Below, piece after piece: positions 1 through 41,114 of a stretch of 41,114 nt of DNA (positions are counted from its first letter, which is position 1; the number at the start of each line of letters is the position of its first letter). The translations under genes were made by a program, and so were the position numbers. Under the pieces are notes generated by a model, which saw only the letters and a list, made by a program, of their open reading frames with translations, was not told where the DNA came from and did not search any database. Source of the stretch: a virus. Taxonomy: Duplodnaviria > Caudoviricetes. The stretch is taken from the IMG/VR virus record IMGVR_UViG_3300036987_000048, positions 1 to 41,114 of that record. One strand, given 5' to 3'.

Positions 1-191
1 ACGATACAATAATCAAACACATTTCATGCTCTGATTTTTGGCCTACATATAGAGAGGCAACAAAATTACGGATTGCTGTAAAAAAACGCAAACTAGCAGC
101 CGCAGCCCTGGGTTCCATCAGCACCACGAAGAAATCCGCCAGCTCCCGGGAAAACGGCACGAAGGGCGGGCGCCCCAAAAAAGTTTTATAA
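1..191 (+). CDS. 3' part of a small early gene that spans the contig junction (5' part at 40992-41114); C-terminal basic AT-hook-like tail
   Basis: Frame from base 3 reads DTIIKHISCSDFWPTYREATKLRIAVKKRKLAAAALGSISTTKKSASSRENGTKGGRPKKVL-stop (TAA 189-191). Bases 1-118 are identical to 37428-37545. Confidence 0.8.
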   Translation, partial: DTIIKHISCSDFWPTYREATKLRIAVKKRKLAAAALGSISTTKKSASSRENGTKGGRPKKVL

Positions 192-219
192 TCTAAAATA
201 TCTTCCATAATTTTCAAAC

Positions 220-249
220 GGGCCGGTTTTATACCGGCCTTTTATTTTT
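220..249 (+). terminator. Rho-independent terminator
   Basis: GGCCGGT-TTTAT-ACCGGCC stem-loop followed by a T-rich run; lies between converging genes. Confidence 0.7.
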
Positions 250-379
250 CCCACTTAGTCCCGTTTCTTCTCACGGTTTTTCTCCGGCTGTTGGCGCATT
301 CAGTGCAATATTTCTGCTGTTTCCCGGACTTCTTTTTAATCTCAACAGTCTCTCCGCATTTTTCACATATGATTGTCAT
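242..379 (-). CDS. 45-aa zinc-ribbon protein (not in ORF track)
   Basis: MTIICEKCGETVEIKKKSGKQQKYCTECANSRRK...; two CxxC motifs; its ATG overlaps the MTase TGA (ATGA coupling). Confidence 0.65.
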   Translation of the reverse strand: MTIICEKCGETVEIKKKSGKQQKYCTECANSRRKTVRRNGTKWEK

Positions 380-1545
380 CGGTGAACCTCACAAATTGCT
401 TTTATTATTTGAAAGGCTACGGCGGGAACAATCGCATTACCTAGAGCCTTTAGTCGGTTAACTCTGTCCAATTTTTGGGGTAGCCCATCATCCACTCGAC
501 AAAGGCGGGTTGCAACTTCAATCCACGGGATTCCCCAACTACTTCCCCTAGATTGCATTTCCCTCTGTCCTCCTTCGCATCCTTGTGCATAAATTGCCTC
601 GGTGTCGGGAGCATGGCAATCCTCGATGCATCCACAATATGTTCCTGTTGATTCGGTCTGCTGTTGGTGGGCAACAATCCACACCCTATCCCTTCTATGG
701 GGCGCGTTGACGGCGCAAGCTGGAAGACAGAACGTTTGTGTTTCATAGCCTTGATTTTCCAATTCAGTAAGCAAATAGTCGAATACCACGCCCTGCTCAA
801 GACTAAGGAGTCCAGCAACATTTTCAAGGATGCACCACCTTGGCTTGACTTCGGCAATGACTCTAAAAGTTTCTTCCCAGAGCCAACGGTCATCGTTATG
901 GCCTCCTCGCTTCCCGGCACAACTGGCTGGCTGGCAAGGAACCCCTGCTGTAAGAAGGAATATTGGTTCATTTTTCACCCCTTTGGTGAGGACAGGTTCC
1001 GTGGTGTGATCTTGCATTATTGCAGTTGTAACAGAGGATTTGATAGTCGTCTGGCAACCCTCTTTTGATTGCAAGTTTCCATGTTTGAGATTTGTATTTT
1101 CTGCGTTCCGCATTACCATTGTTGTATTTATGGTCGATTGTGAGGAACTCTCTTTGTGATTCTCCGCAACAAACGCATTTCCCTCCGTAGTGGGCAAAGA
1201 TTTCTTGTTTTTTCCTCTCGCAGTATTCTCTGCGACTTTTTCTGTGTCTTTCGATGTTTTGTTCTCTCCAAGCGGCAACTCGTTTTGTGTTACACGGTCT
1301 GCAATACGACTCATTAGGAGCGACTTCGCTTTCCCTACATTCTGGGCATATTCTAGCCATTGATCCTCCGGTGCATAATGAAATGTTTTAATGTCATCCC
1401 AAATCGGTACTCCCTTAAAATTTTTCTGTAAGACCTTCTGGCAGAAAGGGTCTATCTCAACAAACTGAACCGTCTTAATTCCGTTCCACCTTGCCGCTAA
1501 AGCAAAGCCGCCAATGCCGGAGAACAAATCAATATGCGTTCTCAT
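376..1545 (-). CDS. dcm: C5-cytosine DNA methyltransferase, alpha polypeptide, with ~135-aa insertion
   Basis: Motif I DLFSGIGG, IV GVPCQP, VI ENV, VIII HRRDRVWI and X LGNAIVP are present. A canonical motif IX is not evident in this frame. A long insert lies between DDIKTF and LTAGVPCQ. Confidence 0.92.
   Translation of the reverse strand: MRTHIDLFSGIGGFALAARWNGIKTVQFVEIDPFCQKVLQKNFKGVPIWDDIKTFHYAPEDQWLEYAQNVGKAKSLLMSRIADRVTQNELPLGENKTSKDTEKVAENTARGKNKKSLPTTEGNAFVAENHKESSSQSTINTTMVMRNAENTNLKHGNLQSKEGCQTTIKSSVTTAIMQDHTTEPVLTKGVKNEPIFLLTAGVPCQPASCAGKRGGHNDDRWLWEETFRVIAEVKPRWCILENVAGLLSLEQGVVFDYLLTELENQGYETQTFCLPACAVNAPHRRDRVWIVAHQQQTESTGTYCGCIEDCHAPDTEAIYAQGCEGGQREMQSRGSSWGIPWIEVATRLCRVDDGLPQKLDRVNRLKALGNAIVPAVAFQIIKAICEVHR
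450..971 (-). CDS. Putative MTase beta polypeptide (TRD/motif IX) in an alternative frame, EcoHK31I-beta-like
   Basis: Contains MLPTP and a C-terminal LQPAFVEWMMGYPKNWT resembling motif IX. Has an SD-like GGGGTG, and its ATG overlaps the HNH stop. Confidence 0.7.
   Translation of the reverse strand: MNQYSFLQQGFLASQPVVPGSEEAITMTVGSGKKLLESLPKSSQGGASLKMLLDSLVLSRAWYSTICLLNWKIKAMKHKRSVFQLAPSTRPIEGIGCGLLPTNSRPNQQEHIVDASRIAMLPTPRQFMHKDAKEDRGKCNLGEVVGESRGLKLQPAFVEWMMGYPKNWTELTD
968..1360 (-). CDS. HNH endonuclease nested inside the MTase gene
   Basis: N-terminal CxxC..CxxC, then CVCCG..LTIDH..N..QILCYNCN HNH core; GGAGG SD at 1365-1369. Confidence 0.85.
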   Translation of the reverse strand: MARICPECRESEVAPNESYCRPCNTKRVAAWREQNIERHRKSRREYCERKKQEIFAHYGGKCVCCGESQREFLTIDHKYNNGNAERRKYKSQTWKLAIKRGLPDDYQILCYNCNNARSHHGTCPHQRGEK

Positions 1546-1583
1546 CGCTTCACCTCGCCTCCAGTTGAATTCCCCTCATGATA

Positions 1584-2138
1584 TCACTGCAAAAGTTTTG
1601 TTTTATGATTAAAACCTATCTGAACAACTTCAATTTCTATTTCATGTCCGGTCTTGAAATTTTCCTGCTCACACGTCCCGACGAGGTAATCAGGATGTTT
1701 TCCCGCCCGCGCTGAAATAACGTCATAAAGTCGCTCAAACTCTTTCTGCTTCCACTTCTCTTCACTCTTTTCCATCATGCAAAGCTGTGGCCAACCACCC
1801 ATAGCGTTAATCACCGAATGAATGGCAGGATCATCAAACTTAACACTCTGATAATTTCCGATCCGAGCAACCGAATTTAAAACTTCCAGCCAGGCCAATG
1901 TAGCCTTATTCGCTTTCTTGCCTAGGAGAATATCCCGGAAATCTGCTGGCTTTGGGAAAAATTTATTTTCATAAATAATTTCTTTAAATGCCGCTTCACA
2001 CTCTTCATCGCTAAACGGCTCTAAAACTTTCCAGTATAAATCCGTCAGCAACTTCGACATGGTGCGGTCGTGAAGTTCACAAAGCGTTGCTAAATATTCC
2101 TTGAATTTAATTTCGTCTCTCATGCCGGAGGCCTCCAT
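1584..2138 (-). CDS. Replication-module protein (DUF6475-like / helicase-loader position)
   Basis: FFPKPADF motif and FDDPAIHSVINAMGGW segment; directly downstream of the initiator. Confidence 0.65.
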   Translation of the reverse strand: MEASGMRDEIKFKEYLATLCELHDRTMSKLLTDLYWKVLEPFSDEECEAAFKEIIYENKFFPKPADFRDILLGKKANKATLAWLEVLNSVARIGNYQSVKFDDPAIHSVINAMGGWPQLCMMEKSEEKWKQKEFERLYDVISARAGKHPDYLVGTCEQENFKTGHEIEIEVVQIGFNHKTKLLQ

Positions 2139-2869
2139 TCATCAAGCATTTTGACAGTTCTGATTGTTTTATCTGATACTTTTCCGGCGAGGGGGTGGGA
2201 TTCTGTTTCCTCATCTTCCCACCTTTTCCCATTTAACCACGTCGCCGGATATGGGATATATTTCCCTTTTTCTTTTATCCACTCAGCAGATGTTTTTGAC
2301 TTATTGATTACCTCAATGATTGTTTCTAATAACTCATTATCGGGATTCAGTTTCTTAAATGCTTTCTCTGCCTCTTTCTTTGCTTTCCTTTTAGGGTATG
2401 TTTTCCAGAACTTCAAAAACGCATCATTTATTTTATTTAGATCAGATAAAGATATAGGATAAGATTCCCCGCCATCCGGCGTGTCGTTTTCTCTTAACCG
2501 TCCATTAACCGTTAATAATCCGTTAAATGGTGGTAATAAACTTTCTTTCTCTGTGTTGTGTGGTGATTGATGTTTGTTAAATTCAGGAATATCTATATAA
2601 TTTCGGTTATTTACCGTATAGCGGCGAATAAAAACCTTTTCTGGTCGATCTTGAATTTTGGGGCAACAGAGCATATTTAGATATTTCTCTATGTTAATAT
2701 TGTCGTACGGGAAAATTTCAGCCTTTAAATATTTTGGCCTATCTTCTAACCTGCCCTCTCGATCTGCAAAACACCACATTCCCTGATAAAGCAATCTGGC
2801 CTCATAGGGTAGTGTCGCTAAATCTTCATCTTTAAAAAAGTCTGGTTTCAATGATCTTATTCTTGCCAT
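2120..2869 (-). CDS. Phage replication initiator (replisome organiser)
   Basis: MARIRSLKPDFF..ARLLYQGMWCFADREGR N-terminus and FWKTYPKRKAK..YPATWLNGKRWEDE C-terminus, typical of lambdoid initiators. Confidence 0.85.
   Translation of the reverse strand: MARIRSLKPDFFKDEDLATLPYEARLLYQGMWCFADREGRLEDRPKYLKAEIFPYDNINIEKYLNMLCCPKIQDRPEKVFIRRYTVNNRNYIDIPEFNKHQSPHNTEKESLLPPFNGLLTVNGRLRENDTPDGGESYPISLSDLNKINDAFLKFWKTYPKRKAKKEAEKAFKKLNPDNELLETIIEVINKSKTSAEWIKEKGKYIPYPATWLNGKRWEDEETESHPLAGKVSDKTIRTVKMLDEWRPPA
2493..2530. repeat. Short iteron-like repeats (TAACCGT/CCGTTAA) within the initiator gene; candidate origin
   Basis: cttaaccgtccattaaccgttaataatccgttaaatgg in the linker region of the initiator gene, where lambdoid origins lie. 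Confidence 0.45.
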
Positions 2870-2907
2870 TTTCTTCTCTTACTCTCCCTTTGAGTTCCCT
2901 AATTATT

Positions 2908-2960
2908 GGGCGGCAGGGCGATAGGGTGTCGCCTTTTCGGGTCATGTTCCCTAGCCGCCT
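2908..2960 (-). ncRNA. Structured cis-RNA element upstream of the replication gene
   Basis: Outer stem GGCGGC/GCCGCC encloses an inner GGCGA/TCGCC hairpin and a CCCGAAAAG segment; GC-rich island in an AT-rich context. Confidence 0.35.
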
Positions 2961-3343
2961 TGTGAATTAAATTTCTCCAACATAACTTTAAGCGTGATCT
3001 TCCAATTCTCTTTAAAAAACTGGTTATTTTTTACGATTTGATTTTTTCGTTCTGTTAATTCTTGAAGCCATCCTTCGGGTCTCTTTCCTGATTTAAGCCA
3101 TTTTTCTTTAAAGTCGGGGTCAAGGTGAGCCGCTTCGTTTCCGTTGGTATGGTGGATATGGCAGAGGCAAATCCCATTAAGGGGGTCATACCGGACAGAT
3201 TGATTTTTCTTATTGTAATAGTGGTGTGGGTGTAATTGCGTTGCGTTAACCGTACATCCGGGGTATTCGCATTTATAATTGGCTTGCTTTAGAACAGCTT
3301 CACGAAACATTTTTAAAAGGGTTGCGTCTGATACTTTTCTCAT
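2951..3343 (-). CDS. NinG-like HNH nuclease
   Basis: CEYPGC..HPHH..RYDPLNGICLCHIHH. Confidence 0.75.
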   Translation of the reverse strand: MRKVSDATLLKMFREAVLKQANYKCEYPGCTVNATQLHPHHYYNKKNQSVRYDPLNGICLCHIHHTNGNEAAHLDPDFKEKWLKSGKRPEGWLQELTERKNQIVKNNQFFKENWKITLKVMLEKFNSQGG

Positions 3344-3906
3344 TCGTCCACCCCCCTCGTTCCGTCAAAGCACTGAGCAACCAAATCGGTAGCGTCCATA
3401 GCCTCTAAATCAATATTTCGGGTATGCAGGGCTAGTTTGTTTCGCCAGTAAATCGCAAGATGAATAAATCCAAACTCCAAACACTTGATAATTCGTTTCG
3501 CGCCCAGCCGCTTAAATTCGGCCAGTAGCTTCTCTTTCCATTCCTGCCGGAAGGTCTGTTCGTCCACGGTGATAATCTGATTTGCTCGCCGGTGTACTTC
3601 TTGTGCCCATTCTTCTGTGCGGACGCCCGCCCTTATAATGGCCTGCCTGAATAATCTTGGCGATAAATGAGCGGATAATAAATTGCCTGTATGATGACCG
3701 GCGCAGAGATTTATGGCGCAAAAATAATCGTATTTTATTGCTGTATTTGTTCTCTTGGAAAACCAATGGTGGGGATCGCAGTCGGTGTTTTTGCATTCTG
3801 GAAATTCGCAATGGCCGCCGGCGCGGATGGAAACAATTTCGCGTAGAAGGTTATCCAGATATCGATCAGAAATACAACTCATTCGCCCCCCGGCTATGTC
3901 AGACAA
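3340..3906 (-). CDS. NinG-like HNH nuclease paralog (likely start 3882)
   Basis: CEFPEC..DPHH..KYDYFCAINLCAGHH; visibly similar to the adjacent gene. Confidence 0.7.
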   Translation of the reverse strand: MSDIAGGRMSCISDRYLDNLLREIVSIRAGGHCEFPECKNTDCDPHHWFSKRTNTAIKYDYFCAINLCAGHHTGNLLSAHLSPRLFRQAIIRAGVRTEEWAQEVHRRANQIITVDEQTFRQEWKEKLLAEFKRLGAKRIIKCLEFGFIHLAIYWRNKLALHTRNIDLEAMDATDLVAQCFDGTRGVDE

Positions 3907-3937
3907 AATGTATTACAAAAAATTTGACAAAAAAAAT

Positions 3938-4153
3938 TTATAATTTATCCATGTCAACTTTCGCTTGTGGGAAAAGAAACGCCATTAATGGAACTTTTCC
4001 CTCTGTCAATTCATGAAACTTTTTAGCATTCGCTGGCCGCAAAGGACGACCGTTATATGCTCTCCAAACTGTTGCATTTGAGCACTTTTTTTCATCAGCA
4101 AAAGCGTTGGGTGTGATTTTTTTATCATCCAGATATTTTTTGAATGTTTTCAT
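3938..4153 (-). CDS. cro: Cro-like HTH regulator
   Basis: 71-aa basic HTH; first gene of the leftward arm, divergent from the cI-like ORF. Confidence 0.7.
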   Translation of the reverse strand: MKTFKKYLDDKKITPNAFADEKKCSNATVWRAYNGRPLRPANAKKFHELTEGKVPLMAFLFPQAKVDMDKL

Positions 4154-4161
4154 GGAAAGGG

Positions 4162-4190
4162 ATTATTTCACAAGTGAAGATAAAAGTCAA
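4162..4190 (-). promoter_or_regulatory. sigma70 promoter for cro (probably leaderless mRNA)
   Basis: TTGACT (4190-4185), 17-nt spacer, AATAAT (4167-4162); the cro ATG at 4153 has no SD. Confidence 0.65.
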
Positions 4191-4444
4191 GGACAAATTT
4201 CCACTTATGGAGAGCGTATCCTTAGTTGAAAATGAATTGAATCGGCGCGGCTGGAATAAAGCCAGATTAGTTAAGGAATCTGGAATCAGTTCAAGGGCCG
4301 CAACCTGTTTTTTTCAAGATGGGAAAATCAACTCTGAAAATACTTTCCGAATTTTACATATATTTTACCCCCTTTTAGGCATTCCTGCAAGAAAAAATCT
4401 TCATATATGTAAAATATTTCTTGACAATGTTCTTCACTTATGAA
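4167..4444. promoter_or_regulatory. Repressor operators, consensus TTCA-N4-TGAA
   Basis: TTCACAAGTGAA 4167-4178, TCCACTTATGGA 4200-4211, TTCATATATGTA 4400-4411, TTCACTTATGAA 4433-4444; two lie in promoter spacers. Confidence 0.7.
4207..4443 (+). CDS. CI-like XRE HTH repressor, apparently C-terminally truncated
   Basis: RRGWNKARLVKESGISSRAATCFF HTH. No S24 peptidase domain; the last ~25 codons run through operator/promoter DNA. Confidence 0.55.
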   Translation: MESVSLVENELNRRGWNKARLVKESGISSRAATCFFQDGKINSENTFRILHIFYPLLGIPARKNLHICKIFLDNVLHL

Positions 4445-4449
4445 ATACT
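4421..4449 (+). promoter_or_regulatory. sigma70 promoter of the rightward early operon
   Basis: TTGACA 4421-4426, 17-nt spacer, AATACT 4444-4449. Confidence 0.7.
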
Positions 4450-4638
4450 TCCATCAAACAAAAGCCCGCTTATCTCTGGCGGTCGCAACACGAAGACGCA
4501 GAGAGTATCAACTGAAATAGAAGTCGTAGGTTGGGAGTGAAGCGGATGAGGAGGCGAAAGTGGAAATTATTTTTGCAACTGTAGTGGCGTCAATCATTGT
4601 CGCGGGCGGCGTTGTACTTTGCGGCGCAATCAGGAGGG

Positions 4639-4779
4639 ATGATGAAAGAAATAGACGTGATCGCTTTGGCGACGACGAAATTTAAGAGGCCTGTCCAGGC
4701 TGAGGAGATTGCCGGAATGGGCTTTGCCGTCTTCTGCCTGATCGTCGCTGGAATTTGTATCGTGCTGAGGTGGGTATGA
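4639..4779 (+). CDS. Small membrane protein
   Basis: GGAGGG SD before ATG 4639; C-terminal hydrophobic helix. Confidence 0.55.
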   Translation: MMKEIDVIALATTKFKRPVQAEEIAGMGFAVFCLIVAGICIVLRWV

Positions 4780-5036
4780 AAGCCTATTATAACGAGAGAA
4801 CACGGCGGCTAGAGTTCCGCGACGATTCAGGGATGGGCAGAAAAATCAAGTTCGTCATTCTTGCTCTTCCAGTTCTTTTTCTCATTATCGTTGCTCTACT
4901 TTTGGCCGTCGGCGTCACACCGGAGCCAGCGAAAAAGGCCGCGACTATCGAGATCAACGACACGCTGCACCACGGAATAGATAAGCGCGGGAACATTGTG
5001 TACGAAAACGAAACGCACGTATGCAGGATCAAATGA
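4776..5036 (+). CDS. Small membrane protein
   Basis: ATGA-coupled; one transmembrane segment. Confidence 0.6.
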   Translation: MKAYYNERTRRLEFRDDSGMGRKIKFVILALPVLFLIIVALLLAVGVTPEPAKKAATIEINDTLHHGIDKRGNIVYENETHVCRIK

Positions 5037-5332
5037 ATCAGTGGACTTTTGAAGATTGGCTGAAAGTCGCCCGGTATGAGGGACCGGTTGACCCGATGAT
5101 TGACTTCGACCGGCTGCAAGGACAGACGAAACGCATCCACGATTTAATGATTGATGGCGTTTGGCGGACACTGGCCGAGATCGAGGCTATTACCGGATAT
5201 CCGCAAGCGAGCGTGAGCGCACAACTCAGGCATTTGAAGAAGAGTCGCTTCGGCGGGCACATCTTAACTAAGCGCCGCCGATATGAAAACAAAGGTGTTT
5301 GGGAATATGAGCTTTTAGAAAGAAAATATTAG
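5033..5332 (+). CDS. Winged-HTH phage protein
   Basis: WRTLAEIEAITGYPQASVSAQLRHLKKSRFG HTH; ATGA-coupled start. Confidence 0.75.
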   Translation: MNQWTFEDWLKVARYEGPVDPMIDFDRLQGQTKRIHDLMIDGVWRTLAEIEAITGYPQASVSAQLRHLKKSRFGGHILTKRRRYENKGVWEYELLERKY

Positions 5333-5340
5333 GAGGAGCA

Positions 5341-5535
5341 ATGCCAGACGTTATTAGAGAGGGCACTAATCAGTACGGATATCCGACAATCGGCGTCTGC
5401 ACGGTTACTAAAAGCGGTGAGTTTTGGACTGATCGTAGTTTAAAATTTTGGCAAACCGTATTGGATAACATCGACCGCATACGGCAGATCGTTGACCGCC
5501 AGGAACATCCGCATGGACATGACGACAAATATTAA
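5341..5535 (+). CDS. Hypothetical protein
   Basis: AGGAGGAG SD; operon context. Confidence 0.7.
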   Translation: MPDVIREGTNQYGYPTIGVCTVTKSGEFWTDRSLKFWQTVLDNIDRIRQIVDRQEHPHGHDDKY

Positions 5536-5550
5536 AATCAGGAGGCCGAG

Positions 5551-5793
5551 GTGACACCCACTTATACAATTAAATATCAGGTTGATGAAAAAGAGTTTGA
5601 AGTTGACATCGAGGACGTTCTTTTAGGCAAAACCGGACTGTGCTTAGAGAAGCGAACCCTTGCCGATTATCGGGTGGTGGGTGTCGGTGATCGGGCAGAC
5701 GAAAGCACGATAGGACTGATGGAAACGATAATTAATCTTAACTTTGAAAACTTTGAAAAACAGGCAGTACAACAACTGATGGAGAGAGTATGA
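5551..5793 (+). CDS. Hypothetical protein
   Basis: AGGAGG SD, GTG start, overlaps next gene. Confidence 0.65.
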   Translation: MTPTYTIKYQVDEKEFEVDIEDVLLGKTGLCLEKRTLADYRVVGVGDRADESTIGLMETIINLNFENFEKQAVQQLMERV

Positions 5794-6524
5794 TCGAACA
5801 CGCTAAAGAATCGGGGCATTGGTATAAAAAAGACGGAACTCCGGCCTATACGATAATCGGGAAGAACGGCAAAGAGCGAAACACGACCTTGAGGGACGCA
5901 CGGAAAGAAAACCTTTTGCCAAGCGTGACCTCAATTATCAGACTTGCGGCGGCTCCGGGGCTTGAGAACTGGAAAGCACAGCAAGTCTTGATGTCGGCGT
6001 TGACCTCAGAACGAAAACCGGACGAAACGGAAGAACAGTACATAAGCCGGATTATTTCAGATGCGAACGAACAGTCTTTAAAGGCGAGGGAAAGAGGAAC
6101 TTTAATTCACGCCTATGTTCAGAGTGGCTTTGAGGGTGAAACACTAAACAGCGAGGCGTATAAATATTATTTATCAGCCAAAAACACGATTGAGGATGAC
6201 CTTAATGTAGAAATGGATTGGATATGTGAAATGCCATTCGCCGCAGATAGATACGGAGGAAAGATAGACCTACGAAGCCCCGAATACATTATCGACATCA
6301 AAACAACCGAAAAGGATTTAACGGAAATTAAAACATGGGACGAACACGCCATGCAGTTGGCCGCCTATCGTAGCGGTCAACAGAAATGCGGAATACTTTA
6401 TATCAACGTCAACACGGCAGAGTCAAAACTTATCTGGATTGATGAGGAAGAACTTCAAAAAGGTTGGAAGTGTTTTAATGCACTATTAGATTTTTATTAC
6501 GCAAAAACAGGACTAGGAGGATAA
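5790..6524 (+). CDS. PD-(D/E)xK exonuclease
   Basis: LPSVTSII..RGTLIH..E..YGGKIDL..IIDIKT..QLAAY motifs; adjacent to ERF. Confidence 0.85.
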   Translation: MIEHAKESGHWYKKDGTPAYTIIGKNGKERNTTLRDARKENLLPSVTSIIRLAAAPGLENWKAQQVLMSALTSERKPDETEEQYISRIISDANEQSLKARERGTLIHAYVQSGFEGETLNSEAYKYYLSAKNTIEDDLNVEMDWICEMPFAADRYGGKIDLRSPEYIIDIKTTEKDLTEIKTWDEHAMQLAAYRSGQQKCGILYINVNTAESKLIWIDEEELQKGWKCFNALLDFYYAKTGLGG

Positions 6525-6525
6525 T

Positions 6526-7263
6526 ATGGAAAACATAGCAGTTTATGAAGCAATTAACGCAGTTCAGGATGATATGGCGAAGGTTGGAATTTCCAAAGAT
6601 AAGAAGAACGTACAACAGGGATATAATTTCAGGGGCATTGATGATGTGTACGGCGCACTAGCACCGTTACTCGCTAAACATAAACTTTGCATTATCCCCT
6701 TTACCGTCAACCGGACGGTTACAGAAAGGACAACAAAATCCGGTGGCGCATTGTTTTATGTCACGGTTGATTGTGAGTTTCATTTTGTGTCTGCCGTTGA
6801 TGGCTCCAAGCATATCGCACGAACTTTCGGTGAAGCAATGGATTCGGGTGATAAGGCAACAAACAAAGCCATGAGTTCCGCTTATAAATATGCCGCATTT
6901 CAGACATTCTGTATTCCGGTTGACGTTGTTGACGCGGACGCTGAAACACATGAAGTAATACCCAAGGCCAAGAAAGACGTTAAGGAAACCGCGCCAGAAA
7001 AAAAGGCACAACCGGTTCCAGAGCCACAAGAAAACATCGTTGTTTTTTCTACACTTAAAGACATTCAAGTAAAATCAGGAAAGACAAACGGGAAGGATTG
7101 GAAACTCTTTACTCTGTTTACTGATACAGGCGACACCTACGGGACATTCGATGAAGCCACAGCAGACTTAGCAAGCTCCCTTATTAAAAGCGGTGATTTG
7201 GCGAAGATTGAGTTTTCCATGACCACAAAAGGCAATAAGCAGATCGTATCATTGGAGCAGTAA
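6526..7263 (+). CDS. erf: ERF-family single-strand annealing protein
   Basis: YNFRGIDDVY and GEAMDSGDKATNKAMSSAYKYA..FCIP motifs. Confidence 0.9.
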   Translation: MENIAVYEAINAVQDDMAKVGISKDKKNVQQGYNFRGIDDVYGALAPLLAKHKLCIIPFTVNRTVTERTTKSGGALFYVTVDCEFHFVSAVDGSKHIARTFGEAMDSGDKATNKAMSSAYKYAAFQTFCIPVDVVDADAETHEVIPKAKKDVKETAPEKKAQPVPEPQENIVVFSTLKDIQVKSGKTNGKDWKLFTLFTDTGDTYGTFDEATADLASSLIKSGDLAKIEFSMTTKGNKQIVSLEQ

Positions 7264-7656
7264 ATGAATCCAGTATTTACCGGCAGAATAGAAAAGGGCA
7301 AGTATATTCTCGATAACACGAACCGTTACCTTGTACAGGTCAGCAGACTTGAAGGGCAGAGAATTGAACTTGTATTAAGAAAAGAGAAAAGTCAGAGAAG
7401 CCTTAACCAGAACTCGTATTATCATGGTGTAGTTGTGGCGATACTTGCTGAATATTGCGGGTACGAGCCGGAAGAAATGCACGAAGCGTTAAAAGACAAG
7501 TTTCTTTCGGTGGGATTAGACGACCACGGCTTGAAGAAGATCAAAAGCACGACAAAGTTAAGCACAACTGAAATGGAAGATTACCTAGAAAAGATTAAAA
7601 GATGGGCGGCGACTGAACTGAATTGCTACATTCCAGATCCAAACGAGGCGATATGA
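7264..7656 (+). CDS. NinB/Orf-like recombination accessory protein
   Basis: RSLNQNSYYH..EEMHEALK..STTKLSTTEMEDYLEKI. Confidence 0.75.
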   Translation: MNPVFTGRIEKGKYILDNTNRYLVQVSRLEGQRIELVLRKEKSQRSLNQNSYYHGVVVAILAEYCGYEPEEMHEALKDKFLSVGLDDHGLKKIKSTTKLSTTEMEDYLEKIKRWAATELNCYIPDPNEAI

Positions 7657-8333
7657 ATATGTATAAAAAATGCACAAAATGTGGAGAGGAAAAACGACTA
7701 ACTGAATTTTTCATACGTAAAGACGGCGGAGATGGATATAGATCAAGCTGTAAAAAGTGTATGGCTACTGCTAAAAAAATATATGAAGTTTTAAATCGTG
7801 AATCTATTATAATCGCACGGAAAAAATATTACACAAACAATAAAGAAAAGATGCGAAAAGCAACTCAATTATGGATTAAAAACAATCCCGATAGAATAAA
7901 ACTCCTCCAAAAAAAATGGAATTTAGAAAATATTGATAAAAGACGTGAATATAGAAGAAAGGCTATGAGAAAAAAAAGACAATCAGTAAAGGGGAAATTA
8001 AACTCAAATATATGCATAGGGATCTGGCGTACTATACGTGGTACAAAATCAAATAGACACTGGTAGGTCTTGGTCGGATACACGATTGACCAACTAAAAG
8101 ACCATCTTGAAAAATTATTTACCAAAGAAATGACATGGGACAATTATGGAATTTTTTGGGAGATTGACCATAAAGTTCCTATTGCAGTATATAATTTTGA
8201 ACAGCCAGAAGATATAGATTTTAAATTATGTTGGTCACTGAAAAATTTACAACCACTGGAATGTTCTAAGAATAGAAGTAAGGGTGATAGCGTTGGAAAA
8301 CCATTTCAACCTTCATTGTGTATGTCTATATGA
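7653..8333 (+). pseudogene. HNH endonuclease interrupted by an in-frame TAG (8064-8066)
   Basis: ORFs 7623..8066 and 8070..8333 share a frame. Joined, they give CTKC..CKKC, a basic helix, RHW*VLVGYT..WEIDHKVP..CWSLKNLQPL..N. Confidence 0.8.
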
Positions 8334-8429
8334 AAAAATTTTGGCACAAACATAGCTGTCTGGTGTGCAAGACGTTGATTTACGCTCTTGACGAAAAGAG
8401 GCTCAATGAAGCGATTTTTGGAGGCTTAA

Positions 8430-8618
8430 ATGCAACAATTAACAGAGGAACAATGTGATAATTTCCGTAGGACTAGGGGAGATTTTAACAACATGGTTAA
8501 TACGATCTATCAAGCTGGTAGAATGAGCGCGGCGCAAGAGGCATATGATTGCGTGTTTAGTACGATAGATGAATCGAGATCGAGAATTGAAGAACATTTC
8601 GATTTCAAGGCTGATTAA
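8430..8618 (+). CDS. Hypothetical protein
   Basis: GGAGG SD; operon context. Confidence 0.65.
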   Translation: MQQLTEEQCDNFRRTRGDFNNMVNTIYQAGRMSAAQEAYDCVFSTIDESRSRIEEHFDFKAD

Positions 8619-8620
8619 TA

Positions 8621-8676
8621 ATATAACGAAAAAATCAGCCGAAGTGTAGCGCTCGGCTGGATTTACTTGGTTATCT
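8621..8676. mobile_element. attC-like recombination site 1 (56 bp)
   Basis: ATATAAC-gaaaa-AATCAGCCGA...TCGGCTG(G)ATT-tacttg-GTTATCT: AAC/GTT core sites, unpaired spacers, inner inverted repeat with one extrahelical base. Confidence 0.75.
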
Positions 8677-8698
8677 TAATATTTGAAAGGAGTAAATC

Positions 8699-9022
8699 AT
8701 GAGCTTGGATGTAATGCTGACGGAAGTAAAAGAATGCGAGATATTCAGCCAAAATATTACGCACAATCTTGGAGCAATGGCAGAAGAAGCAGGAATATAC
8801 AAACATTTATGGATACCTGAAGAAATAGGAATAACAACAGCTATTGACTTAATCCAACCACTTAAAGAAGGAGTTGCGTTAATGAAGAAGGAACCTGAGA
8901 GGTTTAAGAAATTTAACGCTTCTAATGGGTGGGGAATGTATGAAGATTTTGTTCCGTGGATTGAGCGATATATTGAAGCGTGTGAATTGAATCCGGGGTC
9001 AAAGGTAAGTGTTTCAAGATAA
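8699..9022 (+). CDS. Phage hypothetical protein (cassette A cargo)
   Basis: AAGGAG SD; NITHNL..MA..AGIY..NGWG motif; stop codon lies within the AGATAAC core site. Confidence 0.85.
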   Translation: MSLDVMLTEVKECEIFSQNITHNLGAMAEEAGIYKHLWIPEEIGITTAIDLIQPLKEGVALMKKEPERFKKFNASNGWGMYEDFVPWIERYIEACELNPGSKVSVSR

Positions 9023-9064
9023 CGCCGACATCAGCCGCTTGTCGGCTGCATGGAATTGTTAAGT
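9017..9064. mobile_element. attC-like recombination site 2 (48 bp)
   Basis: AGATAAC-gccga-CATCAGCCG-cttgt-CGGCTG(C)ATG-gaatt-GTTAAGT. Confidence 0.75.
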
Positions 9065-9087
9065 GGGTTTTAAATAAAGGAGTTTAA

Positions 9088-9327
9088 ATGAAATATCAAG
9101 ATGTTGTTAATTCGTGGAATGCTCAAGCCGATGAGTTTAATCAGTGGACTGAATTATGTTCAGAAGAGATGGTTGATTACGCCATTAAGTTAGAGCGTGA
9201 AAGATTATCATCTTTACTACAAAAGGCAGGGGCTACTATTCCCGCACCTCCTCCAACGGGGACAATAGAAGGTGCGATGAATATGGGCCTTTGCATTGCG
9301 TTGTCACTGGTAGATGATGACACTTAA
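9088..9327 (+). CDS. Hypothetical protein (cassette B cargo)
   Basis: AAGGAG SD; stop lies within CACTTAAC, the reverse complement of GTTAAGTG at 9058-9065. Confidence 0.75.
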   Translation: MKYQDVVNSWNAQADEFNQWTELCSEEMVDYAIKLERERLSSLLQKAGATIPAPPPTGTIEGAMNMGLCIALSLVDDDT

Positions 9328-9589
9328 CAATTAATATACCAAGTTGGTATTTTATTGGTGGGTGTGGAAAGTAGTTATAAATTAGTAGATTAGACAAGAA
9401 ATGAACTTATTACTTGAGAGGTATAAATTATGGCAATAATAATACAGAATTAAATGCCCAAAGTGTGCAGAATGGGAAAAAGATTTAAAAGATTTAATTG
9501 AACAAGAAAAAATAATTATCGAACAGGAAAAGGACAAGCGTTCTGCTCACCAAAGCGGGATGGTAACACACAATTAAGGTGGGGGAGAA

Positions 9590-9787
9590 ATGAAAGAGGA
9601 AAAGTTCATACCGGCAAGCGATGTCACTGATGAAGGTTCCTATAAAATTGATATGGGTGATGGTGACGGTACTTGGTTAGATATAACAGTGTATAAGCGT
9701 AAGGGGAAACTATTTCTGATTAATCCAGAGAACAACAAGGAATGTTGTTTAAAGGGAATACACGGATGGGTATTCCAAAAACTATGA
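9590..9787 (+). CDS. Hypothetical protein
   Basis: GGGGAG SD; operon context. Confidence 0.65.
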   Translation: MKEEKFIPASDVTDEGSYKIDMGDGDGTWLDITVYKRKGKLFLINPENNKECCLKGIHGWVFQKL

Positions 9788-9789
9788 AG

Positions 9790-10057
9790 GGAGGCAAGCC
9801 ATGAATGACCAAGATAAGAAACTTATATTTGATTATTTGAGGTGGGAATACTGGGCGTGGGGAATAAAAGATTTTAATGGTAATGACATTCTTGAAGCTG
9901 TTGGAATTATGGAAGAGATGGGAGACATGCCAGAGTTTGAATCGTTCTGTTTTTCAAACGCTGACAAGAAAAGAATTTCGCAGTTTTATACTTTTACTTA
10001 TCTTCTCAAAAACTTTTTCCAGCTTCTTGCTGATTGGTTGAAGGAGGCAAGCCATGA
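9790..10057 (+). repeat. 15-bp direct repeat GGAGGCAAGCCATGA at two consecutive gene starts
   Basis: Exact copies at 9790-9804 and 10043-10057. Confidence 0.8.
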
Positions 10058-10061
10058 GTGA
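9801..10061 (+). CDS. Hypothetical protein
   Basis: GGAGG SD. Confidence 0.7.
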   Translation: MNDQDKKLIFDYLRWEYWAWGIKDFNGNDILEAVGIMEEMGDMPEFESFCFSNADKKRISQFYTFTYLLKNFFQLLADWLKEASHE

Positions 10062-10413
10062 TAAAGAAATGACTGACGACCATATTAATAAACTGATTGC
10101 GGAGAAGCTGGGCTTAGGATTCCAGTATAGTAGAAAACCAATTATCTTCACCGAAAACGCAAAGGTGCTGCTAGGGGAATTGAAGGAGAAAGATTATAAA
10201 GATTACGGTAATTTTGTTAATAATTTGCCAGTAGAAATTCAATTATCTTACGACCGTGGTATGCTCTTACTTGATATTCACTATCATTTCGTTATAGAAT
10301 TTATAAATACTTATATCCTCAACCCTCGCCTGTTGTGTGAGAAGTATTTGGAGTGGGAGGGCAAGCAAATTTTTTGCGGTAAATGCGAAGCAAAAAGCGA
10401 AAACACTATCTAA
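10054..10413 (+). CDS. Hypothetical protein
   Basis: GGAGG SD; last clear gene of the rightward operon. Confidence 0.65.
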   Translation: MSDKEMTDDHINKLIAEKLGLGFQYSRKPIIFTENAKVLLGELKEKDYKDYGNFVNNLPVEIQLSYDRGMLLLDIHYHFVIEFINTYILNPRLLCEKYLEWEGKQIFCGKCEAKSENTI

Positions 10414-10576
10414 GATTTGGGAGTGGCTACACGCTCACGGCTACGACACAGAGGCAAAGATAATAGCCCTTATTAATGAGTATGCGGAGTTGATGGCGAG
10501 AGAAAAGGAGTAGTGTTTTAGATAACCCTAGCCAGTATCAACAGGTACAAGACAGCAGTTAGAAGCCAGGGTAGTT

Positions 10577-10795
10577 TCACTTCGTGGCCTTTTTAAAACA
10601 TTGAATCTGTGAGTCCAACATCAACTCGCAGTTGATAATCTCGTTTATGGCTTCCACAATAGACTTGTCGTCTGTGATGTAAACCTTATGACAAACAGGG
10701 TCGGAGCAATCAGCAACCGGCCTGACGTAAGTCTTAGCGCACCCGATTATTGTGACGCTCAACAATAGTATTAAGCAGATTGTAAAATTCTTCAT
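10577..10795 (-). CDS. o-spanin (Rz1-like lipoprotein)
   Basis: Signal peptide with IIG-C lipobox; overlaps the 3' end of the i-spanin. Confidence 0.75.
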   Translation of the reverse strand: MKNFTICLILLLSVTIIGCAKTYVRPVADCSDPVCHKVYITDDKSIVEAINEIINCELMLDSQIQCFKKATK

Positions 10796-11066
10796 TCTGG
10801 CACTTCCCTTGTATATTGGCTTCTTTGATTTTCTTGTTAATCTCGTCTGTGGTTAAACTGATTTTGGCTATTCTCTTTCCGTGGGCCTGGTTCTCTTTAA
10901 TCACCTGTTCATACTGTTTTAACTGGGCTTCTTTGAGGGAAATTATCTCTTTCTGATAGGTCGATTTAAGAGACATTATTTTCCAACCCAAACCTACGCA
11001 GATAAGTAAAAGTGATATGATTATAACCGTTTTCCAGTTTTTTAAGATGGACAATAAGATGGTCAT
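10734..11066 (-). CDS. i-spanin (Rz-like)
   Basis: N-terminal TM followed by coiled coil; in lysis cassette. Confidence 0.75.
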   Translation of the reverse strand: MTILLSILKNWKTVIIISLLLICVGLGWKIMSLKSTYQKEIISLKEAQLKQYEQVIKENQAHGKRIAKISLTTDEINKKIKEANIQGKCQNEEFYNLLNTIVERHNNRVR

Positions 11067-11296
11067 TTTCTTGCACCTATATCAAAAGGTTGTTCGGCGA
11101 ACTTCTGAATAGCTTTAGGCACAAAAGCACCGATTAAAAACGCCGTGAAGATGTAAAGTCCGGTGTAAGGGTCAGCCGGTGGCCTAATAAGAATTAACGC
11201 CGCCACAGCCACACTAGCTATAAAAGAGGCTATGCTCATAACCCTCATCGTTGAAGGATTGCCGTTATCGTCTGTAAGTACTTTTGCTTCCATCAT
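11063..11296 (-). CDS. Holin-like 2-TM protein
   Basis: Two hydrophobic helices; GNPSTMR motif; sits between endolysin and spanins. Confidence 0.65.
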   Translation of the reverse strand: MMEAKVLTDDNGNPSTMRVMSIASFIASVAVAALILIRPPADPYTGLYIFTAFLIGAFVPKAIQKFAEQPFDIGARK

Positions 11297-11301
11297 CCCT
11301 C

Positions 11302-11649
11302 CTAATAAAACCAGCAAGCCGTTACTGGAACGCCATCTTTCATTGAGTCCACATGAATAAATGTTTTCGCAACGCCAATTCTTGTAAATCCCGCCATGAT
11401 TAACCCGTAAATGATTTTCATTCTTTCGTAAGAATTGATTGCTTTTATATCAGCCGCTTTGCCCGATGTGTGGTTCCGAGATGTCGAGCCTACGTTTGAG
11501 TTATGAACTTCGCACCTATAACCAGAATTTATAATATAAGGCACACCGGAAATATCTCTTGCCCTATCGAGCCTTTCGAGAAAATGTGTATCAATCTCAT
11601 TCTCTCCGCAATGCTTACAGGCGAATTCTTCTCTCTTGAAGTGCTTCAT
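11302..11649 (-). CDS. Endolysin, peptidase M15 family
   Basis: EFACKHCG..SGYRC..HN..H..GKAAD..FIHVD. Confidence 0.92.
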   Translation of the reverse strand: MKHFKREEFACKHCGENEIDTHFLERLDRARDISGVPYIINSGYRCEVHNSNVGSTSRNHTSGKAADIKAINSYERMKIIYGLIMAGFTRIGVAKTFIHVDSMKDGVPVTACWFY

Positions 11650-11656
11650 CTGTCTC

Positions 11657-11917
11657 TCATTTTGTTATGTGGTTTATGATGATAGCCATAATAATACCAC
11701 CAGCCCCGATGACGGTCGCCCAAAGCCCCAAAATATTCTGGCCTTGAATAATCACCCTCTCACACATACCTTTTTTGCCGTTCCCAAAGAGGATTTTATT
11801 AATAGCAATCAAGTCATTTCTATTAGCAAAGGCAATCTTCACTAAAAAAGTCAGCTTGTCACTATCGCTCATTTTTCCTATTTCGGCTTCATTGAGTTCA
11901 ACTTTCACAGAGTCCAT
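11657..11917 (-). CDS. Membrane protein with C-terminal TM (holin/antiholin-like)
   Basis: LFGNGKKG then a hydrophobic C-terminus; upstream of the endolysin. Confidence 0.6.
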   Translation of the reverse strand: MDSVKVELNEAEIGKMSDSDKLTFLVKIAFANRNDLIAINKILFGNGKKGMCERVIIQGQNILGLWATVIGAGGIIMAIIINHITK

Positions 11918-12004
11918 TTGACATTTTCCCCTTTTTCCTTTATTTTACTTTGGGCGGTGGCATTTTCCCTTGTGCCGGTCTGTGGTAGCAGACAGCCGCC
12001 CCCC

Positions 12005-12253
12005 TCAAAACAACTTGATAATAAACACACCCGCAAACCCACCGCCGCAGGTTGCAAGAAAATCGAACATATCCCACGGCCTCTTTTGGTAGTAATCAAA
12101 AGTTTCTTTTAAAGCACCTATCCCGAAACTTGCTAATAACCCATATCCTTCTGGCCTTAAACCGCCAATTTCCAAGTACGAACACAAAAAGGCGACTACA
12201 CAACAAACAATAAAACCACCGATGAAATGATAAAGTTTATCCATGCCTATCAT
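12005..12253 (-). CDS. Small membrane protein (DKxxH..KE..D family)
   Basis: MDKLYHFIGG..GALKETFD..DMFDFLAT; three hydrophobic segments. Confidence 0.7.
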   Translation of the reverse strand: MIGMDKLYHFIGGFIVCCVVAFLCSYLEIGGLRPEGYGLLASFGIGALKETFDYYQKRPWDMFDFLATCGGGFAGVFIIKLF

Positions 12254-12612
12254 GTCGCTTTCTCCTTCACTCCCCACGCTCTGCACTCCTCAACATATTT
12301 CACCCACATATCTTTTTCAGCAGAATCACCAAGCCTCAAAAGTTTAATCTCATCGTTGATAGAGTATCGCTCACGGATTTTCTGCACAACTTGAGCGTTC
12401 ACCTTATCTGCCTCAAAATTCGCCTGAATCAATAAAACCGGCTGTTCTTTCTGAAGCGTGACAGAATCAGGAACTTCGATGTATGTAAATCCATCCAGTG
12501 CCCCGATTTCCCGAACACGTTCTTTCAAGTTCAGCAGTTCGTAATCCGGCTCAACCAGGCAGAGCGTGGTAACTTCGTTGGTAATTTTTCGGTATTTGTA
12601 TTGTTTTGCCAT
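12250..12612 (-). CDS. Tail-fibre-associated protein
   Basis: AAGGAGG SD; IRERYSINDEIKLLR motif; downstream of the fibre gene. Confidence 0.7.
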   Translation of the reverse strand: MAKQYKYRKITNEVTTLCLVEPDYELLNLKERVREIGALDGFTYIEVPDSVTLQKEQPVLLIQANFEADKVNAQVVQKIRERYSINDEIKLLRLGDSAEKDMWVKYVEECRAWGVKEKAT

Positions 12613-12727
12613 TTAAAATAGCCTCCTTGATGATTTCATGCTTCGGAAAATGATTAAGATAAGTATTCATCAGTTTCGCAAACTCCATAAACTTTCTATT
12701 TAACTGTGCTTCGCTATGTGCGCCCAT
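12551..12727 (-). pseudogene. avd: DGR accessory gene (avd-like four-helix bundle) stump
   Basis: 58-aa ORF not in track. The first 31 aa, MGAHSEAQLNRKFMEFAKLMNTYLNHFPKHE, resemble the Avd N-terminus (FPKxE motif); sequence turns unrelated after 12635. Confidence 0.7.
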
Positions 12728-12747
12728 CGCTTCGCTATCGCTCGCTT

Positions 12748-14712
12748 TTATTCAGGGTAACAGGCGAGGCGGAACCCAATCGTGTGGTACGCATTCGCGC
12801 GAGTGTGGAGCCAAGAGGAAGACCAAACGCCGGCACCCGCACCATAGTCCCAACGCCCGGACGAAAGGAGGCACATTTCATTGACGATGTATTGATAAAA
12901 ATAATCTTTGCCAAAAAGGTTCGTGCCTGTTGCATCAACGCCTGCGCCATTTTTCGGAAACCCCATCCCGGCTAAGACCCATCCCGCGCCGGAGGTTGAT
13001 GGTGACAAAACTTGATTAGTGCTGCTTCCCATCCGCATCCCGTAGGCAAATCCGGTCTTGAACGGCGGAACAAAACTATCCATCATAGCGGCCACACCGG
13101 TCGCGCCCCAGTGGTCAGTTGCGCCGGTATTACTGTGGGTAAAGGTTTTCATCGCTACGCTTGTTTTAGCGGCGTAGAATGTGCCTTTAGTGACCGTGCC
13201 ACCGGAAGCCCATCCGCTGAGTCCTGAGCTATCCAGGGCAATTGTAAACTTGGTCGGGTCGGCTGTTGTTGTGATTGACCATATCTTATCGTTAATAGCG
13301 GTCGCTAAAGTTCCTGCCGCGATTGACCCTATCTGCACAAAATCTCCCGTGGTCAGACCGTGAGCTGCTGATACGGTGATTTCCGCAGGGTTGGCCGCCG
13401 TAATTCCCGTTATGGTTAAATTGGCGGCAATCGCTGTTGCGCCTATCATAACTTCCCACATTCCGCCGTTGAGGTCAGCGACGCCCGATGCCTGCCCGTT
13501 ATGCGTTGTCTTGGCAAATGCAACGCCTGTGCCTGTTCGTACCGATTGGGAATATCCATCCGAACCATAAATAACCGTCGCGTCGTCGGCGTCTTTAAAG
13601 TTCGAGTTATTAGCACCCTTAGGATAATTGTTTGTCGCGTGATACCATGCACAGTGCGTATCGGTCTGCGAGTACTGTCCATGAACGAGAGACAGTAACG
13701 CCAATGCCCCGTTTTGGAATACCGATTTGACATGAAATATCGAACTGGCATTGACTAAACCGTTAGACCCGTCCCTTCTGTGGGCAAGGTCTATGGTTGA
13801 GCCGTTGTTGTTCGCGCCGCCGGTTAAATCTGTGTAGGGATTGTGGTCTGCGTGTGACGCTAATGGTTTCCCGCCTTTTATGGAGGCGGCGGTGAAGCCT
13901 GTTCCATTGGCGACCTTAGAGTTTTTGTACTTATCAATGAAAAAACCAACTTGCTCCTTGCCGCCATCGTAAAACGCTCTATGTAAGGCGTAGCCATCAA
14001 CGTTAGCCAAGGCTTCTGTTGCGTAGGTTTCCAGCCCCTTAACCGATATGGAGTTTGTGCCGTGAGTCACGAGCGTTTCATTGAACTCGAAACCAGCGCC
14101 AAACCCCTTGGTTGCGTTTCCTCCCGACGAGTATGCAGTATAACCAGATGAATTAATCCCCGACAACTCATAGGTGTCGTCTGCCTTATTCGCAACGGTG
14201 AAAACCAAATCGTTGACTTGTGTCATGCCCGCAACATTATCAATCAGAATTTTATCTCCGTTGGAATAACCGTGAGCGACTTGGGTTACAACGGCAGGAT
14301 TGCCCTGCGTAATCCCTGTAATATTCCCGAAAGTATGAATCCTGTAATAGAACTTAGGAATCCACACCATAATTGACCCATCGGAGAATTGATAATTGCC
14401 GTAGTTGGGGCTTGAGGGATTATTGTACCCGCGCATCGGCGTAAAACCGGAAGGCAGTAAAGCCGCGGGACAAACACCTACACCAAATCCAAGCTGCCCA
14501 GGTATGCCGATGGTGTTTTCTGTTGGTGTAATGGCGGCAATGTCCGCTACTCCGGTAATTGTTAAATCCTCTGCCCCTAAGGTTGTAAACGTCCCTGCCG
14601 CGCCGTTGATTATGCCTCCGGTTATAGCAATATCAGAGAAGGTCTGTGTTCCCGTCCAAGTATTATCTTGTGCGAGTAGTCGTTTTAATTTATCCCATCC
14701 AAATTTAACCAT
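12748..14712 (-). CDS. Tail fibre / receptor-binding protein, C-type-lectin-fold DGR target with two inserted beta-rich (E1-FCCH-like) modules
   Basis: MVWIPKFYY, GVADLNGGMWE and C-terminal GRW..AGVW..R....IGFRLA; two ITGIT.(G/A)NPA...AHG...GD modules. Confidence 0.88.
   Translation of the reverse strand: MVKFGWDKLKRLLAQDNTWTGTQTFSDIAITGGIINGAAGTFTTLGAEDLTITGVADIAAITPTENTIGIPGQLGFGVGVCPAALLPSGFTPMRGYNNPSSPNYGNYQFSDGSIMVWIPKFYYRIHTFGNITGITQGNPAVVTQVAHGYSNGDKILIDNVAGMTQVNDLVFTVANKADDTYELSGINSSGYTAYSSGGNATKGFGAGFEFNETLVTHGTNSISVKGLETYATEALANVDGYALHRAFYDGGKEQVGFFIDKYKNSKVANGTGFTAASIKGGKPLASHADHNPYTDLTGGANNNGSTIDLAHRRDGSNGLVNASSIFHVKSVFQNGALALLSLVHGQYSQTDTHCAWYHATNNYPKGANNSNFKDADDATVIYGSDGYSQSVRTGTGVAFAKTTHNGQASGVADLNGGMWEVMIGATAIAANLTITGITAANPAEITVSAAHGLTTGDFVQIGSIAAGTLATAINDKIWSITTTADPTKFTIALDSSGLSGWASGGTVTKGTFYAAKTSVAMKTFTHSNTGATDHWGATGVAAMMDSFVPPFKTGFAYGMRMGSSTNQVLSPSTSGAGWVLAGMGFPKNGAGVDATGTNLFGKDYFYQYIVNEMCLLSSGRWDYGAGAGVWSSSWLHTRANAYHTIGFRLACYPE
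12751..12876 (-). other. DGR variable region (VR)
   Basis: The 40 codons before the final Glu have no A at any third position; NNY codons are interspersed with fixed W/G/R residues. Confidence 0.75.
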
Positions 14713-14721
14713 GATAGCCCC

Positions 14722-15081
14722 CTATTGAATGTTAAGATGCAAAGTAACAACACAGGTCTGTGTAGTAGCTGTTGCAACTATCTTAATGAATGGGTACATT
14801 TCCGGCTCAAATGCCAACCCTCCGGTAGCCGTGGACAATCCAGAAACAATAGTCCCTCCGCCCGTAGGCGTGAAATACGTTCCATCCTTAATTGAACATA
14901 CCGTGTAGGTCAGTGCCAAGGTTCCGCCAGAAGTCGAGTTGGCGTAAGCGATTGAAAATAATCCGTCCTGTGCGATTTCTCTCAAGTCAAAGGCTGCTGA
15001 TGTAATCGCCGCTGCTGTGGTAACTGTTTTCGGCCCGTTGAATACGTTGTAAGTCGTAATGGGTCTGAATCCTTTAGGCAT
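14722..15081 (-). CDS. Small virion protein
   Basis: AGGAGG SD; Thr/Gly-rich beta-type sequence; upstream of the fibre gene. Confidence 0.7.
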   Translation of the reverse strand: MPKGFRPITTYNVFNGPKTVTTAAAITSAAFDLREIAQDGLFSIAYANSTSGGTLALTYTVCSIKDGTYFTPTGGGTIVSGLSTATGGLAFEPEMYPFIKIVATATTQTCVVTLHLNIQ

Positions 15082-15111
15082 TTTTGTTTTCCTCCTTGAA
15101 TGTTTAGTTTC

Positions 15112-16839
15112 CTAATATCTTTGATATTTTGTTTTTCGTTCCAACACTTCTTGAGGGAGTCTTTGTTTGGCTCGCCTTAGAGTGTTTACTTCGCCTATGT
15201 CAAAATTCGAGTACCCCAATCTTGGAACCGGCTTCTTTGGTTGAGCAGAAAGGTTCTTGAGTATTGGGCTTGTTATTTCTGAAGGGAATACTTCACCTAT
15301 CGGCTCAATGGCTTTAAGTGGTCTCATTAGCGGAGACCTGGGAAGCGGTTGCTTAGTTATTGGCGGTTCGGGCATTCCCTGTAAATACTGTCCCGTTTTA
15401 CTGACTGGGGTAAATTGATTTCTAGTCATTAAAGTATCAACGTCTTTAAACATCTTTTTTACATAGGTGTCGGGGTTAAACATCTTTCTACGGAAAGCGT
15501 TAAGTCCTTCCATGAATGAAGCACCTGCTATTGTCGCCGGATTCATAGCAATCAATCCATGAACCAAGGCAGTTCCCGATGTAATATCGAAAAAGTTTGG
15601 CATATTTCTTTCGCTCATGCTTGCGAAAGCGGCCTTGTTGGTTCCCTCCCTTAAAGACTTCACCGCGCCGTATCTGTTTTTAATAGCCTGATACCCAGCA
15701 CCCTCTGTGCTTTCAATGAGGTTATCAAGTTGCTTTCTCATCATACTTGCGACACCGGCATCAACACCGGCCTTGGAAGTTTCTAAGAAGTTAAGGTTTT
15801 TATTCATCAGCCTGTTATTGGCGTTTGCTATCCAGTCTTGCGCCGCTTGCGGTGACATGGTTTTTTTACCACTTCGCAATATCTCTTGAAGTTCTTGGGC
15901 GTGTGCTATGGTTGAAATACCGTCCTTGCTTTTCAAAAGGGATTCGTTTTTAAGAACCTCATCCAGTTGTTTGGCTATGGGTTCAAGGTCTAACTCCACA
16001 CCCTTCTTACCGGCAGACTTCATCAACGAATCATACTCTTGAAAAAGTCTTTTTTCTGTTTGATGGATTGCTTCCGCCATCTGCATCCTTGTAGCAGGTA
16101 AAGCACCAGTAACAACATCACCGACTTCGTTAGTCAGGTTTATACTTCCCTTATTGGAAACGATTTCCTTTATTCCGGTTTCGGCGTTATCAAAGTACCT
16201 CTGAATTAAAGGAAGTGTCTGCTTGCCCTTGGTCGAAGTCTTGATAGATTTATTGATGTTCTCCGTGACCACCTTTTTAATTTCTTGGTCAATCACAGAC
16301 TGTGGTTCGGGAATGACTTTATTAAAGAACTGAGCCGTGTCTTTGGCTACATTCAAGCCTTCTTTAGAAGCCGCCTTCGCACCCCTATATCCTAACTGGC
16401 CTCCCTTTCCGATAGGAAGTAGACCTCCTATATTTCCAGAGGACTTTAAAAACTGCGCTGATTCAGGAGAGGCTTCTTCAAGGGATTCCCACCCCTCTCC
16501 AAGTGTTTGTACGGTACTCTGAAAAGCGGGGCTTTGTGCTATATCTCTCCCCACAGAGGCAATGCTTTCTTGAGCCTTTTGAGGAACTAAGGACTGATAG
16601 GCACTTCTTAACCCATGACCGATGATGTCATTAATCCCACCCGCTACTTGTCCGGCTACGTTGTAACCATGTAGCATAGGATTTCCCGCGCTTTTCTGGT
16701 ACAGTTCTGGAGAGGTTATAGTGTTCCACCGTTCTTTTAAATCAGAACCGACATTGGATAAGAAACCTTTTTCTTGGGTGTCTTGTTGTTCGTAGGGATC
16801 AACCAAGCTGGTTTGTTCATAGGGGTCAATAAGAGGCAT
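15112..16839 (-). CDS. Internal virion / DNA ejection protein
   Basis: 575-aa helical, Ala/Gly-rich; third of three such genes after the tail genes. Confidence 0.6.
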   Translation of the reverse strand: MPLIDPYEQTSLVDPYEQQDTQEKGFLSNVGSDLKERWNTITSPELYQKSAGNPMLHGYNVAGQVAGGINDIIGHGLRSAYQSLVPQKAQESIASVGRDIAQSPAFQSTVQTLGEGWESLEEASPESAQFLKSSGNIGGLLPIGKGGQLGYRGAKAASKEGLNVAKDTAQFFNKVIPEPQSVIDQEIKKVVTENINKSIKTSTKGKQTLPLIQRYFDNAETGIKEIVSNKGSINLTNEVGDVVTGALPATRMQMAEAIHQTEKRLFQEYDSLMKSAGKKGVELDLEPIAKQLDEVLKNESLLKSKDGISTIAHAQELQEILRSGKKTMSPQAAQDWIANANNRLMNKNLNFLETSKAGVDAGVASMMRKQLDNLIESTEGAGYQAIKNRYGAVKSLREGTNKAAFASMSERNMPNFFDITSGTALVHGLIAMNPATIAGASFMEGLNAFRRKMFNPDTYVKKMFKDVDTLMTRNQFTPVSKTGQYLQGMPEPPITKQPLPRSPLMRPLKAIEPIGEVFPSEITSPILKNLSAQPKKPVPRLGYSNFDIGEVNTLRRAKQRLPQEVLERKTKYQRY

Positions 16840-18353
16840 TATCTTATTCCTTTTTTATCGAGATAATCATTGATTTCTTTTTCGGATGCGGTCGGGTTAG
16901 CCTTTTTAAGGTCGGCAAAGTATTGATCTCTCGGCGGTTTATTATCACCAAACAAGATTTTATCTATGTCACGCCTTCCCTCTAGTTGCATCTTCCTCTC
17001 AAAATCTTCTTCCTGTTTTTCCGGGTCAAACTTTGTTACGGGCTGTTCTTTTACATACTGTAATCTTTCTCTATAGGCCTGTGACCTGTTTCTTAGACCT
17101 ACGTTAATGGCTTCAATCACAGCATCGAACTGTTGCCAGTTCTGTATAGCGTTTAAAAGTTTCTTGGCTTGTTCTTGCGCTCCCACTGTCAATTCCGCTG
17201 CTGTAATACCAGAACCTGCCATCATGTGTTTCATGGCTTCTGCCATACCGTCATAGGTCGCTATCTTGAATTTCTCTATTTCGGGGTCGCCTGTTTGCTG
17301 ATCCCAAGTCATAACAATTTTATTCAACGCCGGATATTTACTCCGCACATATTTCTTAGAAAGCATATTGGCGTAATCAAGGTTTCGTTTAGCTGTTTCT
17401 TCAAACGGCTTTAATTGATTTACGGTCTTTTCAAGGGCGTTTTGTGCCGACCGTTTAGACGCTATATTTAAATCAATCTGTGTTACATCAACGCCACGTT
17501 TCTGGAGTACTTTCGATACTTCTCTGGCTGTGTGCGCCCCACCCATGCCTTTTGCGACATTGCCTATCGTGTTCTTTCCTTGTTCAATCGCATCGGCAAG
17601 TTTTTCCATATCGTCTGGTTTAGTGGTTTTTCTCAAAACGGTAGCTTGAGATCCCTCTGTAACTGGCTCTAATGGGCCTCCGCTGTATTCCATCCCATTT
17701 CCATACAGCAACCTCCCCGTTGCCTTGTCTTCATAGACCGGTTGGTTTGTTTCTGGGTCAAATCCCTTTATTTTCGGTGCGGCCTTATACTGAGAATTAA
17801 ACGCCGTTTCGTATTTATTCAGTTCAGACATGAAAGCGTTTTGCTTTTGGCCTTCTTCAGCTAATGTACTCTGGTAGATACCTTGTGCGATCTTAAAGTG
17901 CTTCGGGTCAACGTCTTGTATCGTCCCAAAAGCCGGACGGTTGTTGTATAAGTATCGTTCCATCGCTTGTTGGGCTTTGTAATTAATATCAGCATTGGTG
18001 TAGTCTTCGCCGTATGCTTTAGCGAGCTTCTCTGAAAAATGCTTTCTTATGTTAGTCAGTTTATCCATGTAATCCATTTCCTCTGGAGAGGGCTGTGAAT
18101 TACTTGGAGGACGGACATCGGTATAGACTTGACCGGAATCTGCGTATTGAGGGTCAATCGGGGTATTGGTAAATGACGTTCCCATTTTCGCAGCGTCCTC
18201 TGGTTGATGACCGAACCATTCCGGTTTCTTGGGTAAAATACTATCGTCAACGTCCACAGGTACAAAGTCATAACCACCGCTTTCATTTTGGGTTATGTCC
18301 CCATGCTTGTTCTGTTGCATGAAATCATAAAGATCGCTTTTAGGTATCATCAC
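16839..18353 (-). CDS. Internal virion / DNA ejection protein
   Basis: 504-aa helical protein; position in module. Confidence 0.6.
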   Translation of the reverse strand: MMIPKSDLYDFMQQNKHGDITQNESGGYDFVPVDVDDSILPKKPEWFGHQPEDAAKMGTSFTNTPIDPQYADSGQVYTDVRPPSNSQPSPEEMDYMDKLTNIRKHFSEKLAKAYGEDYTNADINYKAQQAMERYLYNNRPAFGTIQDVDPKHFKIAQGIYQSTLAEEGQKQNAFMSELNKYETAFNSQYKAAPKIKGFDPETNQPVYEDKATGRLLYGNGMEYSGGPLEPVTEGSQATVLRKTTKPDDMEKLADAIEQGKNTIGNVAKGMGGAHTAREVSKVLQKRGVDVTQIDLNIASKRSAQNALEKTVNQLKPFEETAKRNLDYANMLSKKYVRSKYPALNKIVMTWDQQTGDPEIEKFKIATYDGMAEAMKHMMAGSGITAAELTVGAQEQAKKLLNAIQNWQQFDAVIEAINVGLRNRSQAYRERLQYVKEQPVTKFDPEKQEEDFERKMQLEGRRDIDKILFGDNKPPRDQYFADLKKANPTASEKEINDYLDKKGIR

Positions 18354-19255
18354 TTTTCTCCGTTCTTGAGATAATCCTTCACGGCAGCGTCATACTCCGC
18401 AAGCTGCTTCTGGAGGTTCCCCTGATACTGTGTCAAGTTCCATTGGTTCTGAGAGGAAGCACCGAACTGTGAAGCTGCGTTCTTGGATTGTGCGTTAGCG
18501 ATAGCCGTCTGGTAACGTGCCGTGTATTCCATCTTGGCAGCGTCAGAGAGGTCAGACCATTTCATCTTATACTTCTCAAACTGTGCCTCAAAGTTTCTCT
18601 GGGCAGCGTCCACGTTAGCCTGATAGTTCATCTTGGAAGCATCAGCGGAGGCTTGGAAGTTTGTCTTAGCGGCATCAGCCATTGTAGAATAACTGGTCTT
18701 GGCTGCGTCTGCTTCATAACCGTATTGAGTATTATACATCTCTCTTGCGCTCTTGGCTGCGCCCGTCATTACGCTCTGAAGTCCCTGTCCATACCCCGCA
18801 AGGGCTTCCCTAAGTGTCATTTTTTTGACGTTGGGATTATCAGAACCATTCACCATAGCTCTTTGAATGGCACTCCTTAGTCCCCTGATTCCCGCTGCGC
18901 TTTGCTGTTGAGTTAGAGCGTTTACCTTCCCTTCATCGTACTGTGGGGCGGTGTACGCTCCAATCGAATATGACGGGGCTGTGTAAGCCTCAGGTGGGGT
19001 GTAGGTCGGGGCTTCTCCTAATTTAGAACCAATGTCCGGCATCTGAAATGTAGGGGCGGAAACGGTTGTCGGTTGATAGGTCGAAACTGAATTACCTGCA
19101 CCTGAACTTGGCATAAACGACCCGACTACATTCCCAGACTGACCATCCATTTTCGGGACACCAGATTCTCCAGATTGTTTCGGGCCGCCAACTCCCAGAA
19201 AGTGTAGGTTTGGACTGCCCGGAGAGGCTCCCCAAATTATATCATTGCCTATCAT
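18350..19255 (-). CDS. Internal virion / pilot-like protein with 11-aa repeats
   Basis: Ser/Gly/Pro-rich N-terminus; ADAAK/ADASK/VDAAQ repeats at 11-aa spacing. Confidence 0.6.
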   Translation of the reverse strand: MIGNDIIWGASPGSPNLHFLGVGGPKQSGESGVPKMDGQSGNVVGSFMPSSGAGNSVSTYQPTTVSAPTFQMPDIGSKLGEAPTYTPPEAYTAPSYSIGAYTAPQYDEGKVNALTQQQSAAGIRGLRSAIQRAMVNGSDNPNVKKMTLREALAGYGQGLQSVMTGAAKSAREMYNTQYGYEADAAKTSYSTMADAAKTNFQASADASKMNYQANVDAAQRNFEAQFEKYKMKWSDLSDAAKMEYTARYQTAIANAQSKNAASQFGASSQNQWNLTQYQGNLQKQLAEYDAAVKDYLKNGEK

Positions 19256-19392
19256 AATCCCCCCTGTATCATTAATGAAATTCTAAATTGCTTTTGTTTA
19301 AGCCTGGGGTCTGTTTTGATTCTATCTGTCCTTTCTTTTTTGAAAGGTTTTGTAAAATCTTCCCGTTTAAAACCGTATTTATTGTTCGACAT
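19252..19392 (-). CDS. 46-aa basic hypothetical protein (not in ORF track)
   Basis: MSNNKYGFKREDF...; fills the gap and is ATGA-coupled to the next gene. Confidence 0.4.
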   Translation of the reverse strand: MSNNKYGFKREDFTKPFKKERTDRIKTDPRLKQKQFRISLMIQGGL

Positions 19393-22300
19393 ATTCTTCT
19401 ATCCTCAATCCGTAATCCAGCGGATAAAACGATTCATCTGCTGTATTATGGGACAACTTAACGCTTATGTTCTGGTTGACCTGATTTAAGTTAATCCTGT
19501 GCCTTCGTATTCTGTCGTTGGTGTGTTCTGCCGTGAGAGAAAGGGTTTTCGCCAAAGAGGTCTGCTCCACTCCGTTGTAGTAAACACCTATGGTAGCGTT
19601 GCCTGTCTGGGTCTTAAACCTTGCTATCATTTCACCGTTTCTGATGATTTTCCCGTTGGCGTTAATCTCAAGGGTCACATAAGAATTGACAGCGGTTGTG
19701 ATGTCATTCGTGCCGCTGTTTAAAACATAAACCGTGCCATCGGCCTGTCCACCGGCTAACCTAGTGGTTGGGATGTTGCCTGATGCGGAGTCACATTCAC
19801 ACTCACACGCAAAATTATTGGCGTAAGTGTCTGCCATGAACTCTCCCAATAGAAGGTCATACACCAAAAAGACATTATTATTCGTGGCAGAACTTCCGGT
19901 CGTTAAACCGATTTTAAGGACTTTGAATTGAGAATCAAATTTAAGATACATTTTCGATTCGTAACCCGTTCTGATACAGGTTGAACTTGAAGGGTCAAAA
20001 TAGTTTTTTATTTTCTCAAATCCTTTGACAAAGTTGACACCCTTGCCATCAGTAAACAGTATCCCTTCTCTTGAAAGGATATAAGCCCTGTGACCACCCT
20101 CTATGTGTTCAATGACTTCCATAGACTGAGAGTTCATGCACCCGTATCTTGAAGAAACAACCGTGGTCTCTCCGACTATTCCCGTTTCTGCGGGTTTCTG
20201 GAGAATAGTTAAACACCCACCCGAAGCACCCTTTTCTTCTTGTGCGATTAAAAGAGCGTCATGGAACGGTTTCATACAAACGACTTTATTTGATCTTCCG
20301 TCACCCATCGCAAACATAGCCGAATCAGATGAAGATAAGACTTGAGGTTGGTTTTGGGCAGATAAAACAATCCATGAAGGATTTTTGTCAAACACATAAA
20401 CCATTCTGTTGTCCCACGCGGCGTTACAAATACCCATTCCGTAGGCTGTAATATCAAAGTAAGGAATAACCTGTATTCCAATAGAAATAGTAGCAGAGAG
20501 GGTTTTATCTACTGTAAATCTGTACCAGTAAGAAGAATACGGGCTTCCCTGAAACGTATTCGGTCGAATGTCTGATTGACGGGTAAACATCACAAAACCG
20601 GATTTACTGATTCCAGAAGTCCCGTCCGTAAAACTTCCTACGGTAGTCCACGTCCCTGAAGGTGGTAGGTACTGGACGGCGTTAATCGTAGTGGTTGCGG
20701 TTGTGTTCGGAGTAGAACCTACGTCTATGTAGAATCCTACTATCGGGTCTGGTGAATTAAAGTAAACATGATTACTCGAAGTCATCCCTCCTATTGAAAT
20801 ATCGCTCGTCCCATAGACGTAATACTGATTCGTGTTCCCTCCTGATTTTCTTTGCTGTATGGGGGCTATGGGGCCGGTAGATGAACCACCCGTAGAAGCG
20901 GGAAGATAAAGCCTCTCTAACCCCAAGAAGCTGTTTTTGGTATATGAAGCCGTTGCCGAAACATAATGATACGCTTCTACTGCGTCCACTAAAACACCGT
21001 CCCACATATCTGAAAGGTTCGCAAAACCAGACCCGTAAGTGACTTGGCTTATTTCGACTTCTGAATCCAGTTCAGCACTAAAAGAAATCTTCAACCACAT
21101 ACCGTTGGTTTCGTACATATAATAAGGCACTGCGTCCGTAGGCGTTGTCCAAGTGACTGACCCTGTTTGAGCGAGCGTTTTTGAACTGGAAGAAGTTCCG
21201 TCTGTGATGGTGAGACTTTTCCACCCCGTAGTCGAGTAATAATAGATACTCATTGTAGAAGTGTTGGCGTTGGCGGACGAAACGGTAAAAGTAATTTTGT
21301 TCGGAGTTACGGGAGCGCACAGTAAAAGGCAATCGTGAGAAGTTTGTATCATCCCACCGGAAAACGAAGCACTCCAAGCGGTAACCACCGTTGCTGTGGT
21401 AGCACTGGTGACAGACGCTATTGTGTTGTCTTCAGCACCACCGGTGAGGGTAGCTGAAGCAAACGCTAAGTAAGTTCCCGTTTCAGTTGTTTCAATCGTA
21501 TTACTGGCGGCACCGGATGTCAATGACCATACATATACTGCGGCATTAGTACCAGAGTTGTAAGCGGTGACTTGGGTATGGGCGGCGGCGCATTGATATA
21601 AAGAACCATTACCGTCACCGTGGGTTATTGCCCTGTATAGATTTAAAGCAGAAGCGTTGGCATTAGCACCTATTAAAACCTCTCCCTCTGCGGGAGTTAA
21701 GGTAGTCTTGTAAGTATAAACCTTATTTCCAATTGTGACTGTTTCGTTATTCTGTGCATACTGACCTGAGGTAATTGTGAACACACCCGATGCATATATT
21801 CTTATTTTATTGCCAACGGTCAAACCTTCTGTAAAATCAACCCCACCTGAAGAAGATAAAGTTAAATCGGTTCCACTTGCGGTTCCGCTGACTTTAATAG
21901 TTCGATAATTAGTGGTATCCATCCAGTTGAGCGCACCCAATGAATCCAAAACAGCAACCGTAGGGGCTGATGTATCATTGACTTCTTCTGTATAATCCGC
22001 ACCAATAGACGGAATGCCGGTTAGTTGTGTATCAGAATCATAAACGATAAACTTATCCACCGAATTTGCGTCACCGGCACAAATCTGATGCTGGTCAACT
22101 CCGTTGGAAAAGATACAAAAATCGTTAAAGGTTGACCACGACCCCGGAATGGGAGAACTCGAACCGCTAAACACTTCAGAACCAAAAACCCCCGTAGTAA
22201 CAGCCGGTGGAGCGTCTGTTGCTTCTAAAACATCGGAGTCGGTCATCTGGGCGTAGAAATGCCTTTCTGTTCTCTTTCCCTTAGAGAACTGATACATACT

Positions 22301-22498
22301 CATTACACCGTTTGTACCGTCTGCCGTGGAGTGTTTTTTAATATACCCCATTCTTTGTTTTAGTCCGGGGTACATCTGCCTCAAATTATTAACGGAAGAA
22401 TAGGAACCGGTCGGTAAAAGACCAGGTTCGTTAAATGTATTCATTCCGCCGATAAAGGGTGTGGTTTCCGGTTCGGTATGTTTTTTATTCTGCGCCAT
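19379..22498 (-). CDS. Tail tubular/stabilisation protein (P22 gp10 / T7 gp12-like) with inserted domains
   Basis: FIGGMN N-terminus, beta-propeller-like composition, ~1040 aa, follows the adaptor. Confidence 0.7.
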   Translation of the reverse strand: MAQNKKHTEPETTPFIGGMNTFNEPGLLPTGSYSSVNNLRQMYPGLKQRMGYIKKHSTADGTNGVMSMYQFSKGKRTERHFYAQMTDSDVLEATDAPPAVTTGVFGSEVFSGSSSPIPGSWSTFNDFCIFSNGVDQHQICAGDANSVDKFIVYDSDTQLTGIPSIGADYTEEVNDTSAPTVAVLDSLGALNWMDTTNYRTIKVSGTASGTDLTLSSSGGVDFTEGLTVGNKIRIYASGVFTITSGQYAQNNETVTIGNKVYTYKTTLTPAEGEVLIGANANASALNLYRAITHGDGNGSLYQCAAAHTQVTAYNSGTNAAVYVWSLTSGAASNTIETTETGTYLAFASATLTGGAEDNTIASVTSATTATVVTAWSASFSGGMIQTSHDCLLLCAPVTPNKITFTVSSANANTSTMSIYYYSTTGWKSLTITDGTSSSSKTLAQTGSVTWTTPTDAVPYYMYETNGMWLKISFSAELDSEVEISQVTYGSGFANLSDMWDGVLVDAVEAYHYVSATASYTKNSFLGLERLYLPASTGGSSTGPIAPIQQRKSGGNTNQYYVYGTSDISIGGMTSSNHVYFNSPDPIVGFYIDVGSTPNTTATTTINAVQYLPPSGTWTTVGSFTDGTSGISKSGFVMFTRQSDIRPNTFQGSPYSSYWYRFTVDKTLSATISIGIQVIPYFDITAYGMGICNAAWDNRMVYVFDKNPSWIVLSAQNQPQVLSSSDSAMFAMGDGRSNKVVCMKPFHDALLIAQEEKGASGGCLTILQKPAETGIVGETTVVSSRYGCMNSQSMEVIEHIEGGHRAYILSREGILFTDGKGVNFVKGFEKIKNYFDPSSSTCIRTGYESKMYLKFDSQFKVLKIGLTTGSSATNNNVFLVYDLLLGEFMADTYANNFACECECDSASGNIPTTRLAGGQADGTVYVLNSGTNDITTAVNSYVTLEINANGKIIRNGEMIARFKTQTGNATIGVYYNGVEQTSLAKTLSLTAEHTNDRIRRHRINLNQVNQNISVKLSHNTADESFYPLDYGLRIEEYVEQ

Positions 22499-22500
22499 AA

Positions 22501-23346
22501 TTATAAATAAGGCTGAAACGAGTACCACAGTTCATCTTGTGATACGTCTTCAGTTCCTATAAATCCTCTTAGTGTTTCGATTAAATCTTCCCTGAAATTT
22601 GAAACCTCTGAAACCTTTATTTCCATTGGAGAGGGAACAGAGTCCTTCAGCATTAAGGTCGCTCTCCTTGAGATTAAATGATGGAACGGTTCAGGAAGTT
22701 CCGAGATAGTCCCGTAATACTTTGAGGCCGCACCTGTATTGGTAATGGTACAAACCCGTAAAGCTGAATAATCTGTTATGGTGTCATCCCATCCATCGGT
22801 GATGTTTTCTATCTTTACTCCGTTGTAGTAATCTGCGACTGGTTTAGCGGTGGTAGCTAAAGTCAGAGAGGTCGCAGCACCCGCACTTGACATACCCTGC
22901 GTCAAGTCAATGGGTGCTGAATAGTAATGAAAGGTTAAAGCCGAGCTACTGCCATCATCCCTCACGATTGTATTTCCGCTTCTGTAATAGAGATTGTCTG
23001 ACCCGCTTGAATTTGACAAACGCTTTACTTTGACGGAAATAGGATAAATCTTTTCACCATTGGAGTTGACTATATGAGATAATTTATATAAGTCAGAGGG
23101 AATGGTATAGACACCGCTAGAACCAGTCACAGCGGAGGAAGTTAAGAACAGTTCAGGCATTCTTTGAAACAGCATATTAAAGATGTATCTCTGCGCCTGA
23201 TTGATCTTCCGTACTATGTCTGTGTTGTCATACGCCCCTGAGGTATCGCTCCCCTGCATAAAAGCTGTGGAATACTCGTTTAAGTCAGTCCTGATTTCCT
23301 CAAGCATCGCATAACAGTTATGATGAATATACAGACTTTGTGGCAT
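22501..23346 (-). CDS. Head-tail adaptor-like protein
   Basis: INQAQR..YTIPSD..LPEPFHHLI pattern; position in module. Confidence 0.65.
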   Translation of the reverse strand: MPQSLYIHHNCYAMLEEIRTDLNEYSTAFMQGSDTSGAYDNTDIVRKINQAQRYIFNMLFQRMPELFLTSSAVTGSSGVYTIPSDLYKLSHIVNSNGEKIYPISVKVKRLSNSSGSDNLYYRSGNTIVRDDGSSSALTFHYYSAPIDLTQGMSSAGAATSLTLATTAKPVADYYNGVKIENITDGWDDTITDYSALRVCTITNTGAASKYYGTISELPEPFHHLISRRATLMLKDSVPSPMEIKVSEVSNFREDLIETLRGFIGTEDVSQDELWYSFQPYL

Positions 23347-23347
23347 T

Positions 23348-23959
23348 TTATTTATCCTTATGTTTATAGTTCATGTGTGACTTCATCATCTTCGCCATCA
23401 CCAATTCACCGCATACATCGCACTTGACTAAATCGGTCGGCTTTGCGGTTGAGATTCCACCGATCATCTGCTCGCTTAATTTGTTGACCATTTCAGTCAA
23501 CTTGGCGATTGCGTCCCCCTGTTCTTTGAGCTGTCTGTCCTTGTCCTCGTTGTCCTTGCTGAGTTGCGCTACTACTGCTTTTTCGCCCTCTACCATTGAG
23601 TAAGGTTGTAACAGGGCTATTCCAAGTTCCGCTGCGTATCTTTTAACTTCTTTTGTCGGAACGTCATACGGTTGTCCCGAAGCCTTCCGTGTTTCGTTTC
23701 GGTAGTTATAGGTGTTGATCTGCCGTATTCTGAACTCTTTGTTCCTCTCAATGGCATCGGCTTCGATTTTGTCCTCATCAATAGACTTTCCATCGTCATC
23801 AAAAACCAACTTCGTCAATCCTCTTGAACCCAGTGCGTTTAAGGCGTGATTGCCTTCAGGTTCTTTTACTTTCTTGCGGGTTTTAGCTTTGAGCGTGTAA
23901 CTCAGCCCCCCGTAAGTGTAGTCTAAGTCTTCGTGTGTCGGGTTCCATAGAAATATCAT
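23348..23959 (-). CDS. Hypothetical protein with coiled coil and C-terminal C2H2-like zinc finger
   Basis: AAGGAG SD before ATG 23959; CDVCG..SHMNYKH. Confidence 0.7.
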   Translation of the reverse strand: MIFLWNPTHEDLDYTYGGLSYTLKAKTRKKVKEPEGNHALNALGSRGLTKLVFDDDGKSIDEDKIEADAIERNKEFRIRQINTYNYRNETRKASGQPYDVPTKEVKRYAAELGIALLQPYSMVEGEKAVVAQLSKDNEDKDRQLKEQGDAIAKLTEMVNKLSEQMIGGISTAKPTDLVKCDVCGELVMAKMMKSHMNYKHKDK

Positions 23960-25631
23960 TTCGATCTCCTTTTCTGTATGAACAATCCGCTTCGCAAGAC
24001 TGTTCATCAAATTGTTTAACGGTTAAAATCACTTCTTCCACTTCTGGAAGGTACTCCTCGATTTTATGTCCTTTGGGGATGTCTTTATTTAAGACGATTT
24101 CTCTGCCGTCACCCACATAGAAATTGTCGTCTTCAATTAATTTATTATAGAGGGCTTTCGCTTTATAGTTCTTTGAACCGTTCCTGAACGGCATGATATG
24201 GTCAGGGTGCTTACAGGTCGGTATCAAGATTAAGTTATTATCAAATGCCCCAGCAACGTGAACCGGCATGGAATCGTTTGTAATGAGCGTCTTGGCTTTG
24301 GAGATTAAGGCAAACAGTTCCTTGAGTTCTAATTTGTCTCTGAAGTCCACACACCCCTCTGCATTAACAGGTAAGTAGGTATGCGGGATGAGGTGTTGCT
24401 CCATGCTTAAATCTTTTCCGATAATCCCGACTTTAAATCCTTCTTCCTTGAGCCGGTCTATGATAGACTGCCAGTATTCTGTCGGGAAAGTTTTGGACTC
24501 CCACCCCGCCCCAGGATGTACCAAAACCAGTTCTTCCAAGTTCTTGTAAATGTCCCTGCATTTTTCAAGGTGCTTGCGTTTGTAGTCTAACTTGATCTGT
24601 TTGTCTTGATCGGGCAGTTGTCTTCCAAGAGCCTTTTGAGAAGTCCAATCCACACAATGTGTATAATTAAACGGAACGTAGTTTCCAAATTCTTCCCAAG
24701 GTGTCTGGTGGGTGTTGATTTCCATAACAGCGTCCAGTTCGACTTTGGGGTAGTCTTTTGAAAGATGAAGTCCGTCTATGTGGTCGTAAACCTCACAATC
24801 CTTGCTCATTAAGTAAATGTTGGCATCGTGGTACATTCTTTGCTTAATGTAACGAATAACGGGTTCAGTAGAGATAACATCTCCCAGCCCACCCAACGCC
24901 CACACAAAGATATTCTTTTTGTACTTGTAGTGCGGTTTGTCCTTTTCCCACAGAGCAATATCCCTATCCATTTTCTCAAAGAGTCTGTCCCCGTCTCCGG
25001 CGTAGTGAATGAAATAAGAATCCAGTCTCGTCATGCCGGTAATTCTGTCCATGATGGACATTCGGTTGAATTTGTAATCCAACTCAAAGACCTTGAATTT
25101 GGACATGAAGATTTTGTAATTTAAGAACGTCTGCTCCCCGAAATGATGTCTTAACGGTTTGATGGTTTCGATGATCTTAAAGATACTTCGATGCCCTCTG
25201 GAGCAAACCATAACCCCTGTGTTATAGTAGGACTTTCCATCATAGGTGAATTTATCCACCCCGTAATTAATCATCATATCCTGTGCGTACTTATTCATTA
25301 CTTCATAGATACACACATTTCTCGGAGTAAAGAGTCCTTCGTTGAAAATTCCGAACTCATCTTCAGGAACGACATCAAATAGGGATGGTGCGTCATCACG
25401 AATGATTATGTCAGCGTCAATGAAAGCAATTCTTTCAAAGTCCTTCTTGAGGAGTTCATAAAGCGAAAACTTTATCCAATGCGGAGAAGGTAAGGCAAGC
25501 CCGTCAGAACCATTGAGAACAATGAGTTCAGCATCGCATTTCTCGGCGTACTGAAGAAAGAACGGTTTGGTTCTCTCCCAAATCTTTTCGTATTTTTCGC
25601 CATTAACGATTGTCACAATTGCTTTAGTCAT
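23883..25631 (-). CDS. Bifunctional glycosyltransferase: GT-A (GT8-like) + GT9 (heptosyltransferase-like)
   Basis: N-terminal FIDADII..NTGV..EQTFLN..IHYAG; C-terminal GLGDVI..HPGAGWESK..ITNDSMPVHVAGA. Confidence 0.88.
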   Translation of the reverse strand: MTKAIVTIVNGEKYEKIWERTKPFFLQYAEKCDAELIVLNGSDGLALPSPHWIKFSLYELLKKDFERIAFIDADIIIRDDAPSLFDVVPEDEFGIFNEGLFTPRNVCIYEVMNKYAQDMMINYGVDKFTYDGKSYYNTGVMVCSRGHRSIFKIIETIKPLRHHFGEQTFLNYKIFMSKFKVFELDYKFNRMSIMDRITGMTRLDSYFIHYAGDGDRLFEKMDRDIALWEKDKPHYKYKKNIFVWALGGLGDVISTEPVIRYIKQRMYHDANIYLMSKDCEVYDHIDGLHLSKDYPKVELDAVMEINTHQTPWEEFGNYVPFNYTHCVDWTSQKALGRQLPDQDKQIKLDYKRKHLEKCRDIYKNLEELVLVHPGAGWESKTFPTEYWQSIIDRLKEEGFKVGIIGKDLSMEQHLIPHTYLPVNAEGCVDFRDKLELKELFALISKAKTLITNDSMPVHVAGAFDNNLILIPTCKHPDHIMPFRNGSKNYKAKALYNKLIEDDNFYVGDGREIVLNKDIPKGHKIEEYLPEVEEVILTVKQFDEQSCEADCSYRKGDRNDISMEPDTRRLRLHLRGAELHAQS

Positions 25632-25779
25632 TTAAAAAGGCTTCCTGTGCTTTTTTCCGTTTCTTCATCATTCGGGCAAGTTGGTACGCCGACCCGCTTC
25701 CCAAGTCTTCAGGTTTTGGGGTTTGGATTTCTTCTTTTATTTTTTGTTTGGCCTCTCTTAATCCCTTAAATATGTCCAC
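25624..25779 (-). CDS. 51-aa hypothetical protein (not in ORF track)
   Basis: GTG start; open frame overlapping both neighbours and filling the gap. Confidence 0.4.
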   Translation of the reverse strand: MDIFKGLREAKQKIKEEIQTPKPEDLGSGSAYQLARMMKKRKKAQEAFLND

Positions 25780-26215
25780 TAAACACCTGCCCTTTCGGTT
25801 TGTAGGCTACTTGCCTGAAAGCCGCTTTTTTCTTCCCTAATCCGTGTGCCTGTTGAAACGCACTCTGTAACTGAATCCTGTCCATGCGTGTCATGTGCCT
25901 GATGTTGTCTTTTGCCTTCTCCCTATCTCGGTCTATCGTAGTCGAAATTTCATAGGCTCTTTTTGCAAATTCAACTTCCGGCTTTCGATTAGTCATGTCC
26001 CCGTCATAGATGATTTTCAAATCCCTCATGTCGGGCTGCCTGAATCCACCGTCATCTGTTTTTACCATATGAAGATTGACGGGTTCTCCGTAGCCCCTGT
26101 TGTATCGAATGACAAAGTGTCCGTGTTCAGGTTTGAATACGCAGTCTAACCGCTTATCCAATGCTTTTAAGTTTCTTAAAAAGCCTCTTTCCGGTGTAAT
26201 CATTTTTGCTCCCAA
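25766..26215 (-). CDS. Hypothetical protein
   Basis: ORF in the late operon. Confidence 0.7.
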   Translation of the reverse strand: MGAKMITPERGFLRNLKALDKRLDCVFKPEHGHFVIRYNRGYGEPVNLHMVKTDDGGFRQPDMRDLKIIYDGDMTNRKPEVEFAKRAYEISTTIDRDREKAKDNIRHMTRMDRIQLQSAFQQAHGLGKKKAAFRQVAYKPKGQVFSGHI

Positions 26216-26688
26216 TCATACCCATAGACTTTTTTATCTATGGTTTTCATTATGGTTGTCTCTCCGTGAACTTTTATCTTAACTCCCCTGCCCTTCGCTA
26301 CACCGCACCAAAAATTACACCCATTGATTAACTTGGAATATTCGTCACACATGGTTATACCGTAAAGGTTTATCTCTGTGTGTCCTCTGTAAAGAGCAAG
26401 AGCGATTGCATAATCAACCGTAGATGAAAAATAATCCGTGTCGAACAATTCCATAACTTCCCGAATGGGGTAGTTTTCCAAATCAATACAAGGAACATTA
26501 TTTTCTGCGGCTTTTTTTCTGGTTTTATCGGCCTCCTGTTTCTCTCCCAATCCCCAACGACCATCTCCATAAACATTCATGTCAATCACAAGGTCAACTG
26601 GTCGCCTTAAATAAAGCTGTGTCAGCCCCCAGTTCTCTCCGTCTAAAGGGGCTTGTGTCCATGTATGTCCCTTGCCGATTATGTTCAT
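26200..26688 (-). CDS. Putative sugar-transferase (GT29/Maf-like fold)
   Basis: IIGKG start and FSSTVDYAIALALYRGHTEINLYG, resembling the sialyltransferase/Maf-type S..A..G...I.L.G motif. Confidence 0.5.
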   Translation of the reverse strand: MNIIGKGHTWTQAPLDGENWGLTQLYLRRPVDLVIDMNVYGDGRWGLGEKQEADKTRKKAAENNVPCIDLENYPIREVMELFDTDYFSSTVDYAIALALYRGHTEINLYGITMCDEYSKLINGCNFWCGVAKGRGVKIKVHGETTIMKTIDKKVYGYDWEQK

Positions 26689-26729
26689 TTCAAAGTGGGG
26701 GATTATAGCCTCCCCCGTGGCTTTTAAGA

Positions 26730-27665
26730 TTAGGTTACAACATCAACTGCCGGAGCTAAAGCACCAGAAGCAGTACCGGCCGTGTTCGTTACATAGTTCT
26801 GCGAGAACTGCATAGCGTCACCGGTAATAGCGCCAGCCAAAAGAACAGCCGAGCCGCCCATACACTTATTGTCTGCCACAATGCCCGTTGAGCCTGTGAC
26901 ACACTCAATGATTTTGGTGATTGTCCCGCCAAGCCAGTTAATTTTATTCCCGACAATTTCAGCATCAACCACAGCCGTTGAACCACTAATACAAATCGAA
27001 GAAGTGGACGCATTGGCGGTAATCATAATGGTGTTGTTTAAAATTCTGGAATGGTCTGTACCGACAAGCTGAATCCAAACCTGAGCCGCACCAGCCGCAG
27101 AAGCCTGACGATGAAAACAGTTTTTAACAGTCAACTGGTCAGCCGCATTGGTGGTCAAAAGGAACTGCCTCGCCTGTCCGGTGGTGGGGTAGAAATCAAC
27201 TGCATCAATCGTGCATCCCGCCGCCGTCACATGGAATAATGTCACGACTTCATCAATGGTATTCGTGACCTGAATGTTTTTAACTGTTACATTCGCCGCA
27301 CTGATGGCAAAGGTCGAAGTGGTTGCAGAAAATGAAATAACCGGACGTAGATTCCCGTTTCCTAAACCGATAATCGAAATACCCGCTACATCGGCAGTGA
27401 TTCCACCAGCCACAGCGATTGTCTCTGTATGACCGGGGCAAACATAAATCACGTCACCACGATTTGCGGTACAAGCACCAATCGCAGCATCAATGGTCAG
27501 AAAGAGTTTGCTTTCGGGAACTCTTTTCTGCAACCATGTTCTCGCCTGTAAACCGGACTTGGCGACATAGAAAACCTCTCCCGTGATAGGAGCAACACCC
27601 TGTAATCCCTGAATTTTTGTGGAAGATATGCAAGCATCATCCGCAATGTTTCTGTCTTTAATCAT
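26730..27665 (-). CDS. Beta-helix (pectin-lyase-like) virion protein, likely capsid decoration
   Basis: TIDAAIGACTANRGDVIYVCPGHTE and repetitive beta-helix pattern; immediately downstream of capsid/HNH. Confidence 0.7.
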   Translation of the reverse strand: MIKDRNIADDACISSTKIQGLQGVAPITGEVFYVAKSGLQARTWLQKRVPESKLFLTIDAAIGACTANRGDVIYVCPGHTETIAVAGGITADVAGISIIGLGNGNLRPVISFSATTSTFAISAANVTVKNIQVTNTIDEVVTLFHVTAAGCTIDAVDFYPTTGQARQFLLTTNAADQLTVKNCFHRQASAAGAAQVWIQLVGTDHSRILNNTIMITANASTSSICISGSTAVVDAEIVGNKINWLGGTITKIIECVTGSTGIVADNKCMGGSAVLLAGAITGDAMQFSQNYVTNTAGTASGALAPAVDVVT

Positions 27666-27709
27666 TTTAATCTCCTAATAGTTGTCCCTAGCAAAATTGC
27701 TAGATACTT

Positions 27710-28351
27710 TTAAATGTTATACGACTCTAAGTAATTAGCCGCCTTATGGAGAAGTTCTGGTGAGTCTTGAAGATGTCCTATTCCTATATTACATGGAGAA
27801 CACAACAATCCTCGTAATTCACCAGTAGTGTGGTTATGGTCAACAGCGAAATGTTTGTATCTTCCTCTTGGTTTATCTGAGCCACAAATTGCACATTTTC
27901 CATTTTGTTTGTTCAGCATTTCTTGGTACTCTACAAGAGTGATATTGTATTTATTTCTTAAGTGCCAACCGTGGGCAATTTTTCTGTTGTTGATATGGTA
28001 AAGTTTTTTCTTTTCTTTTTCTCTATCAGCAATTTTTACCCAATGTTCCTTAGAATGTTTACGCTGGCATTCCTTACATTCATTTCTCAATTTGTCCTTG
28101 GTGCGTGTTTTTCCATAATGAATATTAAATTCATTTATTGGTTTTTTAACTAAGCATTTTCGACAAATCTTGAATCCTTCGTCTGTTGACCAATCTTTCT
28201 TAGGTTTTTGTTTTTTGCGATAATTAGCAATGGTTACCTCATTCATACATTTCTTACATCGGTAACATTTCTTGTTCCTTGCGTACTTATTCGCATAAAA
28301 CAAATCTAATGACTTTTCTTCTCCGCACTTAACGCATTTTTGAGTTTCCAT
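27710..28351 (-). mobile_element. Free-standing endonuclease VII-family homing endonuclease gene
   Basis: Two N-terminal Cys-rich modules, then CAICG..VDHNHTTGELRGLLCSPCN..G..QDS..A.NYL; AT-rich insert after the capsid gene. Confidence 0.88.
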
Positions 28352-28352
28352 T

Positions 28353-28404
28353 TGATTACCTCCATATCTATAATGAAGGTAATCATTGGAAGTTTGTTTG
28401 TCAA
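28353..28404 (-). promoter_or_regulatory. SD-sequestering hairpin and internal promoter of the endonuclease gene
   Basis: GATTACCTTCAT/ATGGAGGTAATC stem covers the GGAGGT SD; TTGACA-17 nt-TACCTT with the -10 inside the 5' arm. Confidence 0.6.
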
Positions 28405-28449
28405 GCAGTTATTATGCTCACTTTCATAATAATTGATTTTATTCAATTA

Positions 28450-29778
28450 TCAAGCGTACAGCGAAGGTTCCACGAGGTCTTTCACGAGAGCCAAGCAATT
28501 CCGCTGTTCGCAACCCAACTGGGTGTAGATTCGTAAAAACGCATCCCACTCATCGTAGCCGCTTCTCTGGTGCAACTGAGAATTATCCAGATTACCCCAC
28601 CCCAGAGGACTCATTTCGTATTTGTAAATGACATCATCGGGGAAACAGTAAATCAGGTTCGGCTGGCACAAAGGATCAACGATAATCTCCACAGACCCAT
28701 CACCACCGGAGAACGTAAGCACTTCATAACCGCCCTGTAACTTGGTCGGCTGGAAGCGTACATCCGGCAGAAGCAGATTGGCGTATTTGCGTTTCTGCCC
28801 CAGACCCATAATCATTTTCTTAACAGAAGCACCCGAAGCCGTCCTGACGACGTCCACGGCCTGTAACATCAGGTCAATGGAAAGCTCTCTGTTCACGCTT
28901 GAATTGGACAGGATGTTTGCCGACCATTTCGGCTGTGAAGCAACGGTAACACCTTCATAAACCGAAAGCAGGGTTCCGTTATCAAACATACCGTAAAGTC
29001 CGGTCATTTCAGCGGCGGTATCAGTCGTAGCGTGAGCCAAATCTCTTGCACCGGCCTTGACCGCAATCGCTCCCTCAGCCAACGTACAGGTAACTCCGTT
29101 GGTCAAAGAAGAAAGAGTCGGGTGGTTGGCGGCAAACGTAGTCGCGTTGGTTTCAAAGGTAACAATCTTTGTTGAAGGAACAATAGATTTTACTCTCTGT
29201 CCGAAAGCCGCGGAATCCGTAGCACCCAGAACCGTAGCACCGGCAGTGGCGTAGAAATCTACGACCTGACCTTCCATGAGGTACTTCACGCCGATGTCGT
29301 TATCAAACGTACAGGCGTAAGTCGCATTGGAAGTCGCACTTGAAGCAGCCGAGATTCTGCCGAGCATACCGAATCCATCCCAATGGGACTGGCGGTTCAA
29401 ATCAACCACGATGCTCTGGTAAATATCTTCGATTTCATCCGCAAGACCATCAACAAAAGCGGCTTCACTTCCCTTTGCGGCCTCAATAGCGGGGCCGGAA
29501 ATTCTCATTGAACCATAGATATACGCCGGAGTAATCGTTCCGTTGATTTTAATGCCGGTCATCGGATCGGGCAGTTTACCGCTTTCAGCACGACCACCGG
29601 TGGACTGGTTACGGGCGATTCTCACGCCGAATACATAGCCCTTGCCTTTGGGTGAACGGTCTGATTTCGGAAACAGGTTGTAGGTTATTTTTTCATCAGC
29701 GAACTGGTTTTTCAGCCCTTCGCCGTAAACATTTTTTAACGCATTGGCTAAATTGGTAATTGTTGCATAATCAGGCAT
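28450..29778 (-). CDS. Major capsid protein
   Basis: 442 aa, follows the scaffold; ALKNVY..RAESGKLP..DLNRQ..DG pattern typical of HK97-fold coats. Confidence 0.85.
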   Translation of the reverse strand: MPDYATITNLANALKNVYGEGLKNQFADEKITYNLFPKSDRSPKGKGYVFGVRIARNQSTGGRAESGKLPDPMTGIKINGTITPAYIYGSMRISGPAIEAAKGSEAAFVDGLADEIEDIYQSIVVDLNRQSHWDGFGMLGRISAASSATSNATYACTFDNDIGVKYLMEGQVVDFYATAGATVLGATDSAAFGQRVKSIVPSTKIVTFETNATTFAANHPTLSSLTNGVTCTLAEGAIAVKAGARDLAHATTDTAAEMTGLYGMFDNGTLLSVYEGVTVASQPKWSANILSNSSVNRELSIDLMLQAVDVVRTASGASVKKMIMGLGQKRKYANLLLPDVRFQPTKLQGGYEVLTFSGGDGSVEIIVDPLCQPNLIYCFPDDVIYKYEMSPLGWGNLDNSQLHQRSGYDEWDAFLRIYTQLGCEQRNCLALVKDLVEPSLYA

Positions 29779-29781
29779 TGT

Positions 29782-30615
29782 TTATCCTCCCTTATTAAAA
29801 ACCGATTCGTGTAATGCCTTTCTAAGGTTTTTAAGTCCTCTAATCGGTTCTTTTTCAGAGGTCGCTACCGTTCCAGATGTTGAGGGGACGTTGGGAATAC
29901 TTTTTTTGCCTTCAAGATATTCTTTAACGCCTAAATCCTTGTACGTTTTGACCAAATCGTTGAATTTTTTCACACCGTCAGTTGTTAATTTCCTGACAGC
30001 CTTCTTGTCTTTTAAATCAATTTCGTTGCATTCGTTTCCGACACCCAAAGACCACGCTAAAAACTGTTTCGCATCGGGGGTTAAATCTTCCATCACATCG
30101 AGTTGAGAAGACACTTCCTTCTCGTAAGAACTGATTGACTGTTTGGCTTCCTTGGCTTCTCTCTCCTGTTGCTCTTTGAGAGATTCTTTTTGTTCACGCT
30201 CCTCTAGTGCCTTGGTCAATCTTTGAACTGTCTGCTCCGGTGTTTCTGCACCCCTTCTTTGAAGTTCCGCCTGTTGCTGCCAGTATTTTTCGTACTGGGT
30301 CAGTTTTTCGGCTTTCGCTAAAATGTCATCTAGGTTCTCAAGGTCAACTTTTTTCCCCCTGATTTTAGAACCCGACTCCACTAGGTCTTTAAGTTCTTCA
30401 ACGTCTTCCAACCCATTGGCCTCCAGTAAACCCTTGACGGACTTGCCAAGTTTCAAGGAATCTAAATCATCCTTGAAGCGTTTATCTTTGTGCCACGGTT
30501 GCTCGGTGGACGAGTCCTCTTTTACGTCCTTTGCTGTTGACGATTCAGCCTCTACGTCAGTTTCGGTATTTGATGGTAACGACCCATCTTTAATCTCGTT
30601 ATCTTTGTCAGCCAT
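29782..30615 (-). CDS. Capsid scaffolding protein
   Basis: Acidic N-terminus, PWHKDKRF motif, coiled coil; directly upstream of capsid. Confidence 0.75.
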   Translation of the reverse strand: MADKDNEIKDGSLPSNTETDVEAESSTAKDVKEDSSTEQPWHKDKRFKDDLDSLKLGKSVKGLLEANGLEDVEELKDLVESGSKIRGKKVDLENLDDILAKAEKLTQYEKYWQQQAELQRRGAETPEQTVQRLTKALEEREQKESLKEQQEREAKEAKQSISSYEKEVSSQLDVMEDLTPDAKQFLAWSLGVGNECNEIDLKDKKAVRKLTTDGVKKFNDLVKTYKDLGVKEYLEGKKSIPNVPSTSGTVATSEKEPIRGLKNLRKALHESVFNKGG

Positions 30616-30664
30616 TTTGCTCTCCTTTTTGACCGTGAAATCAATCGTGTTGACTACACAGCAA

Positions 30665-31384
30665 TTAATTATTTCTAACGAATATTACGTTATAAACGTA
30701 CCGACCTTCTCTTTTGGGGTACTCTCCTGTTTCAAGGTCAAATACGTTATACTTAAGCCCATCCATGAAAGAGAATATTTCTTCCTTGGATGTTCCCATT
30801 TCCTGCAACGCAAAATCATTCACTTCAATAATCACTAAGGGTTGGTGTTTTTTAAGTAACTTCTCAGCACCCTTCAGTGCTTGAAACTCACACCCCTCAA
30901 TGTCCATTTTGATTAGCTTCACGGGTTCGTCTATTAAAGAATCAATCGTGACCATCTTAACGGGTTCTTTAATTAACTCGTTGGCTCTGGTTAAATTGTT
31001 TAATTCGTGTTTAGAGGGATTCCACAAAGAGTGTCCCCCGTCATTATCCCTGTTGTAAATGATTTCTGCTTTTATGTTTTTATCTCCCACCGCCTTATGG
31101 AAAGGATGGATATTTTTTAATTCATTGAGTTTAATATTGGCTATTAAGTCATTGTAATTTTCTTTCTCTGCCTCAAAAGCGAATACTTTTCCCGTTTCTC
31201 CGACTAACTCAGAAGCCAAGATAGTAAAGTAACCAACGTGCGCCCCGCAGTCTATAAAGGCGTCGCCTTCCTTAAGAAGGGACTTGAGAACCATACAAAC
31301 TTCCGGCTCATACTCTTTGCTGTGCTTATCTAAATAGAGCATATATCCAGAGGTCGATTTATATTCATCGAGGGCTAGTTGCAT
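30665..31384 (-). CDS. FkbM-family SAM methyltransferase
   Basis: FIDCGAHVGYFT..VFAFEA..LIKMDIEGCE..LKGA..IIE. Confidence 0.92.
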   Translation of the reverse strand: MQLALDEYKSTSGYMLYLDKHSKEYEPEVCMVLKSLLKEGDAFIDCGAHVGYFTILASELVGETGKVFAFEAEKENYNDLIANIKLNELKNIHPFHKAVGDKNIKAEIIYNRDNDGGHSLWNPSKHELNNLTRANELIKEPVKMVTIDSLIDEPVKLIKMDIEGCEFQALKGAEKLLKKHQPLVIIEVNDFALQEMGTSKEEIFSFMDGLKYNVFDLETGEYPKREGRYVYNVIFVRNN

Positions 31385-33596
31385 TCTTCTCTCTCTTTTG
31401 ATTATTGTTTTCCAAAACACCTTCAAGCATGGTCTTGTCTTTTTCCTGTTGCGCCTTAAATACTTCGTCAGCAGTCACCACGCCTACTACTCGCGGGTTT
31501 TGGTCTGGTTCTATTCCGAGATATTTCTGCATGACCTGCATACGTTCACTTGCTGAAAGCACAGGAATCAGCTTATCGAGTTGTAAAAACTCCCTTGGGT
31601 CTCTTGAGGGGTCAACCTTGTTGGCTTCCTCCGCTACGACCTGATGATGATGAGCGTCTGCGTGATGAATTAAAACAACTTGCGCCTCTTGCGGAAGTTC
31701 GGCAAACTCATCCGAAAGCATAAACTGTCTGTGAGTCTCGTAGTGAATCTGGTGAACGTCATACTTAAAGTACGGGTCTTCACCCACTACCTCAGACTCT
31801 GCGTCAATCGCTCCCGATTCGGGGTTGGGTTCGGCAAGGAAAATTCCCTCAAAGTCTTTCACTGCTATTTTGGCGTTTTCCATGTCGGCGCGTTTGGAGT
31901 CCACGTTTTCCTGTTTCGTAAATCCAGAAAGTCCGGCGCGTTTTAAGAGTTCGTCTTTTAGTTCTGGATTGTTGGCTACGTCTCCCAGAAGTCCCCTCTG
32001 GGCGAAGTCCATTAAAACACTCATCTTACCTGAATTGGTGGTAGCTAAACCTGAAGAAACTTCCATTCTAAGGTCTGTGTTGTTTCTTAAATCAGAAGCC
32101 TTGAATTTGACTATTTTCCACTTATTGCCCCGACCGCATATCTTTAACATTCGTTCTTCGGTCATTATTTCCTGCGCAATAATCAGTTTCTTCTTTTGAA
32201 CCTTAGTAAGCGAGCGTATGAATCTATTAACATCGGGGGCTTTGCTTCTTTCGGCTGTTTCCCTGAGAACATCCACCATAATCCCGGAGGCCTTTGAACC
32301 AGGGGATTGACCTCTTAGAATGTTTTTCGGGTCGCCTTCAATGTCCTGAACCGCGCTTCTCTGAATGGCTCGTTCTTCTAAAACAGACTGGGGCAAAGCA
32401 GTGCCCTGTTCGATAGAGGGCTTCGCTCCGCCGCTAAGTAGAGCGTCATACTCCAAAACCTGCATCCCGACACCAAGACCTCCAACATCGTCAACCTTTT
32501 TCACTTTCAGTCCGGTGGGGGTAAAGAGTCTTACTCTCCCCGCGCCTTTTCGATTGATAATGAGTGCCTGATCTATTTCGTTGATGGTGTTCTGGGGTGA
32601 GATTAAGTTATTTACTGAAGCATCCGACCAGAAGTTTCCGGGGATGTAGTCATAATGAAAATCTGTCAAAGAGTAGTACCATTTTCCGTCTTGTACTTTA
32701 ATCGGCATCCGGTCGTACTGTTTGATAATCTTATCCGAACAGGCCAAGATGTACCGGCCTTCGGGGTATTTAAGGGTGGGTTTCATTTCCACTTCTCTGA
32801 AAAGAATTAAGGAATCATCATCAACGCTATAAGTAGCGGAGTCAATCCCTGCTCCCTTCCACGGAGAAACCTGACCCACCATTTTCATTAATCGTCTGTA
32901 ATAGTCCGTGGCTTTGTTGTCTGACGGAGTAGAAAGTTTGAGCTTGAAAGTATCTTCCACCCATTCTCTCGGTTTTAAAGACTGAATCCCGACCCATCGT
33001 TTTTTATTGAGCCTGTCACCTAAAGAATCACAGTAAACCTGAAAAGGAATGATGTTCTCTACACCCACATCTCCGGTGTTGATCGGGTTTCCGTCTTTGT
33101 CGAATATCCACTTTTCGGACTGCATTTCGGGGAAGGTTCTTAAAAAGTTCACCCCGAACAAAGGAAGTCCGGTGGCTACTTTTTCTTTCTCGTCAAGAAA
33201 CTCTCCATCATTGGCGTTGTCCATCCAGTCTAAAAGATTCACCCCTAATTCAGCCGCCTTGATGTCTTCTCGTTCCATTGTGTTGGGGGCTATGGAAGAC
33301 TTTAGGTCAACGCCTAGGAGCATGGCCTTGACAGTTCTAACGTGCTCTCGAATAATATTTGTAACAGGGGTTGGGATGTAATCAGGAATAATCTTTCGTC
33401 TGAATGTCTGTTGGGTTTTTAGAAACTCAATCCATTGCTCTCCCATATAGTAGAGAACGTTCCGATACCAGATTCTCTCAAGCATAGCCCTTGAGTAATC
33501 GGTTTGAGCGTTCTCAAAAATCTCATTGACGGCATGAACTAACTCTTTGTCGTCTTTTTTGTCGTTTATTCTTTTGAAAATATCAGAAATGCTCAT
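31365..33596 (-). CDS. Portal protein
   Basis: 743 aa between terminase and scaffold; LISPQNTINE..SGI motifs of podovirus-type portals. Confidence 0.85.
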   Translation of the reverse strand: MSISDIFKRINDKKDDKELVHAVNEIFENAQTDYSRAMLERIWYRNVLYYMGEQWIEFLKTQQTFRRKIIPDYIPTPVTNIIREHVRTVKAMLLGVDLKSSIAPNTMEREDIKAAELGVNLLDWMDNANDGEFLDEKEKVATGLPLFGVNFLRTFPEMQSEKWIFDKDGNPINTGDVGVENIIPFQVYCDSLGDRLNKKRWVGIQSLKPREWVEDTFKLKLSTPSDNKATDYYRRLMKMVGQVSPWKGAGIDSATYSVDDDSLILFREVEMKPTLKYPEGRYILACSDKIIKQYDRMPIKVQDGKWYYSLTDFHYDYIPGNFWSDASVNNLISPQNTINEIDQALIINRKGAGRVRLFTPTGLKVKKVDDVGGLGVGMQVLEYDALLSGGAKPSIEQGTALPQSVLEERAIQRSAVQDIEGDPKNILRGQSPGSKASGIMVDVLRETAERSKAPDVNRFIRSLTKVQKKKLIIAQEIMTEERMLKICGRGNKWKIVKFKASDLRNNTDLRMEVSSGLATTNSGKMSVLMDFAQRGLLGDVANNPELKDELLKRAGLSGFTKQENVDSKRADMENAKIAVKDFEGIFLAEPNPESGAIDAESEVVGEDPYFKYDVHQIHYETHRQFMLSDEFAELPQEAQVVLIHHADAHHHQVVAEEANKVDPSRDPREFLQLDKLIPVLSASERMQVMQKYLGIEPDQNPRVVGVVTADEVFKAQQEKDKTMLEGVLENNNQKREKNATSPR

Positions 33597-33604
33597 TTTA
33601 ATCC

Positions 33605-33823
33605 CTATTCAACCGAAAGACCCTCAGGTTCATAGTTTCTGGAAGGTTTTTCTGCCTCCACTACTTTAATGTGTTCGACTTGAGAGTACTCACGGTAGTC
33701 TTTCGCCATTAACCTGTTTAAAAGGTCTGATTTTTCCTTTCTCTCAGCGTTCAAAAGAAGCCCGAAAGCAAATCCTTCAGCAATCACAATAAAAAGTGCT
33801 ATTCCAAGTAAAATTTCCATCAA
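33605..33823 (-). CDS. Small membrane protein
   Basis: N-terminal TM, LLNRLMAKDY; coupled to terL. Confidence 0.7.
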   Translation of the reverse strand: MMEILLGIALFIVIAEGFAFGLLLNAERKEKSDLLNRLMAKDYREYSQVEHIKVVEAEKPSRNYEPEGLSVE

Positions 33824-35352
33824 TAAAGCCTCTCATAGTCAAAGTCTTCAAACGAATTTCTCATAATTTCGAGTTCCCTGTGGGCAACCTCTGAAATATC
33901 CTTCGGCGGTCGCTTTACTTCTTCAAGAGTTTCTTTCCAGACATTCATTCCGTGCATTTTCATCGGTCTAGCCATACACAAAAGAGCCGCTTCATCATAA
34001 CAATGATCCTCTCCGTCAGAATCTATATCTTCTGGGTTGTTGGGATTCGTGATGAGGGTGGGAATAGTTCTGATGAAGTGAATACATGAATCATAAACCT
34101 GCATCATAGGTATCGAATACCCAGTTTCGGTTTTCTCAACTAAAAGCCTCTGATGAAACTGTCTTAATTTGAGAGTCCTTGAAGGGTCGCCAGGTCGAAG
34201 TATAATGCCCATTCGTCTAAATTCTTCAGCAGTAGAACTTCCTTGCCCACCACCCTTATAATCGGGTTTTTTATTAAAACAGGTGGGATCACACAGCCGA
34301 ATAATCTGCGGGTTTACAACGCCCTCTCTTTCGACATCGAACCCCATTGATTTTTCTCTTTTAATAATTCCCTGGGCGATTTCAGAATCAGCCAGTCTAA
34401 GGCCCTGATTGGGAGTTCCATTCCATCCGTACCACTCCGCAAATCTGTAAAATCTTCCGTCTGAATCCAGCCACCACCAACCTATTGAAAACGGCGCACC
34501 GAATCCCCAGTCAAACGTCATAAACTTGGGGGCTGATTCGGGAACGGGAGCCGGTTTGATAACGTGATGAAGTCTGCTCCATTCCTGAAAGGTCTGTCCT
34601 ACGAATGTGTCCCACGACCCGTCTTTAAACGCCGCCCTTAAATGAACCGGAAGCGTATTGAGCATCTGCCAATAGGTCTCATCCAAATAAGGATTGTCCT
34701 CAGCTTTAGATTGGATAAACGCGAACTTATTTGAGTAATCAACGGGAGAACGGTATTCTTCGGGATAAATCTTGTCTATCCAGAACGCCTTGCAATAAGC
34801 ATGGCCTATCCCTCCGGGATTAGTCCCTCCCATAAAGAACGTCTCATCATCCTTCAAACCAGACCACCTGAGTCTCATTCTCAAATCATTGAAGGTGTCG
34901 TAAGGGTTCTTGGTCAACTCATCCACCAAAATAGCGGCAAACTCAGCACTCTGATACTTGGAAGCGTCATCTAAATTCCTGAAACAAATAACCCCACTTC
35001 CATACTCAGGGCTTAAAATAAAACACCTTCCATAGTCCTTGTGGTCGGAATATGACTTCCCCATCCAAGACGGAAACTCTCTTGCGATCTTGGTCAACTG
35101 ACGGTCTTTTAGAGAAGGATAATCTTCACAAGCCAGCATGACCTGAACATAGGTGAGTTTCTTAGCAAAAAACGCCCACATCAAATACCTGACAGCCCAC
35201 CACCTCAATAAGTAAGACTTCCCGCCCCCCAAACACCCACCATACAAAATATACTTCCCTGACTGGGTGTCCGTCACCTTACAGACTTCCATCTGTCTCT
35301 CGGTGAACTTAGCTACGTCCTTATCGAAGTCTAAAGCCTTACGGTTTGCCAC
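33820..35352 (-). CDS. terL: Terminase large subunit
   Basis: Walker A YGGCLGGGKS, Walker B ILVDELT, TNPGG, nuclease FDWG and EDHCYDE. Confidence 0.95.
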   Translation of the reverse strand: MANRKALDFDKDVAKFTERQMEVCKVTDTQSGKYILYGGCLGGGKSYLLRWWAVRYLMWAFFAKKLTYVQVMLACEDYPSLKDRQLTKIAREFPSWMGKSYSDHKDYGRCFILSPEYGSGVICFRNLDDASKYQSAEFAAILVDELTKNPYDTFNDLRMRLRWSGLKDDETFFMGGTNPGGIGHAYCKAFWIDKIYPEEYRSPVDYSNKFAFIQSKAEDNPYLDETYWQMLNTLPVHLRAAFKDGSWDTFVGQTFQEWSRLHHVIKPAPVPESAPKFMTFDWGFGAPFSIGWWWLDSDGRFYRFAEWYGWNGTPNQGLRLADSEIAQGIIKREKSMGFDVEREGVVNPQIIRLCDPTCFNKKPDYKGGGQGSSTAEEFRRMGIILRPGDPSRTLKLRQFHQRLLVEKTETGYSIPMMQVYDSCIHFIRTIPTLITNPNNPEDIDSDGEDHCYDEAALLCMARPMKMHGMNVWKETLEEVKRPPKDISEVAHRELEIMRNSFEDFDYERLY

Positions 35353-35780
35353 GTTTCTTCACCTTTTTAGGAAGGTAACAATTAACTAAACAACTTCCGT
35401 TAGAACTCTTAATCTCAACACGCTTAAATATACGGTCGTAATTCGCTCTATATTGACCCGTGGCGGGTTTAGATACTATCATAAAGACCCTTTTGTTTTA
35501 CAAAGTCTGGGGAGAGGAATGGCTACGGTTGACCCCCACCGGGTGGGGGGCATGGGTGGGGTCTTTCCCTATTACATATAAATTTCCCATAACTTTCTCC
35601 CCGCCAAGCTTTCTCCCTGATTTTATTTCATGCCAGCCTTTTAAATCTCTGGTCATTGCCCTCAAATTTTGCTATGATCTGCTTATTATCCTCACCTTGT
35701 TCCCTTGCTCCACTTTACCCCCTAAAACGGCCCTTATCCTCCACCGGATGACTACTTAGTCCGATAATAAAACATTATGT

Positions 35781-36371
35781 CTACTTACTTTCCGTACTTT
35801 CCCTAATAATATCAAGTGGTTTGTTTTTCAGGCTCTCAATTTCAGGACATTGGGCATTATTGGATACTGGAATCACGTCTATTATCTGCCCTTGACCGCT
35901 TATCCCCTCCACCGGCATTTTGTCACTTCTGACGCTGATCTGGTTGATAACAACCATCGGCTGAACTTCTCTATTGTTACCGCGCATATCCTGCTCTTTA
36001 TCGTGCAGTATGCCCGTTGCTATAATTCTCTGGTGCAGGCTCGCTTTTTCTATGTCCGCTTGGCTGATGGTTGATAATATCCTCGCTTGTAATCCCGTAA
36101 GAATATCAGTTTTATGATCCTTATAATCTTGTATTGATTGTTTAGTGAGGCCGAATCTTTGGAGCACTTCTATTGTATAGCTTATATCCGTTCCGCATTG
36201 CTTTGCGATCTCCGTTCCGGTAGCATTAGGATTTTGGGATTTAGCTGCTAGGATAGCCTCTTGCTTAGGTGTGATTTTTCTTGTGCGTGGTTTTTTTTTT
36301 ATCTTGGAAGTCTTGAGACTGTTCTTATCGGAGGACTGGCTTATCTTGTCGTTGTTTGTGATCTCTGGCAT
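35781..36371 (-). CDS. terS: Probable terminase small subunit (HTH)
   Basis: ITPKQ..NPNATGTEIAKQCG HTH; upstream of terL; AGGTG SD before ATG 36371. Confidence 0.6.
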   Translation of the reverse strand: MPEITNNDKISQSSDKNSLKTSKIKKKPRTRKITPKQEAILAAKSQNPNATGTEIAKQCGTDISYTIEVLQRFGLTKQSIQDYKDHKTDILTGLQARILSTISQADIEKASLHQRIIATGILHDKEQDMRGNNREVQPMVVINQISVRSDKMPVEGISGQGQIIDVIPVSNNAQCPEIESLKNKPLDIIRESTESK

Positions 36372-36487
36372 CTTATCACCTTGAGTTAAGTATAGCCTTT
36401 TGGCCTCTTGTGGTTCCCGGCAGGTTACGCACATCTGGGCTTTTTACGTCGTCACAACCAGTCTGGAGGCGTGCCGGGGTATTTATT

Positions 36488-36703
36488 TTATATGCTGCCG
36501 GACATTGACTTACTGGCTCCAGTTATCCCCGCGCAAGTCGATGACCACCGATAAGGCGTATAAGTATGCGGATGGGTGTAGTATGGAATATAAGGATAAT
36601 GCCAAGGGCAAGCAGGTACATTCTCAAGCTGGGCAAGTTTTTCTTTCAGCTCGATTAGTTCTTTTAAGAGCTCAATTTCACGCTCTAAGGCTTTTATATC
36701 CAT
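36488..36703 (-). CDS. Hypothetical protein (coiled coil + Pro/Tyr-rich tail)
   Basis: AAGGA SD; first gene of the late arm. Confidence 0.6.
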   Translation of the reverse strand: MDIKALEREIELLKELIELKEKLAQLENVPACPWHYPYIPYYTHPHTYTPYRWSSTCAGITGASKSMSGSI

Positions 36704-36856
36704 AATAATCCTTATATTTTACGCGCCATTTATAGGCCATCCAGCCTATGTACGGCGCATGATATATCTATATATATGTATAAATGACAACTATTCACCT
36801 GCTAATTTCACCTCTTTTTTCTTGTATGTCCTTAATTCTATTGCGTTTAAAACGTT

Positions 36857-37077
36857 TTATCCACAGGCTTGAAGGTGTAAAGTGGTACTTATCAACTCTT
36901 ATCAACAGCGTAATTTATTGCTATTACTTCGCAAGTTCTTAATATTTAATGCGTTTCGCTTCATTCTGTTGATAAACCTGTTTATAATAGGTAAAACCTG
37001 TTAAAATCCCCTTTTCACTGGTTTTTTTCACTTTGTACTTAAATCTATAATTTATAACGTTTTTCTCTTTATCCACA
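36857..37077. promoter_or_regulatory. DnaA-box cluster in AT-rich intergenic DNA
   Basis: Perfect TTATCCACA at 36857 and 37069; TTATCAACA at 36899 and inverted at 36967; weaker matches at 36889 and 36979. Confidence 0.6.
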
Positions 37078-37200
37078 GGCATTTTATCATTGCGCTTTTC
37101 ACCACTTTGGGATTTATGCCAGATTGCCTGAAAATATTTTATGCTTTATTTATGCTTATTATTCCTATACTTGCAAGCTATTTGCATTATATGCTGATAG

Positions 37201-37217
37201 TTGGCACGGTATATGCT
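37201..37217 (+). promoter_or_regulatory. sigma54-type (-24/-12) promoter candidate
   Basis: TTGGCACGGTATATGCT: GG-N10-GC with TGGCACG intact. Confidence 0.55.
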
Positions 37218-37242
37218 CTATATAATAGCAAATACAATACGA

Positions 37243-37545
37243 TAGGATATATATTAGGCTCAACAAAATAAAACAGGAGGAATGAATCATGAAAAACATT
37301 ATGACAGAAACAGAATACAATGAGATGGTTAAAAACGGGCGTCGAGGCGAATATCCTATAGTTTTAACGACAGATGGATATAAATTCGGACAGGAATTTC
37401 GCGGCAACCACGACCAATGGCGTGCCGACGATACAATAATCAAACACATTTCATGCTCTGATTTTTGGCCTACATATAGAGAGGCAACAAAATTACGGAT
37501 TGCTGTAAAAAAACGCAAACTAGCAGCCGCAGCCCTGGGTTCCAT
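37243..37545 (+). repeat. Internal copy of the ~300-bp repeat whose other copy spans the contig ends
   Basis: 37285-37411 = 40988-41114; 37428-37545 = 1-118; the ~40 bp upstream is similar with a few mismatches. Confidence 0.95.
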
Positions 37546-37549
37546 TTGA
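37289..37549 (+). CDS. Truncated duplicate of the junction-spanning gene
   Basis: AGGAGG SD; ends at AAAALGSI, lacking the basic tail. Confidence 0.8.
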   Translation: MKNIMTETEYNEMVKNGRRGEYPIVLTTDGYKFGQEFRGNHDQWRADDTIIKHISCSDFWPTYREATKLRIAVKKRKLAAAALGSI

Positions 37550-37638
37550 ATAAATGTTCTCAGGTCGCCCGTGATGTTTTTGAAAAAGCGGTTTGGGAGG
37601 GCTAGAAAATGAATACTAAAAACGAAAGGGGAAAAAAG

Positions 37639-37821
37639 ATGACAAACACCTGCAAAAATCAAATGTGCTTAAATGGCGATTGCCGGACTTGTCCGAATAG
37701 ACCAATCAGTAACCTCGAAATTGAGAATAAACACGCTGCGGAGGCCTTAAACAAAGCATTTTCCGGTCTTTTGGTGGTGGTTGCAATCGGCTTAATTATC
37801 TTAACAACTATTTACTTATAG
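37639..37821 (+). CDS. Small Cys-rich membrane protein
   Basis: AAGGGG SD; four Cys; C-terminal TM. Confidence 0.55.
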   Translation: MTNTCKNQMCLNGDCRTCPNRPISNLEIENKHAAEALNKAFSGLLVVVAIGLIILTTIYL

Positions 37822-37833
37822 GAGGGCGGAAAA

Positions 37834-38169
37834 ATGAAACGAAAACATGAAATTATAAACGGTTGTCCAATTTCCTGCTGGCAAGACAACGATTGTTTCG
37901 ATAAATATACGGTTGTTTATCTCGATGAAGTCTTTAAGCATCCGGCGCATCATTACATTGATTATGTTATGTATGTCGGTATGAGTGAAAATCCTTTTCA
38001 TCCGCAAGGCTTCTGCCAACATGGTGAAATGCCCATCAATGCAGTTCAGTACAAGGGGCGGGGCGGATGTTTTCAAAAGCGGATTAAGTTTGCTGATTTA
38101 CCATCTGACTGTCAAAAGGCTGTATTAAATGACATTAGCCTTGATTATAAACAGGTGGCGGAAAAATGA
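37834..38169 (+). CDS. Phage hypothetical protein
   Basis: GGAGG SD; DKYTVV..MSENPFHPQGFCQHGE..KRIKFADLP motif. Confidence 0.8.
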   Translation: MKRKHEIINGCPISCWQDNDCFDKYTVVYLDEVFKHPAHHYIDYVMYVGMSENPFHPQGFCQHGEMPINAVQYKGRGGCFQKRIKFADLPSDCQKAVLNDISLDYKQVAEK

Positions 38170-38339
38170 TAATCAATTTTAAATGCCCTTGTGGAAATAA
38201 TGACCCCTGCCTTGCCTATGAATATGATGGTGCATTAGGATATGAGGCTGTAATATGCAAGGTCTGTGGTAAATATTGCGATGAACAGGGAGAACATGAG
38301 CCGGATGAATTTTCAAAACAATTTATAAAGGAGAATTAA
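38166..38339 (+). CDS. 57-aa zinc-binding protein (not in ORF track)
   Basis: CPCGN..YEYDGALGYEAVICKVCG; ATGA-coupled. Confidence 0.65.
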   Translation: MIINFKCPCGNNDPCLAYEYDGALGYEAVICKVCGKYCDEQGEHEPDEFSKQFIKEN

Positions 38340-38468
38340 AATGAGATTGCTCACAATGAAAAGTTAATCAAAGCACCTAATAACTTCATGGTTCAATTAA
38401 ACCTTACACGCAGAAAATTACAAGCCGCGATTAATAACGCAAATTTAGAATAAAAGGGAGGGGTAAAA

Positions 38469-38633
38469 ATGGAAAAGGCGTATATAACAAGTTCGGGGTG
38501 TTGGTTATTTGTTCACGATAAAGATGGATTTTTGCTTGAAAGATTTGACTGGAAAAACGGAATGGAAGCAATATCCTTATTGCAAGCATGGACTGAAGCA
38601 GATGAAAATGATAAAGAGGAGGCCATAATATGA
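38469..38633 (+). CDS. 54-aa hypothetical protein (not in ORF track)
   Basis: GGGAGGGG SD; coupled to the next gene. Confidence 0.55.
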   Translation: MEKAYITSSGCWLFVHDKDGFLLERFDWKNGMEAISLLQAWTEADENDKEEAII

Positions 38634-38800
38634 ACTGTCCACATTGTCAAAAAGAGATTGAGGATGTTATCATCAAAAAGGAATACGGAAAAATTGTCGG
38701 CGGAGTTAAAAGCGAGCGGAAAACCGCCGCTTGCAAAAGAAACGCGATTAAACGCTGGAATGATTATCGGGCGGAAAAACAAAAACAAATTACCGAATAA
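38630..38800 (+). CDS. 56-aa basic protein with CxxC (not in ORF track)
   Basis: MNCPHCQKEI..GGVKSERKTAACKRNAIKRW; GAGGAGG SD. Confidence 0.65.
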   Translation: MNCPHCQKEIEDVIIKKEYGKIVGGVKSERKTAACKRNAIKRWNDYRAEKQKQITE

Positions 38801-39119
38801 TATTGTAAATCTGCTGCCTTGTCACTTTCAACAGGGCAGCGATTTGCGTTTTTCTAAGGCCAACATGGAGCATGGCGGCAACCGCCCTCTTTTTAAAATT
38901 CGGTATTTCTTGAATACGTTCCGCCCGTTCCCTGCGGTCTTCAATTCTTTCCGCAAGGATTGTATTGTAATTTTCCTCAACCGGATAGTCACCCAGAATG
39001 TCAGAAGATAAAGGTTCGCGCCTTGCTGCTCCGTGTAACCATTTAACCGGCGGACAATACGGCGGACGGCAAGTCTCTTTATGCTGACAATCTTTACAGA
39101 ACAGTTCCGGTAGTCTCAT
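38790..39119 (-). CDS. HTH transcription regulator (sigma-region-4-like; candidate late activator)
   Basis: N-terminal Cys cluster; C-terminal KTQIAALLKVTRQQIYNII HTH; last gene before the late region. Confidence 0.7.
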   Translation of the reverse strand: MRLPELFCKDCQHKETCRPPYCPPVKWLHGAARREPLSSDILGDYPVEENYNTILAERIEDRRERAERIQEIPNFKKRAVAAMLHVGLRKTQIAALLKVTRQQIYNIIR

Positions 39120-39122
39120 AAA

Positions 39123-39485
39123 TTAATATGGTACATCATCAAGCGGCGTTTCGTCCTTCGCTTTGCCCTCAAGCATCTGCATATTTGAGGCGACAATTTC
39201 CGTGGTGTATCTTTTTACCCCTTCTTTATCTTCCCAGCTTCTTGTCTGGATTTTCCCTTCAATAAAAACCAGTTTGCCCTTGACCAGATAATTAGCGCAT
39301 ATTTCAGCCAGTTTTTTGTAGGTGACAATCTTATGCCATTCTGTCTTTTGAACCTTTTCTCCGGCTTTGTCTTTCCAACTTTCGTCCGTGGCTATACTAA
39401 AGTTTGTTATTGCCGAACCGTCTTGCGAATATTTAACTTCTGGGTCTTTACCTAATCTCCCAATCAAAATAACTTTGTTTATCAT
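39123..39485 (-). CDS. ssb: Single-stranded DNA-binding protein
   Basis: INKVILIGRLGKDPE..TEWH..EGKIQTRSW; acidic DDVPY tail. Confidence 0.97.
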   Translation of the reverse strand: MINKVILIGRLGKDPEVKYSQDGSAITNFSIATDESWKDKAGEKVQKTEWHKIVTYKKLAEICANYLVKGKLVFIEGKIQTRSWEDKEGVKRYTTEIVASNMQMLEGKAKDETPLDDVPY

Positions 39486-39685
39486 TTTTCCTCCATATCT
39501 CCGACAAGGTGAATAAACTTCTTGTTTTCTGAAATGTAAATCCCTACCGAAACGACCATATTGCTACAGCTACTTGTCCATTCGTTATGTTTGCTCTCAG
39601 ACATCCAACCTGTTTCCGTGGGAATATTGGTGTCAGTCCAAAGGATTTTGACAATGTCACCTTTTGTTAGTTTGATTTTTTTCAT
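39482..39685 (-). CDS. Hypothetical protein
   Basis: ATGA-coupled to ssb. Confidence 0.65.
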   Translation of the reverse strand: MKKIKLTKGDIVKILWTDTNIPTETGWMSESKHNEWTSSCSNMVVSVGIYISENKKFIHLVGDMEEK

Positions 39686-39692
39686 AATTCAC

Positions 39693-40343
39693 CTAAATCA
39701 AAAATCGCTCTAATGTTTTTATCTGCCTATCCTCGACAACGATTTTGACAAACCCTAAATCAGTCGGCTCGTATTCTTGAGCATAATCATCATAACCGTC
39801 TAATCTTGATTTTCGGGAAGAACCGCAACACGCATACCACCTCTGATCTGGCTGAATATAACCAGAAATCGTAACGCCTTTAAGGTAGTTTTGTTTCACG
39901 CCTTTTTGACCATCTAAAAAGTAAAGAATGTTTGCTGGAGGTACGATGCCAATCCAATGAGCGTGACCACACAATTGAATAGCGCAGTCGCCCATCTGGT
40001 TTTGAAGATAAAGTTTCAAGGCGGCTTTTTTAATCGTGCCCTTATGATAACACTCGATTTTGTCATTACTAAGAGCTTTTTTTACTGCGGGATTAATCTC
40101 AGCCGCCCGCTTAATAGTTGCCTGTAAATCGATCTGGAGATGGAAACATATCCACGAAAGGAGAGAATCATCCGGACACGAGAAAAACCATATTGCTTTC
40201 CGCCGGTCTAGCTGCCGTTGAATACCGCCGTTCCATTTTGGAGCCGGATCGTATTTGACTTGTAGATCGCCCAGCGCCGTTGAAACAACTGCCGCCCATA
40301 AATTACGGTAAGGATTTCCCTCAAGATTGTAATCGATCTGCAT
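39693..40343 (-). CDS. Chimeric ORF: phage helical protein fused to the C-terminal half of a metallophosphoesterase
   Basis: N-terminal RNLWAAVV..A..D..AIWFF..WICFHL; C-terminal CGHAH..CGS..DYAQEYEPTDLG without the N-terminal DxH/GD/GNH motifs. Confidence 0.55.
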   Translation of the reverse strand: MQIDYNLEGNPYRNLWAAVVSTALGDLQVKYDPAPKWNGGIQRQLDRRKAIWFFSCPDDSLLSWICFHLQIDLQATIKRAAEINPAVKKALSNDKIECYHKGTIKKAALKLYLQNQMGDCAIQLCGHAHWIGIVPPANILYFLDGQKGVKQNYLKGVTISGYIQPDQRWYACCGSSRKSRLDGYDDYAQEYEPTDLGFVKIVVEDRQIKTLERFLI

Positions 40344-40356
40344 TTACGGCCTCCAT

Positions 40357-40392
40357 AAAAAAGGCGCACCATCCTTTCGGATGAAATGCGCC
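40357..40392 (-). terminator. Intrinsic terminator/attenuator inside the leftward operon
   Basis: GGCGCA..CATCC-GAAA-GGATG-GTGCGCC then TTTTTT, immediately before the GGAGG SD of 40343. Confidence 0.7.
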
Positions 40393-40417
40393 CTGATTGT
40401 TTCAGTAGCTTATTTAA

Positions 40418-40540
40418 TTAGAGTTTGATTGTTTCTGTTTTCCTAATCATCACAATATTTCCCGCCTCTATCTTTATTTCGATAGTTCCGTAAAATTTTG
40501 ACTCTATTAAAGATTTAATAAGCTTAAAGAGTTTTTCCAC
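40418..40540 (-). CDS. 40-aa DUF2292/YezD-like small protein (not in ORF track)
   Basis: KFYGTIEIKIEAGNIVMIRKTETIKL; GTG start abuts the upstream stop. Confidence 0.7.
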   Translation of the reverse strand: MEKLFKLIKSLIESKFYGTIEIKIEAGNIVMIRKTETIKL

Positions 40541-40717
40541 TTAAACCCCTGCTGATTGAATCCCTTCGGCTTCCGCCTTCTCACGCTTTGCGGCGGGCAT
40601 ATTTGACAACTTGTCGATAACGTCCCGCTTTAATCCCGGTTGATTTTCCAACTGTTCACCGGTTAACGTCAGCTTCTGACCTTCTACAACTTCGACTACG
40701 ATCTTGATAATTTTCAT
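40541..40717 (-). CDS. 58-aa hypothetical protein (not in ORF track)
   Basis: AAGGAGG SD; MKIIKIVVEVVEGQKL... Confidence 0.65.
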   Translation of the reverse strand: MKIIKIVVEVVEGQKLTLTGEQLENQPGLKRDVIDKLSNMPAAKREKAEAEGIQSAGV

Positions 40718-40929
40718 AACATCCTCCTTTTATTTTTCTGTAATAAGCAGCTTAATTCTGTATTTTAGTGGGCTGGCTCCCCTCAGCCATCTATTCCCCA
40801 ATATACAGCGTTGGATTATTATTTTGGAGCCGCGCCCGGTTTTTTTATTAATTCCTAAATTTATTTTACTACCTAACCTATTAAAATCATTACCAAATAA
40901 AAATATATTAAAATAATTGAAAATAATGC

Positions 40930-40958
40930 TTGACAAACCTAACGGTAGGATATATATT
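40930..40958 (+). promoter_or_regulatory. Strong sigma70 promoter with a palindrome in the spacer
   Basis: TTGACA-17 nt-TATATT; CCTA-ACGG-TAGG in the spacer; AT-rich upstream element. Confidence 0.75.
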
Positions 40959-40991
40959 AGAGTTAACAAAATCAAACAGGAGGAATAAATC

Positions 40992-41114
40992 ATGAAAAAC
41001 ATTATGACAGAAACAGAATACAATGAGATGGTTAAAAACGGGCGTCGAGGCGAATATCCTATAGTTTTAACGACAGATGGATATAAATTCGGACAGGAAT
41101 TTCGCGGCAACCAC
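40992..41114 (+). CDS. 5' part of the junction-spanning gene
   Basis: AGGAGG SD; MKNIMTETEY...FRGNH runs off the end and is identical to 37289-37411. Confidence 0.8.
   Translation, partial: MKNIMTETEYNEMVKNGRRGEYPIVLTTDGYKFGQEFRGNH

What the first reader, a model, noticed from the sequence alone, without database searches (positions are those of the whole stretch)
968..1360. HNH nuclease gene overprinted inside a DNA methyltransferase without breaking its frame
Seen: a complete 130-aa HNH gene with its own GGAGG SD lies wholly within the MTase ORF in another frame. It exactly accounts for the ~135-aa featureless insert between motifs III and IV. The MTase frame has no stop across ~130 codons (about 0.2% by chance under a uniform-codon model). 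No intein ends or intron core are evident. Inference: a mobile endonuclease invaded a coding gene and is tolerated by dual coding instead of splicing. Alternatively the insert is bypassed, or the pair acts as a compact nuclease/MTase unit.
Basis: partly seen in the sequence, partly recalled or inferred. Interest (0 to 1): 0.82.

Follow-up and report, generated by a model that had tools for sequence, protein, structure and literature searches.

The report
Hidden HNH inside two-frame phage methylase
A likely selfish DNA-cutting gene sits out of frame inside a phage cytosine-methylase gene whose own frame stays open across it, and a third gene for the methylase's predicted second subunit starts on its stop codon; both tricks are already published separately, so this is a well-supported combined variant rather than a new principle.

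Summary
Observation confirmed. A 130-aa HNH/EndoVII-like ORF (968-1360, minus strand, GGAGG at 1369-1365) lies in the third frame of an unbroken 389-aa C5 methyltransferase ORF (376-1545) and accounts for a ~396-nt insert between motifs III and IV. Its 0.2% chance figure is too small (3-25% given this HNH's composition). Homologues settle it: the host frame is open in 10 of 11 other loci with this insertion. It is open in 11 of 11 loci where the family sits at other sites or in amino-methylases, but in only 3 of 98 non-nested relatives. At-risk codons make 0 stops of 134, against 341 of 821 in controls. Insert-bearing methylases are not one clade (AU p 2.7e-5), which fits homing. The kind was published in 2025 (ShiLan domain, PMC11855218), and this scan has noted it 19 times on other genomes, including the alpha/beta combination. 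This HNH is unrelated to ShiLan's and has a Shine-Dalgarno. No activity, expression or splicing was tested.

The parts
376..1545 (-). C5-cytosine methyltransferase alpha chain, 389 aa: motifs I-III, insert, IV (GVPCQ, G at 945), VI (ENV), VIII, X; no recognisable motif IX in this frame (motif labels recalled)
   Evidence: PF00145, 3e-38; best fold match M.HhaI, E 1.7e-8
968..1360 (-). HNH / endonuclease VII-like nuclease, 130 aa, third frame of alpha; CxxC pairs at 5/8, 20/23, 62/65, 110/113; D76-H77 and N114 are the likely catalytic residues (role recalled from His-Me nucleases)
   Evidence: phrog_2255, 2.5e-12; C62, C65, H77, C110, C113, N114 invariant in 23 of 23; pLDDT 91.6; nested relatives match endonuclease VII PHROGs
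1365..1369 (-). Shine-Dalgarno GGAGG of the HNH gene, 4 nt before ATG
   Evidence: purine-rich stretches precede the HNH start in L001, L002, L034, L035, L037 (by eye)
450..971 (-). Predicted beta subunit, 173 aa, second frame of alpha; ATG overlaps the HNH stop (ATGA 971-968); motif-IX-like LQPAFVEWMMGYPKNWT at 515-465
   Evidence: phrog_1008 DNA methyltransferase, 4e-21; same +1-frame motif in 110 of 282 methylase loci; unannotated +1 ORF under dcm genes of plasmids
975..989 (-). GGGGTG (981-976) before the beta ATG, partly paired in a 5-bp hairpin inside the HNH 3' end; candidate coupling element, not stronger than shuffles
   Evidence: z -0.23
1353..1397 (-). 14-codon beta-frame remnant MTLKHFIMHRRING* starting in the motif III DD codons; likely the ancestral beta start cut off by the insertion
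   Evidence: closest insert-free alleles read MTSQHS / MMTSKHS / MTTSRHS from the same codons, straight into beta
975..1375 (-). Approximate extent of the insertion (~396-399 nt); translated in alpha as a disordered loop (residues 83-191, pLDDT < 50)

Best explanation
A likely homing-type HNH nuclease gene, little more than its ORF and ribosome-binding site, lies in the motif III-IV loop of a phage cytosine methylase gene and is predicted to stay in the mRNA unspliced. Shown: three ORFs in three frames; stop avoidance in the alpha frame; conservation dominated by the HNH frame; patchy distribution. Inferred mechanism: ribosomes starting at 1545 read alpha straight through and carry the insert as a ~130-residue disordered loop outside the Rossmann core. 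Ribosomes starting at the internal GGAGG make the nuclease, which would cut insert-free methylase alleles of co-infecting phages and be copied in by repair. The insert landed on the region where the beta subunit normally starts. It closed the beta frame, and beta now restarts at an ATG overlapping the HNH stop. The loop is permissive because alpha in this family already reads through beta-frame modules there. Selection for an active alpha+beta methylase keeps the alpha frame free of stops.
For: Host frame open in 10 of 11 other unique loci with this insertion, found by HNH search and so not selected for an open host frame. The one exception, L046, has frameshifts in all three genes, including conserved motifs. 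Open in 8 of 8 loci where the family sits between motifs I-II or II-III of other C5 methylases and in 3 of 3 in N6/N4 methylases, against 3 of 98 non-nested relatives over 80 codons. At-risk codons: 0 of 134 make a stop in nested copies vs 341 of 821 in controls, while 54 of 158 safe sites end in A/G; 69 stops expected, 0 seen over 22 related loci. HNH-frame identity 65% vs host-frame 37%; nt identity 72/77/48% at HNH codon positions 1/2/3. L036, a 68%-identical HNH beside only a motif I-II remnant, has 2 stops in that frame. AU test rejects one clade of insert-bearing methylases (18 rows vs 35, p 2.7e-5). Two unrelated nuclease families occupy the same loop with alpha open (L244, L249). In the insert-free alleles displayed (45 of 58), candidate beta starts cluster in this loop; 29 of 35 mid-length inserts are beta-frame LPTP-like modules. 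AF2: insert disordered in alpha, HNH frame well folded.
Against: No expression, read-through, methylase or nuclease activity was measured. The single-locus chance of an open frame is 3-25%, and the 22 loci are related, so they are not independent trials. The trees are weakly resolved (12 of 147 branches starred), and the insert label was slightly clustered there (3 of 500 shuffles as low). 41 of 150 rows were dropped by the parser (9 of 27 insert-bearing). Labels of protein-only rows rest on host-frame profiles, not DNA. Patchiness can also come from repeated loss or general recombination. Structure searches gave only weak HNH matches (no Foldseek E <= 0.001; VIA Z <= 4.3, zinc fingers ranked first). 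The beta start is not always coupled to the HNH stop: an overlapping ATG/TTG is present in 6 of 11 loci. Beta was not aligned to M.EcoHK31I beta directly. Low pLDDT from a 12-sequence alignment does not prove disorder.
Confidence: 0.78

Rival explanations
1. Domesticated unit: the nuclease and the methylase work together (restriction-modification-like, or a nickase for phage recombination or packaging), and nesting keeps them linked.
For: The HNH has its own SD, is under purifying selection and its stop often overlaps the beta start (6 of 11). In L135 a relative lies directly upstream of a C5 methylase, stop on start.
Against: Most methylases of the family lack it (27 of 150 top proteins carry it). 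Unrelated nucleases replace each other in the same loop. The same HNH family sits in both C5 and N6/N4 methylases and, without any methylase, in most of the 98 controls.
Confidence: 0.1
2. The insert is bypassed (cryptic RNA splicing, ribosomal hopping or protein processing), and the open frame is a by-product or a backup.
For: Some relatives have motif III or IV duplicated around the insert (P0007, P0079, L044, P0102). A relative of this HNH interrupts a gene in L011 in an intron-like way.
Against: The insert is almost entirely HNH ORF, leaving ~5 nt for any splicing core. No Rfam intron match in the window, L001, L002, L011 or L033. No conserved intein-type ends in the alpha frame (by eye). 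RNA-level bypass would not require stop avoidance, which is seen.
Confidence: 0.06
3. The element is real and read through, but spreads passively by ordinary recombination of methylase modules or was lost repeatedly; no homing.
For: Trees are weakly resolved and cannot separate gains from losses. These methylases are mosaic, with variable modules in the same loop.
Against: The nuclease motif residues are invariant, and one family occupies several distinct sites in two methylase classes, as expected of a selfish endonuclease.
Confidence: 0.05
4. The open methylase frame is chance and the methylase is dead.
For: Single-locus probability is 3-25%.
Against: 21 of 22 other nested loci are open vs 3 of 98 controls; alpha and beta motifs are intact on both sides.
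Confidence: 0.01

Closest known systems
ShiLan domain / hidden out-of-frame HNH of mycobacteriophage methylases (Arsenault, Gosselin, Gogarten 2025, PMC11855218; Gosselin et al. 2023, PMC9957025)
   Same: HNH ORF in the third frame of a phage methylase, host frame free of stops, insert little longer than the ORF, no intein or intron signal, disjunct distribution, insert predicted to loop out. Also computational only.
   Different: No detectable similarity between the nucleases (hhalign probability 0.1%, BLAST E 1.4): ShiLan's is HNH_3-type, this one EndoVII-like. ShiLan gp65 carries a DPPY motif (amino-methylase); this host is a C5 methylase. ShiLan has no RBS per the paper; this has GGAGG. 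Here the host is itself two-frame, so all three frames are used in one gene.
M.EcoHK31I alpha/beta C5 methyltransferase (as described in PMC2836561, passages)
   Same: Beta chain encoded wholly in another frame of alpha; alpha has motifs I-VIII and X, beta supplies motif IX.
   Different: No nuclease insert is described for it in the passages read. Here the beta frame seems also to carry the LPTP-type variable modules. No direct sequence comparison with M.EcoHK31I was run.
[quoted passage not shown]
   Same: EndoVII-like endonuclease in frame 3 of a host-frame-open insertion in a phage gene.
   Different: Those sit inside a self-splicing intein; this insert has no splicing domain.

Membership tests
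ShiLan-type hidden HNH insertion (as a kind) | Insertion in a phage methylase relative to insert-free homologues | tested here: met
ShiLan-type hidden HNH insertion (as a kind) | No stop in the host frame | tested here: met
ShiLan-type hidden HNH insertion (as a kind) | HNH-type ORF in an alternative frame | tested here: met
   structure searches only weakly supportive (73, 90)
ShiLan-type hidden HNH insertion (as a kind) | No intein or intron features | tested here: met
   intein ends judged by eye (19, 26)
ShiLan-type hidden HNH insertion (as a kind) | Disjunct distribution across the host phylogeny | tested here: met
   AU p 2.7e-5; 18 of 27 insert-bearing rows; 21 changes, at least 4 forced
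ShiLan domain proper (homologous family) | Sequence homology to the ShiLan gp65 HNH | tested here: not met
Homing endonuclease | Cleaves the insert-free allele and drives biased inheritance | not testable with these tools
   needs a cleavage or mixed-infection assay
M.EcoHK31I-type alpha/beta C5 methylase | Second ORF nested in another frame of alpha, carrying motif IX that alpha lacks | tested here: met
   the motif IX label is recalled, not from a profile of M.EcoHK31I
M.EcoHK31I-type alpha/beta C5 methylase | Both chains required for activity | not testable with these tools
   shown for M.EcoHK31I in PMC2836561 passages; untested here
Group I/II intron | Ribozyme core flanking the ORF | tested here: not met
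   (Rfam gathering, no match); insert exceeds the ORF by only ~3-6 nt
Intein | Hint domain and N-/C-terminal splicing residues in the host frame | tested here: not met
   no Pfam/PHROG match for the host-frame insert; no fold; ends not conserved

The most novel reading that the evidence does not exclude
Dual-frame read-through is a general third route, beside introns and inteins, by which homing endonucleases live inside phage methylase genes. In two-frame alpha/beta methylases the nuclease captures the start of the beta subunit, so beta, and hence methylation, becomes dependent on translation of the parasite. Where beta has modules upstream of the site, all three frames are kept open at once (L044: 144 codons of triple coding).
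Probability: 0.25. Interest if true: 0.72.

Novelty: new variant of a known kind. Interest (0 to 1): 0.45.

Why it matters
The 2025 description rested on a few mycobacteriophage cases and had no test of selection. This family gives a clean one: stop avoidance at specific codons, a natural control that lost its host, several insertion sites and two methylase classes. It also offers a small construct (1.2 kb, three proteins) for the open questions: is the insert translated and tolerated, and does the nuclease home? Practically, such nucleases and beta subunits are missed by one-frame annotation, and 'long featureless inserts' in phage methylases should be read in the other frames. It is not a new principle, and the scan has already logged it on many other genomes.

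Tried and rejected
Pfam gave no hit for the HNH or beta; PHROGs did. Rfam found no intron. The PDB sequence search gave only PacI at E 0.26. Fold searches of the HNH model gave no significant match. RNA folding at the three start regions was no stronger than shuffles. No RNA holder was listed, so expression and splicing are untested; runs X3-X9 hold small shares and were not used for habitat. No joint skipping the insert appeared in four runs' contigs, which shows nothing about absence. A narrower look at junction-spanning contigs could not be obtained, so the exact insertion ends stay open. L046 was set aside as uninformative (frameshifts in all three genes) but is counted as the one miss in 11. 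The first tree had misparsed rows (P0005, P0025, P0100) and an unfinished careful search; it was redone on a subset. The tblastn of the HNH against 50,697 annotated phages gave 36 records, all under 60% identity; they were not checked for nesting. No complex prediction was run. Literature searches listed no paper combining an EcoHK31I-type gene with a nested HNH; the library lacks most subscription journals.

Full report
Context. The window is a 41-kb tailed-phage contig: terminase, portal, major head, tail, endolysin, ERF and replication initiator by PHROG/Pfam. The finding lies in the replication/early region on the minus strand.

Observation. ORFs 376-1545 (389 aa), 968-1360 (130 aa) and 450-971 (173 aa) occupy the three minus-strand frames. 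The first is a C5 methylase (PF00145; best fold match M.HhaI) with no stop across the insert. The second matches HNH PHROG 2255, and its nested relatives also match endonuclease VII PHROGs. It folds at pLDDT 91.6; structural matches to HNH nucleases are weak. GGAGG sits 4 nt before its ATG. This is the layout described for M.EcoHK31I (PMC2836561, passages). The same +1-frame motif was found in 110 of 282 unique methylase loci (the regex is strict). A contig from a second study matches 764-1700 without a difference.

Chance. For this locus alone an open host frame is not very unlikely: 6.3%, 25% or 2.8%, depending on the null, because the HNH is poor in the codons that create +1 stops. 0 of 522 overlapping 131-codon stretches of this phage's ordinary genes are open in either other frame.

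Homologues. HNH-based scans returned 162 loci that hit again, besides the window. After removing duplicates, 11 other loci carry the HNH between motifs III and IV; 10 have the host frame open, and L046 is frameshifted throughout. Eight more carry the family between motifs I-II or II-III of other C5 methylases, and three inside N6/N4 methylases; all 11 are open. Of 98 non-nested relatives with an 80-codon core, 3 are open (L011, L090, L143). One search printed 5 of 100 before L059 and L060 were recognised as nested; my first notebook entry has the old figure. L135 and L117 (near a methylase, not nested, with stops) were left out of both sets. At codons where a third-position A/G would create a host-frame stop, nested copies show 0 of 134 and controls 341 of 821; at safe sites nested copies use A/G in 54 of 158. 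These loci are related, so the counts overstate independence. Among the 11 same-site loci the HNH frame is 65% identical and the host frame 37%, with nucleotide identity lowest at HNH third positions. The HNH is thus the constrained product, and the host frame is constrained mainly to stay open. L036, 68% identical but beside only a motif I-II remnant, has two stops (one case).

Site. The insert is ~396-399 nt against 393 nt of ORF, leaving no room for an intron core; Rfam found none. In insert-free alleles with a beta frame (58; 45 displayed), candidate beta starts cluster within about 75 nt upstream of motif IV. The closest alleles start in the motif III DD codons. The window keeps a 14-codon remnant from those codons (1397-1353; my notebook entry 2 gives wrong coordinates), and the beta frame has several stops within the insert. 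So the insertion likely cut off beta's start, and beta restarts at the HNH stop. An overlapping ATG/TTG is present in 6 of 11 loci, and the HNH stop lies 16 nt before motif IV, in the codons just ahead of the host's DLL motif, in 6 of 11. In 29 of 35 alleles with mid-length inserts, the extra sequence is a beta-frame LPTP-like module read through by alpha, which offers a reason why this loop tolerates junk. AF2 leaves residues 83-191 below pLDDT 50 and models the core around them.

Mobility. Among the 150 parsed top methylase proteins (biased towards long inserts by the query), 27 carry this insert, 15 a second type and 6 a third. DNA loci L244 and L249 show the second and third types to be unrelated nucleases, in frames 3 and 2, with alpha open. 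The label needs 21 changes on a weak tree. With 18 of the 27 rows and the 35 nearest of 91 others, monophyly is rejected (AU p 2.7e-5). This fits homing but does not show it.

Known. PMC11855218 (parts 1-4 of 6 read; tables, legends and its GitHub data not seen) describes this kind: a hidden third-frame HNH in a phage methylase, stop-free in the host frame, not spliced, patchily distributed, without experiments. ShiLan's nuclease is not detectably related to this one, its host is an amino-methylase, and it has no RBS. PMC9957025 and bioRxiv 10.1101/2025.01.02.630785 were seen as passages, PMC12613952 as a listing only. Searches listed no paper on the combination with an alpha/beta methylase. 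Earlier notes of this scan report the kind 19 times and the combination several times, on other genomes; none was indexed for this HNH sequence. I had found the paper before consulting them.

Verdict. Real, selected and mechanistically intelligible: a new variant of a kind first published in 2025. Homing, read-through and beta coupling are inferred. Interest 0.45.

Noticed in passing
L044:1625-3694 (same as L089): All three frames are open across the HNH (HNH 144 codons, alpha 690, beta 475), with motif IV duplicated on both sides of the insert and an LPTP-type beta module upstream; 0 of 100 non-methylase relatives have that third frame open over 80 codons. Apparent true triple coding; P0102 looks similar.
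   Followed up: partly
L244:1596-2168; L249:1673-2086: Two unrelated nuclease families in the same methylase loop, one in frame 3 (PF01844 HNH) and one in the beta frame (HTH + phrog_2340), alpha open in both.
   Followed up: partly
L059:1707-3695; L060; L094:1173-3989: The same HNH family nested in N6/N4 methylases; L094's host frame has further long featureless stretches that may hide more nested genes.
   Followed up: partly
P0007, P0079, P0102 (proteins): Motif III or IV appears duplicated around the insert, suggesting target-site duplication on insertion, as noted for ShiLan.
   Followed up: no
L011:1143-1694: HNH relative lying between two ORFs that look like halves of one (probably capsid) gene, with ends resembling group I intron cores (recalled pattern; no Rfam match); its +1 frame is also open for 262 codons.
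   Followed up: no
L036:2489-2875: Close HNH relative following a truncated methylase motif I-II remnant and followed by an unrelated gene; the former host frame has gained stops.
   Followed up: partly
window:2897-2961 (-): Rfam int-alpA RNA match (42.1 bits, gathering 35.8) upstream of the replication initiator gene.
   Followed up: no
window:2951-3343, 7623-8066, 27710-28351: Further nuclease-like genes: a NinG/HNH-like ORF, an endonuclease-like ORF, and a free-standing endonuclease VII gene between the head gene and the next structural gene.
   Followed up: no
window:30665-31426 (-): A methyltransferase-like gene (phrog_8156) between portal and head genes.
   Followed up: no
run X4, record 19 (window 851-975): A short contig matches 851-975 with one difference and has 33 unmatched letters at one end, possibly an insert-free allele marking the 3' insertion end; which end is unmatched was not confirmed.
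   Followed up: no

Follow-up and report, generated by a model that had tools for sequence, protein, structure and literature searches.

The window, meaning the whole stretch of 41,114 bp analyzed here, is a viral contig whose 63 open reading frames (ORFs), when scanned against PHROGs, point to a tailed phage whose terminase, portal, and head genes lie on the minus strand. The same scan reveals a rightward early operon (approximately positions 4,100 to 10,500) that carries exonuclease, Erf, and NinB genes along with small genes and converges on the lysis genes. The best promoter candidate for this operon, including the cassette genes described below, is a sigma70-like element on the plus strand at 4421..4449 (TTGACA-17-AATACT with TG, 10/12), a consensus match only, from a scan that found 23 sites versus 16.4 expected and is hence weak. 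A search for an origin of replication found no iterons in the region 1500-3400. Inside the early operon sits an array formed by two attC sites, which are 396 bp apart on the same strand.

A sequence-only reading of this DNA had proposed that two hairpins in the operon have the attC layout, and their coordinates were verified. By this layout and by covariance scoring, both hairpins are attC sites. Each has inverted R″ and R′ cores (AAC ... GTT) with unpaired spacers of 5 to 6 nt. As integrated, attC1 occupies 8620..8677 on the minus strand (27.8 bits, rough E-value 8.3e-6), with its G|TT crossover on that strand at 8627|8626. The second site, attC2, is a short-loop form at 9016..9065, also on the minus strand (33.9 bits, rough E-value 1.3e-7), with its crossover at 9023|9022. 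The verified cores are AATATAAC (8620-8627), GTTATCTT (8670-8677), AAGATAAC (9016-9023), GTTAAGTG (9058-9065), and CACTTAAC (9321-9328). An extra base in the L″ box sets the strand polarity of an attC site. The L″ and L′ boxes of attC2 form 7/7 pairs, position 4 of L″ holding a single extra base, and the model alignments place the extrahelical base of both sites on the minus-strand reading, giving a bottom-strand G for attC1 and C for attC2.

These scores come from our own covariance model (R1), built from 35 bacterial attC sites in arrays located with a search pattern derived from the two window sites; the pattern matches themselves were left out, and the source arrays hold the same attC subtype as the window. 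Under this model, both sites exceed the 20-bit attC covariance threshold used by Qi et al., and they are the only matches below E 0.3 in the 41 kb, both on the minus strand. The plus-strand reading of site 1 reaches 12.3 bits, and otherwise nothing falls below E 0.7. A strict attC-geometry scan of the contig matched attC2 alone, with 0.03 matches expected from 60 block shuffles. Folding gave unusual stability for site 1 (z-scores of -4.25 on the plus strand and -3.78 on the minus strand); the fold energy of site 2 is not unusual compared to shuffles (-1.1 and -1.6). In the folds calculated for excised circles, both sites are more stable (-14.7 versus -11.3 and -13.7 versus -8.2 kcal/mol). Rfam returned nothing relevant in 8200-9800.

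It had also been claimed that the cores pair across genes rather than within a site. Pairing across both genes is indeed 8/8, for which the joint chance probability is approximately 1.5e-6 given local base frequencies and taking the GTT/AAC cores as given. Within-site pairing is 5/8 at site 2, so the claim holds there, but it is already 7/8 at site 1, which makes the contrast weak at that site.

The search pattern matched 124 loci in the 23 of 64 parts of the genome collection that were scanned. Other attC-like sites in the pattern loci favor one strand by 67 to 4, that of the pattern's reverse complement, compared to 2 in shuffles. Among the 80 loci with flanks, a motif screen flags seven recombinases, six of which pass the TIGR02249 integron-integrase cut-off. 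The best local matches to the attC1 body are chromosomal sites (L293, L144, L136, and L129), and the top matches to attC2 are all in other viral contigs (L070, L069, L059, L204, and L078). The R1 model found no match in P12002L, one of the phages checked for comparison with Qi et al., or in the 13 of 61 exonuclease-relative loci that were searched (best identities 59-61%). Separately, positions 8636-8659 of attC1 also score on the minus strand as a terminator-like hairpin, which would halt antisense read-through arriving from the attI side.

Each core-to-core interval holds a single ORF, which is preceded by the ribosome site AAAGGAG and ends in a TAA stop codon located within the core, in agreement with the earlier proposal of one gene per interval. 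Cassette A (8627..9022, minus strand, 396 bp) consists of the attC1 body and a reversed ORF A, which encodes 107 amino acids on the plus strand at 8699..9022 (ribosome site at 8686-8692). Cassette B (9023..9327, minus strand, 305 bp) consists of the attC2 body and a reversed ORF B, which encodes 79 amino acids on the plus strand at 9088..9327 (ribosome site at 9076-9082). The two cassettes together measure 701 bp. The ORF at 8430-8618 upstream of the array was considered as a further cassette and ruled out, given that no matching GTT core or attC precedes it.

The cargo is of phage type, as the sequence-only reading had supposed. ORF A belongs to phrog_4019 and has 2768 homologous clusters; the Atlas clusters are 89-94% viral, and their leading annotation is DUF7739 (0.93, 41% of members). 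In the likely host order identified below, a search of 301 genomes found ORF A homologs in 0 and Erf in just 1. Pfam and NCBIfam searches returned no match for ORF A. The predicted structure of its product is confident and helical (pLDDT 96), without a PDB match at E 0.001 (best Z 5.7), and its matches in BFVD are solely uncharacterized phage proteins. ORF B has no family match, and its 10 homologous clusters include several that resemble assembly variants. Among 31 cassette proteins from viral loci with related reversed arrays, eight are DNA-modification proteins (seven methyltransferases and one Mom-like protein), one is an HNH nuclease, three belong to unknown families, and 19 have no match. 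Because the identifiable cargo is mostly DNA modification, the phage arrays may feed anti-restriction, and host integrons may feed defense.

Some reversed arrays (L002:4672-4758 and 4923-5008, L007:1871-1994, and L018:2403-2507) place a ribosome site and start codon within the attC loop, such that the first protein residues are encoded by an attC arm. A different arrangement is seen for the ORF A homologs in L027-L041, L045, L046, and L049, which bear on both sides a repeated promoter-like element ending in TATAAT. We take these repeats to resemble PeSL cassettes, and one cargo family would thus occur in two different cassette systems.

The more unusual features of this array are two that the sequence-only reading lacked, namely the polarity of its genes and its attI. 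The attC top strand in the window is the minus strand and the cassette genes lie on the plus strand, and hence the genes are reversed relative to bacterial cassettes. Because the top strand is the minus strand, the plus (gene-coding) strand is the recombinogenic bottom strand. At 84 pattern sites in bacterial loci, counting ORF-bearing cases, the adjacent ORF shares the top strand of the attC site in 62 of 72 cases on the left and 48 of 64 on the right. Bacterial arrays are forward in 42 of 48 scored intervals, after 23 low-fill intervals were dropped; two of the six reversed intervals, both in L082, hold PHROG-type genes. For viral loci, 36 of 46 intervals count as reversed under a longest-ORF rule, which sometimes errs.

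The same orientation is evident among loci chosen for an ORF A homolog regardless of attC. In the 32 of 49 such loci searched (17 were omitted by eye, 16 for repeated promoter-like flanks and one as a near-duplicate), all 22 model hits are opposite to the gene strand. The sequence-only reading had suggested looking for attC-flanked homologs of 8699..9022 elsewhere, and six of these 32 loci (L007, L008, L012, L017, L018, and L019) carry the homolog in a reversed cassette whose cores cross-pair 8/8 and whose attC bodies differ. Phage PH101 is likewise reversed, with four model hits on the plus strand and annotated genes on the minus strand (L245:31120-33188; NC_029094 at approximately 75,900-78,000). 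Forward genes exist in phages too, as in TJE1 and the viral loci L052, L077, and L079, and reversal is therefore not universal in phages. Reversed arrays with phage-type small genes also occur in two contigs placed in bacterial bins, from an Endozoicomonas MAG (L082) and an Omnitrophota MAG (L117); these are probably prophages or mis-binned phage contigs.

The promoter-distal end of the array carries a third site on the minus strand at 9326..9347, which by sequence and position is judged to be a host-type attI, with a 14-nt core at 9326-9339 and a crossover at 9328|9327. Its hairpin was considered as a decayed attC and ruled out, because it has no model hit and matches a host attI. A stretch of 23 nt (9325-9347) recurs exactly in three other viral contigs (L204, L205, and L207), where the attI again closes a reversed array and the neighboring sequence is different each time. 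A homolog of cassette B is the last cassette before the identical attI in L204. The attI motif is absent from the fetched flanks of the remaining attC2-like viral loci.

Allowing up to three mismatches, the 22-mer is found in 109 of 301 genomes from the order that includes genome G001 (titled Syntrophaceae bacterium UBA6255), versus three reversed-control hits. We take this order to be Syntrophales. Of 151 genomes in the order, 54 encode an IntI that scores above the TIGR02249 cut-off. At 12 of 23 loci encoding the long form of IntI (TIGR02249, open frames of approximately 405-460 amino acids), the 14-nt core (exact in eight of them) is located 130-223 bp upstream of intI and on the other strand, in a sample with 20 loci hand-picked from a list; the corresponding count for short-form loci is 0 of 12. 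From the identity of the attI site alone, we infer a Syntrophales-like host.

At metagenome loci with the identical attI, the first gene is forward and begins 10-84 bp past the crossover in 12 of 12 cases, and the R1 model detects attC sites in 11 of the 12. The same attI thus precedes forward genes in bacteria (12/12) and reversed genes in phages (4/4). The four phage attI loci also have in common an AT-rich stretch (9348..9415 in the window; alignment A2) that is unlike the sequence upstream of bacterial attI sites. Upstream of attI, the promoter scan returned no minus-strand consensus site that could be a Pc-type promoter.

Some bacterial genomes carry several copies of the motif, with nine matches in G039 and seven each in G002, G102, G115, and G221. 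Many of these copies (for example, among L218-L242 and L293-L304) have no intI in the fetched flank, are followed by forward arrays, and have approximately 130 bp of conserved upstream sequence. They look like dispersed satellite integration platforms that share one integrase. Multiple attI copies without an adjacent intI would make IntI service in trans look routine in the host order.

The earlier statement that no tyrosine recombinase is encoded in the window stands: PHROGs searches of the 63 ORFs found none, and searching all six frames of the 41 kb with IntI gave a best E of 0.43. The contig has no terminal repeat, and its completeness is therefore unproven. Consequently, the shuffling described below could in principle be due to a phage-encoded or helper-element integrase (beyond the contig, in a co-infecting phage, or on an island) rather than to a chromosomal IntI. 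An integrase may lie beyond the contig ends, although the last part of the early operon, where a relative (L307) carries an integrase-like gene, is within the contig. We nonetheless regard this source as improbable, given that the 41 kb lacks a recombinase and the attI is that of a chromosomal IntI clade. An attI is said to be recognized only by its cognate integrase (PMC2095811).

Natural variants of the array were found by comparing assembled contigs from four runs (X1-X4) of four studies over positions 7600-10400. Contigs of X1, which may be the window's source, match the window unchanged. Both X2 and X3 contain a joint from 8622 to 9019 that omits exactly 396 bases, with six shared letters and sides of 60 and 77, and cassette B joins the left flank directly. 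The length of this skip is that of the unit predicted earlier; it fits crossover on the minus strand and, together with the model strand, rules out a plus-strand reading in which the cassette would measure 388 bp. A second joint, from 9324 to 8624 in X3 and X4, sets cassette A behind B, with four shared letters and sides of 210 and 58; in X3, letters of the attC1 body follow directly past 9328. In X2 and X3, 546 other letters separate cassette A from attI, which defines a third cassette (C) of approximately 557 bp, although the joint is supported by a side of just 30 in X2 compared to 87 in X3. The end motif of cassette C was not found in viral contigs.

One X3 contig (record 18) reads left flank-B-A and another of similar depth (record 19) reads A-C-attI, giving the order left-B-A-C-attI versus left-A-B-attI in the window. 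The B-attI joint is present in X2 as well, and the contigs of that run cannot be assembled into one order. The pieces of the variant contigs differ from the window by 0 to 2 letters, and X5 and X6 have no contigs over 9030-9500. All three joint types, from three other studies, span TAA|C with four to six shared letters, and the phage flanks on both sides remain constant while the cassettes differ. Such contigs establish the presence of joints rather than their direction or timing, and at this level they document cassettes that were naturally excised, reordered, and gained at the crossover base. No free circle was seen. The idea that the phage gains and shuffles accessory genes is thereby borne out, with near-identical genomes gaining, losing, and reordering them at the AAC/GTT cores.

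Other changes occur beside the array. In X2 and X3, the stretch between two copies of the repeat GGAGGCAAGCCATGA (a ribosome site plus start codon at 9790-9819 and 10043-10072, flanking an ORF at 9801-10061) is replaced, with a joint from 9809 to 10047. This second gene swap appears to be of the homology type. Additional variant joints lie at 10112-10156 and 10197-10312. On the other side of the array, an HNH/endonuclease VII-like gene (7623-8333) is interrupted by an in-frame TAG at 8064-8066 that a 164-bp X2 contig spans with no letters different.

Homology-type swapping thus occurs in this phage, and its operon encodes Erf, an exonuclease, and NinB. It might therefore be reasoned that the attC sites are integron relics, with recombination by these phage proteins through short homology producing PeSL-like rearrangements; attC1 and attC2 are, after all, 77% alike over 22 nt. 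However, the joint from B to A has only four letters in common, and the joint from A to C replaces B beside attI, where homology between attI and attC is limited to the core. Every joint falls on the IntI crossover, the swap in order requires excision plus reinsertion, and the extrahelical bases and an intact attI are retained. Given these characteristics, we consider recombination of relics very unlikely.

The variants also bear on whether the phage took up the array passively as a fragment of a host integron, with its variants arising in the chromosome and being acquired as blocks. The near-identity of attC1 and attI to host sites would fit such an origin, and Qi et al. suggest capture via off-target or illegitimate recombination (PMC9892861). 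Yet both flanks are phage sequence that stays unchanged while the cassettes vary, and the cargo is of phage type and absent from the 301 host-order genomes. Furthermore, the phage genes are reversed, whereas host arrays behind the identical attI are forward in all 12 cases. Passive capture is already largely refuted by these findings, and we judge it extremely unlikely.

We therefore favor another explanation, and with considerable confidence: the locus is very probably an integrase-less mini-integron, with a host-type attI and two attC cassettes reversed in the early operon, whose cassettes a host IntI likely excises, reinserts, and adds in trans. IntI is described as recombining the folded bottom strand of attC, excising cassettes by attC x attC recombination and inserting them at attI (PMC5371416, PMC9892861). 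The bottom strand is preferred approximately 1000-fold, which orients cassettes to Pc (PMC5371416), and IntI1 is active on phage attC sites (PMC9892861). During infection, the long-form IntI of a Syntrophales-like host would act on the phage DNA in trans. New cassettes would enter at the attI (9326-9347), the end of the array farthest from the promoter. The A-B and B-A-C arrangements would be linked by one excision and reinsertion at attI plus one gain or loss, as in the usual cycle of an integron.

With attI directed against early transcription, the phage early promoter would read only those cassettes whose genes are reversed. Host cassettes of the ordinary kind would insert in antisense and be silent, and selection would fill the array from a reversed, phage-type pool. 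Many cassettes of Vibrio integrons are reported to be anti-phage (10.1101/2024.07.02.601686), and reversal may thus serve as an expression filter against host cassettes. Such a reason is not required, given the forward arrays in TJE1, L052, L077, and L079. Alternatively, reversal may place the bottom strand on the lagging template and speed turnover (PMC5371416).

We speculate, while leaning slightly against the idea, that phages and hosts maintain a mirror-image integron economy, wherein phages keep attI backwards, borrow host IntI, and trade private cassettes of reversed phage genes. Reversal would make the two pools mutually silent, such that the phage could not express host cassettes, many of them for anti-phage defense, nor the host those of the phage. 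If this is true, phage genes set tightly between attC sites would offer a living window on cassette making.

Integrons are treated as bacterial devices, and attC clusters in phages have been considered rare and possibly passive. The mini-integron reading would add a site-specific way for phage early operons to turn over their accessory genes, and the attI sequence could be a means of predicting phage hosts. The 701-bp pair of cassettes would make a compact test system for the action of host IntI on phage DNA. In addition, a phage gene family that has attC sites in some phages and lacks them in most bears on how genes become cassettes.

By definition, the array is a CALIN, with at least two clustered attC sites and no intI found in the contig. 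It functions in the manner of an integron, although an incomplete one: an attI is present at the array head, intI is absent, and the genes are off the attC top strand and antisense to attI. The array resembles the chromosomal integrons with long-form IntI from the order of G001 in its 14-nt attI core, attC family, G|TT crossover, and cross-paired cores, which are 7/7 in 36 of 48 bacterial cassettes. Unlike those integrons, it lacks intI, has antisense genes and a different sequence upstream of attI, and carries cargo from phage families.

Two other cassette systems invite comparison. The PeSL cassettes of T4-type phages (Arbiol et al. 2010, PMC2839356) are likewise small, non-essential genes shuffled between repeats, and mini-circles accompany them. 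However, PeSLs are promoter-plus-terminator repeats that recombine together, whereas the elements here are attC and attI sites with no evident promoter and joints that share four to six letters. In the window, no plus-strand promoter consensus occurs at attC1 or attC2, and attC1 is terminator-like on the minus strand only. Insertion at attG sites and the resulting SALINs (10.1101/2022.09.11.507474) also involve placement of cassettes by IntI far from an integron in small clusters lacking an integrase, but the receiving site here is a conserved host-type attI and not an arbitrary genomic site.

The closest precedents are the phage CALINs of Qi et al. (2023, PMC9892861), the sole paper on phage-borne attC clusters found in the searched, mostly non-subscription literature. 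Its authors report 17 CALINs in 10,705 genomes and recombination by IntI1 of five out of six phage attC sites, and note that a prophage CALIN of Shewanella M16-3 has an attI. As in those phages, at least two attC sites here bound small phage-type genes located among accessory genes without intI. Integrase-less attC clusters in phages are thus already published, and that part of the earlier suggestion is not new. The accessible text of PMC9892861, which calls the PH101 structure typical, contains no report of reversed genes or shuffling, and no description of reversed phage cassettes or of shuffling at a phage attI was found in the searched literature (mostly non-subscription text, excluding figures, annotation files, and supplements that may show gene orientation), although PH101 from that paper is itself reversed. 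Compared to the CALINs as that text describes them, the array has reversed genes, the attI of a specific host IntI clade, and natural variants that display excision, reordering, and gain. What is added here is the link between an attI and a host IntI clade, an orientation contrast at the same site, and natural shuffling at the crossover base.

What the first reader, a model, noticed from the sequence alone, without database searches (positions are those of the whole stretch)
8627..9327. Cassette polarity appears inverted: attC lies 5' of the cargo gene, and an empty target site can be reconstructed
Seen: on the gene (+) strand the extra base is in the right arm of both sites, and there are two full sites for two cassettes with only a bare core at the right end. 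On the minus strand, site 2 reads AAC-AATTC-CAT(G)CAGCCG..CGGCTG-ATG-TCGGC-GTT, with the extra base 4th in the left arm as in classical attC. That reading gives two complete units, 8627-9022 and 9023-9327, inserted into an AT-rich site ..TAATAATATAA|CAATTAATATACC.. Inference: the genes are antisense to canonical cassette polarity, which aligns them with phage early transcription, and the right end (9322-9355) is an attI-like or secondary entry site.
Basis: partly seen in the sequence, partly recalled or inferred. Interest (0 to 1): 0.7.

Follow-up and report, generated by a model that had tools for sequence, protein, structure and literature searches.

The report
Phage shuffles backwards integron cassettes
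This phage carries a copy of a bacterial integron's docking site and two gene cassettes written on the opposite strand to bacterial ones, and natural variants of it have the cassettes re-ordered and a third one added exactly at the predicted cut points, likely by a host enzyme that the recovered phage sequence does not encode.

Summary
Confirmed and extended. Both hairpins (8621-8676, 9017-9064) fit attC grammar only on the minus strand, so both genes are antisense to normal polarity. Assembled public runs show three natural junctions, each in two studies: left flank to unit 2, unit 2 to unit 1, and unit 1 to a third attC-led 557-bp unit ending at the right-hand site. All break at or beside AA|C, as inverse polarity predicts (396 bp skipped; canonical predicts 388). 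The right end is neither a decayed attC nor a chance site: its 22-bp core occurs 160-200 bp from bacterial intI genes and in 33 of 301 genomes of a Smithellaceae-containing order, where the following genes are canonical. Five other viral contigs carry the core with inverse genes. With one attC pattern, viral sites score 37 inverse to 10 canonical, bacterial sites 3 to 37. No integrase in the 81%-complete genome. The empty junction was not found. The enzyme and strand choice are inferred, not assayed. This scan found inverted phage cassettes before on other DNA; the host-identical attI plus natural re-ordering is what this locus adds.

The parts
8621..8676 (-). attC site 1 (top strand = minus; recombining strand = gene strand); extra base at 8659/8660; crossover between 8626 and 8627
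   Evidence: 79-93% matches in genomes of the candidate host order; joint 9324 to 8624 in runs X3 and X4
8627..9022 (.). Cassette unit 1 (396 bp): attC1 first, then gene 1 on the plus strand
   Evidence: joint skipping exactly 396 bp in runs X2 and X3
8699..9022 (+). Gene 1, 107 aa, phage family phrog_4019 of unknown function; its TAA stop is the AA of the next crossover
9017..9064 (-). attC site 2, 48 bp with a 5-nt loop; extra base at 9049; crossover between 9022 and 9023
   Evidence: near-identical sites in other viral contigs
9023..9327 (.). Cassette unit 2 (305 bp): attC2 first, then gene 2 on the plus strand
   Evidence: moved to the left end of the array in run X3 and joined to unit 1 in X3 and X4
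9088..9327 (+). Gene 2, 79 aa, no family found; its TAA stop is the AA of the attI crossover
9322..9347 (-). attI core, crossover G|TT between 9328 and 9327; 9326-9347 is identical to the sequence beside bacterial intI genes
9348..9420 (.). Non-coding tail of the platform, partly conserved among six phage copies and different from the bacterial tail; role unknown

Best explanation
The phage carries an integrase-less integron platform, an attI core identical to a bacterial one plus cassettes whose genes are antisense to their attC, and its natural variants differ by re-ordering and by gain or loss of whole cassettes at the AA|C points, likely catalysed in trans by the host's IntI. Each mobile unit is attC-then-gene on the coding strand, and the gene's TAA stop supplies the AA of the next crossover. 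The coding strand is predicted to be the hairpin strand that IntI cuts. The attI faces against the rightward gene block, so only antisense-built cassettes would be read by the phage's rightward transcription, and new ones would enter at the far end of that block rather than next to a promoter (inferred). The host is likely a member of the order that holds Smithellaceae (Syntrophales by recalled GTDB taxonomy).
For: SHOWN. Minus-strand-only attC grammar, above chance. Joints 8622>9019 (X2, X3; ambiguity 6 nt), 9324>8624 (X3, X4; ambiguity 4 nt) and 9025>9320 with 546 other letters (X2, X3). One 593-nt contig of X3 reads left flank, unit 2, unit 1. The third unit starts with 30 letters nearly identical to a minus-strand attC of phage locus L299 and is 557 bp. 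Canonical excision would remove 388 bp; 396 is seen. The 22-nt core is exact in 34 metagenome loci; three of their neighbours score 411-424 bits on TIGR02249, cut-off 265. intI or a remnant begins 160-198 nt away in 7 of 54 metagenome and genome loci, 4 of them full length. 33 of 301 genomes of the order hold the core with at most 1 mismatch; reversed control 0. After the core, 25 of 34 metagenome loci have a canonical gene, 1 an inverse gene (the same phage as L299), 8 none or a short flank. Five other viral contigs have a sense gene ending at the core; four have minus-strand attCs, none a plus-strand one. Host-order relatives of site 1: 11 canonical, 0 inverse, 3 uncalled of 14. Survey: viral 37 inverse, 10 canonical, 5 both, 31 neither of 83; bacterial 3, 37, 2, 36 of 78. 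No TIGR02249 match in G000 and no integrase among 48 ORFs scanned. INFERRED: the enzyme, the host, the recombining strand, the transcription direction.
Against: No recombination or expression assay. G000 is 81% complete, so a phage recombinase could lie in the missing part. The phage encodes Erf-like, exonuclease and NinB proteins that could recombine short homologies. The joints come from assembled contigs at depth 2-9, and the studies are all of 2020 and may be one campaign; the full order in X2 is unresolved. Site 1 has 6/5 spacers. The empty site was not found. 47 of 54 metagenome and genome loci with the core have no intI in the fetched flank, so the core is more often orphan than intI-linked. 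No direct host link: gene 1 was not found in 302 genomes of the order, and eight prophage-like regions there held neither the core nor an attC.
Confidence: 0.78

Rival explanations
1. Same inverse cassettes and attI, but moved by a phage-encoded tyrosine recombinase in the part of the genome that was not recovered, or supplied by a co-infecting element.
For: G000 is linear and 81% complete. Unchecked scan notes on other phages mention relatives with their own Xer/IntI-type recombinase.
Against: The core is identical to that beside bacterial IntI genes. The platform's flanks in this phage (9348-10500) and in L299 and L364 hold small early genes or an ATPase-like ORF, and tblastn found no intI beside any of five viral copies.
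Confidence: 0.1
2. The platform was captured from a host integron once, and present variation comes from the phage's own annealing proteins or replication slippage at the short shared sequences, not from IntI.
For: Erf-like, exonuclease and NinB genes lie 1-3 kb upstream. Sites 1 and 2 share 17 of 22 nt.
Against: The joints share only 4-6 nt and bracket AA|C. Re-ordering of two intact units and gain of a third attC-led unit at attI are what an integrase gives; slippage gives deletions or duplications.
Confidence: 0.07
3. The re-ordered junctions are assembly or library artefacts, and the array is a frozen relic.
For: Only contigs at low depth were available; site 1 resembles high-copy attC sites of other organisms in the same runs.
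Against: Each junction appears in two runs of different studies, with 58-210 letters on the short side in five of six cases and 30 in one; the shared letters at the joints are far shorter than an assembly word.
Confidence: 0.03
4. Conventional gene-then-attC polarity, with a third attC at 9322 that has decayed.
For: Both stops lie in TAAC, as in canonical cassettes; 9328-9357 can form a weak hairpin (-5.1 kcal/mol); site 1's spacers are 5/6 when read on the plus strand.
Against: The extra bases are on the wrong arm; the observed skip is 396 bp at AA|C, not 388 bp at G|TT; the right end is a conserved attI core in bacteria and in five other viral contigs.
Confidence: 0.02

Closest known systems
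Phage-borne CALINs (clusters of attC sites lacking an integron-integrase), Qi et al. 2023, PMC9892861 (parts 2 and 4 of 7 and searched passages read; supplements and figures not seen)
   Same: attC-bounded small genes in a phage genome without intI; those attC sites were shown to recombine with IntI1, bottom strand better than top.
   Different: The passages I read describe typical array structure and mention no antisense cargo; attI is named only for temperate phages with captured integrons; capture is put down to off-target or illegitimate recombination. Here the cargo is antisense, a host-type attI is present and natural re-ordering is seen.
Sedentary chromosomal integrons of the order holding Smithellaceae (loci L371, L379, L386, L412)
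   Same: Identical 22-nt attI core; same attC family as site 1.
   Different: They have intI (some copies) and canonical gene-then-attC cassettes; the phage has no intI in the recovered sequence, inverse cassettes, phage-type cargo and another tail behind the core.
Cassette insertion in opposite orientation by top-strand recombination, Nivina et al. 2016, PMC5027507 (passages read)
   Same: Gives a gene that faces away from the integron promoter.
   Different: That flips a normal cassette as a whole and leaves the extra base on the left arm of the gene strand. Here the extra base is on the right arm, so the cassette itself is built in mirror form.
attG secondary sites, bioRxiv 10.1101/2022.09.11.507474 (passages read)
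   Same: Insertion at a short GWT core outside integrons; the left end of this array fits GWT.
   Different: The right end here is a conserved 22-nt attI core, not a bare GWT site.

Membership tests
attC site | R'' RYYYAAC and R' GTTRRRY boxes, complementary | tested here: met
   Minus-strand boxes of both sites; each unit's core complements its own R''
attC site | L''/L' boxes, 5 and 5-6 nt spacers, extra-helical base 4th in L'' | tested here: met
   Site 2 is exact; site 1 has the extra base but 6/5 spacers, a form also seen in host-order sites
attC site | Bottom strand folds more stably and is the recombining strand | tested here: inconclusive
   Plus strand folds lower: -11.2 vs -8.8 and -8.2 vs -7.8 kcal/mol; natural junctions fit plus-strand AA|C; no assay
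attI site | Core GTTRRRY with conserved upstream sequence, variable downstream, at the head of an array | tested here: met
   47 distinct bacterial copies conserve the 22-nt core and vary beyond the crossover; third unit sits next to it
attI site | Recombined by the cognate IntI as double-stranded DNA | not testable with these tools
   Needs an assay
Complete integron | intI gene next to attI | tested here: not met
   No TIGR02249 match in G000, 81% complete; met in bacterial loci with the same core
Complete integron | Pc promoter reading through attI into the cassette genes | tested here: not met
   Genes face towards attI; promoter-like matches did not exceed chance, 6 found vs 4.5 expected
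Canonical gene cassette | Gene on the attC top strand, followed by its attC | tested here: not met
   Both genes are on the bottom strand and follow their attC
CALIN | Two or more attC sites without a nearby integrase | tested here: met
   Two sites, no intI; the attI is an addition to that definition

The most novel reading that the evidence does not exclude
Phages of these anaerobic bacteria keep a working, mirror-image integron that parasitises the host's integrase. They mimic the host's attI, build cassettes from their own genes on the opposite strand, and shuffle them within living populations. Polarity acts as a firewall: host cassettes, defence genes included, would be silent if they entered the phage array, and phage cassettes would be silent in the host array. 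Because any gene ending in TAAC offers a core site on its antisense strand, these arrays may also show cassettes being made from resident genes.
Probability: 0.45. Interest if true: 0.88.

Novelty: new variant of a known kind. Interest (0 to 1): 0.76.

Why it matters
Integrons are treated as host devices, recently as stores of anti-phage genes (search listings only). Here a phage holds the host-type docking site and same-family attC sites without the enzyme, and is caught in several cassette orders. It supplies all parts for a direct test: a named attI, two attC sites and cognate IntI genes with the same core. The mirror polarity also means that tools which assume gene-then-attC would mis-assign such cassettes. 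Gene 1's family occurs in 49 viral loci, 4 of them directly behind an inverse attC and 41 with no site of stem 6 or more within the fetched flank, which offers a comparative handle on how cassettes arise or are domesticated, a long-open question (recalled).

Tried and rejected
Empty junction: 0 exact matches in viral contigs; no such joint in X1-X4. Decayed third attC: rejected. Third cassette's gene: not recovered; a 29-nt search from the matching L299 site found only that contig, and the 546 letters are not printed by the tool. Gene 1 in the candidate host order: 0 of 302 genomes, with no positive control. The attI core in five genomes picked by title: 0 of 5. Eight prophage-like regions of that order: no attI core, no attC. 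The 16-nt core search gave 68 viral loci and the core-plus-tail search 61; five contigs were judged real (sense ORF ending at the site plus tail or attC) and the rest were treated as chance. Promoter scan: not above chance. Cargo function: no Pfam or NCBIfam family for either gene; Atlas hits for gene 1 are unnamed viral clusters. Literature: seven searches listed no paper whose title or abstract start describes antisense phage cassettes or a phage-borne host-type attI; the library lacks most subscription papers, and I did not see the supplements of PMC9892861, which may show gene orientation in its arrays.

Full report
CONTEXT. The window is a whole 41,114-base virus record, linear and 81% complete. 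It encodes terminase, portal, major head protein, endolysin, replication initiator, Erf-like annealing protein, exonuclease and NinB; none of 48 ORFs scanned matched an integrase family, and the integron-integrase model found nothing. The finding lies in a rightward block of small genes (about 4600-10500). The best holders among public runs are groundwater and coal metagenomes.

OBSERVATION. A grammar scan (AAC, spacer, three pairs, one extra base, stem, spacer, GTT) finds site 2 on the minus strand with 5/5 spacers and site 1 on the minus strand with 6/5 spacers. With a stem of 6 or more these are the only two hits in the window; 60 shuffles average 0.05 and none reaches two. On the gene strand the extra base lies on the arm opposite the AAC. 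PMC5027507 (passages) describes that geometry as the recombining bottom strand and reports that bottom strands fold more stably; the gene strand folds lower here at both sites. Both genes end with TAA as the AA of an AA|C crossover.

NATURAL REARRANGEMENTS. Contigs of four runs were laid on 7600-10400. X1 matches the window and may be its source. The others show: a joint 8622 to 9019 skipping 396 bp (X2, X3); a joint 9324 back to 8624 (X3, X4); and a joint 9025 to 9320 with 546 other letters (X2, X3). The shared letters at the first two joints are 6 and 4 and include AA|C. Canonical polarity would cut at G|TT at 8670 and 9058 and move 388 bp. One 593-nt contig of X3 reads left flank, unit 2, start of unit 1, so the units are swapped, not merely lost. 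A second X3 contig runs from the end of unit 1 through a 557-bp unit into the right-hand site. The first 30 unknown letters of that unit nearly match a minus-strand attC in viral locus L299, so the third unit also starts with its attC. X2 also holds the window's unit 1 to unit 2 junction at depth 3.4, so at least two arrangements coexist there; its full order cannot be read. Limits: contigs only, depth 2-9, studies of one year.

THE RIGHT END IS AN attI. The only viral relative of gene 2 found (L299) is followed by the same right-hand sequence and preceded by several minus-strand attCs with other genes. The 22 bases 9326-9347 match exactly in 34 metagenome loci. Three of these have a 430-436-aa ORF starting 160-165 nt away, pointing away from the cassettes, that passes the integron-integrase cut-off. 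Over 54 metagenome and genome loci, intI or a remnant is adjacent in 7 (4 full length); the other 47 show none in the fetched flank. In 47 distinct bacterial copies the core is conserved and the sequence beyond the crossover varies with a RYYY bias, as at the head of an array. The first gene after the crossover is canonical in 25 of 34 metagenome loci, inverse in 1 (the L299 phage) and uncalled in 8; in 20 genome loci it is canonical in 15, inverse in 1 (L402, not examined) and uncalled in 4. The core occurs with at most one mismatch in 33 of 301 genomes of the order of G002, whose record names Smithellaceae; the reversed control gave 0. Of 302 genomes of that order, 109 match 1-12000 of the window, most listed rows at site 1, and 14 such attCs read 11 canonical, 0 inverse, 3 uncalled. 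Five other viral contigs carry the core (15-22 nt) with a sense gene ending at it and a shared tail; four have minus-strand attCs and none has a plus-strand one.

GENERALITY. Of 83 viral sites, a gene stop near the box called 37 inverse, 10 canonical, 5 both, 31 neither; of 78 genome sites, 3, 37, 2 and 36. Purine skew gave 65/14/4 and 14/41/23 (inverse, canonical, ambiguous). Among 49 viral loci with a gene 1 relative, 8 have sites with a stem of 6 or more, 12 sites in all, every one on the minus strand; two stem-5 hits (one plus, one minus) were set aside as doubtful. In 4 loci the site ends 17-38 nt before the gene.

MECHANISM. Shown: inverse architecture, unit limits, mobility of whole units at AA|C, identity of the core with the one beside bacterial intI, absence of intI from the recovered phage sequence. 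Inferred: the host's IntI acts in trans on the folded coding strand and on the phage attI; the host belongs to the Smithellaceae-containing order; rightward phage transcription reads the genes, so only mirror-built cassettes would be expressed and new ones would enter at the far end of the gene block. Speculative: polarity keeps host and phage cassette pools apart, and TAAC stops seed new cassettes. Against: see Best explanation; the main gaps are the missing 19% of the genome, the phage's own annealing genes and the lack of a direct host link.

COMPARISON AND NOVELTY. It works like an integron without its enzyme and meets the CALIN definition, but it fails the canonical-cassette and complete-integron tests. 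Qi et al. 2023 (PMC9892861; parts 2 and 4 of 7 and passages) showed functional attC sites in phages; the text I read does not mention antisense cargo or host-type attI in integrase-less phages, and I did not see its supplements. Seven literature searches listed nothing closer. This scan's notes report inverted phage cassettes in at least 8 other genomes and one phage with a docking site and a one-cassette difference; those notes are unchecked and are not counted as support. Verdict: a real, active new variant of the integron system; interest 0.76.

Noticed in passing
L368-L421 (bacterial loci with the attI core): Most bacterial copies of this attI have canonical cassettes but no intI in the fetched flank, and some genomes hold 2-3 copies: orphan attI platforms seem common in this order.
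   Followed up: partly
window 9400-9420; L300, L305, L321, L360, L364: A short motif about 80 nt behind the crossover (ACTTAT, two bases, CTT) is shared by all six phage platforms and absent from the bacterial consensus. Role unknown: promoter element or protein-binding site.
   Followed up: partly
window 9320-9327: The third unit in X2 and X3 ends with the same 8 letters as unit 2, five more than the crossover requires. Unexplained.
   Followed up: no
proteins P0002, P0005, P0006, P0007, P0009: Relatives of gene 2 share its first 33-48 residues almost exactly and then carry deletions or a different C-terminus, while L299 shares only the C-terminus: a mosaic or rapidly rearranging cargo gene.
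   Followed up: no
window 9790-9819 and 10043-10072: A 30-nt direct repeat over two gene starts; runs X2 and X3 show a joint 9809 to 10047 (letters between not known), so a second variable region lies right of the array, likely by homology rather than attC.
   Followed up: no
window 7623-8333: An HNH/endonuclease VII-like gene split by a stop at 8064-8066; run X3 has a loose end at 8366 and no cover to the left, so it may lack this gene.
   Followed up: no
L002:4175-4254, L018:1906-2003: In some other phages the gene starts inside the long inverse attC, which then encodes its first residues.
   Followed up: no
L083, L090, L096, L097, L364: Several inverse units next to site-2-like attCs or the attI core encode proteins that look like DNA methyltransferases by their first residues (my recall, no family search).
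   Followed up: no
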